Of a stretch of DNA of 64,000 nt, positions 1 through 64,000 are shown one piece after another. Source of the stretch: Trueperaceae bacterium (lineage in GTDB: Bacteria; Deinococcota; Deinococci; Deinococcales; Trueperaceae). The position numbers and the translations under genes were made by a program. The notes under the pieces are model-generated. The model saw only the letters and a program-made list of their open reading frames with translations, did no database searches and was not told the origin of the DNA. The stretch lies in contig CBDCDZ010000004.1 in assembly GCA_965215565.1 (NCBI GenBank), forward strand, positions 2,880,001 to 2,944,000. Reading direction: 5' to 3'. Numbering within the stretch: the first letter of the stretch is position 1; every line of letters starts with the position of its first letter.

Positions 1-217
1 CAAAGACGGCAACCGCAACTATAAGGATAAGCTCGAGGGTATGCGTGTTGAATACTTGACCCGTGGTCCCGGTGGTGGAACCGGAACCCGCTCCAATACT
101 CAAAACAGTAACAGCGCGAATAGGAGCGCCCAGAGGGGTCAGGAACAACCCAGTCGTAAAAGTCCAGCTTTGGACATCGACGAGGAGTTTCCACCAGAAG
201 AGGATTTACCTTTCTAA
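1..217 (+). CDS. ssb: single-stranded DNA-binding protein, C-terminal part (5' end outside the window)
   Basis: Frame 2 reads ...KSPALDIDEEFPPEEDLPF* (TAA 215-217), the acidic SSB tail; it lies directly before rpsR-rplI. Confidence 0.93.
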   Translation, partial: KDGNRNYKDKLEGMRVEYLTRGPGGGTGTRSNTQNSNSANRSAQRGQEQPSRKSPALDIDEEFPPEEDLPF

Positions 218-502
218 ATGGCACAAGACAGAGGAAAACGAAGAGGCGGCGGCAAGGATGACCGCAGAGGCGGGCGCGGAAGACGCCGCCCTAAGGTCTG
301 CCCCTTTTGCACCGGCGAACAAGAAGTGACCGACTACCACGACGCGCGGATGCTGCGCCGCTTCATCTCCGACACGGCGAAAATCTTGCCGCGCCGCCGC
401 TCGGGAGTATGCGGAAAGCACCAGCGTAGACTCGCGACGACGATCAAGCGGGCGCGGATGTTGGCGATTATTCCGATTACGGAGAAACTGGTGCGCCGAT
501 GA
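218..502 (+). CDS. rpsR: 30S ribosomal protein S18 (zinc-binding form)
   Basis: CPFC...DYHD..MLRRFISDTAKILPRRRSGVCGKHQR..IKRAR; ssb-rpsR-rplI order. Confidence 0.97.
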   Translation: MAQDRGKRRGGGKDDRRGGRGRRRPKVCPFCTGEQEVTDYHDARMLRRFISDTAKILPRRRSGVCGKHQRRLATTIKRARMLAIIPITEKLVRR

Positions 503-553
503 AGCTCTTAGAGGTATCATCTATGAAGAAGCCTCAGAGGTATCATCTATGAA
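501..553 (+). repeat. imperfect 26-27 bp tandem duplication of the rplI ribosome-binding site and start
   Basis: GAAGCTCTTAGAGGTATCATCTATGAA (501-527) is followed by GAAGCCTCAGAGGTATCATCTATGAA (528-553). Confidence 0.9.
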
Positions 554-1106
554 CGTCATTCTACTTGAGCCCGTAGACAACTTAGGTGAAGCGGGCGAGA
601 TGGTCAATGTCAAGCCTGGCTACGCGCGCAACTATTTGGTGCCGCGCAGCTTGGCGCTGCCCGCTACCCAAGCGAACAAGGCGGAGCTTGACGCGCGGCT
701 TCAGCAGCGCGCCAAGCAACTCTCTGAACGCAAGTCCGACGCGGAGCGCCTCAAGGAGCTTTTGGGCGACGCTGGCGTCGAGATTCGCGTGCGTGCGGGC
801 GAAGAGCGCATCTACGGCTCGGTGGGCAACCGCGACGTCGCTGAGGCGGTAGAAAGCGCTTACGACGTCGAGATCGACCGCCGCAAGCTCGACCTCAGCG
901 AGCCGATTCGCACCTTAGGCGAATACATCATCACGTACAAGCCCCACCCGGATGTCCCGATCGACCTCAAGGTGCTCGTACTGAGCGACGACCCGAACGC
1001 GCCTAGACCGACTTCGGCGTCGAAGGCTGAACCCGCTGAGGTTGAGCAAGCTTCGGACGAAGTGGCTGCCGAGGCGAACGCCGAGAGCGAGCAAGAAGAA
1101 GCTTAA
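549..1106 (+). CDS. rplI: 50S ribosomal protein L9 with acidic C-terminal extension
   Basis: MNVILLEPVDNLGEAGEMVNVKPGYARNYLVP; IYGSV motif. Confidence 0.97.
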   Translation: MNVILLEPVDNLGEAGEMVNVKPGYARNYLVPRSLALPATQANKAELDARLQQRAKQLSERKSDAERLKELLGDAGVEIRVRAGEERIYGSVGNRDVAEAVESAYDVEIDRRKLDLSEPIRTLGEYIITYKPHPDVPIDLKVLVLSDDPNAPRPTSASKAEPAEVEQASDEVAAEANAESEQEEA

Positions 1107-1130
1107 TTGTTGAGCAAAGCTAGAGAGTAG

Positions 1131-1163
1131 GAAGAGGTCGCGCCGGGCGCGACCTCTTCTTTT
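1131..1163 (+). terminator. intrinsic terminator after rplI
   Basis: GAAGAGGTCGCGCC/GGCGCGACCTCTTC stem followed by a T-run. Confidence 0.85.
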
Positions 1164-1198
1164 GATGTAGGTTGCTGGTGCGAGGGCTCCTCGCTCGG

Positions 1199-1771
1199 TT
1201 AGCGCCCTCGAGCTGCCCAATCAACCGCATTGAAGCAGAACCGGTAGGTCTCACTGCAGGCTTCATCCTCAGAGTACGTGAACTTTGCGCCCAAAAAGAG
1301 GTTGCGCCCGCGCTCATCGCTCATAAACGCGGTGACTCTGCCGCTCGCGCCGCTGAATTCTGCGGTACCTTCAGTTGCCGTAAAGGTTGTGCTGACCGCT
1401 TCTCCATCAAACAGTGTCAAAGTGAGGGGGTAGTCGGCGCTCAAATTGTACGTTGCGCCCCGAGTCGCTTCTCTAGCGCCGCTGAACTCGAGCCGAAACC
1501 TCAACCCCACGTCTTCACGAGTTGCGAAAGTGAACCCCGCCGGGCTCACCTCTCTTGTAGCAAGCTCATCCGCACTGAAGTCGAAGTTACCCACCGCTGC
1601 ACCTGTGAGGTGCAAATTGAGTGAAGGTGTGCGGTAGGGCGCGGGCGGATTGATCTGTCCGAGTTGCCAAGTGCTAACGCCTACAGCAATGAGAAGAACG
1701 AGTGCGGCTAGGTTTGGTACGATCTTTGGGCTGAATAAAAACCTGGATTTTGCGACCGGATTGAGTTTCAT
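1199..1771 (-). CDS. hypothetical membrane-anchored protein, divergent from the LysR regulator
   Basis: ATG at 1771 is preceded by GGAGG; one hydrophobic N-terminal helix followed by a beta-rich domain. Confidence 0.7.
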   Translation of the reverse strand: MKLNPVAKSRFLFSPKIVPNLAALVLLIAVGVSTWQLGQINPPAPYRTPSLNLHLTGAAVGNFDFSADELATREVSPAGFTFATREDVGLRFRLEFSGAREATRGATYNLSADYPLTLTLFDGEAVSTTFTATEGTAEFSGASGRVTAFMSDERGRNLFLGAKFTYSEDEACSETYRFCFNAVDWAARGR

Positions 1772-1910
1772 GTCCGACCTCCTTACTCGCAGGTTAAGAG
1801 GTCGTGCGCGGAGAATCAAAAGCCTTTGGCGTTAGATGCGAGTCTATTTATCCGATTTTTCGATGGACGCACTATACCCGTGTATCACGCTGAATGCGCT
1901 AGACTGAGGG

Positions 1911-2852
1911 ATGAAACTCCAGCAGCTTAGAGCGTTACTCGCCGTCATAGAAGCGGAGAGTTTCTCCGAAGCAGCTCTGGATTTGGGCGTCGCGCAGTCC
2001 AGCTTGAGCTACGCCGTCGCGGAGTTGGAACGCGAACTCGGTGTGAAGCTTTTGCAACGGGGGCGTTTCGGCGCGGAGCCTACCAAGATTGGTACTAAAA
2101 TCGCCGCTCACGCGAGAAGCGTGGTGAAGCTGTCCGAGGTCATTCAGCAAGAAGCGGACCTCTCCAAAGGTGAGGTCAAGGGGACGCTCACCGTGGCTAC
2201 GTTTCGCAGCGCCGCCGGGAAGATTATCCCCAAAGCCATTACGCTATTGAGGCGTGACTATCCTCACCTGAGTGTGCGTTTTATAGAGCGAGATAACGAA
2301 GGTTCAGATGGCAACGCGAAGCGGCAGATGGTCCGTGATCACCTCGCCGACATTGCGTTTGTAGAGAGCGCTGAGGACGATAGCTTACTCGCCTGGGAGC
2401 TTATGCGCGACCCTTACCGCGCTCTGCTCCACGAAAGCGACCCGCGCACGACCCTCGCCTGGTCTGACCTACCGCAAACGTCCTTTATCCTCTCTGACTG
2501 TAACACCTGCGGTAACCACGTCCAGAGGTACGCGCGTGAGCTGAACCTCGAGTTAGAGCCTGCATACAGCGTGCAAGGGGATTCAACAGTCTTGCGCCTA
2601 GTCTCGGAAGGCTTAGGCGTCGGCGTCCTACCCGAATTTGCGATTGATGAATTGCCCAGTAATGTAAAAGTTGTGCCACTAGACAGCCCTTTAGAGCGCG
2701 TTATTTACGTCGCTACCCTGCCCAGCAACCTAAAAATTCCGGCGGTGAGGGTCTTTCTCAACGTGCTCAAAACGCAGTTTCCTGAAAGTGAGTTGCCGAG
2801 GTTCGGGGCGCATAGTCTCTATGGCAAAGAAGTTGAACAGCAAAGAGGTTGA
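1911..2852 (+). CDS. LysR family transcriptional regulator
   Basis: N-terminal HTH SFSEAALDLGVAQSSLSYAVAELERELGVKLL; LysR substrate-binding domain. Confidence 0.96.
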   Translation: MKLQQLRALLAVIEAESFSEAALDLGVAQSSLSYAVAELERELGVKLLQRGRFGAEPTKIGTKIAAHARSVVKLSEVIQQEADLSKGEVKGTLTVATFRSAAGKIIPKAITLLRRDYPHLSVRFIERDNEGSDGNAKRQMVRDHLADIAFVESAEDDSLLAWELMRDPYRALLHESDPRTTLAWSDLPQTSFILSDCNTCGNHVQRYARELNLELEPAYSVQGDSTVLRLVSEGLGVGVLPEFAIDELPSNVKVVPLDSPLERVIYVATLPSNLKIPAVRVFLNVLKTQFPESELPRFGAHSLYGKEVEQQRG

Positions 2853-2862
2853 AAGATGCACA

Positions 2863-2895
2863 AAAAGAAGCTCGAGCTTGGCTCGAGCTTCTTTT
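2863..2895. terminator. bidirectional intrinsic terminator
   Basis: AAAAGAAGCTCGAGC-TTG-GCTCGAGCTTCTTTT between convergent genes. Confidence 0.85.
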
Positions 2896-2912
2896 CGTCA
2901 GTCAGACAAACT

Positions 2913-3485
2913 TTAGAAGTGGTAGTTCGCGCCTAAGCCTAAGCGAATAGGGATAGCTAGACCGCCGACGCTCGTCTGTGTACCCGCGACGACGCCGCCG
3001 CCGAAGCCGAAGCCTAGACCTAAGCCTAGTTCACCGAAGAGGCTGATGCTAGGGTCAAGTCTGTAGTTGACACCGCCCACACCCGTCACGTCGAAGGCGA
3101 AGTAGTTGTAGCCTACGGTATTGACCGAGCCGGTGATATAGCCGATGCTAGGTCCACCGCCCGCATATAGGGTGAACTCGTCGTCATCACCGAACGTCGT
3201 GATGTCATGTAGCGAGTCAGCGCCCACGACAAAGTTGAAGCCGAAAAGCGGCTGCAAAGCGAGTCTAAAGCGTAAGTCGCCCCCTAAAAAAGCGTCTTGC
3301 AAGCCGTAGTAGCCCTGCAAAAGCGGGAAGCCGAGCGACCCGCCCGCATACTGCGTCGTGCCGAACGGACCTGCTTGCGCTGAGACCGCCAAGTCGCTCG
3401 CGTCGACGTCATCATCTTCTTGAGCGAACGCCGCCCCCAGACTTAGAACCGCGACGCTCAGTAGTACAACCAAAAGTTTATGCAT
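2913..3485 (-). CDS. outer-membrane beta-barrel protein
   Basis: Signal peptide (AAFA-Q), amphipathic beta strands, C-terminal GANYHF beta-signal. Confidence 0.8.
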   Translation of the reverse strand: MHKLLVVLLSVAVLSLGAAFAQEDDDVDASDLAVSAQAGPFGTTQYAGGSLGFPLLQGYYGLQDAFLGGDLRFRLALQPLFGFNFVVGADSLHDITTFGDDDEFTLYAGGGPSIGYITGSVNTVGYNYFAFDVTGVGGVNYRLDPSISLFGELGLGLGFGFGGGVVAGTQTSVGGLAIPIRLGLGANYHF

Positions 3486-3734
3486 ATATCTTACTCCCTC
3501 CGAGTTTTAAGTGAGAAATTTTAGATATTCCCCACGCTGTCGCCTTTATAACACGCACTTTCGTCACGCCACAAGTAGGACGAACTACAACTTTTGTAAG
3601 TCGGGTTTACAATCTAGGGATCATTCAGACCCAAGATGGCTCTGTCAGCGTGTATCTCTGGAGGCAACGCACGTAATCTCTGTCTCAGATAAGATGGGCG
3701 ATATCCTCCACAAAGTTCGCCGAGACAGTTCTAA

Positions 3735-3865
3735 TAGCAGGTATCATCTGGTTTGAGTGTACGAAGTTGTGCGAAGCAACACGCTCACCGTATAAAACGA
3801 TGTCCAACACGCACATTGTGAGATGATACCTGCGACATTTTGTCTCAGTATGTCTTGGAACTGCT
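3735..3865 (+). repeat. dispersed intergenic repeat (MITE/REPIN-like), copy 1
   Basis: TAGCAGGTATCATCTGGT...ACGCTCAC...ACACGCAC...AGATGATACCTGC...CTCAGTATGT..TGGAACTGCT. Confidence 0.85.
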
Positions 3866-4060
3866 TTAAGAAGTTCTCGGTTCTTTACGAATGGCAAAGG
3901 CGTAAAAGCAAAACGATACCTGCACGCGGACCGAGGGTAAGTCACAACTATTTTCACCATCCTTAACAGTCCGCCCAACTCTGAAATTATCTAAGCTCTT
4001 AGGTGGCACAGAACGCTTGAGAAGGACTCGAGCCTGAGGTCAACTAGGGAGGAACACATC

Positions 4061-4561
4061 ATGAATACGTATTGGTTAAATAGGATGGGTCTCGGCATTA
4101 TCCTCGTACTAGGTTTGGGCGCTTGCAGCATGTCCAATACAGGAGATGAGGTGGACGCGCAACTCAATACGGGCTACTTCACAGCGCGAAATGTAGAGGC
4201 GGATGCTTGTCTTAGGCTTAACCAGAGTACGAGGAAAGTCACAACTGGGACGTGTGATAGAAATGACCCGGAGAAGCTTTGGCGCTTCACAGAACAAGAA
4301 GCTAGAACTGTTTCGCGTAATGGTCCTGTCACTATGACTAAGACCGTTTTGCAGAGTCGCCTCGGTAATTGCTTATGGTCGGGAGGAAGTACATGGATAA
4401 GATGTAGTGATGAATCTGCAGGTGATGCTATATACCGTGATAACGGCAATAGAACGATCCTTAATAGTTCAGGGAAATGTCTAACTTGGACGAGAGGCAG
4501 AGCCTCAACATCTTTTCAATCATGTACGGGTAGCAACGCTCAGCAGTGGGTTCTGAACTGA
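4061..4561 (+). CDS. lipoprotein with ricin-B lectin-like (beta-trefoil) domain
   Basis: Lipobox LGAC; repeated C-L...C...(Q/K)xW units ending NAQQWVLN; GGAGG RBS. Confidence 0.75.
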   Translation: MNTYWLNRMGLGIILVLGLGACSMSNTGDEVDAQLNTGYFTARNVEADACLRLNQSTRKVTTGTCDRNDPEKLWRFTEQEARTVSRNGPVTMTKTVLQSRLGNCLWSGGSTWIRCSDESAGDAIYRDNGNRTILNSSGKCLTWTRGRASTSFQSCTGSNAQQWVLN

Positions 4562-4660
4562 GCGAGCACCCGCAAATTTGCTTAGGGTTGTTTCCCTACC
4601 GTTTACAGTATGAGCGTATCCTACTAAACTCGGTACCCCGTCCGTTCGCGGCGGGGTTTC

Positions 4661-5011
4661 TTACTCTTCGCGGCTGCGCTCGAGGTAGCGCCGCTTGACC
4701 TCTCGAGGCTGAGGCGTCGCGCGGTTACAAAGCGGCAGGTCTCCCCAGCGCACCCTATACGCCTCTATGTGCGCCGCCTCGTCCGCTTGCGGCACGCGGC
4801 TATAGGTGTAGCGCCAGTAGTGAGCGCGCTCGGCGATACAGGCGTTTTTAGCGAGGTGCTGACGGACGCGGTTAGGAACGTCTCTGGCCGACTGACCGAT
4901 ATAGATCGTCCGTTTCTCCTCGTTAGCGAGTTCGTACACGCCGGGCATCGCGTCGCGCCCACGTTGCGCAGGCAGCGCGCTCAGCTTGCGCCAGCGTGCG
5001 CTAATCGGCAT
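4661..5011 (-). CDS. small GIY-YIG nuclease family protein
   Basis: PGVYEL...IYIGQS..VPNRVRQH...E...LPLCN; ATG at 5011. Confidence 0.8.
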   Translation of the reverse strand: MPISARWRKLSALPAQRGRDAMPGVYELANEEKRTIYIGQSARDVPNRVRQHLAKNACIAERAHYWRYTYSRVPQADEAAHIEAYRVRWGDLPLCNRATPQPREVKRRYLERSREE

Positions 5012-5182
5012 ATTGGCGGGGCTCGAAACTTGGTGAGCGAACACTGCACGCCAAAGTTCCAACCAAATAGGGCGTAATGCGCCGCAGCGCAGCGCTAGGT
5101 ACTGCAGTGCTAGGTACCAGAGAGGACCTCTTCACGGCTAGGTCCGCACCCTCATCATCCTGCCCTCATCATTTTGCTGTGA

Positions 5183-6094
5183 CTAATTCTCATAGCCGAG
5201 TTCGCGTAGCGCCTCGGGGTCTTCGCGCCACGCCTTGTGGACGACTACCTCTAAGTCCAGGTAGATTTTCTCGCCGACGAAAATCTCTAGCTGCTTGCGC
5301 GCCGTGCGTCCAATTTCACGGATCATACTGCCACCCTTGCCCAACACGATCATGCGGTGGTTGCTCCTCTCCACCCAGATTTCCGCCAGGATATAGAGGG
5401 GTTTGCCCTCCTCCTCTGGCTCGCGCACCTCGAGAACTTGCACGGCGACGGCGTAGGGAAGCTCTTGGCGCAGGTGGGTCATGGCGCTCTCGCGGATGAG
5501 TTCGCCCAGCCAGTCCTCTCGCGTTTGGTCACTACGAATATTTGCAGGAAAGAAAAAAGGACCTTCGGGCAGTTCGGTGAACAGGTCTTCGCGGAGCGCG
5601 TAGACGGCTTCAGGGTCATCTAGAGCGCTGAGGCTATAAACTTTGCTGACGCTAGGCAAGAGGTCTTGGTAGAGGTTGAGCGCCTCCTCTGGATACTTCG
5701 CCACGTCGAGCTTGTTGCCGATAAGGTAGATGGGCGTTGCCGGGTCGATGCCTTGCAGGAGCCGCGCCACCTCTTTGTCTTCATCATTAGGAGGTCTGCG
5801 CAAGTCCACGAGCCACAAGATGCGGTCGACGTCGGTAATCGCCGTTCTCACCTCGCGGTTCATATAGTCGCCTAGCGCGTCCTGGGCGCGGTGATAGCCC
5901 GGCGTATCTACGAAGATGAGCTGTCGGTCTCCCTCGCTGTAGACGCCCCGCACGCCGCGCCGAGTGGTCTGCGGTTTGGAGGTAATCGGCGCGACTTTAA
6001 CGCCTAAAAGCGTATTGAGCAAAGTGGATTTGCCGACGTTGGGCTTGCCCAGAATGGCGACGAACCCCGAATAGGTGATCTCTGAGTCAGACAT
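5183..6094 (-). CDS. era: GTPase Era
   Basis: GKPNVGKST, PQTTR, DTPG, NKLD and KH-domain VLGKGG; ATG at 6094 with GAGGAG RBS. Confidence 0.97.
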   Translation of the reverse strand: MSDSEITYSGFVAILGKPNVGKSTLLNTLLGVKVAPITSKPQTTRRGVRGVYSEGDRQLIFVDTPGYHRAQDALGDYMNREVRTAITDVDRILWLVDLRRPPNDEDKEVARLLQGIDPATPIYLIGNKLDVAKYPEEALNLYQDLLPSVSKVYSLSALDDPEAVYALREDLFTELPEGPFFFPANIRSDQTREDWLGELIRESAMTHLRQELPYAVAVQVLEVREPEEEGKPLYILAEIWVERSNHRMIVLGKGGSMIREIGRTARKQLEIFVGEKIYLDLEVVVHKAWREDPEALRELGYEN

Positions 6095-6114
6095 AGTGCT
6101 CCTCAAGCTTGATT

Positions 6115-6243
6115 TAGCAGGTATCATCTGGTCAGCTACACCCTTACTAAAGAGAACATCGTTTCCTTCGGCAAACTTCGTAATTAGCACGCACTCTAGA
6201 TGATATCTGCGAAGAAGTGTAGCAACGATAAGTGGAACTGCTA
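6115..6243 (+). repeat. dispersed intergenic repeat, copy 2
   Basis: TAGCAGGTATCATCTGGTC...GCACGCAC..AGATGATATCTGC...GGAACTGCTA. Confidence 0.85.
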
Positions 6244-6253
6244 ATTACCTCAT

Positions 6254-6292
6254 AAAAAAAGACCCATGAGCGAAAACGCTTAGGGTCTTTTT
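6254..6292 (-). terminator. terminator downstream of tRNA-fMet
   Basis: AAAAAAAGACCC-ATGAGCG-AAAA-CGCTTA-GGGTCTTTTT hairpin. Confidence 0.8.
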
Positions 6293-6298
6293 CTGTAT

Positions 6299-6375
<77 letters not shown>

Positions 6376-6624
6376 ACGCAGCAAAAATAAGCTTACTACT
6401 TCATGGCCGCGTCTGTCAAGGTGCAATAAACTTAGAGGTTCTGTGGCTGCGCTTAGCTGAGAAAGACCGCCACCCGGCGGCGGATCATCTAACGCAGTTA
6501 TCGGTGGTGCGGGGTTCGCTAGAGGTTTCATTCCGGTGGGCATCACATGCTCGAGTGCTGTCAAGGCGTAGCGTTGCAAGCTTCCTCGACTCGGGCACCG
6601 GTCTATTTCGCCCGAATCAGTCTA

Positions 6625-6739
6625 TATAGCGATTATCAGAAGTACTGAGCTTGAATCACGCAGGTATCATCACCGAAAGTGCGTGCTAGACGATAGTGTA
6701 TCTCGTGAGATTGGCTCAAACCAGATGATACCTGCTATA
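6625..6739 (-). repeat. dispersed intergenic repeat, copy 3 (reverse orientation)
   Basis: TATAGC...GCAGGTATCATC...GTGCGTGC...AAACCAGATGATACCTGCTATA. Confidence 0.85.
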
Positions 6740-7164
6740 TTTGCCTGAAAAATGGCAGATATACCGCCGCACCCTTCAAAAACGCAATTTTTACGGGATA
6801 TGGCTGTGAATTTAGTGACTTCCCACATTGTCTATGAGAGCGATTTTTCGTGTCATTAGCCGCTTAACCCCCTCCCTGATGGAGTTTTATGGGATGTGGC
6901 TAATAATCTACACAAAAACCCTTAACAATTTTAATAATTGCCCGCGTTAGGTTTGTAGACAACTGAGGACGGCCTCCCCTCAGAAATCCACAACGTACCT
7001 ACTCGTAACATAGCGCAATCAAGTTACAACCTGTTTAGGTGCAAATACGCAAGTCGTCAAAGGTTCGAAAGAAATTTCGTAAACCCGTAGATGGGTTGCG
7101 GTTCAGGGCGGCTGGTTAAACCAGTCACATTCCATAAAGCTGGGCAGCAGAAAGAGAGTCATTT

Positions 7165-8835
7165 ATGAAGGCAAAGCCACCTACAACGTCATGTGCCGCT
7201 AGAGGGCAGGGAAAGCTAAGCTTACTTGCCGTAGGTGTCGTGTTATTCCTCGCTGCGTGTAGTAGCGGTTTAGAGGGAGACCTACCCGACTTAGAGGCGA
7301 ACGCCTCCACGAAAACAGCCGAGTCGCGCGTTTCGTCCTACAGCGACAACGCTGAGGAGAGAACCTCGGGCTTAGTGATTAACAGCAGTACAGACCTAGA
7401 ACTTACGCACGACGTGGAGCGCGGTCAGCAGCTCCTCGGTCTGCGTTTCAACAACGTCAAGGTGCCGCGCGGCGCAGATATTAAGGATGCGTACATTCAG
7501 TTCAAAGCGGACGAGGCGGACTCGGGGTCTGTCAAGGTGCGCATCTACGCGCACGATACAGACGACGCCTCAGGTTTTTCGCAGGGCTACAACAGCGGCA
7601 TCTCCAAGCGGAGCAAGACCTCCAAGTCGGTAAGCTGGAGCATCGACTCTTGGAAAAAGCGCGGCGAGCGCGGTAGCAAGCAGCGCACCCCCGATATCGA
7701 CGACGTCGTTCAAGAGGTCACGGACCGCAAAGGGTGGGACTACGGCAACTCGTTGGCGTTCATCATCTCAGGTAGCGACAAGAATGACCGGCGCGTCGCC
7801 GAGTCTTACCGCGGCGATAAGGGTGGTGCACCTCAACTCGTCATCAAGTATAGTGGCGGCGAGAGCGGGTCCCGCTCAGCGCCGGTCAGCTCTGGACCCA
7901 AAGTGGGCAGCGGCGACGCCGACTACTACGTCTCGCCTAGCGGCAGCGACAGCAACAGCGGCTCGAAGAACAGGCCCCTCAAAACGCTCTATAAAGTCTC
8001 GCAGGTAGTTAAACCCGGCGACACGGTCTTCTTACGCGGCGGCACCTATAGAGGGAAGTACCAAACCTACGTCGGCTACGACCGCGGAGCCTTCAAAAGA
8101 GACGGCAAAAAAGGCAAGCCGATTACCATCATGAGCTACCCCGGCGAGCGGGCCGTTGTCGACGGCAGCCTCCGCAGCTACAAGCAGTACAAGAGTTTGT
8201 GTAGCCCCTCCCTCTTTAAGATCACGGCGGACTACTACGTCGTTAAGAACATCACCTTTAAGAATAGCGCCGGTCGCGGTCTATATCTGAGAGGTAAGGG
8301 CAACGTTGTCGACGGCGTCAAGTCGTACGACAACCACTGTGACGGCATCTACATGTCCGGCAGCAACAACCGCGCCGAAAACTTCGAGTCTTACAACAAC
8401 TACAGCAAGCAGAACGACGGCGACTCGGCGGACGGCATCAAGATGCTCGGCGGTTCCGACAACGTCATCAGAAACTGCCTCGTCTACAAGAACTCCGACG
8501 ACGGCATTGACATCTGGGATACGAAGAAGACGCTCGTCGAGAACTGCACCGCTAACGACAACGGCAGAGGCAAGACGGGCGACGCGAACGGACTCAAGTT
8601 GGGCTCTAGCAGCTCCAAGAACACCGGCAACGTAGCGCGCAACAACAAAGCTGAGGGCAACCGGATCAACTTTACGACGAACGGCAGCACGGGCGTCACC
8701 TTGACCGGCAACATCTCTCGCGGCGCGGACTCCGTAGGCTTTAGCATCGGTAAGGGCAACAAAGCGTGCGACAACAAGAGCTATAGCGAGCGGAACTCTG
8801 TAAACTACAACCGAGGGTGTGGTAATAGCTGGTAA
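7165..8835 (+). CDS. secreted lipoprotein with N-terminal beta-sandwich and right-handed parallel beta-helix (PL9/pectate-lyase-like) domain
   Basis: Lipobox LAAC; YYVSPSGSDSNSGS...PGDTVFLRGGTY; ADG, NSDDGID and GDANGLKLG motifs typical of PL9-like proteins. Confidence 0.8.
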   Translation: MKAKPPTTSCAARGQGKLSLLAVGVVLFLAACSSGLEGDLPDLEANASTKTAESRVSSYSDNAEERTSGLVINSSTDLELTHDVERGQQLLGLRFNNVKVPRGADIKDAYIQFKADEADSGSVKVRIYAHDTDDASGFSQGYNSGISKRSKTSKSVSWSIDSWKKRGERGSKQRTPDIDDVVQEVTDRKGWDYGNSLAFIISGSDKNDRRVAESYRGDKGGAPQLVIKYSGGESGSRSAPVSSGPKVGSGDADYYVSPSGSDSNSGSKNRPLKTLYKVSQVVKPGDTVFLRGGTYRGKYQTYVGYDRGAFKRDGKKGKPITIMSYPGERAVVDGSLRSYKQYKSLCSPSLFKITADYYVVKNITFKNSAGRGLYLRGKGNVVDGVKSYDNHCDGIYMSGSNNRAENFESYNNYSKQNDGDSADGIKMLGGSDNVIRNCLVYKNSDDGIDIWDTKKTLVENCTANDNGRGKTGDANGLKLGSSSSKNTGNVARNNKAEGNRINFTTNGSTGVTLTGNISRGADSVGFSIGKGNKACDNKSYSERNSVNYNRGCGNSW

Positions 8836-8864
8836 CTAACTGCAAAGCTAAACTCATCAGAAGC

Positions 8865-8901
8865 AAGAAAGAGCGAGTGGGTCTTCCACTCGCTCTTTCT
8901 T
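8865..8901. terminator. intrinsic terminator
   Basis: AAGAAAGAGCGAGTGG-GTCTT-CCACTCGCTCTTTCTT, a perfect 16-bp stem. Confidence 0.85.
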
Positions 8902-8931
8902 ATTCATACTAGCTCTGACAGTTGTGCGAAA

Positions 8932-9070
8932 TATAGCAAGTATCATAATTACTGGTCTTGAATCACGCAGATATCATCACAATCAAGTGCGTGCTCGTCG
9001 ATGTTCTCCAGAGTGAGATTGGCTCAAACCAGCTCCGAGCTTTGCGAGACAGATTTTGATACCTGCTATA
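8932..9070 (-). repeat. dispersed intergenic repeat, copy 4 (reverse orientation, with ~24-bp internal insertion)
   Basis: TATAGC...TTGAATCACGCAGATATCATC...GTGCGTGC...GTGAGATTGGCTCAAACCAG[insert]TGATACCTGCTATA; closest to copy 3. Confidence 0.85.
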
Positions 9071-9081
9071 GAACCGAGAAA

Positions 9082-10092
9082 TTAGGCGTCCGGCTCTATC
9101 CAGTACCTCTTATGAGGCAGTTCGTCGTCAGCGGTGTAGGTGTCCAGTTCGAAAACTTCTAGTATCGCCATCGCTCGCCGCGTCTCTTCCGGCGTCGTTT
9201 TGTTTCGCCATTTTTTAACGAGATGCTCGCGCTCTTGGGTGTTGCCGAGCATCTGCCGCGTCTTCTCATCCGACTTATAAGTTGAGTTAGACGCCACGTG
9301 AAGCTGCTTATTCATAAGATCGGTGTCGGGCAGCTCGAGCTTGCGCGCAAGTTCTTTAAGCACAGGCGCGGGCTCCAACACGAGCTGCTCGTAAGAGGTG
9401 ATAACCCAGTCGTCGGTGGCTTGTCTGAGCGGCACCGCCATCTCGAAGCACCAGGACAGCACGCAGCGCTCTATGAACGAGCCCGAACGCGCCACCTTCT
9501 CGGCAAAAGTCAACTGCTGGTCCGTGAAGTGCTCCCGGTAGCTGCTATTCATAAACGACTCGAGCCGACAGATTTCCTCGTAAGACACGGCTACTGCCAT
9601 CGGATGCCGTAACAGGAAGACAATACGCCCGTTAAAGGTGTCGCGGAACCAGTTGACCCTGTCTTCGCCGCCGTGAATGACCTTGAAGACGATGCGGCGC
9701 GTGAGGTAGCGGTAGTGTTTGTTGTAGAAGAAGTTCGTGTCTTTAGTGTGCAGTCTCCCATCACAGATGCGCCTGAAGTAGGACTCGAGCGCCGCCGTCG
9801 CCCCTTCGCTGTAAAACGCTTCCCAAGTGTCGAACCCCAACTCGTCGCGGATTCTCTTATGCCTGAGGTTGAGCGGCTCGTCGATCGCCTTGAAAGTAGG
9901 CTGGCTCAGGATAAGCTCCGTGAGCCAGGTGGAGCCGCCGCGCGGTCTGGCGAAGACAAAGACGTTGGGCGAGCCGTCAGGTCTATGGAGGTTCGTTGCA
10001 GATTTGGTGAGCCGTATAAGCTTTTCTTTAGCCGTGTAAGTCAGATTCATAAAGGTTGCGTCTCCGTGAGTTAGCGATGTGCTGTAACTCAT
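9082..10092 (-). CDS. PAPS-dependent sulfotransferase family protein
   Basis: 5'-PSB-like motif ARPRGGSTWL, EP motif, LLRHP..VAVS, YEQLV.EP; start uncertain (10092 or 10050). Confidence 0.8.
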   Translation of the reverse strand: MSYSTSLTHGDATFMNLTYTAKEKLIRLTKSATNLHRPDGSPNVFVFARPRGGSTWLTELILSQPTFKAIDEPLNLRHKRIRDELGFDTWEAFYSEGATAALESYFRRICDGRLHTKDTNFFYNKHYRYLTRRIVFKVIHGGEDRVNWFRDTFNGRIVFLLRHPMAVAVSYEEICRLESFMNSSYREHFTDQQLTFAEKVARSGSFIERCVLSWCFEMAVPLRQATDDWVITSYEQLVLEPAPVLKELARKLELPDTDLMNKQLHVASNSTYKSDEKTRQMLGNTQEREHLVKKWRNKTTPEETRRAMAILEVFELDTYTADDELPHKRYWIEPDA

Positions 10093-10311
10093 ACCAATTC
10101 CGATTGATTCGCTAGCGTAGCGAATCAATCCGAGCGGATGCGAGCGGGAACAAAGATACGGATGGAGTGTATGAACTATCATCGAACGCATTTTTCGGTG
10201 ATAGGGAATTAAACGGAATCCGTATCACATAGCGTACCTCGAGGAAACCACCTGAAACGCGCACCGCTCACAGCGCTACGGAGAAGCGCTTCGCGATACC
10301 GACAAGAACGA

Positions 10312-11079
10312 CTAATTTATGGATGTAGGTACGTTTGAATGCGCAACTGGCAAGTGCGCAGAGACACGCTGCGCGATGACCTCTGTGAGCAGCGCGTCGT
10401 AGGAGAGATAGTCTGCCAGCTTTAGGTCAATATTCGGATAAACTTCCTGCGCCGTCCCAATCGCCTCGGGTAAGTCGAGCGCCACGTGCCCGCCGAGCTG
10501 TAAAAAGTAGGGCGCAGCGACGATCTGCTCGGCGCTCGTCTCATCTACGAGCTTTTGTATGCCTTTAGCGATGTCGGGCGTGTTGATCTCCATGAAACTC
10601 ACCTGGACCGCTGCATAGTCTAAGCCACGAAGGGTTTTGGCAACCTCATAAATAGGCGCGTTCGCCTCCTCGTGAGGGGTGCCGTGCGCGATGAGGAGCA
10701 GCGCGCAGCGCGCCTTGGTGCGCGCTACCGCCGCCCGGTCGAGGACCATCTGGACGAGCGCAGGGTGATATTCGAAGGCGTCGGCAATGCTAAACGTGAG
10801 GGCTGGGTGCGCCGCTCTCGCCTCCGCGATGAGCTTGGGCAGGATGCGCTTGACGTAAAAGCCTGGGATTAAAAAATAAGGTTGAACAACGATGTGCGTC
10901 GCGCCTTTGCGGGCGCAGCGCTCAACTGCGTCGGCAACGGTAGGTTTGCTGAAATTCAAGAAACCCGCCGTGGCTATAGGCGCGACACCCTGTTTGCGCA
11001 AAAGTGCCGCTAAGCGAATCATCGACGCGCCCGAGGCTTGGCGGAGGCTACCGTGTCCAACTAAAATAACGGCGTTCAT
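10312..11079 (-). CDS. sirB: sirohydrochlorin chelatase (CbiX/SirB, two domains)
   Basis: VGHGS...PYFLIPG.YV and IAHGT...PYFL..GGHV duplicated CbiX domains; next to cobA and the sulfite reductase. Confidence 0.88.
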
Positions 11080-11900
11080 AGCGTGACGTTGAGAGGTTCC
11101 GGTGCAGGTTGAGCACGCTCTACAACTTCTGAATCGAACCAGCGCAACTCGGAGCGCAGCCGCACCACCTCGCCAACGATGAGCGTCGCGGGCGCTTTTA
11201 GGCCCGCGACGCGCACCTCTTCTGCAATAGACGCCAACGTTCCTTCAACCGTTTCTTGCTCGTCCGTCGTACCCCAACGCACCATCGCCGCAGGCGTAGC
11301 GGGCGAGCGTCCTGCCCTAACAAGCGCCTCGGTAATCGCCTCTAGCCTACCCACGCCCATGAGAATTACGAGTGTATCGACGCCTGCTAAAGCGTGCCAA
11401 TCGTGACTGGAATCCACTTTACTCGGGTCCTCATGCCCCGCTACAATCGCCACCGACGCTGCGAGGTTGCGGTGCGTGACCGGAATCCCGGCGTAGGCGG
11501 GCGCAGCCACCGCCGACGAGATGCCCGGCACGACTTCAAAGGGAATATTCGCCTCGCGAAGCGCCAGTGCCTCTTCGCCGCCGCGCCCAAAGATGAAGGG
11601 ATCGCCGCCCTTGAGCCGCACGACCTCTTTGCCTAACTTCGCTTTCTCCACCAGCAGCGCGCTGATAGCCTCTTGCGAATACGAGGACTGGACGCCGTGC
11701 TTGCCGACGTAAATAAGCTCCGCGTCGGCGCGACAGTGCTGCAGCAGCTTGGGATTGACGAGGCGGTCGTAGGCGACGACTTCGGCGTTTTGCAAGCGGC
11801 GCAAACCTTTGATGGTCAAGAGTTCAGGATCGCCTGGGCCCGCGCCGACGAGCGAGACGAAGCCCGCCGGGGAGAGGTGAGCTGAAGAGGTGTAGGACAT
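11076..11900 (-). CDS. cobA: uroporphyrinogen-III C-methyltransferase
   Basis: [36 protein letters not shown]. Confidence 0.96.
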
Positions 11901-11932
11901 GAACCTCGTTATACCCCAAAAGTTTACAAAAG

Positions 11933-11977
11933 ATGTCAGCTATGTACTTGACATAAATTATCACTTACTTGTAGCCT
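11933..11977 (+). promoter_or_regulatory. sigma70-type promoter for cysI overlapped by palindromic operator-like sites
   Basis: TTGACA (11948-11953) N18 TAGCCT (11972-11977); inverted repeats ATGTCA-N10-TGACAT and TATGT-N5-ACATA overlap the -35 box. Confidence 0.5.
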
Positions 11978-12153
11978 CGGAGTCATGGCGGTAGAGCCTA
12001 CAGGGGTAGGCTCGAGCACGTGAAAGGAACCCCCGTGAAGCGTTCTTCTCAGCCTATGTTCGCGCTATCTTTACCCCTCGGGGCGCGATGTTCCTGCTGA
12101 CACCATACTGCCTATTCCCACCCAAACCGAACCTCACCTTTTAGGGAAGTCCT

Positions 12154-13926
12154 ATGCCTGAAGCTCAAAAGCCTAAGTCTAAAACCACCAAACCCAAGCG
12201 CACGCCCAAGCCCAGCGTCGAAGAGATCAAGATTGCCAGCCGGTATCTGAGCGAAGGGGTGAGGGAGCAGCTCGAGAACGAAAACGCCAACGTCGATGAG
12301 ACGGGCTACCAGCTCCTCAAGTTCTCGGGCATCTATCAGCAGGACAACCGCGATCTGCGCCCGCAGCTCCGCAAACAGGGCAAGGACCGCGACTACTCGT
12401 TTATGGTGCGCTCGAAAGCGCCCGCAGGCATTCTCTCGGCGGAGCAGTACTTGGTCCACGACAGGCTCTGCGACTCGCACGGCGACGGCACGATGCGCTT
12501 CACCACGCGCCAGGGCATTCAGCTTCACGGTGTCGTCAAGGGCGACCTCAAGCCGCTTATCCAAGAACTCAACCAAGCTTTGGTGACCACCCTCGCCGCC
12601 TGCGGCGACGTCAACCGCAACGTGATGGGCTGCCCTGCGCCGCAAAAAGACCGCGAACACGCCCTGATCGACCAGGTGTGCCGTGAACTCGAGGCGCACC
12701 TCTTGCCGCGCAGTGCGGCGTACTACGACCTCTGGATCGACGGCGAAAAACAGCAAGTCCCCGTGCCGCCCGCCGTATCCAACAAGGCAACCGCAGACGA
12801 GCAAGAGCCTATCTACGGCAAGACCTACCTCCCGCGCAAGTTCAAAATCGGCGTGGCGTTTCCGCACGATAACTGTGTAGATGTCTTCACCCAAGATATT
12901 GGCATTGTGCCGGTTTTAGAGGGTGAGACCTTGCGCGGTTATGACCTCTTAGTCGGCGGCGGCATGGGTATGAGCCATACCGACGACACTACGTTTCCGC
13001 GCTTAGCCGAGCCCTTAGGTTTCGTCGCACCGGACGCGCTCATCGCCACCGTCGAAGCGATTGTGACCGTTCAGCGCGACTTCGGCAACCGCGAGAACCG
13101 CAAGCGGGCGCGGATGAAGTATTTGGTGGACGAGTGGGGTATTGAGAAGTTCCGCGCGACTGTGCAAGAACGCCTCGAGCACGAGATTCAACCCTGGGTG
13201 GACGTCGGTGAATTCAGTGTGGATGACCACCTAGGCTGGCGCGAGCAGGGTGACGGGCGCTACTACTTCGGCGTGCCGGTGGAGAACGGGCGCATCAAGG
13301 ACGCGGGCGAGATGCGGCTGCGCTCTGGTCTGCGTGCCATCCTCGAGCACTTCCGCTGCGAGGTGCGCATCACGGCGCAGCACAACCTCTTGCTCGTGGA
13401 TTTGAAAGAAGAGGATGAGGAGCCACTCCGGGCGATGCTACGCGAGTACGGTATCCGCACGAAAGAGGAGATCACCAAGGCGCGGCGCTATTCTATCGCC
13501 TGCCCCGCCCTGCCGACTTGCGGGCTCGCCTTGGCGGAGTCCGAGCGGGTGATGCCGCGTGTGATTGATGATTTGGAAGGTGAACTCGAGTCCTTAGGCT
13601 TAGGGAGTGAAGACATCGTCATCCGCATGACCGGCTGCCCCAACGGATGCGCCCGCCCCCACACTGCCGAACTCGCCTTTATCGGGCGCTCGCCGGGCAA
13701 GTACAAGCTCTACGTCGGCGGTGCGTTTAACGGCGCGCGGCTGGCGCAAGAATACGCCGACTTGGTTGACCAAGACCACCTCTTGGGAACCGTCGCGCCC
13801 CTTTTCAAACTTTGGAAAGAGCAGCGTCAGCCGGATGAGCATTTCGGGGACTTCTGTTACCGTCAAGGCGTCGAAGCGTTGCAAGAGCAAACAACTCAGC
13901 TACAAGAGGTCAGGGGCCATGACTAA
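12154..13926 (+). CDS. cysI: sulfite reductase hemoprotein subunit (siroheme/[4Fe-4S])
   Basis: [33 protein letters not shown]...TGCPNGC. Confidence 0.95.
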
Positions 13927-14563
13927 GAACATTCCCGACCCTAGAGAAGCCATCGCTTGGGCTTTGGAGCGCTACCCCGACCTCATGATGACGAGCGGCT
14001 TCAACCTGAACGGCACGGTGCTGGTTGACTTCGCCGTGCGTGCAGGATTTAGGGGAGAGGTTGTCTTCATTGATACCCTCTCGCACTTTCCCGAAACGCT
14101 GCAAACGAGGGACACCATCGCCGCCCGCTACCCCGAAATCACCCTGACGACGCTTCAGCCTGCGTCACCCAAAGATGAATTGCCCGCGTGCGGCACGGCG
14201 AACTGCTGCCAGGTGCGCAAGTTGGAGCCCCTGCGCCTCTACCTCGCCGAAAAGCAGCCGAGCGCGCTCCTCAGCGCCCGCAGCCGCTTCCAGAGCGAGA
14301 CGCGGGCGCAGCTCAACACCGTCGAGGACAGCGGCGACTATATTAAGGTGAACCCGCTGGCGCACCTCTCGAGGGGAGACTTGGAGTCCTATGCTAAAGA
14401 CCATGACCTCCCCGTCAACCCGCTCTACTGGCGGGGCTTTCTGAGCATCGGCTGCGCGCCCGTGACGCGGGCGGTGCGCGAAGGCGAAGACGTGCGTGCG
14501 GGGCGCTGGGAAGGGCAGGAGAAGACAGAATGTGGATTGTGGTACGGGGATAAAGCGCTGTAG
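13919..14563 (+). CDS. cysH: APS/PAPS reductase
   Basis: FIDT..HFPETL, CCQVRK, KVNPL, SIGC, RAGRW...KTECGL; ATG 13919 overlaps the end of cysI. Confidence 0.92.
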
Positions 14564-14690
14564 GGAGGCGTGTCAGCCTTTCAGCTTGTCAGGTTAGCGA
14601 CCGCGTTCAGCTCTCAGCTTGGAGGTAGAGCGAGGTAGGTCCTCAGGCTGCAACCTCTTGATGAGTTTTGTAAGGCGGTAGGATGGAGAG

Positions 14691-15521
14691 GTGCAGCCCG
14701 CCTCTCCATTCAACGTTACAATTCGCGGCCTCTCTCATATTGACGATCTCAAACGCTGTGAAGAGGTTCAGCGCTCGGTGTGGGGCTTCTCTGAGCTGGA
14801 GGTCTTAGCGGCGTCGCACCTGAGCGCGGCGGTTCACGCGGGTGGACTCGTTGCGGGTGCGTGGTATGAAGAGGTGGACCGGGGCAGATACAAACGAACA
14901 CTCTGCGGTTTCGTTTACGGCTTTCCTACCTACTATAAAAACGGTTCCATTGGTCTTCACTCACACATGATGGCGGTTTTGCCTAAGTATCGTGGTTTAG
15001 GTATCGGTCAGCGGCTCAAGTGGTTCCAGCGTGCGTGGTGTTTGGAGCGAGGCTTGAAGTGGGTCACGTGGACCTTCGACCCTTTACAGGTCAAAAACGC
15101 AAAACTCAACTTGGAGTATTTAGGCGGAATATCGTTCGAGTATCTCGTCAACCCTTACGGTGTAATGGGAGGAGACCTCAACGGCGAACTGCCCAGTGAC
15201 AGGCTCGTTGTCTATTGGGATTTGTTGCGTGCAGAGGTGGATGAGTTGGCGTCTGGTAGACCTCAACCACCTCTTGCTCGACCCTCTTTGCAGGACACAC
15301 CACACGTCTACGCCCTTCACGCGGATGTGCTTACGCCTGACTTCACGGACGAACCTCTTCTTTACGTAGCAACGCCTGACGATATCAACGCTTTGAGGTC
15401 TAAAAACCCGGATAAAGCTTTAGCGTGGCGGCTCGCGCAGCGTGAAGTATTTTTGGAGCTTTTCGGAAGAGGCTACAGCGTGACGCGCTTTGTGGACGGG
15501 CATTACGCCCTAACTCGGTAG
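14691..15521 (+). CDS. GNAT family N-acetyltransferase
   Basis: HSHMMAVLPKYRGLGIGQRLK; WTFDPLQ..NA.LN; PSDRL. Confidence 0.85.
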   Translation: MQPASPFNVTIRGLSHIDDLKRCEEVQRSVWGFSELEVLAASHLSAAVHAGGLVAGAWYEEVDRGRYKRTLCGFVYGFPTYYKNGSIGLHSHMMAVLPKYRGLGIGQRLKWFQRAWCLERGLKWVTWTFDPLQVKNAKLNLEYLGGISFEYLVNPYGVMGGDLNGELPSDRLVVYWDLLRAEVDELASGRPQPPLARPSLQDTPHVYALHADVLTPDFTDEPLLYVATPDDINALRSKNPDKALAWRLAQREVFLELFGRGYSVTRFVDGHYALTR

Positions 15522-15641
15522 ATTCAGGACAACCGAGCACAAATTTCGCCGCGCTCTGCACCGCCTCAACGTCCTCAATACAACGGAGTCGGGCAAGGTA
15601 ACATCGGGTGAGCGGGCAGATTCGCCTCGAGAGGACTCCCC

Positions 15642-16856
15642 ATGAACATCACGATTTTGACCAACGAATACCCCCCCAATATCTACGGCGGCGCGGGCGT
15701 CCACGTCGAGTATCTGACAAAAGAGTTGGTGCGCCTAGAGGACGCTTCTCACACCGTCCAAGTGTTCTCTTTCGGTGAGCAGGACGAGCAGCAGGGCAAT
15801 CTAAGCGTAAAAGGAATCCAGCCTGACTTCACCCCACCCTCGCAAGACCCGCGCCACGCGAAGTTTATGGACACCTTGCAGCGCGACCTCGTGATGGCAG
15901 GCAGCGTTCAAAACGCCGACATCGTCCACTGTCACACTTGGTACGCGCACCTTGCGGGCTGCTTGGTCAAGCAACTCACGGGCGCGAAACTCGTCTTGAC
16001 GACGCATTCCCTAGAGCCCCACCGCCCCTGGAAAGTCGAACAACTCGGCAGCGCCTACGTCGCGAGTACCTGGATCGAGCGCACCGCTTATCAAAACGCG
16101 GACGGCGTCGTCGCGGTATCCGAGTCGATGAAGCGCGACGTGAACGCGCTTTACGGCGTTCCTTCTGAATGCACCCGCGTTATCCCTAACGGCATCGACT
16201 TAGACGAGTACAAGCCTAAGCCTGATAAAGAGGTCTTAGGGCGCTACGGCGTCGACCCCAGCACCCCTTACGTCCTCTTCGTCGGGCGCATCACGCGGCA
16301 AAAGGGCATCTTGCACCTTGTGAACGCGATCAAAAACTTTCGCCCCGGCACCCAAGTCGTCCTCTGCGCAGGCGCACCCGACACGAAAGAAATAGAAGCG
16401 GAGATGACGGAGCGCGTCGAGACGGCGCGGGCGGAGGGAGACCAAAATATCGTTTGGGTCCGGCAGATGGTCCCGAGGGAGGACATCATCACGCTCTACA
16501 CGCACGCGGCGCTCTTCGTCTGCCCATCGGTCTACGAGCCCTTTGGCATCATCAACTTAGAGGCGATGGCGTGTGAAACGCCCGTGGTGGCGTCGGCGGT
16601 GGGCGGCATCCCGGAAATTATCAACGACGGTGAGACAGGTTTGCTCGTCCCTTTTGAGAGAGCGGGGGAGAACGACTTTGAGTCCAAGGAGCCGGAGAAG
16701 TTCTCTAAAGCTTTGGCTGAGGCGGTGAATGAGTTGCTAAAGAACCCCGAGAGGTTGGAGGCGATGGGGCGAGCCTCGAGAAAGCGTGTGGAGGAGAAGT
16801 TCGGCTGGCAGGCGGTGGCGCGGGAGACCTTAGAGTTTTACAAATCATTGCTCTGA
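15642..16856 (+). CDS. glgA: GT4 glycosyltransferase, actinobacterial-type GlgA/GlgM
   Basis: LTNEYPPNIYGGAGVHV, HSLEPHRPWKVEQLG, VGRITRQKG, YEPFGIINLEAMAC. Confidence 0.9.
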   Translation: MNITILTNEYPPNIYGGAGVHVEYLTKELVRLEDASHTVQVFSFGEQDEQQGNLSVKGIQPDFTPPSQDPRHAKFMDTLQRDLVMAGSVQNADIVHCHTWYAHLAGCLVKQLTGAKLVLTTHSLEPHRPWKVEQLGSAYVASTWIERTAYQNADGVVAVSESMKRDVNALYGVPSECTRVIPNGIDLDEYKPKPDKEVLGRYGVDPSTPYVLFVGRITRQKGILHLVNAIKNFRPGTQVVLCAGAPDTKEIEAEMTERVETARAEGDQNIVWVRQMVPREDIITLYTHAALFVCPSVYEPFGIINLEAMACETPVVASAVGGIPEIINDGETGLLVPFERAGENDFESKEPEKFSKALAEAVNELLKNPERLEAMGRASRKRVEEKFGWQAVARETLEFYKSLL

Positions 16857-16903
16857 GATGACCGAGCGATGACCTCTTTGTCGACACGCTATAATGGACA
16901 CAG

Positions 16904-17347
16904 ATGTCCGACTATCAAGCCCTGCGAGATGAAGTGGATACGCTTAAACGCTCCGTTCAAAGCCTAGAGCAAGGCGAGCGCTTCACGATGCTCGAGAAAA
17001 TCATCGACGCCAACACCCAAGCGGTGCAAGAATTCACTGAGTCGAGCCGCTTTCAGCTCAGCGAGCAGAATCGGCGCATTGAGTCGCTCGAGGTCAAGCT
17101 GAGCGAAGAGCTAAGGCGGATGGGCGATAAGATTGACGCATTGGATGTCAAGCTCAACGGTAAAATTGACGCATTAGAAGTCAAGCTAGATGGTAAAATT
17201 GACGCACTAGAAGCTAAGCTAGACGCCAAAATCGAGAGGTTCAGAACGGATTTAGAGAACAAAATCGCCCACTCGCAGACCGTCATCTTAAGCGCGATTG
17301 CTGCGGTGGGCGTGATTCTAGCGGCGATTCAGATTATTACGGCGTGA
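16904..17347 (+). CDS. coiled-coil protein with 11-residue repeats and C-terminal membrane anchor (DUF1640/CCDC90-like)
   Basis: KIDALDVKLNG/KIDALEVKLDG/KIDALEAKLDA repeats; C-terminal hydrophobic helix; TATAAT 8 nt upstream. Confidence 0.75.
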   Translation: MSDYQALRDEVDTLKRSVQSLEQGERFTMLEKIIDANTQAVQEFTESSRFQLSEQNRRIESLEVKLSEELRRMGDKIDALDVKLNGKIDALEVKLDGKIDALEAKLDAKIERFRTDLENKIAHSQTVILSAIAAVGVILAAIQIITA

Positions 17348-17348
17348 G

Positions 17349-17984
17349 TTAATTCAGCCGCACCTCTTCCTCCACCTCATCCAAATGCGACACATCATTG
17401 CTAAACGCTAGCCGCCAGTGCTCGCCCTCTTTCACGAGCTTTGTCAAACTACATAAAGGCGCGGCGTTCTCGCGGTTGCCCGTAAGCGCCTGCACTACGC
17501 CGCTGACCGTCGCGCCGTGACCGACAAAGAGGAGCGTGCCTTCGTACTTCTCTACGATGAGTTCGGCGGCTTCGCCCATGCGCGACACATTGGCCTCGTC
17601 GTCTTCGGGGAAGACGGGGTGTAAGAGAGGCTCGTGCCCGAGTTCGACGTTGGGAAAGTCTTCGGCTATGCGCTCGTGCGTAAGAATCTCAGGCTCCCCC
17701 GAAAAGTAGGTCTCGCTCAGCTTTTCGCCTAAGCCGGGCTCTAAAAACACCTGCTTGTCGAGCGCCTCCGCAATAATCTGCGCGGTTTGCACCGTGCGCA
17801 GATAGGGCGAGGCGAAAATCGTGTCGATAGGAATGTCTTTGAGGCGCTCGGCAAGCTGCTCGGCTTGCTCTAAACCGTCGGGCGAGAGTCCGGGGTCGTC
17901 GGGGCGTTCGGCGTTCTCGCGCCAGGTGTCGTCCACGAAGTCTTCGCGGTTGCCGTGGCGGGCGAGCCAGAGGGTGCGACTCAT
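17349..17984 (-). CDS. histidine phosphatase (phosphoglycerate mutase superfamily)
   Basis: LARHG, SPYLRTVQTA, VGHG. Confidence 0.92.
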   Translation of the reverse strand: MSRTLWLARHGNREDFVDDTWRENAERPDDPGLSPDGLEQAEQLAERLKDIPIDTIFASPYLRTVQTAQIIAEALDKQVFLEPGLGEKLSETYFSGEPEILTHERIAEDFPNVELGHEPLLHPVFPEDDEANVSRMGEAAELIVEKYEGTLLFVGHGATVSGVVQALTGNRENAAPLCSLTKLVKEGEHWRLAFSNDVSHLDEVEEEVRLN

Positions 17985-18187
17985 GGGCGGCTTTCTGCTG
18001 AATTCGGAAGAGCGTCTTTGAGGATAAAAGAGGATACAATCACAAGTCTTATCACACTTTCCACCCTACGCCTGAAACGCGAATTTGACCGTAAGAGAGG
18101 CTCAGGTGAGGGTGCAGGTTTTGCGCCCCTGCACCCAGAGGTAGCGCGCTATTTGAGACGAAAAGCTGAGCGGCGTAAGATAATATT

Positions 18188-20470
18188 ATGAAAACTTTCG
18201 CGGAGGAAGAAAGCTTGAAAAGCGCCCTCATCGACGTACTGAGCCAAGATGAGGTCGATGGCGATGAGCTTTTAGCGCTGTCTAACGCGCTCACCAAGTC
18301 TGACCCCAACGCAGTTCGCTTCTCGGTTGACGCAAGTCTTATCAGCCGGTTAGGGCGCGAACTCGTGGCGCGGCAAGAAACGGCGGTTGCTGAACTCGTT
18401 AAAAACGCCTACGACGCAGATGCGCGTAAAGTCACGCTAGTTTTTTCAGAAGCGGACGCGCCGGGGGGTAGGCTCGAGCTAACCGATGACGGCTTAGGGA
18501 TGACGCGAGACCAGCTCGTGAACGGTTTTATGCGACTCGCCTCAGGGCAAAAGGTGGACGAACCCATCTCGCCGAGGTACAAACGCCAGCGCGCAGGGCG
18601 TAAAGGCATCGGGCGCTTTGCAGTGCAGCGGCTCGGGGACAGACTCACGATTACGACGCAGACGAAGGGCAGTTCGGTTGCGCTCAGAGTGATCGTAGAT
18701 TGGGACAGGTTTGCGGCAGGTCAAGATTTGGCGAGCATCTCCAGCCGTATCACTGAAATCCCTAAGCAAAAAGAAGAGGGGACGACGCTCCTCATCGACG
18801 GACTGCGCGAAGCCTGGAACGAAGCGGCGATCAAAAAGGTCTACAAATACGTCTCAGACCTTATCCAGCCCTTTCCGCTCTCTGAGAAGGGCGAAGCCCG
18901 CATTGACCCCGGCTTCAAAATTGACCTCTTGCGCGAGGTTGCAGGAGAATTCGAGCTTGTCGCCGACGAAACGACGGAGATTTTTCAGCACGCGCTGGCT
19001 GAGATAGAAGGCTACGTCGATAATAAGGGAAAGGGATTTTGGTCTATTGCGTCGGATAGGCTCGAGCTTGCTGAAATTGATCAATCTATTAGGGATAGCC
19101 GAGAAAATAGAGAACTTGCTTTTAACAGTTTGCAAAATACAAGGCTGAAGGCTTACTACTTCATCTACAACGGTTCTGGAGCCAATTTTCTCCCTCGCTC
19201 AGCGAACAAAATGATCAGAGATTTAGCCCAAGAAAGGGGCGGCATCAGAGTTTACCGAAACGGCTTCCGAGTCTCGCCCTACGGCGACTCTGACAATGAT
19301 TGGCTTGGTCTGGACGAGCTTGCTAGACGCCGCTCTTTTCTACCTGCTATTGGCAATATCAACTTCTTCGGCTTCATTGAAATAGTCGACATAGGAGGCG
19401 ACTACTTTGAGGAAACATCCAGCCGCGAAGGACTCCTAGAAAACTCGGCATTTCAAGAGTTACAAGACTTCACGCATAGAGTACTCAAAGCTGCAGCCAC
19501 CAAAGTTGCTGAAGCGAGAGGTAAGAAAATCACGGCGAGTCAAAAAGACTATAAAACGGACCCCTCGGCGGTTATTACGAAAGCGATCAAATCGGTTGAT
19601 AGGTTGGCGAAAGAGCTGGTCGGCGCAGGTCAATCTGATGAGGCGAAGCAACTTAAAGGCGTTTCAAAACAGCTCAAAATGGCGGCTGCTATTCAGAGCG
19701 ATGTTCTCGAAGAACTTTCGATGCTGCGCGTACTTGCTAGCTTAGGTCTCACCATCAGTGAGTTCACCCATGAAGTTCAGCAGACTTTGGGCGCGGCTTC
19801 CCTGAGTGCCAAGCATATTTTAGAAGCTACATCACCTGATTCAGAGCGGCGTGAGATTGCTCATGACTTATTAGTCAACATTCAGAGGTTTCAGGCTTAC
19901 GCAGTGTATTTTCAGAAGTCAGTCTCTGACAATATCAACCGGGAACTCGAGCCACAAGACGCGGCTAAAGTTGCTAAAAATTTTGTAAATACGGTGCAGC
20001 TCGCAGCAAAAAGCGTTGGTATTTGCGTAGAACAGCCCGAGGTTGTCGGTACTGATCTTATGACCTGTCCAATGCACTCTTCCGAATGGAGTTCGGTTTT
20101 GTTCAATCTCTATACAAACGCTCGTAAGGCGATTGCGAGAGCGAGAAGTGACGGAAAAATTTTCATCCGAGTTGGAAAAGAGGGTAAAAAGGTCTATTTG
20201 GAATTTGCGGATAACGGTGACGGTATACCTAAGGAGAATGAGGAGCGAATCTTCAACGCATTTTTCACAACGACTGGAACCGCAGGGCGCTACGCCACTG
20301 ACGAAGAAGAAATTCAAGGTACGGGCTTGGGTCTGAAGATTGTAGACGATATTGCTACGAGCTACAACGGTGACGTTTCTTTGGTTGCGTCCCAAAAAGG
20401 GTATGCAACTTGCTTTAGAATAGAATTTCCTGAAGCGACCCCAAAGGAACTTGAGGCTTATGGCTACTAA
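18188..20470 (+). CDS. MORC-like GHKL ATPase fused to a C-terminal histidine kinase
   Basis: N-terminal GHKL motifs ELVKNAYDA, DDGLGM, GRKGIGR, GTT; S5-like region with YRNGFRV and SSREG; then H-box EFTHE, N-box NLYTNA, DNGDGI, IFNAFFTT, GTGLGL; no transmembrane segment. Confidence 0.9.
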   Translation: MKTFAEEESLKSALIDVLSQDEVDGDELLALSNALTKSDPNAVRFSVDASLISRLGRELVARQETAVAELVKNAYDADARKVTLVFSEADAPGGRLELTDDGLGMTRDQLVNGFMRLASGQKVDEPISPRYKRQRAGRKGIGRFAVQRLGDRLTITTQTKGSSVALRVIVDWDRFAAGQDLASISSRITEIPKQKEEGTTLLIDGLREAWNEAAIKKVYKYVSDLIQPFPLSEKGEARIDPGFKIDLLREVAGEFELVADETTEIFQHALAEIEGYVDNKGKGFWSIASDRLELAEIDQSIRDSRENRELAFNSLQNTRLKAYYFIYNGSGANFLPRSANKMIRDLAQERGGIRVYRNGFRVSPYGDSDNDWLGLDELARRRSFLPAIGNINFFGFIEIVDIGGDYFEETSSREGLLENSAFQELQDFTHRVLKAAATKVAEARGKKITASQKDYKTDPSAVITKAIKSVDRLAKELVGAGQSDEAKQLKGVSKQLKMAAAIQSDVLEELSMLRVLASLGLTISEFTHEVQQTLGAASLSAKHILEATSPDSERREIAHDLLVNIQRFQAYAVYFQKSVSDNINRELEPQDAAKVAKNFVNTVQLAAKSVGICVEQPEVVGTDLMTCPMHSSEWSSVLFNLYTNARKAIARARSDGKIFIRVGKEGKKVYLEFADNGDGIPKENEERIFNAFFTTTGTAGRYATDEEEIQGTGLGLKIVDDIATSYNGDVSLVASQKGYATCFRIEFPEATPKELEAYGY

Positions 20471-21635
20471 ATATCTTTACTTAGACGACGAAAAGCCTGA
20501 AGCTGTGCGACCTTTTTTGCGAGAGTTGCAGCAGCGCGGTAGAGACCTCGAGATTGAACATCATCCTCCTTTGCCCTACCACAACCAACTTCCCTGGCTC
20601 GATCTGCAAACCTTTGACGGTCTTATTCTTGATTTGCGCTTAGACCAATTTCCAAATTGGCAGCCAGACTCTGAGGCAGGCAAGGCGGAGTTTAGAGCGA
20701 CGACGCTCGCTCAGGAAATTCGTACACGGGCGACGGAAGACTCTAAAGCCTTTCAAACGCCCATTGTGCTTTTGTCAACGGATGAGAGGTTGCAACAGAG
20801 CTACACGCGCGATGACACGAGTCACGACCTCTTCGATCTGAAGTGTCTCAAGTCGGATATCAGTAATGATGCGAAAAGAGCAGAAGTGATAGCTTATCAG
20901 CTTTTGTCCTTAGCTAGGGGCTACCAGGAGATTGCTGCGGTGCGTTCCAAGAAGAGAGGTCCAGGTTCTCAGTTTCACAAGTTTCTCGGTCTCGAAGAAC
21001 CTCCCGAATTTCTCGACCCAAGAATTCTGAGTTACTTTGAAGGTAGGGGAAGTCCTCTACCCGCGCATGAGTATGCTCGTTTCATTCTTCGCGAGCTGCT
21101 TAGCAAACCGGGACCGCTTATTGATGAGTTGACATTAGCCGCGCGTCTCGGCGTGGACACTGCCACTTCAGAAGATTGGGAAAAGCTCAAAGGCAAGCTT
21201 AGTGAAACAGCTAGATTTACTGGACCGTTTAGAGAAGGTTGGCCGCGTTGGTGGGCTGTTCCCCTCGTGACCTGGTGGCGCTCCCTAGCTGACGATACGC
21301 TGCCCCTACGAACAATGCCCGCCTCTCAGCGCGTCGAATTGCTCCGCGAGCACACGGGCTTGCAGGAGTTAGTACCCGCAAAGCCTATCCGTAAAGGATA
21401 CAGCGAGACCTTTTGGACGCTCTGTCAAGCATTACAACAGCCTCTTGACCCTCGCGATGGACTCATCATTGACAGACCGAACGCGAAGTTATGGCAAGAT
21501 AAGCTTTACGTCTCGCTCGAGGCTGAGCTAACTCGCGAGCGTCGCATGAAGGGGCTGCGACTTGACCCGCTCGATAAAGGGAGATTGCCGAGACTAAGAG
21601 CCAGATTGCAAGGTGACGGAGTAGCCTCTTCCTAG
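20460..21635 (+). CDS. atypical response-regulator receiver domain protein with large C-terminal domain of unknown function
   Basis: YLYLDDE...DGLILDLRLD (phosphoacceptor Asp)...PIVLLST; ATG 20460 overlaps the kinase stop. Confidence 0.75.
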   Translation: MATKYLYLDDEKPEAVRPFLRELQQRGRDLEIEHHPPLPYHNQLPWLDLQTFDGLILDLRLDQFPNWQPDSEAGKAEFRATTLAQEIRTRATEDSKAFQTPIVLLSTDERLQQSYTRDDTSHDLFDLKCLKSDISNDAKRAEVIAYQLLSLARGYQEIAAVRSKKRGPGSQFHKFLGLEEPPEFLDPRILSYFEGRGSPLPAHEYARFILRELLSKPGPLIDELTLAARLGVDTATSEDWEKLKGKLSETARFTGPFREGWPRWWAVPLVTWWRSLADDTLPLRTMPASQRVELLREHTGLQELVPAKPIRKGYSETFWTLCQALQQPLDPRDGLIIDRPNAKLWQDKLYVSLEAELTRERRMKGLRLDPLDKGRLPRLRARLQGDGVASS

Positions 21636-21636
21636 C

Positions 21637-22347
21637 GTGAATGCGAGGCGAGCAAAGGAGTTGAGGCGGGCAAAGGAGTTTAGAAAAGAACGAGCGCGTG
21701 AACTGCGAAGCCTCGCGGAGATTTTGCAAGTGGCAGGACTCGTTAGGGACGCAAGCCCGCTCCTCAGTGCTGCGGGACAATGCGGAGATAGCGCTCCACA
21801 CGGCGAGCTTTTGTGGAGCTATGAATTTGCCGGTCTCGAGTTCAACCTTGATTTTGACGAGCTACGACATTCGAAACCCGAAGGGGCAGAACTCGACACA
21901 GTTGAGTTGAGCGTGTCGCTCAGTGGTATGTGTTTAGACGAGAGCCTATCCGATGATCCTTTTACGCACCTAAGTGTCAACGTCGTTTTGCACGGCTTGA
22001 GCCAAAACGCTGAACCTCTGATGGACGCTTGGCATCTCGACAAACATCTAGGGGGTAAGAGTTCGTTTGAGCACCCCGACTATCACTTTCATCACGGCGG
22101 TAGGAAAATCTGGGAATCGCAAAACTTCGATTACGGGTCACATCTTTTGCTTGAGTCTCCCCGCCTAGACCATAAACCATTGGACGGGATTTTAGCTGTG
22201 AACTTTGTGCTCGCCAACTTTGCGGGAGCAGCTTGGCAGACCTTAAAAGCTGAAGAGATAAGGTACATGGAACTGGTTCACGACGCTGAAAAGCGCTGCC
22301 ATTTAGCCTACGTTCACGCTTCCCTCGAGCGTCTACAAAAGCTGTGA
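21637..22347 (+). CDS. hypothetical protein with His-rich motif (possibly DUF2290-like)
   Basis: WHLDKH...HPDYHFHHGG...PRLDHKPLD; starts 1 nt after the previous stop. Confidence 0.7.
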   Translation: MNARRAKELRRAKEFRKERARELRSLAEILQVAGLVRDASPLLSAAGQCGDSAPHGELLWSYEFAGLEFNLDFDELRHSKPEGAELDTVELSVSLSGMCLDESLSDDPFTHLSVNVVLHGLSQNAEPLMDAWHLDKHLGGKSSFEHPDYHFHHGGRKIWESQNFDYGSHLLLESPRLDHKPLDGILAVNFVLANFAGAAWQTLKAEEIRYMELVHDAEKRCHLAYVHASLERLQKL

Positions 22348-22348
22348 G

Positions 22349-24058
22349 TTAGCGCTTCATTCGCCTGTCACGCAGATAGTGATATCCCTCCCGCAAGAGG
22401 GTGCATCCATCCTCTTCTAGCCCTAAGCCTTTTCGCAGTACAAGCGCGTCACCGATATCTAAAGCATCCTCGAGGTCACCATCTCTTAGAGATGTATCTA
22501 TCGCTTTGTACGTAACATCGAGGTCATCTTCAGAGAGGTGATGAGGCAGCGCCACTAAAACTTTACGCGCCTCGCCGGGCTCGAGCTTGAGCATCCCACC
22601 CCCGAGGCTATGCCCTTCTATTTCGGCGCTTAAAAAGGTTAAAGAGGTGTACCAGGAGATGACGAGGTGCTTGATGTCTACGCTCATAGACTCTTCATAA
22701 ATCGTTTCGGGAAGCTCAACGGTGTGCAGTGTGTTGGGTGCAGGTGCGCCGAGGGTGTTGTGGACGAGCCTCGGTCCGCTATTCGACATGTAGGTGAGTA
22801 GCGCCGCGCCGCGTTTGACGTGCGGAACTGCGTACCAGGGGTTTCGCTTGCTGACCTTGTAGCCTTGACGGACTTTTTCGCCTTCTCGCCCTAAGTAAGC
22901 CTGGACTCCTGCCGGTAGGCGCTCGAAGGGCTGATTTGTGGGTATCTCGAGCAACCACTTCTTCTCCTCTTCGAGGCGTTGCCAATCACTTTCTGACACA
23001 AAGAGACCGCTCAAGTTGCTGCTGCGGCGGAGGCAGGGCGCGCAGTAGTGCATAGGTATATCGAAGGTCTCTATCTCCTGCTGCGACAGGTGGAAGAAAC
23101 CATTAGCACCCGTGACGTACCCGATACCGATACGAGCCACTGAGCCGAATGTTTTGACGTGCGCGCGTAGTGCGAGGTGACGGTAGAGGGCTCGCACTTT
23201 AGGCTCGAGAAGATGCCCGAGTAAGCGCGTTCGCCCCGCTTTGAGGCTCGAGACCTCTTCGCGGCTGAGCGTCTTCACGTGACCCACCGCGCTCAAAGAT
23301 TTTTCGGCAATAAACGCTTCTAAGCGATCTGCGTCTTTTACGTCAACGAGGTTGAAAACGCTCGCCTCACCTCCTTTCGCTTCGCCCAACACAATAAAGG
23401 TGTCTTCTCCTAAAGTGGGAAAAAGGCGCTTTTGGAAGGTGAGGATATTAAGTGTGGCGAATTGGTTGAGGAGAAACTCAAGAACATGCCTAGCATACGC
23501 CGCGTGACCCAACTCCGCAGGCGCAACCATCGCTAAGCGTCCTCCAGGTTTGATGAGGCTAACGGCGTGCACCAAAAAAGGAGCCCACGAACTTGCGTGT
23601 CTGGGCAAATTGACGCCTAAGTCTGCTGCGCGCTCGAGCCCGAGCGCTCGTTCTTTTCCCTTGAAGCTTTGATAGCGGATAAAGGGCGGATTGCCTACAA
23701 CTGCCTCAAACGCCTCCACAGGCGAAGAGCGGTCAAAGTTGTCCTCAAAGAAGCTATCCGACTCGAAAAAGTTACCTTGCCATAGCTTGACAATCTGATA
23801 GTGGCTCTCTAAGTATTTTTTGCTCGCGTTATAGACAATCTCGTCTAGCTCAATGCCATAAATCTGTTCGCTCGGGCGAGCAACTTGACGCCCAGAGGCT
23901 TCTAAAAAGACGCCGTTGCCGAAGCTAGGGTCGATCACATTAAAGTCCGTTTGCCGCACTGCCCAATGCACCATGAGATTAACCGCTTTATCAGGTGTGT
24001 AGTAGGCACCAAACGCTTTGGCGCGTTCACCTGTCGGTGCGGTCCGAATGTCACTCAC
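22349..24058 (-). CDS. gamma-class N6-adenine DNA methyltransferase
   Basis: GAYYTP (motif X), IDPSFGNGVFL (motif I), GNPPF (motif IV), C-terminal EGHSLGGGMLKLEP; GTG 24058 has TAGACT 7 nt upstream. Confidence 0.9.
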   Translation of the reverse strand: MSDIRTAPTGERAKAFGAYYTPDKAVNLMVHWAVRQTDFNVIDPSFGNGVFLEASGRQVARPSEQIYGIELDEIVYNASKKYLESHYQIVKLWQGNFFESDSFFEDNFDRSSPVEAFEAVVGNPPFIRYQSFKGKERALGLERAADLGVNLPRHASSWAPFLVHAVSLIKPGGRLAMVAPAELGHAAYARHVLEFLLNQFATLNILTFQKRLFPTLGEDTFIVLGEAKGGEASVFNLVDVKDADRLEAFIAEKSLSAVGHVKTLSREEVSSLKAGRTRLLGHLLEPKVRALYRHLALRAHVKTFGSVARIGIGYVTGANGFFHLSQQEIETFDIPMHYCAPCLRRSSNLSGLFVSESDWQRLEEEKKWLLEIPTNQPFERLPAGVQAYLGREGEKVRQGYKVSKRNPWYAVPHVKRGAALLTYMSNSGPRLVHNTLGAPAPNTLHTVELPETIYEESMSVDIKHLVISWYTSLTFLSAEIEGHSLGGGMLKLEPGEARKVLVALPHHLSEDDLDVTYKAIDTSLRDGDLEDALDIGDALVLRKGLGLEEDGCTLLREGYHYLRDRRMKR

Positions 24059-24150
24059 TAGGCTGAGTCTACCAGGTCTGTGAAGGTTGGAAATGGGGCT
24101 CGAGCCTCCACCACTCACAACGCCACAACATGAAGAATTTGACACATTTA

Positions 24151-24264
24151 CAGCAGGTATCATCTGGTCATAAACGCCCTCAGTCTGCAAATTCAACGTC
24201 TGGCACGCACGTTTCGAGGTGATACTTGCGTTATTTTAGCTCAGCAGATGTAGTGAACGCCGTA
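24151..24264 (+). repeat. dispersed intergenic repeat, copy 5
   Basis: CAGCAGGTATCATCTGGTC..ACGCCCTCA...GGCACGCAC...GGTGATACTTGC...CTCAG. Confidence 0.8.
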
Positions 24265-24350
24265 TCCATCCGCGTGATGACGCTCACATCTTTCTAATGA
24301 ACGTTAAAGTTTCAACGAGGTGTGAGGAATGACTGTGGCTTCATAGGGGT

Positions 24351-25728
24351 ATGTCAGAGACCCCCTCACGCCGCGACGTCTTGCGCCTACTTGCAAGCGT
24401 CGGAGCGGGCGCACTCCTCGCGGGGTGTGCACCTGAAGCGAAAGCCAAAGTCACGCCCCCTCCGCGCACCGTCCCTATGGGCTCACCCAACATCATCTTT
24501 ATCCTTGTGGACGACTTGGGCGATCATGAGCTGTCTTGCGCGGGCAACACCTTTAACGAAACGCCGCACATCAACGCGCTGGCACGGGGCGGCATGACCT
24601 TCTACTCAAGCCTACGCCGCCGCGCCCGTCTGCTCACCGACGCGGGCAGCGCTGATGACGGGTCTCGCGCCCGCTCGCACGGGCATCACTGACTTTTTGA
24701 AAGAGCACGATGAGAAGTACTTAGACCCCAACCACCTCACCCTCAACGAAGCCCTGAAGTCGGCGGGTTACGCGACGGGCTTAGTCGGCAAATGGCATCT
24801 CACAGGCGACTACGACAAAAGGCGCGGTGAGCCCTCCAAACACGGCTGGGATGAGGTGCACCTTTCCGAAACGCGCTACATCGCGCACGGCGACTACTTC
24901 GCGCCTTACGACTTCATGCCGGAGGTCAGAGCGCCCAAGGGCGAACACTTGACCGACGCCTTGCACCGCGAAGCGCTCAGCTTTATCGAGCGGCACCGCG
25001 ATGAGCCCTTCTTCTTGTACCTCTCACACTACGCGGTCCATACACTCTTGGAGGGCAAGCCCGAAAAAGTGGCGAAGTATAAGCGCAAGCGCGGCTCGAG
25101 AAAGCACAAGCCGCAGCTAGCCGCGATGCTAGAAAGTATCGACGAAGGCGTCGGACAGATCATCCAGACGCTCGAAAATACCGGGCTTTTAGAAAACACG
25201 CTCGTCGTTTTCACCTCGGACAACGGCGGTGACCACCTCTCCATGTCGCCCTCAGACGCGCGCGGCGCGAAGTCGCACCTCTACGAAGCGGGCATCCGCG
25301 TGCCTTTAATCGCGCACTGGCCCGCTATGATTGCGCCGGGGACGCGCTCGGACGTGGCGACGACGACGATGGACTTCTACCCGACCTTTACGGAACTGTC
25401 TTCTGCTATGAATACGCCGCGCTCGCTCGACGGCTCGAGCCTCCTCCCACTCTTCAGAGGCGAAACCCCTGAGCGCAGCGCCCTCTACTGGCACTATCCG
25501 CGCAGCCATCCGCACCCGGACGGCGGACGCTCCTCGGGCGCGATTCGCAAGGGAGACTACAAGCTCGTCGAGTTTTTCGACACGGGTGAAGTGGAGCTTT
25601 ACGACCTGCGCAGAGACGCAGGCGAGACGCGCAACTTAGCAGGTGCTCAGCCCGAGAAAGTTTTGGAACTCAAGGCGCAACTTAACGGTTGGCGCGCGGG
25701 CGTAGGTGCGGGGACCGTCGCGACGTAA
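24351..25728 (+). pseudogene. arylsulfatase (Tat lipoprotein) interrupted by a +1 frameshift near 24604
   Basis: SRRDVL Tat motif, LLAGC lipobox, PNIIFILVDDLG. Deleting one base at TTCTACTCAAGCC restores MTFTQAYAAAPVCSPTRAALMTG (CxPxR), which joins the downstream GKWHL, SDNGG and YEAGIRVP motifs. Confidence 0.85.
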
Positions 25729-25732
25729 GTAG

Positions 25733-26830
25733 ATGACCTGCACCCTCCCCGTCAAACTTCTTTTAGGTGCTTTGCTCATTCTCGCCGTGCTTGCGGGCTG
25801 TCAATCGTCCGTTCCGCGGGGGGAGACCGTATTTACCTGGCGTAACCCTATCCGCCAAGGACCCGACTGGATTCGCGACCCGACGATTTTGAACGTCGAG
25901 GGCACCTACTATATGACGGGGACGTATATGCAAGAGGGCGTTTCTGAGACGGACCCCGGAGCGTGGCCCGGCATCAAGCTTTGGTCCTCTTCCGACTTAA
26001 AGAGGTGGCGAGAGGTGCCCGGCTTTTTGGTGCGCAACGCGCAGTTCACCTGGGCGGATACGCTCCTCTGGGCTCCTGAAATCTTTGCGCACCAGGGCAA
26101 GTTCTACCTCACCTTTTCGGCGCAGGATACGAGCGGTGTGTGCGATAAGCAGAGTCTCGCGGTAGCCGCCTCAGAGACCGTCACCGGACCTTACGAAGTG
26201 CTGACGCCTGACGCGCCTCTCTTATGCGGCAACGACACAAGCCTTTCTGCGGACGACGACGGGCGTGTCTACGCCTTGCAAACGGGCATCACTGTGACGG
26301 AGATAAGCTTGGAGCCTCTTGCTGCCATTAGTGAGCAGACCCAGGTCATCGCGGATTCTGAAACGCCTGGCGATTGGGGTAGCGCTATCAATGAGGGTCC
26401 GTTCATGGTCAAAAGGGACGGTACCTATTACCTCTTCTGGTCAGGGACGGCGCGGGGCTACGAAGTCGGCTACGCCACCGCCGAGCATCCTCTAGGGCCA
26501 TATACGAAATACGAGAATAACCCGGTCTACGGCGCGTGCCGCGCTGATTTTGAGAAGGCGTGCGCTCAGTCCGCCGACAACCCTTTCCGCGAAGTTGGAC
26601 ACGGCAACCCCTTCACCGGACCGGACGGAGCACTGTGGCTCTCGTCGCACGGCGTCGGAGGCGGGCGGAGGTACGAAAAGCCGAGGCTTGTCCTCGATCC
26701 GCTCCATTTTGACAAGGCGACAAAACAGTTCTCAGGTGAGGTCAGCTATGTTCCGCGCGCAGTTATACTTCCTCAGAATCCTACCGACGACAGTCCTACC
26801 CCAACACGAGTCGCATCAACCACACCGTAA
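25733..26830 (+). CDS. glycoside hydrolase family 43 lipoprotein
   Basis: Lipobox LAGC; RDP, WAPE, NEGP, GH motifs of a five-bladed beta-propeller. Confidence 0.88.
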   Translation: MTCTLPVKLLLGALLILAVLAGCQSSVPRGETVFTWRNPIRQGPDWIRDPTILNVEGTYYMTGTYMQEGVSETDPGAWPGIKLWSSSDLKRWREVPGFLVRNAQFTWADTLLWAPEIFAHQGKFYLTFSAQDTSGVCDKQSLAVAASETVTGPYEVLTPDAPLLCGNDTSLSADDDGRVYALQTGITVTEISLEPLAAISEQTQVIADSETPGDWGSAINEGPFMVKRDGTYYLFWSGTARGYEVGYATAEHPLGPYTKYENNPVYGACRADFEKACAQSADNPFREVGHGNPFTGPDGALWLSSHGVGGGRRYEKPRLVLDPLHFDKATKQFSGEVSYVPRAVILPQNPTDDSPTPTRVASTTP

Positions 26831-27452
26831 TCGTGTTGATGAAGCCGAAGACCTGATCGTCAAAAAAGACGACGAGCGCAATCACGATGAAGAAGCCGTA
26901 GCGCTCCAACTGCCACATCGCGCGCTGCCAACTCGCGGGCGCGAAGGCTTGAAGCACCTTCGAGCCGTCGAGGGGCGGGATAGGGAAGAGGTTGAAGACC
27001 GCCAAGAGGATATTGATCTGTGCGGCGAAGAAGAGCCCGTAAGCCAAAGGATTTGTAAGCGTGCCGTTCTGCGGAAAAATCTGCTGCACATTATTTAGGT
27101 TGACGCCCAGCGCCCGGAGCATAACGAGGCAGAGCAGAGCAATGAGCACGTTGATGACTACGCCTGCAATAGAGACCAAAAACATCCCCACGCGGTAGTT
27201 GTTGAAGTTGTTCGGGCGAATCGGTACGGGCTTCGCCCAGCCAAAACCTACCGCCAAGATGAGCAGCGTGCCGATAGGGTCTAGGTGTTTAAGCGGATTG
27301 AACGTGACGCGCCCTAAGTTGCGCGCAGTCTTATCACCGACTCTGTCGGCAACCCAGGCGTGACCGAGTTCGTGCAGCGCCAAGCTGTAGAGCAGAATCA
27401 CCGCGATGAGGGTAAAGACGAGCGGAGCGCTCTGGAGCAAGCCTAATAACAC
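26796..27452 (-). CDS. site-2 protease family (M50) membrane metalloprotease
   Basis: HELGH, GWAKPVP, FNLFPIPPLDG. Confidence 0.93.
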   Translation of the reverse strand: MLLGLLQSAPLVFTLIAVILLYSLALHELGHAWVADRVGDKTARNLGRVTFNPLKHLDPIGTLLILAVGFGWAKPVPIRPNNFNNYRVGMFLVSIAGVVINVLIALLCLVMLRALGVNLNNVQQIFPQNGTLTNPLAYGLFFAAQINILLAVFNLFPIPPLDGSKVLQAFAPASWQRAMWQLERYGFFIVIALVVFFDDQVFGFINTITVWLMRLVLG

Positions 27453-27466
27453 TTAACTAAGGGCAT

Positions 27467-28111
27467 CTACAAACCGGGAATGAGGCTGACGAGACGCAAG
27501 ATGCCCGCCTGAAAAAGACGCTCGAGCCCCCCCAAAATCCCCGTGAGGCTGAGGAGCAAAAAGACCGCGATAAAGCCGATAAAGCCGTACGAAGCGATCT
27601 GTTGAATCGTGCGCCGCACGTCCGCGTTGCCCCAAGCGAGGGCGGCTCTCGCGCCGTCTAAGGGGTAGACCGGGAAGAGGTTGATGACCGCGTGGATAAT
27701 AGCGGTGGAGGAGGCTAAGATAAATGAACGCGCCAACACCGGACTGTTAAACCCGTTGACGATGACCGCTAAGAGCGTGGCGACGAACGCGACGATAAGA
27801 TACGCCACCGGACCGCTGTACCAGACGATCGCCTCTTGCTGACCGCGCCCCTTATAGTTGCGGCTATTCGTCGGAATGGGTTTGGGCCAGCCGAAGCCCA
27901 ACAAAAAGAGGAAGAGCACGCCCATAGGCTCTAAATGTTGCTGCAAGTCGAAGCTCAAGAAACCTGAAAAGCGGGGGCTCGAGTCGCCGTAACGCGACGC
28001 CATCCACGCCTGAAAGTAGTTGTGAAATACGAAAGCGAAGATCATCACAATCGCCACGATGATGAGGTCGTTGGCGCTATAGGTTCCGTAGAGTAGATAG
28101 TCGAGAATCAT
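27467..28111 (-). CDS. site-2 protease family (M50) paralog lacking HExxH
   Basis: GWPKP and NLFPVYPLDG are retained; HNYFQ replaces HExxH. Confidence 0.85.
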   Translation of the reverse strand: MILDYLLYGTYSANDLIIVAIVMIFAFVFHNYFQAWMASRYGDSSPRFSGFLSFDLQQHLEPMGVLFLFLLGFGWPKPIPTNSRNYKGRGQQEAIVWYSGPVAYLIVAFVATLLAVIVNGFNSPVLARSFILASSTAIIHAVINLFPVYPLDGARAALAWGNADVRRTIQQIASYGFIGFIAVFLLLSLTGILGGLERLFQAGILRLVSLIPGL

Positions 28112-29373
28112 GCGGTCTCCTGGTTGGTATCTGCGTCGGCGTTCGCGTCACCCTTTAGAGCGCTGAGGCGCTGTTCGACAAGGGTTTGAGCGAAGTCTCG
28201 TTCTGCTTGCAAAGAATCGAGGCGTCCGTCGGTTCGCGCTCTGGCCACCTCTAGGAGCACTTTACCAACCGCCGGACCCTCGGGTAAGCCCAACTCTAAC
28301 ACGTCCTTGCCGCTCAGCTTGGGGCGTTCGGCGAGGATTTCTAAGCGCTCCAAGCTCTCTCTTAACTCAGGACGACGCGCCCGCAGAGCGGCGTTCACCG
28401 AGGGGTCTAAAGCGCGTTCATCCAACGTGTCCTGTTCTGCTAAGAGCAAGCGGCGCTTCGCTAAACGCCGCTTGGACCAGCCGAAGGTGTCGGCGTGCGC
28501 CCCGAGCTTATCTTCGCGCACGCTTGTTAAGAGGAGGAGAAGATAGCTTTCATCCGGTACGCCCTCTACGCGCCGCCGCTCATCCAGACGCTCCAACTGC
28601 TCTAAGTGCACTGCGTGGAGCTGAAATCCGAACATCTGGGCAAGAACGCCGTAACGCGCCATTACCCCTAACGCTGGCGCAACCTGCGGCTCGGCGAGCG
28701 TGAGCAAGAGTTCGTTTTTGAGGCGCGACGGACTTACCGTACGCGCTGCACCTGCCGCTAATGTGGAGGTCAGTTCTTCAGCCGTGCCAGGGTGAAAGGT
28801 GAAGCCTAAACGCCCCGCGAGCCGTGCCCCACGTAGAATGCGCGTAGGGTCATCGGTGAACGAGTTCGGGTGGAGGGTGCGGAGCTGTTTACGTTTCAGG
28901 TCTTCTAAACCGCCAAAGAGGTCGATCAGCGCAGGCGGAGAGACGCGCACGGCGAGCGCGTTGAGCGTGAAGTCGCGGCGCAAGAGGTCCTTTTCCAACG
29001 TGCTCCGCCTGACCTCGGGCAGCGAGCCGGGAAAGGGATAGCTTTCTTCCCTCGCCGCCGCGATGTCAATCTCTAGGGCGGGAAGGCTCAGCGTGCAGGT
29101 CATAAAGGCGTCGTGACAGGTGAGAGAGCCGCCGAAGACCGCTTGGAGTTTCTTGCCCAAAGCCTGCGCGCTCCCTTCGGTAACGAGGTCTAGGTCTCGA
29201 GCCGCCGGTATCTCTTCAGAGGTACGAAGAGAGAGGAACGCGTCGCGCACGTTACCGCCTACGAGGTAAAGAGGGTTCTCCAAAGACGCGGTGCGCTGCA
29301 GGACGTTCGCTGCATTAGAGGACAAGTGCTCGAGAATAGCTCGAGCCTCGAGGCTGTTTACGCGCGCACTCAT
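28108..29373 (-). CDS. tRNA nucleotidyltransferase (CCA- or A-adding type)
   Basis: LVGGNVRD, DLDLV, REESYPFPGSLP loop, DLLRRDFTLNA, DDPTRILR. Confidence 0.9.
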   Translation of the reverse strand: MSARVNSLEARAILEHLSSNAANVLQRTASLENPLYLVGGNVRDAFLSLRTSEEIPAARDLDLVTEGSAQALGKKLQAVFGGSLTCHDAFMTCTLSLPALEIDIAAAREESYPFPGSLPEVRRSTLEKDLLRRDFTLNALAVRVSPPALIDLFGGLEDLKRKQLRTLHPNSFTDDPTRILRGARLAGRLGFTFHPGTAEELTSTLAAGAARTVSPSRLKNELLLTLAEPQVAPALGVMARYGVLAQMFGFQLHAVHLEQLERLDERRRVEGVPDESYLLLLLTSVREDKLGAHADTFGWSKRRLAKRRLLLAEQDTLDERALDPSVNAALRARRPELRESLERLEILAERPKLSGKDVLELGLPEGPAVGKVLLEVARARTDGRLDSLQAERDFAQTLVEQRLSALKGDANADADTNQETA

Positions 29374-29484
29374 ACGCTCAGTTTACCCAGCGGGTCCAAG
29401 TGGATAAAGTCATGTGGTGTAAAGTTTCTCACTTTACGTCCGTCAAGCCTATGAAATGGTGAATAGGTCTTTGAAAAGGGGGAC

Positions 29485-30240
29485 ATGGTGAAAATAACGT
29501 TCGGACTTCTACTCGCGCTGCTGCTCGTTTCAGCTTCCGCCCAGAAAACCGAGTGGAGCTACGGAGGCGAAACCGGGCCGCAAAACTGGGGCGAACTTGA
29601 CGGGGCGTACGAGCTTTGCGCCGTTGGTGAAGCGCAGTCGCCCATCGACATCAACGCGGACGCCGTTACCGAAGAGAACCTTGCTGACATTCAGATCAAC
29701 TATGACAACTCGCTCTTAGATATCGTCAACAACGGTCACACCCTGCAAGTCGACTACGAAACGGGTAGCTTCATCAGACTGAGCGACACGCGCTATGACC
29801 TCTTACAGTTTCACTTCCACACGCCGAGCGAGCACGCCCTTGGCGGCGACTTGACCGAGGCGGAGATTCACCTCGTTCACAGCAACCCCGACGCCGAGGG
29901 GGACTTGGCGGTTATTGGCGTGCTCGTGCAAGAGGGCGCGGAGAATGAAGCGCTACGTGAGGTTTTAGCGAACGCGCCGGAGGAAGAGGGGGAGGAGACC
30001 GCGCTCGAACTCGTCGAAGCCGAAGCCTTGCTACCCGAAAGCCGCTTCGCCTACCGCTACAGCGGCTCACTCACCACGCCGCCCTGCAGCCAAGGTGTCG
30101 CCTGGAACGTGATGGTCGAGCCCGTCACTATGTCAGCGGAGCAGATCGAAACGCTTTCTAACCTTATCGGCGAGAGCAACCGCCCCGTACAACCTCTTAA
30201 CGGGCGCACCGTGAGAGAAGACACGCAGAGCGGAGATTGA
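29485..30240 (+). CDS. alpha-class carbonic anhydrase, secreted
   Basis: Signal peptide; QSPID, QFHFH.PSEH, EIHLVH, YSGSLTTPPCS. Confidence 0.95.
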   Translation: MVKITFGLLLALLLVSASAQKTEWSYGGETGPQNWGELDGAYELCAVGEAQSPIDINADAVTEENLADIQINYDNSLLDIVNNGHTLQVDYETGSFIRLSDTRYDLLQFHFHTPSEHALGGDLTEAEIHLVHSNPDAEGDLAVIGVLVQEGAENEALREVLANAPEEEGEETALELVEAEALLPESRFAYRYSGSLTTPPCSQGVAWNVMVEPVTMSAEQIETLSNLIGESNRPVQPLNGRTVREDTQSGD

Positions 30241-30342
30241 CGGAGTGCCTTTTTTGTGTCGCGGAGATTAAGCCGCTTTTCCCGTGCGTTCTACGGCACA
30301 TAACAACGTGGCACACCGCTAGAACTGACGTAGACTAGTTCC

Positions 30343-30801
30343 GTGTTTCACGTCGCCCTCTTCGAACCCGAAATCGCGGGCAACGCTGGCAACGTCGCCC
30401 GCTCCTGCCTTGCCACAAACGCCAAACTCCACCTCATTCGTCCGCTCGGATTTCGCATCAGCGATGAGGCGATTCGCCGCGCTGGGATGGACTATTGGGA
30501 TGAGGTAGACGTCACGCTGCACGCCTCATTCGCTGCCTTTCAAGAGGTCTTGGCAACCTCTTTCGAAACAGACCGTATCTTCTCCTTCACCACCAAAGCA
30601 AAGCGGTCCTATACAGACGTTACGTATAGTTCAGGTGACGTGCTCCTCTTCGGTCCAGAGTCGAGAGGTCTGCCCGAAGTGGTGAGGGAGCAAACGGCGC
30701 AAGTTCGTATTCCAATGCGCCAGGAGGCGCGCTCGCTCAATCTCAGCGTGAGCGTCGGTGTGGCGCTTTATGAGGCGTGGCGGCAGGTTGAGTTCAAGTG
30801 A
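30343..30801 (+). CDS. trmL: tRNA (cytidine/uridine-34 2'-O)-methyltransferase
   Basis: PEIAGNAGN..RSC, RRAGMDYW, FGPESRGLP, RSLNLS. Confidence 0.95.
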   Translation: MFHVALFEPEIAGNAGNVARSCLATNAKLHLIRPLGFRISDEAIRRAGMDYWDEVDVTLHASFAAFQEVLATSFETDRIFSFTTKAKRSYTDVTYSSGDVLLFGPESRGLPEVVREQTAQVRIPMRQEARSLNLSVSVGVALYEAWRQVEFK

Positions 30802-30877
30802 CGATCCCTCGAGCTTACGCGCCGTAGCGAACCTGCGGAAGATATCGTCACAGTGAGTAGGGCGGCGCAACGTTCAG

Positions 30878-31945
30878 TTACGGCTGTACAAACCTCGTAT
30901 CACCGTCCAACCCCTCGATGAACTTAGCCAAAAGCTTAATCACATTCTCCAAGTCTTCCGGGTCGATCATCTCGTTGGGCGAGTGCATATAGCGATTAGG
31001 GATGGAGACGACGGCGGTGGGCACGCCGCCCCGGTTTTTAGCGAGGTCGTCGGCGTCGGTGCCGGTGCCGCGCGGCGAGATGCCGATGGTGTACGCGATG
31101 CTTTCGCGCTCGGCGGTCGCTCTCAGCATCTCCAGCACGCCCCTATGCACATACGAGCCCACAGTGAGTTCGGGTCCTGAACCGAACGAGGTCTCACCCT
31201 CTTGTTTCTTGTTGACGTTTGGGACGTCGGTGGCGTGAGTGACATCTATAGCGATGGCGACGTCGGGTTGCACAGCGTTCGAGGCGACGTACGCGCCGAT
31301 GCCGCCGATTTCCTCCTGGACAGTGGCGACGGCGACGACTTCCGCGCCCGACTCGCCCTTGGACTCCGCAGCGCGGCGGGCCGCCTCGAGCACAATAAAC
31401 GCCCCAATTCTATTGTCGATCGCTTTCGAGACGATGCGCCCGTTGAGGAGTTCCAACATAGGCTGCTCGATGACCGCGAAGTCGCCCGCTCTTACAAACC
31501 CTTTCGCCTCGTCGCCATCTTTCGCGCCGATGTCTATCCACATATCCTCGAGCTTTGAGACCTTGCGCCTGTCGTCCGCGCTCATGAGGTGAATCGGTTT
31601 CTTGCCGATCACGCCCAAAAGCTCACCCTTGTAGCCCACCACGCGCACGCGCTGACCCACGAGCTGCTGCGAGTCCCAACCGCCCACACCCTTGAAGTAG
31701 AGCCGTCCCTCGTCGTCGATGTAGGTTACTAAAAGCCCGATTTCATCCACGTGACCGGCTAAGAGAACCTTAGGTGAGCCGCCCTTGCCGAACGTCGCAA
31801 AGGTGTTGCCGTACGAGTCGGTGTGAACCTCTGCGCCGCGCCCCTTCGCCGCTTCACGCCACACGGCGGCGGGTCTGGATTCGAAGGAGCTGGTGCCGGG
31901 GGCGGCGAGAAGGGCTTTGAGAAAATCTTTGTCTGCATTTTCCAT
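30878..31945 (-). CDS. M42 family aminopeptidase
   Basis: GHVDEIG, KAIDNRIG, QEEIG, IDVT, GTDA, RYMHSPNE. Confidence 0.93.
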   Translation of the reverse strand: MENADKDFLKALLAAPGTSSFESRPAAVWREAAKGRGAEVHTDSYGNTFATFGKGGSPKVLLAGHVDEIGLLVTYIDDEGRLYFKGVGGWDSQQLVGQRVRVVGYKGELLGVIGKKPIHLMSADDRRKVSKLEDMWIDIGAKDGDEAKGFVRAGDFAVIEQPMLELLNGRIVSKAIDNRIGAFIVLEAARRAAESKGESGAEVVAVATVQEEIGGIGAYVASNAVQPDVAIAIDVTHATDVPNVNKKQEGETSFGSGPELTVGSYVHRGVLEMLRATAERESIAYTIGISPRGTGTDADDLAKNRGGVPTAVVSIPNRYMHSPNEMIDPEDLENVIKLLAKFIEGLDGDTRFVQP

Positions 31946-32020
31946 CCGAGAAATGTACCACGCAGATGGCGTGCGGGGCGCTGTTTCCGAACCCTTCACA
32001 CCGAAATGTGAGGTTCGAGG

Positions 32021-32716
32021 CTACGCGACGTCTAAAATCAGGCGCGGCTTGAACCCCAAAGCGTCCGCTGCGACGAAGTGAACCGCAATCTCACCGAGTT
32101 CTTCGATCACCCTCGTGCTCCCGTGCAGATGCCCAAAGACGAGCGCGCCCGGCGCGTAGTCCAGCAAGAGGTCGGTGAAACCGGAGGGCTCGAGCTTCAG
32201 GTTCGTCGGCGGATAGTGGAGCATGACGACGGTTTTTGTACCCTCATCAGAAAGCTTCTTCGCCGCGTCTAGCGAGAGTTTCAACCTCTCCAACTCGCGC
32301 TGATACACCTTCTCGTCCTGCTCACCAAAGTCCGTACTCCCAGGTGTCGTCCAGCCGCGCGTGCCCGCGACGACAACGTTTCCGAAACGCAGGGCGTCGT
32401 TTTGCACCGCGTACATTCCCCCAGGCAGCGCGCGGCGCAGTTTGCTGATCGAGGGCCACCAGTAGTCGTGGTTGCCGCGCAGCAAGACCTTGTTGCCGGG
32501 CAGTGCGGCGATGTCGTAGAGGTCCTCTAAAGCGCCCTCCAAGCGCATCGCCCACGAGATGTCGCCGGGGATGAGCACGAGGTCGTCCGCGCAGACGCGC
32601 TCGCGCCATCCTTCGAAGAACGCTTCAGGGTGACCCACCCAGTTCTCGCCAAAAATCGTCATCGGTTTGGGCTCGGCTTTGGAGAGGTGGGGGTCGGCGA
32701 TGGCGAAGACGCGCAT
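32021..32716 (-). CDS. calcineurin-like metallophosphoesterase
   Basis: ADPH, GDISW, GNHD, HYPP, GHLH. Confidence 0.92.
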   Translation of the reverse strand: MRVFAIADPHLSKAEPKPMTIFGENWVGHPEAFFEGWRERVCADDLVLIPGDISWAMRLEGALEDLYDIAALPGNKVLLRGNHDYWWPSISKLRRALPGGMYAVQNDALRFGNVVVAGTRGWTTPGSTDFGEQDEKVYQRELERLKLSLDAAKKLSDEGTKTVVMLHYPPTNLKLEPSGFTDLLLDYAPGALVFGHLHGSTRVIEELGEIAVHFVAADALGFKPRLILDVA

Positions 32717-32783
32717 AAAGGAACAGTCTAACAAACGGGCTCGAGGGGGAGTATGAAGTCGTCATAAGCCGAGTGTTTTGGTC

Positions 32784-33296
32784 TTACTTCCAAGAAAGGT
32801 CTGTTCGGAGGATGCCTTTGTCGGACAGTTGGGCCAACACGTCGCAAACGCTTTCTCCAGTAACGGGATGTCGCCACAGCAGAGCTGCGCCGCATATAAC
32901 CTCACAGAGCGGCGCGAGCACAAAAGCGCGCTCCATCATGCGGGGGTGTGGGAGTATCAAATGTTCGCTTGTCCTGACCTCTCCGCCAAACGCGAGCAAG
33001 TCGAGGTCTAGGGTGCGTGCGCCCCAGCGTTCCGTGCGTTCGCGCCCCCTTTGAGTCTCGAGCCCCAAAAGCTGCTTTAGCAACGTTTCGGGTTCGGACG
33101 TTTCAGGTTCCAGGGCAACTACCGCGTTGAGGTAGTCGGGCTGACCCTCTGGACCGCCGACGGGGGTGGTGCGGTAGAGGCTCGAGCGTGCCACTACCTC
33201 TCCCAACGTTGCTAAACGCTGCCGCGCCCACCTGAGATGGTCCAAGGGCTCACCCAAGTTGCTCCCTAGAGCGACGAACGCGAGAGGTTTAGCGAT
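32784..33296 (-). CDS. folK: 2-amino-4-hydroxy-6-hydroxymethyldihydropteridine diphosphokinase (apparent ATC start)
   Basis: AFVALGSNLG upstream of the listed ORF, QPDYLNAV, RWGARTLDLDLL, LPHPRM.ERAFVL.PL. Confidence 0.92.
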   Translation of the reverse strand: MAKPLAFVALGSNLGEPLDHLRWARQRLATLGEVVARSSLYRTTPVGGPEGQPDYLNAVVALEPETSEPETLLKQLLGLETQRGRERTERWGARTLDLDLLAFGGEVRTSEHLILPHPRMMERAFVLAPLCEVICGAALLWRHPVTGESVCDVLAQLSDKGILRTDLSWK

Positions 33297-33639
33297 GGCG
33301 CGTGACCTCGGCGTATATATCTCTCACGATGCCCGGCAGCGGCGCGTGCGGCTTATGGACGCGCACCGTCACCACGCGCACGAGCGGCTGAGCGTTGAGA
33401 ATTTGTACGGCGAGGTGATGAGCTAACGCTTCGATGAGTTTGTAGCGCTTGCCCTGCATCACGTGTTGCACGAGGTTGTAGATAGTTGCGTAGTCCACGG
33501 TTTGGCTGAGCACGTCCGCTTCGGATAAGGGAAGCAAGAGGTCGACGTCCACGGTGAAGCGTGCGCCCAGCGTTTTCTCTTCGTCAAAGACGCCGTGGTA
33601 GGCGTAGAACTCCATGCCGGAGAGGACGATTCTATCCAT
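33289..33639 (-). CDS. folB: dihydroneopterin aldolase
   Basis: MDRIVLSGMEFYAYHGV..EE, TVDY, LIEALA, VHKPHAP. Confidence 0.95.
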   Translation of the reverse strand: MDRIVLSGMEFYAYHGVFDEEKTLGARFTVDVDLLLPLSEADVLSQTVDYATIYNLVQHVMQGKRYKLIEALAHHLAVQILNAQPLVRVVTVRVHKPHAPLPGIVRDIYAEVTRHR

Positions 33640-34525
33640 CTTGTGCCGGGGCGTTTCGAACATCTAGGGCGTTCCAAACGCTGAGCGCCTGCGCGTGCGC
33701 CGCGACGTTGTGAACGCGCAAGAGCGCCGCGCCGCGCTCTGCCGCGAAGAGGTGGAAGGCGACGGAGCCGGGGTCGCGCTGGGCGGCGTTTTGTACACCC
33801 GTCAACTGACCGATAGACCCTTTGCGCGACGCGCCTAAAAGGACAGGGTAGGGGCGAGCGGTGAGGGTGCTGAGGTGCCGGGTCAGCTCGAGGTTGTGCG
33901 CCAGCGTCTTGCCGAAGCCGATGCCGGGGTCGAGAAGGACGCTCGGCACATCTGCGCTGAGCGCACGCTTCGCCGCCGCCATCAAGTACGTGAAGACCTC
34001 TTCGCTCACGTCGTCGTAACTTGGGTCGCGCTGCATCGTCTGCGGGTTGCCCTGCATGTGCATGACGACGGCGGGCACGCCCTCTTGAGCGCAGACCTCC
34101 ACCATCGCCGCGTCGCGCAGTCCGCTCACGTCGTTGACGAGGTTTGCGCCCGCGCGAATCGCTTTTAGCGCCACCTCCGGCTTGTACGTGTCCACGCTGA
34201 TGAGCGCGTCCGTCTCCTCACGAATCGCCCTGATGACGGGGAGCACGCGGTCTAATTCATCTTCTGCGCTAAGGGGCTCAGCGCCGGGGCGCGTGGACTC
34301 GCCGCCGATGTCGATGATGAACGCCCCCTCTTCCAACATCCCTTTCGCCTGCGAGAGCGCCGCCTCTACTCGTACGAACTTGCCGCCGTCGCTGAAGCTG
34401 TCCGGCGTCACGTTCAAAATGCCCATGAGCGCCGCGCCGCGCCAACGGAGCACGTAGCCCTGCGCGTCTTTTTCGGTGTGAGGCGTCGGGCGGGTAAATC
34501 TAAGTTCATGCGTCACGCGGCCCAT
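33632..34525 (-). CDS. folP: dihydropteroate synthase
   Basis: MGILNVTPDSFSDGG, GGESTRPG, DPGIGFGK, SRK, RVH; true start may be GTG 34516. Confidence 0.96.
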   Translation of the reverse strand: MGRVTHELRFTRPTPHTEKDAQGYVLRWRGAALMGILNVTPDSFSDGGKFVRVEAALSQAKGMLEEGAFIIDIGGESTRPGAEPLSAEDELDRVLPVIRAIREETDALISVDTYKPEVALKAIRAGANLVNDVSGLRDAAMVEVCAQEGVPAVVMHMQGNPQTMQRDPSYDDVSEEVFTYLMAAAKRALSADVPSVLLDPGIGFGKTLAHNLELTRHLSTLTARPYPVLLGASRKGSIGQLTGVQNAAQRDPGSVAFHLFAAERGAALLRVHNVAAHAQALSVWNALDVRNAPAQDG

Positions 34526-34573
34526 CGTAGCATCCCGCCTCCTACGCTGAGCGGCGGTGCGCTATAAAGAGGT

Positions 34574-34921
34574 GTGTTCGGTTTTCTCGTTTCAGGACTT
34601 TTTTTGCTCTCGCTCGCGCTGGCTAGCTGGAAGCTCCTCCATCTCTATCAAACCCACACTGAGGTAGGCTCGAGCCCCTGGAACGCCTATCAGATCGCCC
34701 TGCGAGAAGACCTCGCCCGCTTCTCTTCACGCAGCGCGTCAGCGGAAGAGGTACGCGAATTCGAGGTAAAAGAGCAGCGTTATACCCGCCGCCTCGAGTT
34801 GCAACTCGAACACAACGCCTTCGCAGATGAGATAGAGCGGCTAAGGGCGAAGCGACTGGAGCAGCAGCGCAGGCTCGAGACCGCTCAAGTTTACGAAGCG
34901 CTGAGGCGAAATCCTCACTGA
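34574..34921 (+). CDS. hypothetical membrane-anchored coiled-coil protein
   Basis: N-terminal hydrophobic helix and charged helical tail; fills the gap between folP and folC. Confidence 0.6.
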   Translation: MFGFLVSGLFLLSLALASWKLLHLYQTHTEVGSSPWNAYQIALREDLARFSSRSASAEEVREFEVKEQRYTRRLELQLEHNAFADEIERLRAKRLEQQRRLETAQVYEALRRNPH

Positions 34922-36210
34922 GCGCGTTCCCAGGGTTCGGCGCTTTCTCCTACCAAAAGAGGTCTCACCTCACCGATGAGGTAGAGGCTCCCTGCTACGA
35001 CGACGACCTCTCCCGGTTGACTCTTCGCGAGGGCCAAATCAAGTGCGTCCGAGGGCGTTTCGCTGACTACCGACGCGCGCCACAAGGAGACCAAGTCGCT
35101 AGGCTCCGTTCCTCTCGGGCTCAAGCGCGCTTTGGTCAAGATGACCTCTCTAAAGGACCCCGACAGCGCCGCGCTCATCTTCAAGACCTCTTTACCCACC
35201 GCCACGCCGAAGACTAAAAGCGCATCCCGAACGCCCAAAGCGTGGAGGGTTTCGGCGAGGGCGAGCGCCGCCTCCTCGTTATGAGCGCCGTCGAGTAAAA
35301 AGGTGCGGCTCTGGAAGGGGAGAGGCTCGAGCCGCCCCGCCCAGGTGGTCTGCGCTGCACCGCGTCGGATGAACGCTCGAGGAACGCCCAAAGACTGCGC
35401 CGCCGCCGCTGCCAACGCGACATTTCTCGCCTGATGGACGCCCAGAAGAGGTGTGCGGAGGTCGAGGGTGCCGTGGGGACTCGAGAGGGTGACCTCTAAG
35501 CCCTGCCAGCCCAAGTCTCGGTGTCCCAAACCCAATTCATCCTCAAAAGACCAGAGCGTCGCGCCCTTCCTCTGCGCTTCGCCCTGCAAGGTCTCGAGCG
35601 CTTCACCACGCGCGCCCGTCAAACAGAGTTTTTCAGGGCGCATGATGCCCGCTTTCTCTACCGCAATGTCCTGCACGCGCTCGCCTAAGATATGCGTGTG
35701 GTCGAGCGAAATCCCTGTAATCACGCTGAGCGAAGGCTCCAGCACGTTCGTCGCGTCGAAGCGTCCGCCTAGCCCGACTTCCATTACAGCGAGGTCAACA
35801 TTCACTTTTGCGAAGAGCAAACAAGCGAGCGCTAAAACCGTCTCGAAGAAAGTCGCGCCGGTCTCTTCTACGGCGGGCTTCATCTCTTCTAGCGTGTTGA
35901 GCACATCCGCCATAGTCGGCTGCTCGCCGTCCACCACGAACCGCTCGGTAAAGACGCTGAGGTGCGGGCTAGTGAAGAGCGCGGTGCGTTTTCCCGACGC
36001 GCTCAGCATGCTCGCTAGGGTGCTCGCGGTGCTCCCTTTGCCGTTCGTGCCGCCTATGAGCACGCTCTCGAAATGGCGCTGGGGTTCGCCGAGGGCGCTC
36101 AATAAAGCTTTAGGACGCTCTAACCCTGGCTTGATACCGAAACGCTGCCGCGCGAAGAGCCACGCTAAGAGATAGTTCTCTCGTTGTGGTGAAGGACTAA
36201 AAGCGCTCAT
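34915..36210 (-). CDS. folC: bifunctional folylpolyglutamate synthase/dihydrofolate synthase
   Basis: GTNGKGST, TSPHL, EVGLGGRFDATN, LDGAHN, GSLYL; ATG 36210. Confidence 0.95.
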   Translation of the reverse strand: MSAFSPSPQRENYLLAWLFARQRFGIKPGLERPKALLSALGEPQRHFESVLIGGTNGKGSTASTLASMLSASGKRTALFTSPHLSVFTERFVVDGEQPTMADVLNTLEEMKPAVEETGATFFETVLALACLLFAKVNVDLAVMEVGLGGRFDATNVLEPSLSVITGISLDHTHILGERVQDIAVEKAGIMRPEKLCLTGARGEALETLQGEAQRKGATLWSFEDELGLGHRDLGWQGLEVTLSSPHGTLDLRTPLLGVHQARNVALAAAAAQSLGVPRAFIRRGAAQTTWAGRLEPLPFQSRTFLLDGAHNEEAALALAETLHALGVRDALLVFGVAVGKEVLKMSAALSGSFREVILTKARLSPRGTEPSDLVSLWRASVVSETPSDALDLALAKSQPGEVVVVAGSLYLIGEVRPLLVGESAEPWERAQ

Positions 36211-36694
36211 CGACCTCTTTAAGCCGCAACGCCTCCGCGTCACTAGCGGGTACGTGGTGCTTCGCCACAAGGTCCGCCACGCGCGCGTCGCCGCCCGCCG
36301 CCCGTATCATCTGTGCGCCGTAGCGGCCGTGATGCCGCTTCATCTGCCAGAGCCCGCGCACGCCCGAAAAGCGCGGTCTCGCAGGGATGCTAGGGGGCGT
36401 GTAGAGCGCCGCTAGAATGCGGCTCAGCGGGTTGTAAGAGGCTTGCGTCTTGCCGACGTCATGAAGAAGCGCCGCCCGCAAAAGTTCGGGGGAGGCGTCA
36501 GGATACGCGGCTAACAGGGTCTTCGTAACGGTGCAAGCGTGGTCACGGTCGCGCACGTCCATCGCTAGGTACAAATGAAACTCCCCGGCTGAAAGGTGAC
36601 GCTTCGCGAAGCGGTCGTCCGCATGAGCGAGCTTGGGAATGAGGGCGACGGTGGTGCGCCAGAAGGTGTTTTTAAGCCAGGTTGCGCGCTGCAC
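36197..36694 (-). CDS. HD domain-containing phosphohydrolase
   Basis: DRDH...LLHDVGK...HH...HH...D; start estimated from a TATAGT box. Confidence 0.8.
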   Translation of the reverse strand: MQRATWLKNTFWRTTVALIPKLAHADDRFAKRHLSAGEFHLYLAMDVRDRDHACTVTKTLLAAYPDASPELLRAALLHDVGKTQASYNPLSRILAALYTPPSIPARPRFSGVRGLWQMKRHHGRYGAQMIRAAGGDARVADLVAKHHVPASDAEALRLKEVDERF

Positions 36695-36750
36695 GGAAGT
36701 CACTATAACGCACCGCGAAGACGGCGGCTGTGCTTGATGAGCGAAATAGA

Positions 36751-36822
36751 AGCAATGAGCAGAGAAGAAGCAATGAGTTAAAAGCAATGAGTCTAAAACC
36801 TTTTACTCATTGCTCGTTGCTT
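36751..36822. repeat. short GCAATGAG repeats with an inverted copy (hairpin-forming)
   Basis: GCAATGAG x3, then CTCATTGC. Confidence 0.75.
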
Positions 36823-37010
36823 TAGCAGGTATCATCTGGTCAGCGACACTCTCACTATGCGAGTTGCTGTTGCTAGGCAGCAAACTTGCGTCTGCTCGCT
36901 TCCGCGGAGCAGCTTTCAGAAACGTAGCACGCACATTATAAGATGAAATCCCGCTAGTCCTACGGACAGAGACCTGCAGCCATCTGTCTCAGTATGTTTT
37001 GGAACTGCTA
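36823..37010 (+). repeat. dispersed intergenic repeat, copy 6 (with two internal insertions)
   Basis: TAGCAGGTATCATCTGGTC..ACTCTCAC...GCACGCAC..AGATGA...CCTGC...TGTCTCAGTATGTTTTGGAACTGCTA. Confidence 0.85.
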
Positions 37011-37088
37011 CTTTTAACCCGTTGCTTCTAACTCGTTACTTTCTTCACCTCCCACACCGACTTGCGCCTCCCTGCTGTATGCTGATTC

Positions 37089-37646
37089 GTGATGGAGGGG
37101 GACGTTCTCAACCTTTATAAAAAGACGGGCGCGTACCTAGAGGGACACTTTCTACTCGCCTCGGGGCGTCACTCGCCTAAGTTTTTGCAGTCCACGACGG
37201 TGTTGCAGTATCCGCAGCACGCCGAAACTATCGGCAGCGCTTTGGCTCAGAAGTTGAACGAAACTTTAAATGGCGCACCCTCTTTCGTTCTCGGTCCAGC
37301 GATGGGTGGCGTCGTACTCGCGCATACGGTGGCTAGAGCGCTCGGCTGCCGCGCGTTCTTTGCTGAAAAGGACGGGGCGGGCGGCATGAAGATTCGTGAG
37401 GCGTTCAAGATAAAGGGGGGTGAAACCTTCGTCGCAGTCGAAGACGTAGTGACGACGGGCGGTAGTTTGCAAAAGTCCATCGCCGCTGCCGAAGCCGAAG
37501 GCGGCACCTGTGTAGGCGTCGGGTGCATCATCGACAGAGGTACGTCCGAGATGAACCTTACCGCACTCCAAACGCTCTCTTTCCCTACCTATCCCGCTGA
37601 CGACTGCCCCTTGTGCGCTCAGAGCGTACCCCTCGAGGACATCTAA
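37089..37646 (+). CDS. pyrE: orotate phosphoribosyltransferase
   Basis: EGHFLLASGRHS, GPAMGG, VEDVVTTGGS, C-terminal CPLC. Confidence 0.95.
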   Translation: MMEGDVLNLYKKTGAYLEGHFLLASGRHSPKFLQSTTVLQYPQHAETIGSALAQKLNETLNGAPSFVLGPAMGGVVLAHTVARALGCRAFFAEKDGAGGMKIREAFKIKGGETFVAVEDVVTTGGSLQKSIAAAEAEGGTCVGVGCIIDRGTSEMNLTALQTLSFPTYPADDCPLCAQSVPLEDI

Positions 37647-37651
37647 CCCCT

Positions 37652-38740
37652 ATGACTAAACCTATCCACTACCTCTTTATTTTTCTACTCGCCCTCTCAA
37701 CCTCCGCCTTCGCACAATCCCCCGAAGCGGCGGCGGATAACGCGGTGCGCGAGTGGCTGGAGCGACCCCCCGCGAACGTCGGTGCACTCGCAGGGCTCCC
37801 ACCCGAGGAGCTGTGTCAGCAGTTGCCTTCACTCTTGGGTAGCCCGCCTCCGCCTGAGGGCACGCGGGTCAATTTCGGTGACCGGGTTGAACGCGAGACG
37901 GAGGCGGACGGTACGCGCCGCTACACCTATCCCGTCGCGTTTCCGAGCGAGCGCTTGGAGGTGCTCGAGGTCACGCTAGAGCAGCAAGAGGGCGCGTGGG
38001 TCACGCGAGACGTCGGCGTACAAACCACCGGCGGCGGCACCATCCCGCGCGTCTTTCAGCAACCCTTGACGGCGTGGGTTTTCATCTTTTTCAGCCTCTA
38101 CTTCGTCTATCTGCTCGTGCGCCCGTCGTTTTTTCGGCGTTGGCTGGCAGACGGGTGGGCGCTGCTCAGGGGCTACCGCGCGCTGGTCATCGGCACCTTT
38201 ATCGCCCTCTACGGGCTTTTTGCCGTCGGGCTCGGCGTCGGCGCGAACTTGCCGCCGGTCTGTCAGAGCGCAATCTCGAGCTTCGTGCAAACCACCGTCG
38301 AAGAACTCGGCGCAGCCGAGGCGTACGGCAGCGGCAACGTCGGCAGAGCCGCCGTGGTGACGCTCTACCAAAACTTTGTGATGGGCACGCTCGTTACCAC
38401 CTTTTCCGTCACCTTTATTACGCTAGGCATCGGCGCGTACCTCTTTAACGGCTTGCGCTTTTTGGCGCTCGGCATCCCCTTCGGCTTTCTGGTGGACGCG
38501 GGGCCGCTCAACCTCCTGTTCGTGCTCATCCTCATCGTGGTGGAGCTTTCAGCCTACGTTGTGGTCACAGCGGGCGGCGGCATCTTCCTCATGACGGTCA
38601 TTCGCGAAGGGTTTAAGGGGTTTAGGGACGGCGCGAGAAAGCTCATCCTGATGTTACCTATTGCCTTTTTGCTGCTGATGCTGGGCGCGTGGTACGAGGC
38701 GGCAGTTATCATCTTGCCGACGCTGCTGGCAGGGGCGTAA
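37652..38740 (+). CDS. membrane protein with SpoIIM/DUF95-like domain
   Basis: Signal peptide, periplasmic domain, several TM helices, ELSAY...GG and AWYEA motifs. Confidence 0.7.
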   Translation: MTKPIHYLFIFLLALSTSAFAQSPEAAADNAVREWLERPPANVGALAGLPPEELCQQLPSLLGSPPPPEGTRVNFGDRVERETEADGTRRYTYPVAFPSERLEVLEVTLEQQEGAWVTRDVGVQTTGGGTIPRVFQQPLTAWVFIFFSLYFVYLLVRPSFFRRWLADGWALLRGYRALVIGTFIALYGLFAVGLGVGANLPPVCQSAISSFVQTTVEELGAAEAYGSGNVGRAAVVTLYQNFVMGTLVTTFSVTFITLGIGAYLFNGLRFLALGIPFGFLVDAGPLNLLFVLILIVVELSAYVVVTAGGGIFLMTVIREGFKGFRDGARKLILMLPIAFLLLMLGAWYEAAVIILPTLLAGA

Positions 38741-39635
38741 GCAGGGGCGTGCGCCGCACCGCTGGCGCAACGTCTAAGAGGCTCACCGCGTTTTGGAAGT
38801 GGTGGGCGGCGGGTCCGAAGGCGATGAGCGGCACCGGATTGATGGTGTGAGACTTCGTAGTTTTATCCTCTAGGTTGCCGTGGTCGGAGGTGACGAGCAG
38901 CGTCACCTCTTCTTTAGCCTTTAATGCAGAAACCAGCCCGCTGAAAAAAGCGTCCAACTGCTCCACCAACTTGACCGACTCCGCGAAAGACCAGCGGTGC
39001 CCGGCGCGGTCGGTGGCCCAGAAGTCCAAAAAGGTGAAGTCATGTTCAGAGGCTAGCGCGGCGAGGTTCGCCCCCGCCTCTTCGGGCGTGCGCAGCGGTG
39101 AGCCGTTTTGCGCGTGCAAGTACGCCCCTGTGAGGTCGGCGCTGATGGCCCTAGCGTTTATATAATCCGCTTCGGTGCGAAGCTGAACCCCAGCCGTCCG
39201 CGCCGCGTAGACCGGCACGTTGAGCTTCTGCTTGCCGTGCTCGAGTGCCCAGAAATAGCCTCTCGGATAGACGTTAGCGAGCGCGGCGTGTTTGCCCACG
39301 TCCATAACCTCAGAGAAGAGCGTGCCTTCGTCTAAGACTTTTCTCAAAGTCGGTCCGGGCCAGGGTCCGTAGTGGCGGTTCATGATGGCTGCGCCGTTCT
39401 TACCCGTCAGGAGCGCCGTTTGTCCGGTGGCGGATTGCGGGAGACCCTCGACGCCGAGCGTAGCGTCTACCTTTGTGACGACGAACTCTTCTTCGCGGAT
39501 TTCTTTTAAGTCTCGAGTGACTTTCCCGCCCAACCACGCGGAGAGAAAAGGCGCGTGCGCCGCCGCAAACGGGTTGACCTCTTTATTTGTCTCACCGAGC
39601 CCGACGCCGTCTAAAAAGACGAAGAGGAAGCTCAC
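38709..39635 (-). CDS. metalloenzyme superfamily protein (phosphoglycerate mutase/phosphopentomutase-like)
   Basis: FLDGVG, PQSATGQT, DRAGH, TSDHGN, HT.NPVP. Confidence 0.85.
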   Translation of the reverse strand: MSFLFVFLDGVGLGETNKEVNPFAAAHAPFLSAWLGGKVTRDLKEIREEEFVVTKVDATLGVEGLPQSATGQTALLTGKNGAAIMNRHYGPWPGPTLRKVLDEGTLFSEVMDVGKHAALANVYPRGYFWALEHGKQKLNVPVYAARTAGVQLRTEADYINARAISADLTGAYLHAQNGSPLRTPEEAGANLAALASEHDFTFLDFWATDRAGHRWSFAESVKLVEQLDAFFSGLVSALKAKEEVTLLVTSDHGNLEDKTTKSHTINPVPLIAFGPAAHHFQNAVSLLDVAPAVRRTPLLTPLPAASAR

Positions 39636-39654
39636 GAATTCGTCCGTTTAGACC

Positions 39655-40692
39655 TCATCCTATGCCCGTCGCGTCCTTGACCCGCACCATCGTCTTCGCC
39701 GCGATCTCTTGGGCCTCTGCCGCACCTTTTGCGAGGAGGGACTCGAGCCCCTCCGGGTCCGCCATGATGTCGTGATAGCGAGTTTGAATCGGCTCCAAGG
39801 TCTCCATCACGGCTTCTAATACCGCTTTCTTGAGCGTTCCATACCCCTGTCCCTCGAATTTCGCCTCGATGACCTCTTGTGGCTCTTCGGTCAATACCTG
39901 ATAGAGCGAGAGCAGGTTTTTGACCCCCGGCGAAGCGTGCTCAAAGCGCGTCTCCCGCTCCGAGTCGGTCACGGCGGACATGATGGTCTTTTTAACCGTC
40001 TTCGCGTCGTCCAAGAGGTTGACGGCGTGCCCGCTCCGCTCGCGGGCGATGCTCTTGCTCATCTTCGCCTCGGGCTCGTCGAAGCCCATGATCTTCGCGC
40101 CCTCTTTTGGAATCGTCGCGTTGGGCAGCGCGAACACGTCGCCGAAGAGGTTGTTGAAGCGAATCGCGATGTCGCGGGTCAATTCGATATGTTGGCGCTG
40201 GTCTTCGCCCACCGGGACAGATTGCGTGTCGTAGAGCAGAATGTCCGCCGCTTGCAATACGGGATAGTCCAAAAGCCCCGTCCCGACGCTCTCCTTTTGG
40301 TCGGACTTTGCTTTGAACTGCGTCATCCGGTAGAGCCAACCCAGCGGCGTGGTGCAGTTTAGGACCCAAGCGAGTTCGGCGTGTTCGTGGACGTGCGACT
40401 GGATGAAGACGAGGTTGCTCTCCGGGTCGATGCCGCACGCGAGGTAGAGCGCGGCAACCTCTCTGGACTGTCTGTGCAAGACTTTCGGGTCGATCTCTTC
40501 GGGGATGGTCAGCGCGTGTAAATCGACGATGCAGAAGATGTTGTCGTTCTCGTGTTGGTGCGCCACCCACTGCTTGAGTGCGCCCAAGTAGTTGCCCAAG
40601 TGCAGCGCGTTCGAGGGTTGCATCCCTGAAAAAACGCGCTTTTTCTTCTCTGTGGCGGTGGTTCGTTCTGAGTTAAGGGTTGCTTCCGTCAT
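39655..40692 (-). CDS. trpS: tryptophan--tRNA ligase
   Basis: SGMQPS..LHLGNY, YPVLQAADIL, VGEDQRQH, KMSKS. Confidence 0.97.
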   Translation of the reverse strand: MTEATLNSERTTATEKKKRVFSGMQPSNALHLGNYLGALKQWVAHQHENDNIFCIVDLHALTIPEEIDPKVLHRQSREVAALYLACGIDPESNLVFIQSHVHEHAELAWVLNCTTPLGWLYRMTQFKAKSDQKESVGTGLLDYPVLQAADILLYDTQSVPVGEDQRQHIELTRDIAIRFNNLFGDVFALPNATIPKEGAKIMGFDEPEAKMSKSIARERSGHAVNLLDDAKTVKKTIMSAVTDSERETRFEHASPGVKNLLSLYQVLTEEPQEVIEAKFEGQGYGTLKKAVLEAVMETLEPIQTRYHDIMADPEGLESLLAKGAAEAQEIAAKTMVRVKDATGIG

Positions 40693-40817
40693 CCCTAGAG
40701 TATAAAGGACGTGATGTGTAGGAGAGATAGATTTGCGAACGCTCGAGGTAATAGCCAAGAAGACGTGGACAGGCTCGAGCTAACGTCAAGATTGTGTTGT
40801 TATGTTATTATTCAGTT

Positions 40818-41081
40818 ATGACTAAAACAGCAGAGAAGCAGCGCACGACGGTCTATATCGCCTCTGACGTGCTCGAGTTTCTCAAACTCCGCAGTGTCAA
40901 GGGAAATGGCAGCGTCTCGCAGCAACTCGAGACCTTGGCAAGAACTCTCATGCCAAAAGATTACACCCAAGAGGATGTAAGGAGGCTCGAGGAGAGGCAC
41001 GCTAAAGGTTACAAACGGCAGCCCGTAACCGAGGGGGAGTTTTCAGACTTCTACGCTGAACAGGATTTGGGCGATTTGTGA
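40818..41081 (+). CDS. putative antitoxin (RHH-like)
   Basis: Small ORF with RTTVYI beta strand and acidic tail; overlaps the toxin start (GTGA). Confidence 0.75.
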   Translation: MTKTAEKQRTTVYIASDVLEFLKLRSVKGNGSVSQQLETLARTLMPKDYTQEDVRRLEERHAKGYKRQPVTEGEFSDFYAEQDLGDL

Positions 41082-41395
41082 AGCGCGGTGAGGTGTACTG
41101 GTATACCTTTAGAGCACCGAACAAAAGAAGACCTGTGCTCATCCTCACAAGAGACACTGCAGTTTCGTTTCTCAGCGCGGTAACCGTCGCTCCTATCACC
41201 TCGACCATTCGTGACATTCCTTCAGAAGTTTATTTGGACGAGGAAGATGGCTTACTTGGCCCTTGCGCCGCTAACTTCGACAACCTCGTCACGCTCCCTA
41301 AAGACAAGTTGAAGGGGCGGCTGACGTCGCTCAGCTTAGACAAAATGCTGGACGCGGAAGAAGCGCTCAAATTCGCGTTGGGTTTCATACGGTGA
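41078..41395 (+). CDS. mazF: MazF/PemK family endoribonuclease toxin
   Basis: MKRGEVYW...KRRPVLILT...VTVAPITST. Confidence 0.92.
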   Translation: MKRGEVYWYTFRAPNKRRPVLILTRDTAVSFLSAVTVAPITSTIRDIPSEVYLDEEDGLLGPCAANFDNLVTLPKDKLKGRLTSLSLDKMLDAEEALKFALGFIR

Positions 41396-41532
41396 TTTGT
41401 ACGGTGAGATACGCCTTTGCGCCCTACGAAGGTTCATTGAGACTCGAGCCTCACGCTTTTTTCACATTTCATCCCCTCGGTCTTTCACCTTGTAAACTAT
41501 AACGTGAAGAGATTTTTGCAAAGAGGTGAGAG

Positions 41533-43071
41533 ATGAAGCAACGGCTAACCCAATTGTCCTTAGTCCTGTCACTGCTCTTAGGTTTGGTGTTCGTAAACGC
41601 CCAAGACCTCCGCGAGCAGGTGAGCACCTACACCCTAGAGAACGGAATGCGCGTCATCATGGTCCGTCAAGACGCCGCGCCCGTCATTTCCTTTAACCTC
41701 ATGTTCGACGTGGGCGGCATCGACGAGCCGGACGGCTTGGGCGGCATCGCACATATGGTCGAGCATATGGCGTTTAAGGGCACGCAGACCATCGGCACGG
41801 ACGCGCCCGACTTAGAAGAGCAGGCGCTCGCTAAGGTCGAGGTGTTGGCGCTGGCCTTGGAGCAAGTCCGCAAGAACGGCACCGAGGAGGAGATTGCCGA
41901 GACGCAGGCGGCGTTTTTAGAAGCCCGCGAAGAGGCTAAAGCCTTCGCCTCCCCGAACGCGCTGGACTTACTCTTTGACGCGAACGGCGGCGTGGGGCTG
42001 AACGCCTCGACGGGCTATGACCGCACCTCTTACGTGATCTCTATGCCTTCAAACCGCCTAGAACTCTACGCCCGCGTCTACGCCGATATTTTGCGCGACA
42101 CCGTCTTCCGCTCCTTTTACGAGGAGCGCGACGTGGTACGTGAAGAGCGGCGGCAGCGCTCGGAAGATGACCCGCAGGGCGTGTTATTCGAGAAATTTTT
42201 GGGCGAGGCGTATCAGGTGCACCCTTACGGCAGACCTCTTATCGGTGCACCAAACGAGTTAGAGAGCTACTTAGCCACCGAAGCGGAAGCCTTTTTTGAG
42301 CGCTACTACGACCCGAACCGCGCCGTCTTGGTCCTCGTCGGCGACGTGGAGCCGGAGCGCGACCTCGAGATTTTAGAGCGCTACTTCGGCGTGTTGGAGG
42401 GAGCCCCCGACGCGCGCCCTGACATCCCGAACGAGCCCGATCAGACCGAAGAGCGCCGCAGCAGCGTCCAGTTCGACGCTGAGCCGCAGCTCGCGGTGGG
42501 CTACCACAAGCCCACCTACCCTGAACGCGACGCTTACGTCATGGACGTTATCGACGCGGTCCTGAGCGCCGGGCGCACCTCTCGTCTCTTCGAGCGGATG
42601 GTCGCCCAAGACCAAATCGCGCTAGACGTCTTCACCACCTCGGCGTTTCCCGGCATCCGCGAGCCCAACTTGTTCGTCTTCGGCGGCGCGCCGCGCTTCC
42701 CCAACACGAACGCCGACATGGAGCGCGTTTTTTACGAAGAGGTCGAACGCCTCAAGAACGAGAGCGTCACCGAGCGTGAGCTGGAGAAGGTCAAAAACCA
42801 GGTGCGGGCGAGCTTCATTCGCGGTCTGGGTTCGGGCAGCGGTTTAGCCTCGCAGCTCGCCTTTTACGAGCTTTTCTTAGGTGGCTGGGAGGGTATTTTG
42901 GAGTACGAAGAGATCATCAACTCCGTTACCGCCGAAGAGGTGCAAGAGGTGGCGCAGCGCATCTTTAGCGAGGACAACCGCACGGTGACGCTGCTCGAGC
43001 CCCTCAACCCCGAGGGCTCGAGCGATGATGGGTCAACCCCTGAATCCACAGCCGAGGAGAGCACCCCATGA
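41533..43071 (+). CDS. M16 (pitrilysin) zinc peptidase, catalytic subunit
   Basis: Signal peptide; inverted HxxEH motif (HMVEH); NASTGYDRT. Confidence 0.93.
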   Translation: MKQRLTQLSLVLSLLLGLVFVNAQDLREQVSTYTLENGMRVIMVRQDAAPVISFNLMFDVGGIDEPDGLGGIAHMVEHMAFKGTQTIGTDAPDLEEQALAKVEVLALALEQVRKNGTEEEIAETQAAFLEAREEAKAFASPNALDLLFDANGGVGLNASTGYDRTSYVISMPSNRLELYARVYADILRDTVFRSFYEERDVVREERRQRSEDDPQGVLFEKFLGEAYQVHPYGRPLIGAPNELESYLATEAEAFFERYYDPNRAVLVLVGDVEPERDLEILERYFGVLEGAPDARPDIPNEPDQTEERRSSVQFDAEPQLAVGYHKPTYPERDAYVMDVIDAVLSAGRTSRLFERMVAQDQIALDVFTTSAFPGIREPNLFVFGGAPRFPNTNADMERVFYEEVERLKNESVTERELEKVKNQVRASFIRGLGSGSGLASQLAFYELFLGGWEGILEYEEIINSVTAEEVQEVAQRIFSEDNRTVTLLEPLNPEGSSDDGSTPESTAEESTP

Positions 43072-44489
43072 TTCGTCTTCCGTTTTTCATCCTTCTGGCA
43101 ACTTTGACCTTTGCGGCGGCGCAGCCCGCCCCCGACAGTTGGCCTGACCCCTTTGAGATGACCTTCGGTGAGTTAGACGAAGTCACGCTGGAGCCCGAGC
43201 GCGTCGAACTCTCGAACGGGATGGTGGCGTACCTGCTCGAAGACGCCTCGCTGCCCCTCATCGAAGGGCTCGCCTACGTCCGCGCTCCGAGCCTCTACGA
43301 TCCAGAGGGCAAAGTCGGCTTAGCCGCGATGACCGCCGACCTCTTGCGCACGGGCGGCGCGGGTGAGAGGAGCGCGGACGAGGTGGACGAGACCCTGGAG
43401 TTCTTAGCCGCGTCAGTCGAGGGCTCTGCCAGCAACAACTCCGCCGCGGTGAGCTTCTCAGCGCTCTCTGACACCATCGACGAGGTCTTGGCGGTCTTCG
43501 GCGACGTGTTGCAGCGCCCGCAGTTCGCCCAAGACCGCCTGGAACTCCTGCGCGGGCGCACCTTGGAGGAAATCCGCCGCGAGAATGACGATCCGGTGGG
43601 CATCGCCCAGCGAGAGTTCGTCAGGCGCGTCGCTGAGGGGCACCCGGTGGGCGAGTTTCCAACCGTCGAGACGATTCAGAACATCACTCGAGAGGACGCG
43701 GTGGACTTCTACGAGCGCTACTACGCGCCGAATGAGACCGTGCTGGCGGTCAGCGGCGACTTCGAGCGGGATGAGATGGTGGCGAAGTTAGAGGCTACCT
43801 TCGGCGACTGGGAACCCGCAAACGTGGACTACCCCGAGCTGCCCGAATTCGACGCCACGCCCGAGCCGAAAGTCTACTACGCGCCCAAAGAGACCGCGCA
43901 GAGCGCGATCTTCATGGGACACCCGAGCGTCCTAGCCTACTCGCCTGATTACGCCGACCTCACGGTAGCGAACGGTATTTTGGGCGGCGAGGGTTTCTCC
44001 TCGCGCATCACCACGGAGATTCGCACGCGGCGCGGTCTCGCCTATGCGACGGGCAGCGGCTTGACGCAGGGCTACCAGTATCCGGGCTTTTTCTACGCCT
44101 ACTCGCTCTCGCGCGGCGACGCCACCGGGCAAGTCTTGAACCTCTTACAAGCGGAGATCGAGGCGTTACAACAAGAGGGTGTCACCGAAGCCGAGTTAGA
44201 GCAGCAGCGGGAGACCCTGCTGAGCCGCGCCGTCTTCCGCTTTACCTCTTCGGCGCAGGTGGCGCAGCGAAGTGCGCAAGCTGAGTTTTTAGACTTGGAG
44301 GAAAACTACTACGAAGACTACATCAACGGCGTACAAGAGGTCACGACGGGAGATGTGCAAGAGGTCGCGCGTTCGGAGCTGCGCCCGGATGGGCTCGTCG
44401 TGATGGTCGTTGGTGACGCTTCGCAGTTCGACATGCCTTTGGAGGAGTTTGGTGAGGTTGTCACTATAGAACTCGAGGGCGGGGAGTAA
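43068..44489 (+). CDS. M16 peptidase, non-catalytic subunit
   Basis: M16 fold with no HxxEH; R/Y motif EIRTRRGLAY. Confidence 0.9.
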   Translation: MIRLPFFILLATLTFAAAQPAPDSWPDPFEMTFGELDEVTLEPERVELSNGMVAYLLEDASLPLIEGLAYVRAPSLYDPEGKVGLAAMTADLLRTGGAGERSADEVDETLEFLAASVEGSASNNSAAVSFSALSDTIDEVLAVFGDVLQRPQFAQDRLELLRGRTLEEIRRENDDPVGIAQREFVRRVAEGHPVGEFPTVETIQNITREDAVDFYERYYAPNETVLAVSGDFERDEMVAKLEATFGDWEPANVDYPELPEFDATPEPKVYYAPKETAQSAIFMGHPSVLAYSPDYADLTVANGILGGEGFSSRITTEIRTRRGLAYATGSGLTQGYQYPGFFYAYSLSRGDATGQVLNLLQAEIEALQQEGVTEAELEQQRETLLSRAVFRFTSSAQVAQRSAQAEFLDLEENYYEDYINGVQEVTTGDVQEVARSELRPDGLVVMVVGDASQFDMPLEEFGEVVTIELEGGE

Positions 44490-44502
44490 GGGATTAAGGA
44501 TT

Positions 44503-44979
44503 GTGCGGCGCGGGCTCGAGAACCTCTCTCTTACGGTGCTCGCGCTGCACCTTATCTACCTCTGGGCTTCCTGCACCTCTTTGCCCGACACAATTCCAAC
44601 GCACTTCAACGCGGCAGGGCAGCCGGACGACTTCGGCTCGAAGGACAGCATCTGGTCACTCTGGTTCGTCAGTTTAGGACTCTATGCGATGTTCGCGGCG
44701 CTCTCGTTCGTGCCGCTACGTTCATCTCTTTGGAACCTGCCTGAGCACATTAAAGAAGACACGTCGGGGCGCTCGAGACCTCTTGTAAACGAACTGATGG
44801 CGTGGCTCAAGCTGCTCACCGTCAGCATCTTTTTCTTCCTCTCGTGGCTCACGGTGCGAACGGCGCAAGGCGTCGAGGTTGCCTGGGGCGTGCCGGTGCT
44901 GATTGTCTCGGGCCTCTTTCTCCCCCTGCTGATTTTAGCGGTGTACCTCTACAAGATGGGACAACTGAAAAAGGAGTAG
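44503..44979 (+). CDS. DUF1648 membrane protein
   Basis: LPDTIPTHFNAAGQPD.FGSK plus four TM helices. Confidence 0.8.
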   Translation: MRRGLENLSLTVLALHLIYLWASCTSLPDTIPTHFNAAGQPDDFGSKDSIWSLWFVSLGLYAMFAALSFVPLRSSLWNLPEHIKEDTSGRSRPLVNELMAWLKLLTVSIFFFLSWLTVRTAQGVEVAWGVPVLIVSGLFLPLLILAVYLYKMGQLKKE

Positions 44980-45027
44980 CGCGGTGCTACTTGGTGCTAC
45001 TCCTTTCACTCTTACCTCGAACTGCGG

Positions 45028-46152
45028 TTATACCGCCTGATACTGCTTGTTCTCTTTCCCCACGCTCACCTTTGTGCGCTTATAGGGCGCAACCGGATTG
45101 AGGATGTTGCGGCACTGCGGGTTCACGCAGCCGGGGCAGCGCAAACCGTACTGCTTGGTGCAAGGCTCGCCGGATTGAAGGTGCTCGTAGACCACTTCTG
45201 CAAGCGCGTCTTGAAAAACGGGCATCCCATTCAAGGCGGGCGCACGCTTGTAGTTTTCGATACCGACTTCATGCGCCAACTCGCCGTACTCGATATCGAG
45301 TTCGTGCAGCGTCTCGATGTGGTCGCTCGTAAAGGCGACGCCGACGACGAGGACGTTTTTACGCTTTTTTGCGCCTAAATCCTTGAGGACCTTTTCGGTG
45401 CCAGGTCCGAGCCAGGGCACCGGACCCACATCGGACTGATACGCCAGGATATATTCGTGCGAGTACTCGAGGCGTTTCATCACCTCGTGCACCGACGCGC
45501 CGATTTCGGCGGGGTAGGCGTCGCCCCGGTTGATGACGTCTAAGGGCAGCGAGTGAGCGCTGAAGAGGACGAGCACGTCGTCTCTGTCCGCTTCGTCAAA
45601 CTGCTCCAAGCCCTGCTTCACCGTCTCCGTCATCGCCTCGACAAAGCGCGGGTGCGTGGGCCAGCGGTCGATGACGCTCCACTCGAACTCGTTTTGCAGC
45701 CCGACGCGCCGCGCCGCCCGCCAGAGTTCGTTCAAAGACGAGCCCGTCGTCGAGCACGAGAACTGCGGGTACTGCGTGAACGCCACCGCCCGCTTCACGC
45801 CGTCGTTTTTCATCGCTTGCAGGGCGTCTTCGCTAAAGGGGTTGACGTAGCGAAAGGCGACGTAAAACTTGTGCGGCGCGGTCTCCGGTGACATCTTGTC
45901 CAAGCGCTCCACCATGCCCTGCCCCTGCTCCTCGGTCCACTTGAGAATCGGGGAGCCGCCGCCGATGTCGGCGTAGTTTTGCTGCACGCTTTTGGTGCGG
46001 CGGTTCGCGATGAAAGGACCCAGGTACTTCTGCACGGGAAGCTGGATGATCTCGCGGTCTTCAAACAGTTTGAGGAGAAAGGGTTGGACCTCGTCTAAAT
46101 TTTTGGGACCGCCCAAGTTCATCATGACGATTCCGGTAGGACCTTGACTCAT
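45028..46152 (-). CDS. hemH: protoporphyrin ferrochelatase ([2Fe-2S], animal-type)
   Basis: MNLGGP, GGGSPI, YPQFSCSTTGSS, FSAHSLP, FTSDHIETL.E; C-terminal CPGCVNPQC. Confidence 0.96.
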   Translation of the reverse strand: MSQGPTGIVMMNLGGPKNLDEVQPFLLKLFEDREIIQLPVQKYLGPFIANRRTKSVQQNYADIGGGSPILKWTEEQGQGMVERLDKMSPETAPHKFYVAFRYVNPFSEDALQAMKNDGVKRAVAFTQYPQFSCSTTGSSLNELWRAARRVGLQNEFEWSVIDRWPTHPRFVEAMTETVKQGLEQFDEADRDDVLVLFSAHSLPLDVINRGDAYPAEIGASVHEVMKRLEYSHEYILAYQSDVGPVPWLGPGTEKVLKDLGAKKRKNVLVVGVAFTSDHIETLHELDIEYGELAHEVGIENYKRAPALNGMPVFQDALAEVVYEHLQSGEPCTKQYGLRCPGCVNPQCRNILNPVAPYKRTKVSVGKENKQYQAV

Positions 46153-46315
46153 AGGTGCATTCTATCTTGTGAGTGTTTAGACATATGTCCTACACGCTTA
46201 GTTTCATCCTTAGAGGTTCTCCGTATCACGTCAGAAGGTTTAGCATTAGGGGGTGTCAGTAGTCAAAATTCAGTAGCCACAATATTTACGTTGAATGACG
46301 ACTAGCTACTGACCC

Positions 46316-47077
46316 TCACAGTCCACCCCTCGAGCGAATCACTTGCCCCGTCACCCACCGCGCCTCATCCGAGGCTAAAAAGAGGATCAGCCGCGCCGCG
46401 TCCTCGGGCGTGCCGACGCGCCCCAGAGGAGCCTCTTGGATCATTTGCGCTTTGAATTCGGATGTCATCCAACCCGTGTCGGTCACGCCGGGGTCCACCG
46501 CATTCACCGTAATGCGTCGCGCCGCAAGCCCTGCGCTCAGGCTCAGCGTCAGCGCCTCGACAGCGCCCTTCGTCGCTACGTAAGCGAGTTCGTCAGGCAT
46601 CGGTGTCAAGCCTTGCCCCGAGGTCAGGTTGATGATGCGCCCCGCTTCGCCTTGAAACCTCTTGGCGAACTCCGCACAGAGAAGCGCCGCACCGCGCAGA
46701 TTGACGGCGTAGTGCTTGTCGAGCATTTCGGTGGTCAGCTCAAACACGCCGCCCCGCGTCGAATACGTGGCGTTGTTGACCAGAATATCTATCTGACCCA
46801 GTCGCTTTTGTGCGTGGTCGAACAGCTCGGTGGCTGCGTCCTTTTGAGAGAGGTCAAGCTCGAGCCTGTGCGCCTCCACCCCATGACCTCTCAACTGCGC
46901 TAAGAGGTCTTCCGCCTCGTCCATCTCATGTTGGTGAACCTCTCTGTCGTAAGGCGTGTAGGTCGTAAAAAGCACGTTCGCGCCCGCTTCAGCAAATGCT
47001 CTCGCAGTGGCTGCGCCGATACCGATAGTGCGGCTTGCCCCTGTGATGACGGCATTTTTGCGCTGCAACACCTGCAC
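46316..47077 (-). CDS. short-chain dehydrogenase/reductase
   Basis: ITGASRTIGIG, NNA, YVATK, DPG.TDT; GTG 47077. Confidence 0.93.
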   Translation of the reverse strand: MQVLQRKNAVITGASRTIGIGAATARAFAEAGANVLFTTYTPYDREVHQHEMDEAEDLLAQLRGHGVEAHRLELDLSQKDAATELFDHAQKRLGQIDILVNNATYSTRGGVFELTTEMLDKHYAVNLRGAALLCAEFAKRFQGEAGRIINLTSGQGLTPMPDELAYVATKGAVEALTLSLSAGLAARRITVNAVDPGVTDTGWMTSEFKAQMIQEAPLGRVGTPEDAARLILFLASDEARWVTGQVIRSRGGL

Positions 47078-47078
47078 G

Positions 47079-47312
47079 TTACAGCGTTTCTGCGAAGAGC
47101 GGCTCGATAAGGCGTCGCACAAGAGGCAATACAAAAACTGCGACGGGCAAAGAAGTCGCCCAAGACGCGAAGAAACCGCGCAGCCAGACCCCTACGAAGC
47201 TAGACCCCAACCCTTCACTGAGCAGCGTAAGGACGAAGGCGATAATCAGCGACATCAGCCCGCTCATCAGCGCGGCGAGCGTGAGGTTGTAGTAGCGGCG
47301 GTGAATTCTCAC
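47079..47312 (-). CDS. DUF2798-like small membrane protein
   Basis: MSGLMS...WLRGF..SW..SLP two-TM pattern. Confidence 0.7.
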   Translation of the reverse strand: MRIHRRYYNLTLAALMSGLMSLIIAFVLTLLSEGLGSSFVGVWLRGFFASWATSLPVAVFVLPLVRRLIEPLFAETL

Positions 47313-47452
47313 TGCGCTGACCTCTTGGTTCGTTGAAGTAGAGCCGTGACCTCTTCCGATGAAGCTTTCTTAACTATATCCATAGGGGGTATTCTAGAGA
47401 GGCACATTTGATGCGCATGTCTCGAGGCTGACTTTCGGTAAACTCTGAAAAC

Positions 47453-47878
47453 CTAAGCCGATACTGCTTCGTGCTCCAAGACAACCTCGAACGAAATCTC
47501 AGACTTCAAGCTCGCCGCGACTGAGCAGTACTTGTTCATCCCCAAATCCACAAAGCGCTCGGCTGTCTTTCGGTCCAAACCGGGCACGTCGAAGAGGTGC
47601 TTGGCGCGGATGTGCGTATAGTACTTGGGCGTCCCGTCGGCGCGGTCGCCCTCTAGCTCTATCTTGTAGTTTACAATCTCCAAACGCCGCTTTTTCAGCA
47701 TCTCTACGATGTCGTAGGCGGCGCACGCGCCCACCGCGTTTAAGAGGAGTTCCATCGGGCGCATCCCGGTCTGGGCGTAGTCTTCGCCGTCGATCATGAC
47801 CTGCATCTTATCGGGCGTTTCGCCCATAAAGCGCTTGTCCACGAGATGAAATACTGTAGTTTTTTTGGTATCCGCCAT
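47453..47878 (-). CDS. OsmC/YhfA family protein
   Basis: RPMELLL..GAC...KYCSV. Confidence 0.9.
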   Translation of the reverse strand: MADTKKTTVFHLVDKRFMGETPDKMQVMIDGEDYAQTGMRPMELLLNAVGACAAYDIVEMLKKRRLEIVNYKIELEGDRADGTPKYYTHIRAKHLFDVPGLDRKTAERFVDLGMNKYCSVAASLKSEISFEVVLEHEAVSA

Positions 47879-47947
47879 GCCCCTAGTATGCGCGCCTCTT
47901 ATGAAACGGATGTTGGCAAGCGTACACGCGCTGGTTAGACTTGTGGG

Positions 47948-48505
47948 GTGAACCTGCTACCGACTCGAGACTCCAAAACGCAGTGGCGCACCTGGGCGAA
48001 AGAGGTCCGTTCACAACTCCCTATCCAGGAGATAAGCGAGCGAGTTGTAGGACATCTGACCTCTTGGCAGCCCTTTCAAAACGCCCAGCACGTGCTGATC
48101 TACCTCGCGTTCGGCTCAGAAATCGACCTGTCACCTCTCACTGGGCAAGAGAAAATCTTCTACGTCACGCGCACCTGGGAGACGGACCGCAACCTCACGG
48201 TGCACACCTTGAACAGGGGGCTCGAGCCTCACCCCTACGGCTACATGCAGCCCGCCGCGACCTCTTCGAACGTTGACCCGAGAATGATCGACTTAGCCCT
48301 CGTGCCAGGGCTTTGCTTCGATGATAAGGGCGCACGGCTAGGCTACGGGCGTGGTTACTACGACCGACTCTTACCTAAGTTGCGTAACGATATACCTCTT
48401 GTCGGCGTCACGGCGGATGCGCTCGTCATTCCCAAATTGCCAAGAGACAGCTTCGACGTGGATATGACGCACCTCGTGACGGAAGCAGGTGTCAAGCCTC
48501 TGTGA
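47948..48505 (+). CDS. 5-formyltetrahydrofolate cyclo-ligase
   Basis: LVPGLCFD..GARLGYGRGYYDR. Confidence 0.93.
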   Translation: MNLLPTRDSKTQWRTWAKEVRSQLPIQEISERVVGHLTSWQPFQNAQHVLIYLAFGSEIDLSPLTGQEKIFYVTRTWETDRNLTVHTLNRGLEPHPYGYMQPAATSSNVDPRMIDLALVPGLCFDDKGARLGYGRGYYDRLLPKLRNDIPLVGVTADALVIPKLPRDSFDVDMTHLVTEAGVKPL

Positions 48506-48887
48506 GCAGGTATTGATCAAGCTGCTCTCTCACCTCATCGGAAATGCGCACGCTCTTCTGCGTGCTGTAGTCGAACAGGACGACGACGGAGTGAACCTTG
48601 GCAGCGACCTCATCACTCGCGTAGACCTTTTGGGAGAGGGTCACGCTCGAGTTCCCTATCTTCGCCACCTGCGTCGTGACAAAGACCTCTTCACGAAACT
48701 TAACCTGTTTGACAAAATCGAGCGACAAGTGCGCCAGGATGAGGTACACGTCGCCCGTGCGCAGGTTGTCCAAAAATTCAACCCGCGCGTACTCGGCGTA
48801 GAGCGCGAACGAGGTGTTGTTGAGGTGTCCCAAGGCGTCGGTGTCGTTGAAGCGGACTTGGATATCGGAGCGAAAAGCTTGGCTCAT
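48492..48887 (-). CDS. acyl-CoA thioesterase (4HBT/YbgC hotdog fold)
   Basis: VRFNDTDALGHLNN...E.AR. Confidence 0.9.
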   Translation of the reverse strand: MSQAFRSDIQVRFNDTDALGHLNNTSFALYAEYARVEFLDNLRTGDVYLILAHLSLDFVKQVKFREEVFVTTQVAKIGNSSVTLSQKVYASDEVAAKVHSVVVLFDYSTQKSVRISDEVREQLDQYLLTEA

Positions 48888-49720
48888 GCGGTCTCTTTCT
48901 TCTTGCGAGAACGGGGTAACTTTTGGCAGTTCGGACAGAAGTGCGTCCCTCTTCCGCCGACGACAATTTTAGAAATCGGTGTGCCGCAGCGGGCGCAAGG
49001 CGTTTCCTCTTGACCATAAGCTTTGAGTTCGTCTAAGTACGCGCCGACCTCGCCGTTCGTAGTGCGGTAGTCGCGGAGCGTCGTTCCTTGCACGCGGATG
49101 GACGCCTCGAGCACGTCTTTGATCATCGCGACTAAAAGAGGTATTTGGCGTTCGGGAACCTCTTTCGCAGGCGTGAGCGGATGGACCTTCGCGCCCCAGA
49201 GGGCTTCGTCCGCGTAGATGTTGCCGACGCCTGAAACGGGTTTTTGGCTGAGCAGGTAAGTTTTGACGGGCGTGGTGGACCTTTCTAGCGCTTTAGAGAA
49301 CTGCTTATCGTTAAAGTCGTCGCTGAGCGGTTCTGGCCCCATCTGATGCAGCGTGGGGAGCGTCGAATAGTCACCCGAGGGGACGACCAAAAAACGTCCG
49401 AAGCGGCGCACGTCTTGGAAGTAGAGCGTAGGGGCGTCTTCAAGCTCGAGCCTGACCCGCACGTGCTTCTCCGGCTCGCTCGGCGTCACAATGCCTGTCA
49501 TGCCCAAGTGGATGATGAGGTCTTTATCTCCCTCTAGGGGCAAAATTAAGAATTTACCGCGCCGCGTCACCTCTAAAATTTTCCGTCCAGTAGCATTGAG
49601 TAGATTTTCGTATTTGGGTCCGGGTTGGGCGTCTACTAAGTTTGCTGAGACAACCCTACGCCCTTTGAGCCAAGGCTCCAACTCGCGGCGGACGGTTTCG
49701 ACTTCGGGGAGTTCGGGCAC
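48884..49720 (-). CDS. mutM: formamidopyrimidine-DNA glycosylase
   Basis: MPELPEVE, HLGMTG, GVGNIYADE, C-terminal zinc finger CARC...CPNCQ. Confidence 0.97.
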   Translation of the reverse strand: MPELPEVETVRRELEPWLKGRRVVSANLVDAQPGPKYENLLNATGRKILEVTRRGKFLILPLEGDKDLIIHLGMTGIVTPSEPEKHVRVRLELEDAPTLYFQDVRRFGRFLVVPSGDYSTLPTLHQMGPEPLSDDFNDKQFSKALERSTTPVKTYLLSQKPVSGVGNIYADEALWGAKVHPLTPAKEVPERQIPLLVAMIKDVLEASIRVQGTTLRDYRTTNGEVGAYLDELKAYGQEETPCARCGTPISKIVVGGRGTHFCPNCQKLPRSRKKKETA

Positions 49721-49782
49721 CCTCTTACTCTACCTAAACCTTGAAACTGCTCGGCTGTTCAGGCTTACTTGGACTTGGATAC

Positions 49783-50469
49783 TTAGCCTTCTTCCAGCTT
49801 GACCAGCGTGATCTCGATAAAGTAGTTTTCGTCACCCTCCTCGCTCAGGACCTCTCGCTCGAGCGCGTCCCACCACCTCTGAAACGCCCTCACCTGCGCG
49901 TAGTTCAACTTGAGAAAGCCCATACCAGAAACAAAAGGTGTTACGTCCTCCGCCCGCCACACCTCTTTCTCCTTGGTAAATCCCTTTTCTGAAGCGAAGG
50001 TAAGTTGGCTGAAGTCGCCCCCATCTGTTCTGCCGTAGAGCCGCCCCCAAGGACCCGTCCCCTTCGCTTCGGCCCGTACAAAAACCTCTTCAAAGTGCTT
50101 GGCGGTAGCGGCGTAGATGCGCCGTTCTAAAAGCCGCCAGCCCTCGAGCAAATCCTCCGTAAGGTTGAGTGCACTCATGTCCTCAAAGGCGACGAAGAAC
50201 TCTGAAGCGACTGCGCGGTAGAAGCGAATCGGGCGACCTTTGCGGGCTTCTAGGCGCGTGGACACCAACAATCCTAAGCGCAGCCCCTTCTGCACGAAGC
50301 TGTACATCTTGCGCAGCGGTACGCCCACGCACCGCGCCGCCCCGCTCACGCTGCTTTCAGCGGCGATAAAGGGTGTGAACATCCGCCACTGCGACACGTC
50401 GCGCAAAAACGCCATCACCTCCGGGTCGCGGACGCGGTGAGGGACGCTACTTCGCTCAGGGGGTTGCAC
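49783..50469 (-). CDS. hypothetical protein with N-terminal winged-HTH-like region
   Basis: SVSGAARCVGV...GLL...RKGRPIRFYRAVA pattern; start uncertain. Confidence 0.65.
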   Translation of the reverse strand: MQPPERSSVPHRVRDPEVMAFLRDVSQWRMFTPFIAAESSVSGAARCVGVPLRKMYSFVQKGLRLGLLVSTRLEARKGRPIRFYRAVASEFFVAFEDMSALNLTEDLLEGWRLLERRIYAATAKHFEEVFVRAEAKGTGPWGRLYGRTDGGDFSQLTFASEKGFTKEKEVWRAEDVTPFVSGMGFLKLNYAQVRAFQRWWDALEREVLSEEGDENYFIEITLVKLEEG

Positions 50470-50534
50470 TGGAAGTAGCTTAGCATACAAAATTACTAAA
50501 GTATGAAATTTCACATTGCTTTAGGAGATAAACC

Positions 50535-50873
50535 ATGACCTTGAAACGCACCGCTGCTATCCTCTCCTTCGCTGTAGGCTTGCTCTTTCTGGTCGGTCTT
50601 TTCGTATCGGACGGCTCGAGCATCTCCGTGAACGGCCAAGAGCTAGAAGGCCCGCTGCGCTACCTCGCGCTCGGCGCGGGGGTGCTGCTCGCGCCCATCG
50701 TCGGCGGCCTTATCTTGGCGGGCGCGGGCACGCTCATCGTGGGCGTGCTCGCCGCTGTCGGCGTGCTCTTGCTGCTCATCTTTGCCCCCTTCCTCGCGCC
50801 CGTGCTGCTGCTCGCCTTGGTCGTCTACCTGCTCGCGCGGCGCAGAAAGGAGCCGTCTATCTCTAAAGCGTAG
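50535..50873 (+). CDS. small membrane protein
   Basis: AGGAG RBS; several hydrophobic helices. Confidence 0.7.
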   Translation: MTLKRTAAILSFAVGLLFLVGLFVSDGSSISVNGQELEGPLRYLALGAGVLLAPIVGGLILAGAGTLIVGVLAAVGVLLLLIFAPFLAPVLLLALVVYLLARRRKEPSISKA

Positions 50874-50929
50874 CACCCAGTAAAACCACACAAAAACTCA
50901 GGACATCTCATGGTCACTCGGAGGAAACG

Positions 50930-52744
50930 ATGCGAACACCCTACTACTTCATCCTCGCCTGCGCTTTGCTGCTCACTGCTTGTGGTACATCCGACGACGA
51001 GGACACGTCTTCTGATGTGACACGCTTTACCGAACAAGAGGTCACCTGGGAGACGTGCAACTCGGTTGACTTGGAAGGGTTAGAAGACTTCACCGAGCCG
51101 CTGGGCGAGCGCCTGGAGTGCGCCACGCTCAAGACGCCCTTGGACTGGAACGACCTGGAACGAGACGAGATCAACCTAGGCGTCTTGCGTATCAAGGCGG
51201 CGAACCCCGAAGCGCGTAAAGGGGCCGTTCTCATCAACCCTGGCGGTCCGGGCGGGGATAGCTTCGGCATCAGCGTGTACCTCAGCTACCTCTTCAGCAA
51301 CCCCGAGACCGAGGACTTCACCGGGGCTCCCAACCTGGCAGCGGACGCCCTTCTCGCGCTTTCAGACAGCTACGACGTGGTCGGTTTTTCGCCGCGCGGC
51401 GTCGGGAGCGGCTTTCAGCTCTTCTGCAGCTCGAACAAGCTCGCGCCGCCCAGCGAGTTCTACACCGTCCGCACCGAGGAGAACGTGCAGGCGCTCCTAG
51501 AGGGGGCCGAACTCGAGGCCGAGGCGTGCCTGAACAATCCCCTGTACAAATACATCAGCACCGAGCAGACCGTCCGGGATATGGACCTCATCCGCGCGGT
51601 CTTGGGCGACGAGAAGCTCAACTACCTGGGCTACTCCTACGGCTCTTGGCTCGGCGCGTGGTACGCCAAGCGCTTCCCGGAACGCGCGGGTAACATTGTG
51701 CTCTCAGCCAACACGGACTTCGCCGCGACCTTTCAGGTGTCGTTCGAACGGCAGCCGGAGGGCTTGCAGCGGGCCTTTGAAGAGGTGGCGCTGCCCTTTA
51801 TCGCCCGTAACAACGCCACCTTTGGGCTCGGCGAGAGCGTAGACGAGTTGCAGAGCTTTTACCAGGCGCTACCGCCGGGCCTCAAGTTCGCGCTCTTCGT
51901 GCCCGCTTACTTGTATGTTTCGGACAGCGTCCCTGACATCGCCGTCAACTTTGTAGCGGTAGAGGGCGTCAACGCTGTCTTACAGGGAACGGAAGGGGAA
52001 CTCGACCCCGACGCCTTTTTCGAAGGGGTGGAGAACTACACCTACGCCGAGGATGCGGACCTAGACGAGGTGGCGCGTGACGCGGCTCTCTTTCTAGCGG
52101 ACGCCTACCTGTTCTACTTGGAGATCATTGCGGAACCGTTCTCCGTAACGCTGCCGCCCGAGGCGGCGGTGTTCGACGCCATCTTGTGCAACGACAGCCC
52201 CTGGATAGAGGACCCGAGCTACTACGCTAGAGCGGGCAACGAGGCGGACGAGGCGTACCCGCTCGTCGGTGGTCTCCTCACCGCCCAGGCGTGCGCCTTC
52301 TGGACCCCGCCGACCGCCTCCATGCCCGAGGTGCCCAGCGACATGCCCCCCGTCTTGATGGTGCAGAGCGAACTCGACGCGCCGACGCCCGTCGAGGGTG
52401 CCCTAAACGCCTTTAACTCCTTGCCGAACGCGAAGATGGTGTTCGTGGAGAACGAGCTGACGCACGGGACCTTCCCCTACAGCGCGTGCGTGGACGCGAG
52501 GGTGGCTGCGTACCTCTTGGACGGCACGCTGCCGGACGAAAAGGTCACGACCTGCGAGGCGAAGCCGCTGCCCGGCGAGGAGCAGGTCTACCCGGTGGAC
52601 GCGCCCACCCCGATGACGCAGCGCATAAGCACGTTCTCCGTTCAGGCGATGCTAGCGGAACCCGAGACGCTGCAAGAGCGGGCGAAAGACCTCATTCAGG
52701 AGACGATCAGCGAGAACGCTCGAGGCTTTCTCGGGCGCGAATAA
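50930..52744 (+). CDS. TAP-like alpha/beta-hydrolase (peptidase) lipoprotein
   Basis: Lipobox LTAC; NPGGPG, PRGVG, GYSYG nucleophile elbow, D..TP, HG. Confidence 0.9.
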   Translation: MRTPYYFILACALLLTACGTSDDEDTSSDVTRFTEQEVTWETCNSVDLEGLEDFTEPLGERLECATLKTPLDWNDLERDEINLGVLRIKAANPEARKGAVLINPGGPGGDSFGISVYLSYLFSNPETEDFTGAPNLAADALLALSDSYDVVGFSPRGVGSGFQLFCSSNKLAPPSEFYTVRTEENVQALLEGAELEAEACLNNPLYKYISTEQTVRDMDLIRAVLGDEKLNYLGYSYGSWLGAWYAKRFPERAGNIVLSANTDFAATFQVSFERQPEGLQRAFEEVALPFIARNNATFGLGESVDELQSFYQALPPGLKFALFVPAYLYVSDSVPDIAVNFVAVEGVNAVLQGTEGELDPDAFFEGVENYTYAEDADLDEVARDAALFLADAYLFYLEIIAEPFSVTLPPEAAVFDAILCNDSPWIEDPSYYARAGNEADEAYPLVGGLLTAQACAFWTPPTASMPEVPSDMPPVLMVQSELDAPTPVEGALNAFNSLPNAKMVFVENELTHGTFPYSACVDARVAAYLLDGTLPDEKVTTCEAKPLPGEEQVYPVDAPTPMTQRISTFSVQAMLAEPETLQERAKDLIQETISENARGFLGRE

Positions 52745-52755
52745 TCCATCCGTAA

Positions 52756-53015
52756 TACGGATTCCGGTTGATTACTGCATAAACTCCTTCGGAGTTGATT
52801 CCGTGCTCACCGGAATCTGTACTTGTTTCTGCTCGCTCAGGAGCCTTCAGCCGGGCGTATCGTGCCGTTGTAGATGGCTTGTGCTGGCTATTCGTTGATG
52901 TTACCACCGGCTGATGGCTCTTCCTCGGGATTAAACACGTTACAAAGTAGCGTGTTTAACCGGAAAGGGTATAACCTATCTGAGCAGGGAGGGTCGCACT
53001 TTAGCGCCCCTCTCT
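52756..53015 (+). ncRNA. candidate structured non-coding RNA of unknown family
   Basis: Four or more long stems, G-U pairs that form only on the + strand, and a C(UUCG)G tetraloop. Confidence 0.45.
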
Positions 53016-53095
53016 AACTCTTGAATACAGCCTTTGAATACGGAGGGCAGAAGGTCATCACGCAACTTTTTGAACTGTGTCTCGTATGATGAGCT

Positions 53096-54541
53096 ATGTC
53101 CTATAACGTCCCCCACGATGCAGTGGTTGTCGGCTCCGGCCCCAACGGGCTAGCCGCCGCCATTACCTTAGCCCAACAGGGCTTAAAGGTCGCCCTTTTA
53201 GAGATGAAAGACAAAACGGGTGGCGGGATGCGCACCGAAGAGCTAACGCTGCCCGATTTTAAGCACGACACCGGCTCGGCCATTCACCCCTTCGGCGTCG
53301 GCTCGCCCTTTTTCCGCACGCTGCCGCTCGAGCAGCACGGGCTCACCTGGGTTCACGCGGACGCGCCCCTCGCGCATCCGCTGGACGACGGGGTGGGGGT
53401 CTTAGAGCGCTCCTTCGAGGGAACCAAGGCGGGTCTCGGCGTGGACGCTGAAATCTACGATATCCTCCTGCGCCCGCTCGTGCGCGATTGGGAGAAGCTC
53501 ATGCACGACTTTATGGGTCCGCTCGTGCGCATTCCAGACCATCCCATCCTCTTGGCGCGGTTCGGTGTGCGAGCACTTCCGTCCGCGACGCTCCTCAGCA
53601 AACTCTTCCGCGACGAGCGTACGAAAGCCCTCTTCGCGGGCGCGGCGGCGCACGCGATTTTGCCCCTCACATCGCCCGCCACCTCCGCTATCGGCTTGGT
53701 GTTTTCGATGCTCGCTCATACGGTTGGCTGGCCCTTTCCCAAGGGCGGCGCGGCGTCCCTGGCGGAAGCGCTCACGAGCCTCTTCTGTTCGCTCGGCGGT
53801 GAGGTGCATACGGGCGTTAGGGTGAACTCGCTCAAAGACGTGCCCGAGGCGAAAGCGGTGATTTTTGACCTCTCGGCGAAGCAGCTCTTAAAGGTGGTGG
53901 GAGACGACTTTCCGGCTCGTTATAGGGGCTGGTTGGAGCGCTACCGCTTAGGCGCGGGCATCTTTAAGATCGACTACGCGCTGGACGGTCCCGTTCCCTG
54001 GAAGGAAGAGGCGTGCTCGCGGGCGAGCACGGTGCATTTGGGCGGAACATTTGCGGAGATTGCGGCGTCCGAAAGGGAGGTTGCGCGCGGCAGAGCGCCG
54101 ACGAACCCGTATATCCTCATCGCGCAGCATGGTCCCTTCGACGAGACGAGAGCGCCCGAAGGCAAAGAGACCCTGTGGGCCTACTGCCACGTCCCCAACG
54201 GTTACGAGGGCGATATGACGGGGGTGATGGAGCGGCAGTTGGAGCGTTTCGCCCCCGGTTTCAGAGAGCGCGTTTTAGCCAAACACACCATGAGCGCCCC
54301 TGACATGGAGCGCTACAACCCCAACTACGTTGGTGGTGACATCAACGGCGGCGCGGCTAACTTGTGGCAACTCGTCGCCAGACCCGCGCCGCGCGTGCTT
54401 CCCTACCGCACGGACCTAAAAGGCGTCTACCTCTGCTCCGCGAGCACACCGCCGACGGGCGGCGTTCACGGGATGGGCGGCTACAACGCGGCGAAGACGG
54501 TGCTGAAGGATATGTTTGGGGTGCAGATTAGCCTCCACTAA
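53096..54541 (+). CDS. phytoene dehydrogenase-like FAD oxidoreductase
   Basis: VVGSGPNGL, GGGMRT, GGDINGG, STPPTGGVHGMGG. Confidence 0.9.
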   Translation: MSYNVPHDAVVVGSGPNGLAAAITLAQQGLKVALLEMKDKTGGGMRTEELTLPDFKHDTGSAIHPFGVGSPFFRTLPLEQHGLTWVHADAPLAHPLDDGVGVLERSFEGTKAGLGVDAEIYDILLRPLVRDWEKLMHDFMGPLVRIPDHPILLARFGVRALPSATLLSKLFRDERTKALFAGAAAHAILPLTSPATSAIGLVFSMLAHTVGWPFPKGGAASLAEALTSLFCSLGGEVHTGVRVNSLKDVPEAKAVIFDLSAKQLLKVVGDDFPARYRGWLERYRLGAGIFKIDYALDGPVPWKEEACSRASTVHLGGTFAEIAASEREVARGRAPTNPYILIAQHGPFDETRAPEGKETLWAYCHVPNGYEGDMTGVMERQLERFAPGFRERVLAKHTMSAPDMERYNPNYVGGDINGGAANLWQLVARPAPRVLPYRTDLKGVYLCSASTPPTGGVHGMGGYNAAKTVLKDMFGVQISLH

Positions 54542-54559
54542 ACTGAGGTGCAGTGTCGG

Positions 54560-54621
54560 AGCAATGAGGAACGAGCAATGAGTGAAAACCAAAGCTTTTA
54601 GACTCACCTGTCATTGCTCAT
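54560..54621. repeat. GCAATGAG/TCATTGC short inverted repeat cluster
   Basis: GCAATGAGGAACGAGCAATGAGTGAAA...TTTAGACTCACCTGTCATTGCTC. Confidence 0.75.
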
Positions 54622-54622
54622 C

Positions 54623-55321
54623 TTAATCCCTCGGATACCTTATTTTACCCTCGTAGAGCGCCGTACCGACCACCGCGCCGTCAAGCTCCAAGCTCTCATA
54701 AAGCTCGAGGTCCTTGTCGCCCGCGACGCCGCCGCCCGCGACGAGCGTGTGCGGATACGCTTGGCGCATGAGGCTGACAGGCTCAGGGTCAATGCCTTTC
54801 ATGGTGCCGTCGCGGGAGATGTCCGTGTAGATGACGTGCTCGACGCCCTGCTCCGCCACGCGGCGGGCGAGTTCTCTCGCGGCTAGCTCGGTGATCTCGG
54901 TCCAGCCCTTAACCGCTACTTGTCCATTTTTTGCGTCGATGGAGACGGCGACGCGCCCCGGCTCGTACTCGGCGACGAGTTCGTCCAACATCTCGGGTTG
55001 GTCAATGGCGGCGGTGCCGATGATGACGCGGTCGGCAATCTCCAACCACTTCCGCGCCGTTTCCGCGTCGCGGATGCCGCCGCCCACCTCGACTTTGCAC
55101 TTGGTCACGCTGACGATCTCGCGGACTAGCGCGCGGTTGTCGCCCGTGCCAAAAGCGGCGTCCAAGTCGACGACGTGGAGCCAGCTCGCGCCCTTGTCCG
55201 CCCAGTGCTTCGCGGCTTCGACGGGGGAGTCGAAATAGACGGTCTCCTGGTCAGACTTCCCCTCGAAAAGCCTCACCGCCCGCCCTTTTTGGATGTCTAC
55301 GGCTGGAATAAGTTGAAACAT
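54623..55321 (-). CDS. hisA: ProFAR isomerase
   Basis: IPAVDI..GRAVRL..G, HVVDLD, VGGGIR, TDISRDGT. Confidence 0.96.
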   Translation of the reverse strand: MFQLIPAVDIQKGRAVRLFEGKSDQETVYFDSPVEAAKHWADKGASWLHVVDLDAAFGTGDNRALVREIVSVTKCKVEVGGGIRDAETARKWLEIADRVIIGTAAIDQPEMLDELVAEYEPGRVAVSIDAKNGQVAVKGWTEITELAARELARRVAEQGVEHVIYTDISRDGTMKGIDPEPVSLMRQAYPHTLVAGGGVAGDKDLELYESLELDGAVVGTALYEGKIRYPRD

Positions 55322-55458
55322 GGGGAGAGTATAGCCGAATTCGTGAGGTGAGACCGCGGGAACGCCTACGGGTAGGGTGAGTTCGGTGGAACGAGGTTCG
55401 GGCTTTTAGCTCGAGCAGAACCCACCCTCGCTCAGGGGCGTATCTGTCGGGGGCGCAC

Positions 55459-56331
55459 CTATCCAAATAGGGGCGAAGGCTGCGGCGGGTAGTTCGTAAT
55501 CATGACCTCTTTACCCTTTGCCGCTCCTGCTTGTTTATAGTTGTTCATCCCATACTGAAGTTCCCAAGAGACGATATGCGCGAACGAAAAGAGCGCCCTG
55601 ACCTCTTCGCAGTCGTCGTAAGTGATGAGCCACTTGTGCCTCACCTTTTGCATCACGCTGGCGAAGCGTTCATGGTCAAAAGAGGTGTGCAGCGTCCCTT
55701 TTCTGCCGTAGAGCTTCGACTTCGTGGCGGATAAATAGGGCGGGTCTAAGAAGATAAAGACATTCTCGCTGCCTAACGCACCGGCAGACCCGGATGCTGC
55801 GGGCGGTGCTAAGACAACCTCTTCGTAATCGAGATTAGTAATCTTGGTTCCTTTGAGAAGAGGTGCGACGTGCCTTAAACGCTCGATTGAGGACTGCGTG
55901 AAGCGTTTTTCAAACGCGCCTTGTGAGTAGCCGCCCGCTTCGACTGTTCCTGAAAAGGTGATTCGGTTGAGGAGGAAAAAGCGAATCGCTCTTTGTAAGG
56001 CGTCAGCGGGCACATCATTGACGAGCGAACGGTGCAGCGCACGCCCATCGCTAGCCGTATCTTTTTGCTGTTGCACGCCCTCTATCAGCGCGTCCGGGCA
56101 GTCGCGTAAGGTGTGCCAGAAGTGGTAAAGCTCTGGGTTGAGGTCGTTAATCCAAAACGACGCTTCTGGGTATTTTTGCCGCAAAGCTAAGTAGACGGAG
56201 CCGCCCCCAATGAAAGGCTCGCGAAACTCGCTAAATGCTGGAATGAAGGGGAGAATAGTTTTAAGTGCCTTCGATTTGCCGCCCGGATATCTGAGAGGGG
56301 TTTTGATTGCAGCAGTAGGACGGTTTTTCAT
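55459..56331 (-). CDS. orphan Dam-family (alpha class, D12) DNA adenine methyltransferase
   Basis: PLRYPGGKS, EPFIGGGSV, INDLN, FLDPPY; no nuclease gene adjacent. Confidence 0.92.
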   Translation of the reverse strand: MKNRPTAAIKTPLRYPGGKSKALKTILPFIPAFSEFREPFIGGGSVYLALRQKYPEASFWINDLNPELYHFWHTLRDCPDALIEGVQQQKDTASDGRALHRSLVNDVPADALQRAIRFFLLNRITFSGTVEAGGYSQGAFEKRFTQSSIERLRHVAPLLKGTKITNLDYEEVVLAPPAASGSAGALGSENVFIFLDPPYLSATKSKLYGRKGTLHTSFDHERFASVMQKVRHKWLITYDDCEEVRALFSFAHIVSWELQYGMNNYKQAGAAKGKEVMITNYPPQPSPLFG

Positions 56332-56453
56332 CCACTATAGTATCAACAATTGCGTTGGCTAGCACTTCGAGCCTCCAGTCACCACAACCGCATCACAACT
56401 GTAATGTCGTCCAATAAAAAAGTAAAATAGTTCACTTTGCTAAACTAGCTTTA

Positions 56454-57050
56454 ATGGTCTCAACACGTAACGCCGAAGCAACCCAACAGCGGCTCATGGA
56501 CGCTGCCCTCTCGCTCTACGCCGAAAGGGGTTACGCGGGCACGTGCCTAGATGCGATTTTGAAGCGCGCCTCCTCGTCCAAAGGCGCGTTTTATCACCAC
56601 TTCGACTCGAAAGAGGCGTTGACGGCGCAAGCGCTGTCGCTCCGCTGGAACGCGATGTTGGAGACGGTCGAGCAGGTGTGGAGGCGCGGAGACTCGCCCG
56701 AGGAGAAGCTCAGCGGTCTCTTGGACCTCTTAGAGCCCAAATGTAGTGAGGGGCAAGTTGCGTGTCCGATTGGACTTTTAGGCTTCGAGTCGCGCAGTCT
56801 GCCCGCGCCGATCCAGCAGGCACTCCGTGAGGGGTTGACGCACTGGTCAGCGCATCTAGCGCAGCTATTAAAGGACTTAGATTTAGAAGATAGCAGGGCT
56901 CGAGCCTTCGCCGAGCAGCTCTTCTTGATCTATGAGGGCGGCGTGTTGGTCGGGCGCATCAGCGGATCATGTGGCTCCCTTTGCTCCATGCTAGAGGTGT
57001 GGCGGCAAGCGGTCTTGAGCGAGTGTACTCAGGTCAGAGGCGCAGCGTAG
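56454..57050 (+). CDS. TetR/AcrR family transcriptional regulator
   Basis: LMDAALSLYAERGYAGT...SKGAFYHHFDSKE. Confidence 0.93.
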   Translation: MVSTRNAEATQQRLMDAALSLYAERGYAGTCLDAILKRASSSKGAFYHHFDSKEALTAQALSLRWNAMLETVEQVWRRGDSPEEKLSGLLDLLEPKCSEGQVACPIGLLGFESRSLPAPIQQALREGLTHWSAHLAQLLKDLDLEDSRARAFAEQLFLIYEGGVLVGRISGSCGSLCSMLEVWRQAVLSECTQVRGAA

Positions 57051-57287
57051 GTACACCACGCTGCAAAGTGAAATAATAGTTGGGTTGAATGCCGCCTTTT
57101 CCGGGACGTCCCTTCTAAACAACCTCCTCTATAAGTATCTCGAGAGAACGTTTGACGAGCATCGTGACGGACCTTGTGAAAAACGTGGCAAATCAGACAT
57201 CGCTCACTACACCCACCGGGAGCGTCGCGGTAGACTATAAAAGTAAAGATTTGACGTTAAACTATGGAGAGACTGTAGGAGGTTTCT

Positions 57288-57644
57288 ATGTACCGAGGAA
57301 GAGAAGGGCAGTGGGCGTTTGTACTCCACCGACTGTCCGGCGTGGCACTCGCCCTTTATCTGCTGCTGCACGTTTTAGATATCAGCTTAATCATGTATGG
57401 TCCGCGGGTATTCAACGCCTTTTTAGCGTTCTATCACCAGTGGCCCTTTCGCATCGGGCTTATCTTGATCATGGCGGGCGTCGTCTATCACTCGTTCAAT
57501 GGGCTGCGCATCATCTTGATGGACTTTACCGAGTGGGGCACGCGCTATCACCGCTCGCTCTGGTACGGTGTGTTGGGTATTACCACCATCATCGGCATCC
57601 CCGTTCTCATCAAAGTTCTCCCTGAAATCTTTGGAGGTGCCTAG
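57288..57644 (+). CDS. sdhC: succinate dehydrogenase cytochrome b556 subunit
   Basis: MYRGREGQWAFVLHRLSG...HSFNGLRII. Confidence 0.95.
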   Translation: MYRGREGQWAFVLHRLSGVALALYLLLHVLDISLIMYGPRVFNAFLAFYHQWPFRIGLILIMAGVVYHSFNGLRIILMDFTEWGTRYHRSLWYGVLGITTIIGIPVLIKVLPEIFGGA

Positions 57645-58081
57645 TGGCCGTCAAAGCAAAAACGCTCAACCAGGCGAAAGCCTTGCATAACACCAATAGC
57701 GAACTCGCGTGGTGGGTTTTCATGCGCGTGTCCGGGCTTATTCTCGTTTTTCTAGTCTTCGGACACCTCTACTTCAACAACATCGCCTTTAACGCAGGCA
57801 ACATCGACTACGCTTACGTCGCCGAGCGCGTTTCGAAGCCCTGGATCAAGGTTTACGACTCGTTCCTCTTAGGCTTTGCCATGCTGCACGGCGTCAACGG
57901 ACTACGCTACAGCGTCGAGGATTACATTCGCAAACCGGGGCGGCGCTTTTGGGCGAAAGTCGTGCTCTACACAGTAGCTGGCATCCTTTTGGTGATTGGC
58001 GTGATCACACTTTGGGCTTTTTCATTCGATGAGATGGGCGACGCGGTTCGTGCGCTGCCTACCGAACAACATTCACAGTAG
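57644..58081 (+). CDS. sdhD: succinate dehydrogenase membrane anchor subunit
   Basis: WVFMRVSG...H...HGVNGLR...DY. Confidence 0.93.
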   Translation: MAVKAKTLNQAKALHNTNSELAWWVFMRVSGLILVFLVFGHLYFNNIAFNAGNIDYAYVAERVSKPWIKVYDSFLLGFAMLHGVNGLRYSVEDYIRKPGRRFWAKVVLYTVAGILLVIGVITLWAFSFDEMGDAVRALPTEQHSQ

Positions 58082-58093
58082 GTAGGAGGCACT

Positions 58094-59833
58094 ATGTCGA
58101 GAGCACATAAATATGACGTGATTGTGATCGGCGCGGGAGGCTCAGGCTTGATGGCGGCGCGCTACGCGGCGCAAGAGCCTGGTGTGTCCGTCGCAGTCAT
58201 CAGCAAACTTTACCCGACGCGCTCGCACACGGGCGCGGCGCAGGGCGGCGTGGGCGCAGCCTTGGGCAACGTCACCGACGACCACCCCGACTGGCACGCT
58301 TTCGATACGGTCAAGGGCGGCGATTATCTCGCGGACCAAGACGTCGCGGAGATGTTCGCGTATGAGGTTGTCGAGGCGGTCTACGAGTTAGAGCACATGG
58401 GTTTGCCCTTCTCGCGCACGCCCGAAGGCAAAATCGCTCAGCGTAAGTTCGGCGGACACACCCGTGAGTTCGGCAAGAGCGCCGTCGAGCGTGCGTGTTA
58501 CGCGGCGGACCGCACCGGACACATGATCTTGCAGACGCTTTATCAGCAGTCCATCAAGAATAACGTGACCTTTTTCAACGAGTTCCACGTGCTTGACATG
58601 ATCATGGAAGACGGCGAGTGTCGCGGCGTGGTGGCGTACGAACTCGCCACAGGCGAGTTGCATACCTTCCAGGCGAAAGCCACGATTGTCGCTACTGGCG
58701 GCAACGGGCGCATGTTCAAAGTAACCTCAAATGCGCACGCCTTGACGGGCGACATGATGAGCGTCGTCTACCGGCGCGGTATCCCCATTGAAGACCCCGA
58801 GTTTTACCAGTTCCACCCGACGGGGCTCTACAAAATCGGTGTGCTTCTAACCGAAGGTGCAAGAGGTGAAGGCGGCATCTTGCGTAACAGCGAGGGCGAG
58901 CGCTTTATGGAGCGCTACGCGCCCTCGATTAAAGATTTGGCACCACGGGATATGGTCTCGAGGGCGATGTACCTAGAGATGCGCGAAGGGCGTGGCACCG
59001 GACCCGACGCCGACTACATTCACTTAGACCTCACCCACATCGACGACCACATCATTGAGACGCGCCTGCCCGACATCACGGAGTTCGCCCGCATCTACTT
59101 GGGCGTTGACCCCTTGAATGAGCCCGTCCCCGTGCAACCCACCGCGCACTACGCGATGGGCGGCATCCCCACCACCATCGACACCGAAGTCATCATGGAC
59201 GGTGACAATACCATCGTACCAGGGCTTTACGCCGCAGGTGAAACGGCGTGCGCCTCGCTGCACGGTGCGAACCGCCTCGGTACGAACTCGCTAGGTGATC
59301 TCATCGTCTTCGGACGCCGCGCGGGTATCTTCGCCGCACGCTACGCCGCGGGAGCGGAGTTTGGCAAGTTGCCCTTAGACGCGCAAGATTTCTCTAGGAG
59401 TCAACTCGACAACGCGCTCAACGGTTCCGGCAAGGAGCGCGTGAGCCGCATCCGTAAAGAGATGCAAGACACGATGATGGACAACGCCTCCGTCTTCCGT
59501 ACCGAAGAGACGCTCTGTACGCAGATTGAAAAACTTAAAGAGCTTAAAGAGCGCTACAAAGGCATCGGCGTTGAGGACAAGGGCGAGCAGTTCAACACCG
59601 AACTCATGGAAGCCATCGAACTCGGTTTCCTCCTAGACAACGCCGAGCACCTCGTCCACGCCGCGTACAACCGCAAGGAGTCGCGCGGCGCGCACTCCCG
59701 CGAAGACTATAAAGAGCGCAACGACGACGAGTGGCTCAAGCACACGCTCGTTTACAAAGACGGCGACGGCGTGCGCATCGACTACAAACCCGTGACCTTA
59801 GGTAAGTACGAGCCTAAACCGAGGGTATACTAA
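58094..59833 (+). CDS. sdhA: succinate dehydrogenase flavoprotein subunit
   Basis: [10 protein letters not shown] (covalent FAD His), QFHPT, HYAMGG, HGANRLG, ESRGAH. Confidence 0.98.
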
Positions 59834-59834
59834 T

Positions 59835-59903
59835 AGTAATGAGCAACGAGCAATGAGTGAAACCCTTTAGACTCATTGCTCACTGCTTTCAACTCATTGC
59901 TCG
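59835..59903. repeat. GCAATGAG/CTCATTGC short inverted repeat cluster between sdhA and sdhB
   Basis: GTAATGAGCAACGAGCAATGAGTGAAACCCTTTAGACTCATTGCTCACTGCTTTCAACTCATTGCTCG. Confidence 0.8.
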
Positions 59904-59915
59904 TAAAGGACTTAT

Positions 59916-60638
59916 ATGAACGCAGACGCAATGAAACCCAAGGAAATCAACGTCAAGATTAAGCGCTTCAACCCCGAAGAGGACAAGCGCCCCTACTGGG
60001 CGGAGTACAAAGTCGAGGCGAGACCGACTGACCGCGTTTTAGACGTACTACACGAGATTAAGTGGGAAATCGATGGTACGCTCTCCTTCCGCCGGAGCTG
60101 CGCCCACGGCATTTGCGGCTCGGACGCGATGCTCATCAACGGTGTGAACCGCTTGGCGTGCAAGATTTTGGTCAAGGATTTGGGCGATGACATCTCGGTG
60201 GAGCCGATTCGCGGGCTCGAGGTGCTCAAAGATATGGTTGTCGACATGGAGCCCTTCTTCGACTCCTACAAAGCTGTCTTACCGTACTTCATCAACGACG
60301 ACGCTCCGCCCACCACCGAGCGCTACCAAAGCCCCGAGGACCGCGAAGTCTTCGACTCAACGACGAAATGTATCCTCTGCGCAGCCTGCACGACCTCTTG
60401 CCCCATCTTCTGGACGAACGGCTCGTACTTGGGTCCCGCCGCCATCGTCAACGCGCACCGCTTTATCTTCGACTCGAGAGACGAAGGCACGACAGAGCGC
60501 CTAGAGGTATTAAACCAAGCCAACGGCTTGTGGCGCTGCCGCACCGCGTACAACTGCACGCAGGCGTGCCCGCGTGGGATTCCGGTGACGCAGGCGATTG
60601 AAGAGGTTAAGAAAGAGTTGTTGTGGCGTAGGGCGTAG
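59916..60638 (+). CDS. sdhB: succinate dehydrogenase iron-sulfur subunit
   Basis: RRSCAHGICGSD, CILCAACTTSCP, CRTAYNCTQACP. Confidence 0.98.
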   Translation: MNADAMKPKEINVKIKRFNPEEDKRPYWAEYKVEARPTDRVLDVLHEIKWEIDGTLSFRRSCAHGICGSDAMLINGVNRLACKILVKDLGDDISVEPIRGLEVLKDMVVDMEPFFDSYKAVLPYFINDDAPPTTERYQSPEDREVFDSTTKCILCAACTTSCPIFWTNGSYLGPAAIVNAHRFIFDSRDEGTTERLEVLNQANGLWRCRTAYNCTQACPRGIPVTQAIEEVKKELLWRRA

Positions 60639-60661
60639 GCTTTAGCTCAGACTTAGAAGTG

Positions 60662-60689
60662 AAAGGGGCGCGATGATGCGCCTCTTTTT
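60662..60689 (+). terminator. terminator of the sdh operon
   Basis: AAAGGGGCGCG-ATGA-TGCGCCTCTTTTT. Confidence 0.75.
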
Positions 60690-60750
60690 CTATTACTCCG
60701 CTATAACATCTGAATTTAGCCCACAGGGATGGCTTGTAGTAAGCTTAACT

Positions 60751-62178
60751 GTGTCTTCCTCTGATTTACCCCAAGCTCTGAAACCCTTTTATCAGATGGC
60801 AAAGCCGAATGAGATTATTAGCTTATATAGTGGCGAAATCGAACTCGTCTGTGGAGAAAAACGATATGTGGGAGCGGGGAGTATTTTCATCAGATGGTTT
60901 CCTTCTATCAGTACAGTATTTGAAGTGAAACTAGATGATCGCGAAAGCTGGGATTCCTCATGGCAAGATAGCGAAAAAGCAAGAATCGTCGTCTCCAAAC
61001 TTCAGTTAGAAGAAGATATAATCATCACTAAAATTGAAGCAGGTGGAAACAGTGTAAGAGGAATTCTCAAGTCTCGAGCAAAAATCGGAGATGGCAGCGA
61101 GTTAAAGAGTTTTTTCACTTGACTAATTTCGTTGATCCTTTAACTGACAGTTCCATATCCGTATCTGGAAGGTATGGTTGGAGAAAAGATGGCTTAGTAC
61201 AAGAGGATGAGACTTGGAGAGTGCGGGTCTTTAACACGTTCCATATCCGTATCTGGAAGGTATGGTTGGAGAAAAGATGGCTTAGTACAAGAGGATGAGA
61301 CTTGGAGAGTGCGGGTCCACGCACTAGAGAACAGGCAAGAGATTTTTGACCTCCTTAAAAAGGAAGGGGGTTACGCCATAACGCATGTGGGGAAAATAGA
61401 AAAATGTGATAAGTCGACGTTCACGGTAGATGAAGCTGAAAGCCTTGTTGAAAAGCTTTTCTGGTACTTTTCGTTTCTCAAAGGTTTGTATTGCTCCCCT
61501 TTCCTTGTAGTCGGCTTTGATGAAACAGATAGCAAAGTTTGGGAGCTTTGGAATACAGATAGAATCCAATCAGATTGGCGAAGCAAGAAAAATTGGCTTC
61601 CAAAGAGTTCTCCTTCCCTCAGCACGCTCTTCAAAAACTACTTGATTGCTGTGCGAGAAGAAGCAAATTTTGAGCTTATAGGCTCTACTATTAAATGGTA
61701 TATAGAAAGTCAACAAACGAAAGATGTGAGCCAAGGAATTCTCTGGGCTCAGATGGGATTGGAAGCCTTATCATGGGTTCGGTTCGTAGATTCACACATA
61801 AGTAAAGATGGTTTTGAGAGGTTGCCGATGGCAGATCGTTTACGTCTATTGCTCTCGAGTTCTAAGATACCTATAGAAATTCCACAGCAGCTTACCCATT
61901 TAGGCGAGGGAGCCAAAGCATACAATTGGAAAGATGGCCCTCAAGCCATTGCAGAGATGCGTAACAAAATAGCTCATCCAAGCGTTTCCCAAAAAGATCG
62001 AAATATGCTCAAAAAACTTGGTTTCCACGGTCATTATGAGCTTGAGGAGCTTTGTAGATGGTACTTGGAGCTAGCACTGCTGAAGTTCTTCAACTACTCA
62101 GGGGAGTATCACAACCGTTTGCATTCAGGAGCCAATGTTGATGATCAGGAATTGGTGCCTTGGGCTAGCGATAACTGA
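60751..62178 (+). pseudogene. disrupted HEPN-motif (ApeA-like) putative RNase/defence gene
   Basis: AT-richer than its flanks; C-terminal RNKIAH (RxxxxH); broken by a one-base loss in the T-run at 61110-61115 and by an 88-bp tandem duplication. Confidence 0.65.
61150..61317 (+). repeat. perfect 80-bp direct repeat (period 88)
   Basis: GTTCCATATCC...GTGCGGGTC at 61150-61229 and 61238-61317. Confidence 0.95.
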
Positions 62179-62239
62179 AAACGCGGCAAACCGCTTCACG
62201 CTTACTTTCAAAGAGTGTAGTTCTCTATTCTGAGAGCGT

Positions 62240-62623
62240 TTAACTCGCAACCAGCGCCACCGCCTCAATCTCAATCAACACATCTTTAGGCAGCCGCGCC
62301 ACCTCCACCGCACTCCGCGCAGGAGGCTCGCTCTCAAAGAAACGTCCGTATACCTCATTCACTGTACTAAAGTCCGCCATATCCTTTAAGAAGCAGGTGC
62401 ACTTTATGGTGTTGGCGAGACTCGAGCCCCCCGCCTCCAACACCGCCTGAAGATTCTTCAGAACTTGCTCCGTCTGCGCGGCAACATCACCCTCTAAAAG
62501 CTCACCATTAGGTAAGAGCGCAATCTGCCCCGAGGTAAAGAGCAAGTCGCCGACGCGCACCGCTTGGGCGTAGGGACCGATAGCGGCGGGCGCGTTGTCT
62601 GTAGAAATGATCGTTTTGTCCAT
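62240..62623 (-). CDS. ridA: RidA family reactive-imine deaminase
   Basis: APAAIGPYAQA, SGQI, NEVY..FF...PARS.VEV..LP..V.IEIE. Confidence 0.95.
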   Translation of the reverse strand: MDKTIISTDNAPAAIGPYAQAVRVGDLLFTSGQIALLPNGELLEGDVAAQTEQVLKNLQAVLEAGGSSLANTIKCTCFLKDMADFSTVNEVYGRFFESEPPARSAVEVARLPKDVLIEIEAVALVAS

Positions 62624-62754
62624 AGCGCTACCTTAACGTATTCCAAGAGGTTAAAGAGAAAAAGACTATTACGAAGTTTTCGCAGAGCGAAAGGACTGAG
62701 AAAGGCTTTTTCACTTTCCTCTCAGCACTCAGTTCTTTGAACTCAGTCCTGTTG

Positions 62755-63789
62755 CTACCTCAAACTAAAGTACAAAAACAACACAAAGAGGTAGATGCAC
62801 CCCAAAATCCACACGCGGTACGGATACCAGTTTTGGCGGCGCAGTTTGTCTAAACGGCGACGCGACGGGTACGCCTCTTCGACCTTATAGATGCCGCTCA
62901 TCGTCTCGCCGATATTTACGGACGAGGCTTCTTCTTTGGGCAAGTCGTAGCGTTTGGGCTTGGGCTCGACGGCTTCGGCGAAGAGGACGACGGCGGTCAC
63001 GTTGTCAGGGCTGCCACGCTCGTTGGCGTTTTCTATGAGTTTTGCGGCAGCGTCCTCGGGTGCGTGCTCGCTTAAAATTTGTAAAATCACCTCGTCGGAG
63101 AGGAGCGTGGTGACGCCGTCGCTACAGAGCATGAGCGTGTCGCCAGAATGCACCTCGAAGTGGAAGATGTCGAGCTTGAATTCGGGGGTGGAGCCCAGCG
63201 CGTTGGTGATAATATTACGCCAGCGGTGATGCCGCGCCTCCTCTTCGCTAAGGAGCCCTTGGCGCACCCGATCCGCTACCCAGGAGTGATCCTGGGTGAG
63301 CTGGTGGATTTCGCCGTTTCTGACGAGGTACGCCCTCGAGTCCCCCACGTGCCCCACCAGCCCGATCTGATCGTCAATGAGCAACGTGGTCAGCGTCGTG
63401 CCCATGCCGCGACTTTCGGGATGCAGGGTGGCGTAGTCGTAAATCTCTAAGTTGGCGTCTTGGACGGCGCGCGCGACGGCGGCGGGCGGATGGGCGTGCG
63501 CTTTTTTGAGCGCGCGGCTCAGCACCTTGACTGCTGTCTGACTGGCGATTTCGCCCGACTGGTGTCCGCCCATGCCGTCCGCGACAATGCCCAGAACCCC
63601 TTGGGGCGTCGTGTCCACGAAGTAGGTATCCTGGTTGACCTTGCGCACCTCGCCCGCTTCGCTCTGACCCGCAAAATGGATGCGCGTCGCGGCGAGCTGT
63701 CCCTTAGACTGCGGCTTGGTTTGGGACTTGGCGTCAGACGCCGACGCCACAATTCGGTTCTTGGTGGCTTGGGGCGGCGCAGGCTTCAT
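62755..63789 (-). CDS. PP2C-family Ser/Thr protein phosphatase with C-terminal membrane anchor
   Basis: NQD, VADGMGGH, MGTT, HVGDSRAY, CSDG, DNVT; C-terminal TM helix. Confidence 0.93.
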   Translation of the reverse strand: MKPAPPQATKNRIVASASDAKSQTKPQSKGQLAATRIHFAGQSEAGEVRKVNQDTYFVDTTPQGVLGIVADGMGGHQSGEIASQTAVKVLSRALKKAHAHPPAAVARAVQDANLEIYDYATLHPESRGMGTTLTTLLIDDQIGLVGHVGDSRAYLVRNGEIHQLTQDHSWVADRVRQGLLSEEEARHHRWRNIITNALGSTPEFKLDIFHFEVHSGDTLMLCSDGVTTLLSDEVILQILSEHAPEDAAAKLIENANERGSPDNVTAVVLFAEAVEPKPKRYDLPKEEASSVNIGETMSGIYKVEEAYPSRRRLDKLRRQNWYPYRVWILGCIYLFVLFLYFSLR

Positions 63790-63905
63790 AAAGACTAATT
63801 ATACACCGCCCACCTCACCGCGTTGGGAAGTAACTCGCCTTTGCAGTTGCCACATGACCTGAATGTTTGCAGGTCCTTGTACTCGGGCGAGCCAGGAAAA
63901 ACCTG

Positions 63906-64000
63906 TAGCAGGTATTATCTGGTCAGAGACACGCTCACTAAGTAAGTTATTGTTTGGCACGCACTTTCAGAGATGATATCTGCGGCAACTCGCCTCAGTA
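63906..64000 (+). repeat. dispersed intergenic repeat, copy 7 (truncated by the window end)
   Basis: TAGCAGGTATTATCTGGTC..ACGCTCAC...GGCACGCAC...AGATGATATCTGC...CTCAGTA. Confidence 0.85.

Follow-up and report, generated by a model that had tools for sequence, protein, structure and literature searches.

What is the role of a soluble histidine kinase that is fused to a second ATPase and encoded, with a receiver protein and a third gene, tail to tail with a DNA methylase? The question is raised by a locus of a Trueperaceae bacterium that lies in the 64,000-nucleotide stretch of DNA analyzed here (the window). Three genes on the forward strand, gene 1 (18188..20470, 760 amino acids [aa]), gene 2 (20460..21635, 391 aa, ATG start, 11-nucleotide overlap with gene 1) and gene 3 (21637..22347, 236 aa, GTG start, 1-nucleotide gap after gene 2), converge on gene 4 (22349..24058, reverse strand), a gamma-class, Eco57I-like N6-adenine methylase separated from gene 3 by one nucleotide. 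These reading frames, the overlap and the gaps are as a preliminary description of the locus had given them, and the AT-richer composition that it had reported is also confirmed: GC is 0.517 in the cassette and reaches 0.582 and 0.587 in the 6 kb on either side, and GC3 is 0.52-0.58 in the cassette genes versus 0.67-0.76 in four flanking genes. The start of gene 4 was placed at GTG 24058 (the open frame extends to 24196), a choice supported by the methylase at the same site in genome G001, which has the same N-terminus. The dispersed repeat noted at the right edge (about 24131..24246 by BLAST) is real, with 67 other matches in the genome, but lies outside the system; it is missing from this site in G001, which rules it out as an island boundary and indicates a late insertion, and a contig in run X1 omits it (joint 24149-24266).

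Domain content of genes 1 to 3

Gene 1 has the two ATPase modules and the H-box that had been proposed for it. Pfam places HATPase_c_3 at residues 64-184 and HATPase_c at 636-750, and a conserved middle region joins the GHKL ATPase to the soluble histidine kinase. The GHKL residues (E69, N73, D100-x-G-x-G and G137-x-x-G140-x-G142), the kinase ATPase residues (N640, N644 and D675-x-G677-x-G679) and the H-box (H528-E529) are invariant in all 78 full-length loci that we compared. Judged by its sequence, the N-terminal part is a paraMORC-type GHKL ATPase.

The receiver residues of gene 2 are D9, D10, the phospho-acceptor D58, S106 and K131, and its catalytic residues, D58 included, are likewise invariant in 78/78 loci. 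In the AlphaFold model (pLDDT 93.8), residues 1-160 match receiver domains (VanR 7lza, Z 13.3, rmsd 2.6, 119 aligned), so that the modeled N-terminal domain has the receiver fold expected of it. The C-terminal domain (about 230 aa) conserves RLG, G255, WW, C322 and W345. Gene 2 has no Pfam match and was not found in phage records; the best E value in sequence searches of the PDB with the gene-2 and gene-3 profiles was 0.14.

Clustered at 50% identity, the gene 3 family has 898 representatives; it shows invariant H133, H146-P147, H150, P175-R176 and P181, a near-invariant D135, and no conserved Cys. Its model (pLDDT 92.8) is a beta-meander with helices for which Foldseek found nothing within an E value of 0.001 and VIA wide gave a best Z of 4.5, with none of 48,161 chains at a Z of at least 5; RWD, Atg10 and Ubc9 chains scored Z 3.2-3.5, under unrelated chains at Z 4.5. 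The best 50 matches listed in the fold search include no HNH chain, and no RNA holder is among the matches listed. At the level of sequence, HNH Pfam families matched none of 46 gene-3 members (E up to 1), the window gene 3 had no HNH match in NCBIfam or PADLOC, and no nuclease family was detected in genes 2-3. What gene 3 does appear to resemble, weakly and in sequence, is DUF2290, a family that we take to be linked to the ubiquitin E2/RWD fold. The hhalign comparison returned a probability of 45% (E 2e-4; 42-45% with only one and four DUF2290 sequences) and a score of 33.7, where 30 column shuffles reached no more than 20.4; the two families have in common the pattern HP-x-x-H ... P ... (I/V)DF(I/V)L-x-NF, and the Atlas feature score from gene 3 to DUF2290 (0.87) is a lead only. 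The PF10053 (DUF2290) Pfam model matched 0/46 gene-3 members; DUF2290 relatives were found above cut-off in 1 of 301 genomes, and none was found in viral contigs. The position of gene 3 in the cluster and its conserved residues suggest an enzyme with a His/Asp/Arg site, most probably a nuclease.

The triad and its modification partners

Genes 1-3 are a conserved three-gene unit. With gene 2 as the anchor, gene 1 was present in 37/37 loci and gene 3 in 36/37; with gene 3 as the anchor, gene 2 was present in 72 of 80 loci (of the misses, seven are at contig ends and one is a remnant cut by an IS), and all 41 loci with room for gene 1 have it, all loci having been collected with seeds from the window triad's own family and kin loci being non-independent. 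The 78 full-length loci with invariant catalytic residues span 22-55% identity, and the triad and its modification partner co-occur across phyla. The spread is patchy (0/40 relatives carry gene 2), and the triad was seen on a plasmid and in ten IMG/VR loci. Its neighbors include AbiEii, type I restriction-modification (R-M), GmrSD, HNH and Mrr genes, in keeping with the defense-island setting that had been predicted, and at one locus (L132) a methylase-triad lies between the integrase and cI of a prophage, the interval that excerpts of PMC9122126 describe as an anti-phage hotspot position in P2-like prophages; a related 'Kinase-methylase' is listed in Table S6 there. No prophage-type gene 2-3 stretch was found in E. 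coli genomes. Distant plasmid GHKL-kinases (22-29% identity) were considered as kin and rejected, being members of other families with receivers barely or not gene-2-like and no gene-3 match; in one distant relative, an MBL hydrolase takes the place of the fourth gene.

The link between the triad and DNA modification holds well beyond the window. Of the 57 complete triads flanked by 2 kb on each side, 54 have a partner (46/48 once loci are collapsed at 70% identity), mostly overlapping the triad or within tens of bases of it, and none was found in the three other informative loci (L036, L053 and L062). The partners are two m6A methylase families (26 and 24 loci), which are about 23% alike across some 210 aa, and the SspBCD phosphorothioation genes (four loci, in which PADLOC finds SspB, SspC and SspD joined to the triad). 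Most clade-A loci have the order methylase, gene 1, gene 2, gene 3, and the second methylase family lies downstream of the triad. Full-length SspE was not found in three of the four Ssp genomes, in all three of which SspB-C-D adjoin gene 1 directly; at L035 SspE is present as well, the triad sitting inside a complete SspE-SspBCD locus. A search for SspF was positive in 0/4 Ssp genomes and silent in the control set too.

The identification of gene 4 as an N6-adenine methylase is borne out (Pfam Eco57I/N6_Mtase, PADLOC MTase_II at 6e-112, NPPF present). Although the upstream methylases of related triads fall into the same broad family, gene 4 belongs to a separate lineage, with 45.7% identity to the methylase of G001 versus 26.6% to that of L001, the nearest triad relative; by identity and by the branching of the tree as it stands, it is rejected as the cognate of L001. 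This lineage is also present, at the same site, in two relatives of the genus, neither of which carries the triad. The convergent layout, part of the earlier description, is on sequence comparison a local rearrangement in which the methylase was acquired separately, and not the usual form, and the methylase-triad link could be looser in this genome than elsewhere, because the genus relatives keep the methylase of the site without the triad.

Related systems and alternative explanations

A paraMORC GHKL-kinase and receiver pair beside methylases was described in 2021 as HEF_HK (PF19191) and Response_reg_2 (PF19192) (Bellieny-Rabelo, PMC8011034, from excerpts of that paper). HEF_HK and gene 1 have in common HATPase_c_3, H-box and HATPase_c, a soluble architecture, an adjacent receiver gene and an R-M context. 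PF19191 and PF19192 matched neither the window proteins (E up to 0.1) nor four gene-1 and two gene-2 relatives (E up to 0.001), the models having no positive control in either search. The triad differs from that pair as the excerpts present it, with a receiver query of about 600 aa and a C5 methylase as usual partner; they report no conserved third gene resembling gene 3. Excerpts of Rakesh 2024 and of a 2026 BREX paper contain no passage on such a kinase-receiver module.

The Ambrosia system of Pseudomonas aeruginosa (AbrR-AbrA-AbrB-AbrC-AbrD; 2025 preprint, bioRxiv 10.1101/2025.09.30.679545), with an m6A methylase, a HATPase/kinase, a receiver and an HNH protein, has proven anti-phage activity. 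According to that preprint every gene and receiver D60 are required for defense, phage grown on the Ambrosia methylase stayed sensitive (the methylase gives phage DNA no protection), the host suffers no toxicity during defense, and the receiver is proposed to act by transcription. Ambrosia and the triad loci share the N6-adenine methylase, the HATPase/histidine kinase, the receiver with a phospho-Asp near position 60 (D60 and D58 of gene 2) and a fourth gene, and the Ambrosia gene order is that of most clade-A loci. The fourth Ambrosia gene is an HNH endonuclease, whereas the 46 gene-3 members searched have no HNH match; the triad partner may be the second methylase family downstream or SspBCD, unlike in Ambrosia; the triad loci were found mostly outside Gammaproteobacteria; and Ambrosia has a HipB-like XRE regulator, whereas no such ORF lies in either intergenic stretch of the window (a crude pattern gave one plausible XRE-like gene, at L010, among 87 located loci, and L006 has a Pfam HTH_3 upstream). 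The Ambrosia receiver protein also has a winged-helix domain; in the fold searches with gene 2 as a whole, receiver matches fill the lists. Likened by gene plan, the triad with its partner is likely a variant of Ambrosia with a different, predicted nuclease-like effector. The concept of GHKL-kinase/receiver defense is already known from the 2021 description and from Ambrosia, which weakens the novelty previously seen in the kinase-receiver-methylase plan.

On balance, we lean toward reading genes 1-3 as a mobile module beside a modification partner, likely an anti-phage system of the Ambrosia type that would switch on gene 3 by a predicted phosphorelay. The GHKL clamp of gene 1 would sense infection, on DNA or via the modification enzyme; its ATP cycle would activate the fused kinase, leading to phosphorylation of H528, and the phosphate would pass to D58 of gene 2, which would activate gene 3 either transcriptionally, the route proposed for Ambrosia, or through direct contact. 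Gene 3, putatively in the slot held by the HNH nuclease of Ambrosia and by the MBL hydrolase of another relative, would then halt phage replication. The modification enzyme probably takes part as a component that the system needs, and not as a self mark in the classical sense. Of the R-M-like relay first envisaged for this locus, the relay part is sustained (its residues are kept in 78/78 loci, and the same-plan Ambrosia defends via its receiver Asp), and the self-mark part is weakened because the Ambrosia methylase does not protect phage and the partner can be phosphorothioation.

Classical R-M, in which the partner would mark self DNA, the GHKL clamp would detect unmarked sites and the relay would license cutting by gene 3 (where the partner is SspBCD, the triad would add a third arm of restriction to SspE and SspFGH), is in our view unlikely. 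It accords with the partner in 54/57 loci, with the three SspB-C-D genomes lacking a full-length SspE, and with the orphan methylase of the genus relatives, the usual path of R-M decay, but the sensitivity of methylase-grown phage to Ambrosia speaks against it, four unrelated or distant partners, with the separately captured methylase of the window counted apart from the two m6A families and phosphorothioation, would be hard for a fixed sequence reader to serve, and L035 has SspE as well. We consider quite improbable a guard role, in which the triad would monitor the modification enzyme (sensing, for instance, when anti-restriction proteins of a phage inhibit it) and trigger a back-up via gene 3, whose target may then be RNA, protein or nucleotides and not DNA. 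A partner swappable across chemistries, the triad within a complete SspE-SspBCD locus, and an Ambrosia methylase that is required yet leaves no self mark would all suit a guard, as would the weak likeness of gene 3 to DUF2290, the helicase partner in a validated anti-T7 system (Rousset 2022, excerpts of PMC9122126); that system uses a helicase, whereas the activator of the triad would be a kinase relay. The absence of host toxicity in Ambrosia defense argues the other way, and contact between gene 1 and the partner is putative. There is only a very slight chance that the locus is not anti-phage at all, being a two-component pair that controls an orphan methylase (excerpts of the HEF_HK paper propose a regulatory role over R-M systems, and genes 2-3 gave no nuclease family) or a selfish addiction unit, given the prophage hotspot position and defense neighbors, the obligatory third gene with invariant His/Asp/Arg and the validated defense by Ambrosia.

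Implications for defense with a predicted phosphorelay

The element that this analysis adds is the exchange of the methylase for Ssp phosphorothioation, in most cases with no SspE. In comparison with SspABCD-SspE and SspABCD-SspFGH, four triad loci include SspB, SspC and SspD, the window has a methylase instead, and the triad is unrelated to SspE. More tentatively, and with considerable doubt, we suggest that the triad could be an effector arm of plug-in type, gated by a phosphorelay, that serves the chemically unrelated modifications of base methylation and phosphorothioation of the backbone and so provides a third arm where Ssp loci lack SspE and SspFGH, and that gene 3 might be the first of a new family of nucleases built on a scaffold like that of DUF2290/E2. 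An Ssp locus without SspE near a histidine-kinase pair is reported for Acinetobacter baumannii clone 2, on which the triad may bear, as on other Ssp loci of this kind; the supplement of that paper gives no kinase names, the excerpts of the preprint hold no passage on them, and the best 120 of 916 matches include no Acinetobacter.

GHKL-kinase/receiver defense cassettes appear to be a modular superfamily in which the last gene is interchangeable (HNH, MBL hydrolase or gene 3) and of which Ambrosia is the single experimentally tested member. The gene 3 family, which is large, has invariant histidines and has no solved relative, may conceal a new enzyme. The exchange of m6A and phosphorothioate partners offers a natural experiment on what a modification enzyme does in such a system, if it is not a self mark.

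Composition of the cassette and conservation of the triad

We reproduced in the window sequence the four open reading frames and motifs of the preliminary description, together with its junctions: gene 1 (GHKL ATPase-histidine kinase; 18188-20470, + strand) overlaps gene 2 (receiver protein; 20460-21635, +) by 11 nt, a 1-nt gap precedes gene 3 (predicted effector; 21637-22347, +), and a second 1-nt gap separates this tail-to-tail from gene 4 (N6-adenine methylase; 22349-24058, -). The four-gene block is real. It is also AT-richer than its flanks, as had been noted (GC 0.517 versus 0.58-0.59; GC3 0.52-0.58 versus 0.67-0.76 in flanking genes). Pfam places HATPase_c_3 at residues 64-184 and HATPase_c at residues 636-750 of gene 1; Pfam, PADLOC and NCBIfam searches identify gene 4 as an Eco57I-like N6 methylase and gave no notable match for genes 2 and 3. 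The dispersed repeat reported at the right edge is present (about 24131-24246, with 67 other matches in this genome), but it does not mark the cassette end, because it is missing at the same site in G001, one of two genus relatives (G001 and G002). This repeat of about 80-115 nt, with many copies also in both relatives, is apparently mobile, occupancy of the window site varying between relatives. Nearby, 16904-17347 encodes a 147-aa coiled-coil protein that has a hydrophobic C-terminal segment and is matched by a paralogous stretch at another site of the genome. The sulfatase gene at 24351-25728 lies in two frames, with the break near 24620-24660 (a contig in runs X1 and X3 has a one-base difference close by); its G002 counterpart is a single 459-aa ORF.

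Co-occurrence across genomes had been suggested as a check, and genes 1-3 pass it with either anchor. The gene-2 profile matched 37 loci among genomes of GTDB (those with named records comprise, among others, Bacteroidota, Pyrinomonadaceae, Geobacter, Anaerolineae, Verrucomicrobiales, Longimicrobium and Vallitalea), with gene 1 upstream in 37/37 and gene 3 downstream in 36/37, the lone exception stopping within gene 2. In an independent metagenome scan anchored on gene 3 (best 80 of 160 matches kept), gene 2 lies upstream in 72 of the 80; seven of the other eight loci end within 178 bp and one is a remnant adjoining a transposase. Gene 1 is present in all 41 gene-3-anchored loci that offer 2.5 kb of room. 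The conserved unit is the triad of genes 1-3; the gene-3 family alone comprises 898 representatives at 50% identity, and gene 2 was found in none of 40 relatives of the window genome.

Across 78 full-length loci, identity to the window proteins is 39-55% (gene 1), 27-53% (gene 2) and 22-43% (gene 3), and all 78 keep E69, N73, D100, G102, G104, G137, G140, G142, H528, E529, N640, N644, D675, G677 and G679 of gene 1, D9, D10, D58 and K131 of gene 2, and H133, H146, P147, H150, P175, R176 and P181 of gene 3 (D135 in 77). Judged from these residues, the predicted phosphorelay and effector chemistry is intact. The gene-2 model (pLDDT 93.8) has a true receiver fold at residues 1-160 by structure search, with 230 C-terminal residues beyond it. 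Structure searches with the gene-3 model (pLDDT 92.8) gave no clear match; a language-model search pointed weakly (0.87) to DUF2290, the partner of a helicase in a validated anti-T7 system (Rousset 2022, PMC9122126). The gene-3 profile scored 33.7 against four DUF2290 proteins (probability 45%; 30 column shuffles reached no more than 20.4, and the gene-2 profile 16.1), matching HP-x-x-H and DF-x-L-x-NF motifs, a lead that gene 3 may be related to DUF2290.

Modification partners and origin of the window methylase

The triad was expected beside DNA-modification genes, and this is borne out by a tally of 118 loci (37 genome, 1 plasmid, 80 metagenome), of which 57 were informative (whole triad, flanked on each side by 2 kb or more) and 61 were excluded as too short. 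A partner is present in 54/57: a type A m6A methylase of roughly 570 aa, upstream in nearly all (26 loci); a type B m6A methylase of roughly 630 aa, directly downstream (24); or the phosphorothioation genes SspB-SspC-SspD (4). None was found in L036, L053 and L062. The partner profiles derive from these same loci and related loci are not independent; after collapse at 70% identity of the 55 loci whose genes are all full-length (2/57 fall short in a gene), 46 of 48 groups have a partner. Type A and type B methylases are only about 23% alike across about 210 residues. The partner is the same in kind, varying in identity. In L134, a thymidylate-synthase-like gene and a D12-class adenine methylase form an upstream pair (L134:3207-4768), possibly a further modification partner; PLD/ResIII helicase and SMC-like ATPase genes lie 3' of gene 3 in L133 and L134.

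The nearest relative of the window triad is L001 (53% over three proteins, support 0.97), whereas the two methylases are 26.6% identical and that of the window groups with those of G001 (45.7%) and G002 (40.6%). These sequence relationships indicate that the window methylase was acquired separately from the triad. Both relatives carry their methylase at this site, next to the sulfatase gene, with the triad absent, a pattern that may reflect either gain in the window lineage or loss in the relatives. The G001 gene (L040:5308-7017) is intact, shares its 5' 150 nt with the window at 93% and is about 46% identical overall, possibly through allele replacement. The G002 gene (L122:1409-2569 / 11028-11528) is interrupted by an integrase- and IS-bearing mobile element, within which lies a second N6-methylase-like gene (NPPY; L122:3242-4951). 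L072 has the same tail-to-tail arrangement (gene 3 60%, methylase end 52%), as does L079, where the methylase is a different one.

Defense context and predicted action

GHKL proteins with an H-box and HATPase beside receiver and R-M genes appear in the accessible part of Bellieny-Rabelo 2021 (PMC8011034); the Pfam models from that work did not match the triad proteins. The general plan of the kinase-relay module is not new, since Ambrosia, compared by the published description of the Abr proteins, shares it: the accessible part of the preprint (bioRxiv 10.1101/2025.09.30.679545) describes XRE, m6A methylase, HATPase/kinase, receiver and HNH components that guard P. aeruginosa against phages, every gene and receiver D60 being required. 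The present cassette departs from Ambrosia in two defining features, with no HNH match in gene 3 and no XRE gene in the window. A distant Hymenobacter plasmid cassette (L137:3128-8262) combines an N6 methylase, a GHKL-kinase and a short receiver with an MBL-fold hydrolase as fourth gene, and 38 Campylobacter plasmid records (H4-H41) hold a distant (24%) full-length GHKL-histidine kinase. Other sources, each available in part, are Iyer 2008, PMC12137116, PMC10853773, PMC12421847, PMC10952713, PMC12839542 and bioRxiv 2024.10.26.620419.

The triad and its modification enzyme probably form an Ambrosia-type anti-phage module with a nuclease-like gene 3. The GHKL part of gene 1 would sense infection, phosphate would pass from H528 to D58, and gene 3 would then be activated as effector, the modification enzyme being a needed co-component and not a classical self mark. 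Classical self-marking by that enzyme is unlikely; the Ambrosia methylase, according to the same part of the preprint, gives phage DNA no protection. That the triad instead guards the modification enzyme, its neighbor in nearly all informative loci, seems less likely still. Regulation or selfishness with no defense is very improbable for a triad whose neighbors include AbiEii, type I R-M, GmrSD, HNH, Mrr, integrases and relaxases. Gene 3 is present at ten IMG/VR loci; the methylase-triad of L132 is flanked by phage integrase and cI repressor, and the L130 triad adjoins cI and P2-type replication gene A. The same integrase/cI position is an anti-phage hotspot in P2-like prophages of Vibrionaceae (accessible part of Rousset 2022, PMC9122126); Table S6 of that study has, among the matches listed, a 'Kinase-methylase' of related plan.

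Triads joined to phosphorothioation genes

A midpoint-rooted tree of the three triad proteins from the 78 full-length loci places all four Ssp loci in a single clade (support 1.0) nested within type-B loci (0.99); the type-A side is unsupported as a clade under this rooting (0.06). SspD and gene 1 share 12-21 nt in L019, L022 and L037, in whose genomes, of unstated assembly completeness, the model of the restriction partner SspE gives short N-terminal matches only. In the L035 genome a full SspE lies immediately upstream of the triad, with a convergent SspD-C-B block on the other side (L035:5414-17106). A convergent three-gene, Lamassu/Pbe-like block with an SMC-like ABC ATPase and a small gene follows the Ssp-triad at L019:11405-14136 and L022:11974-16155, in L022 also with an Mrr-type nuclease. 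A literature search, with most subscription journals outside its scope, returned nothing about a kinase triad linked to SspBCD or about the family of gene 3. Experimental effort would be best spent on the unassigned effector and on the exchange of methylase for phosphorothioation partners.
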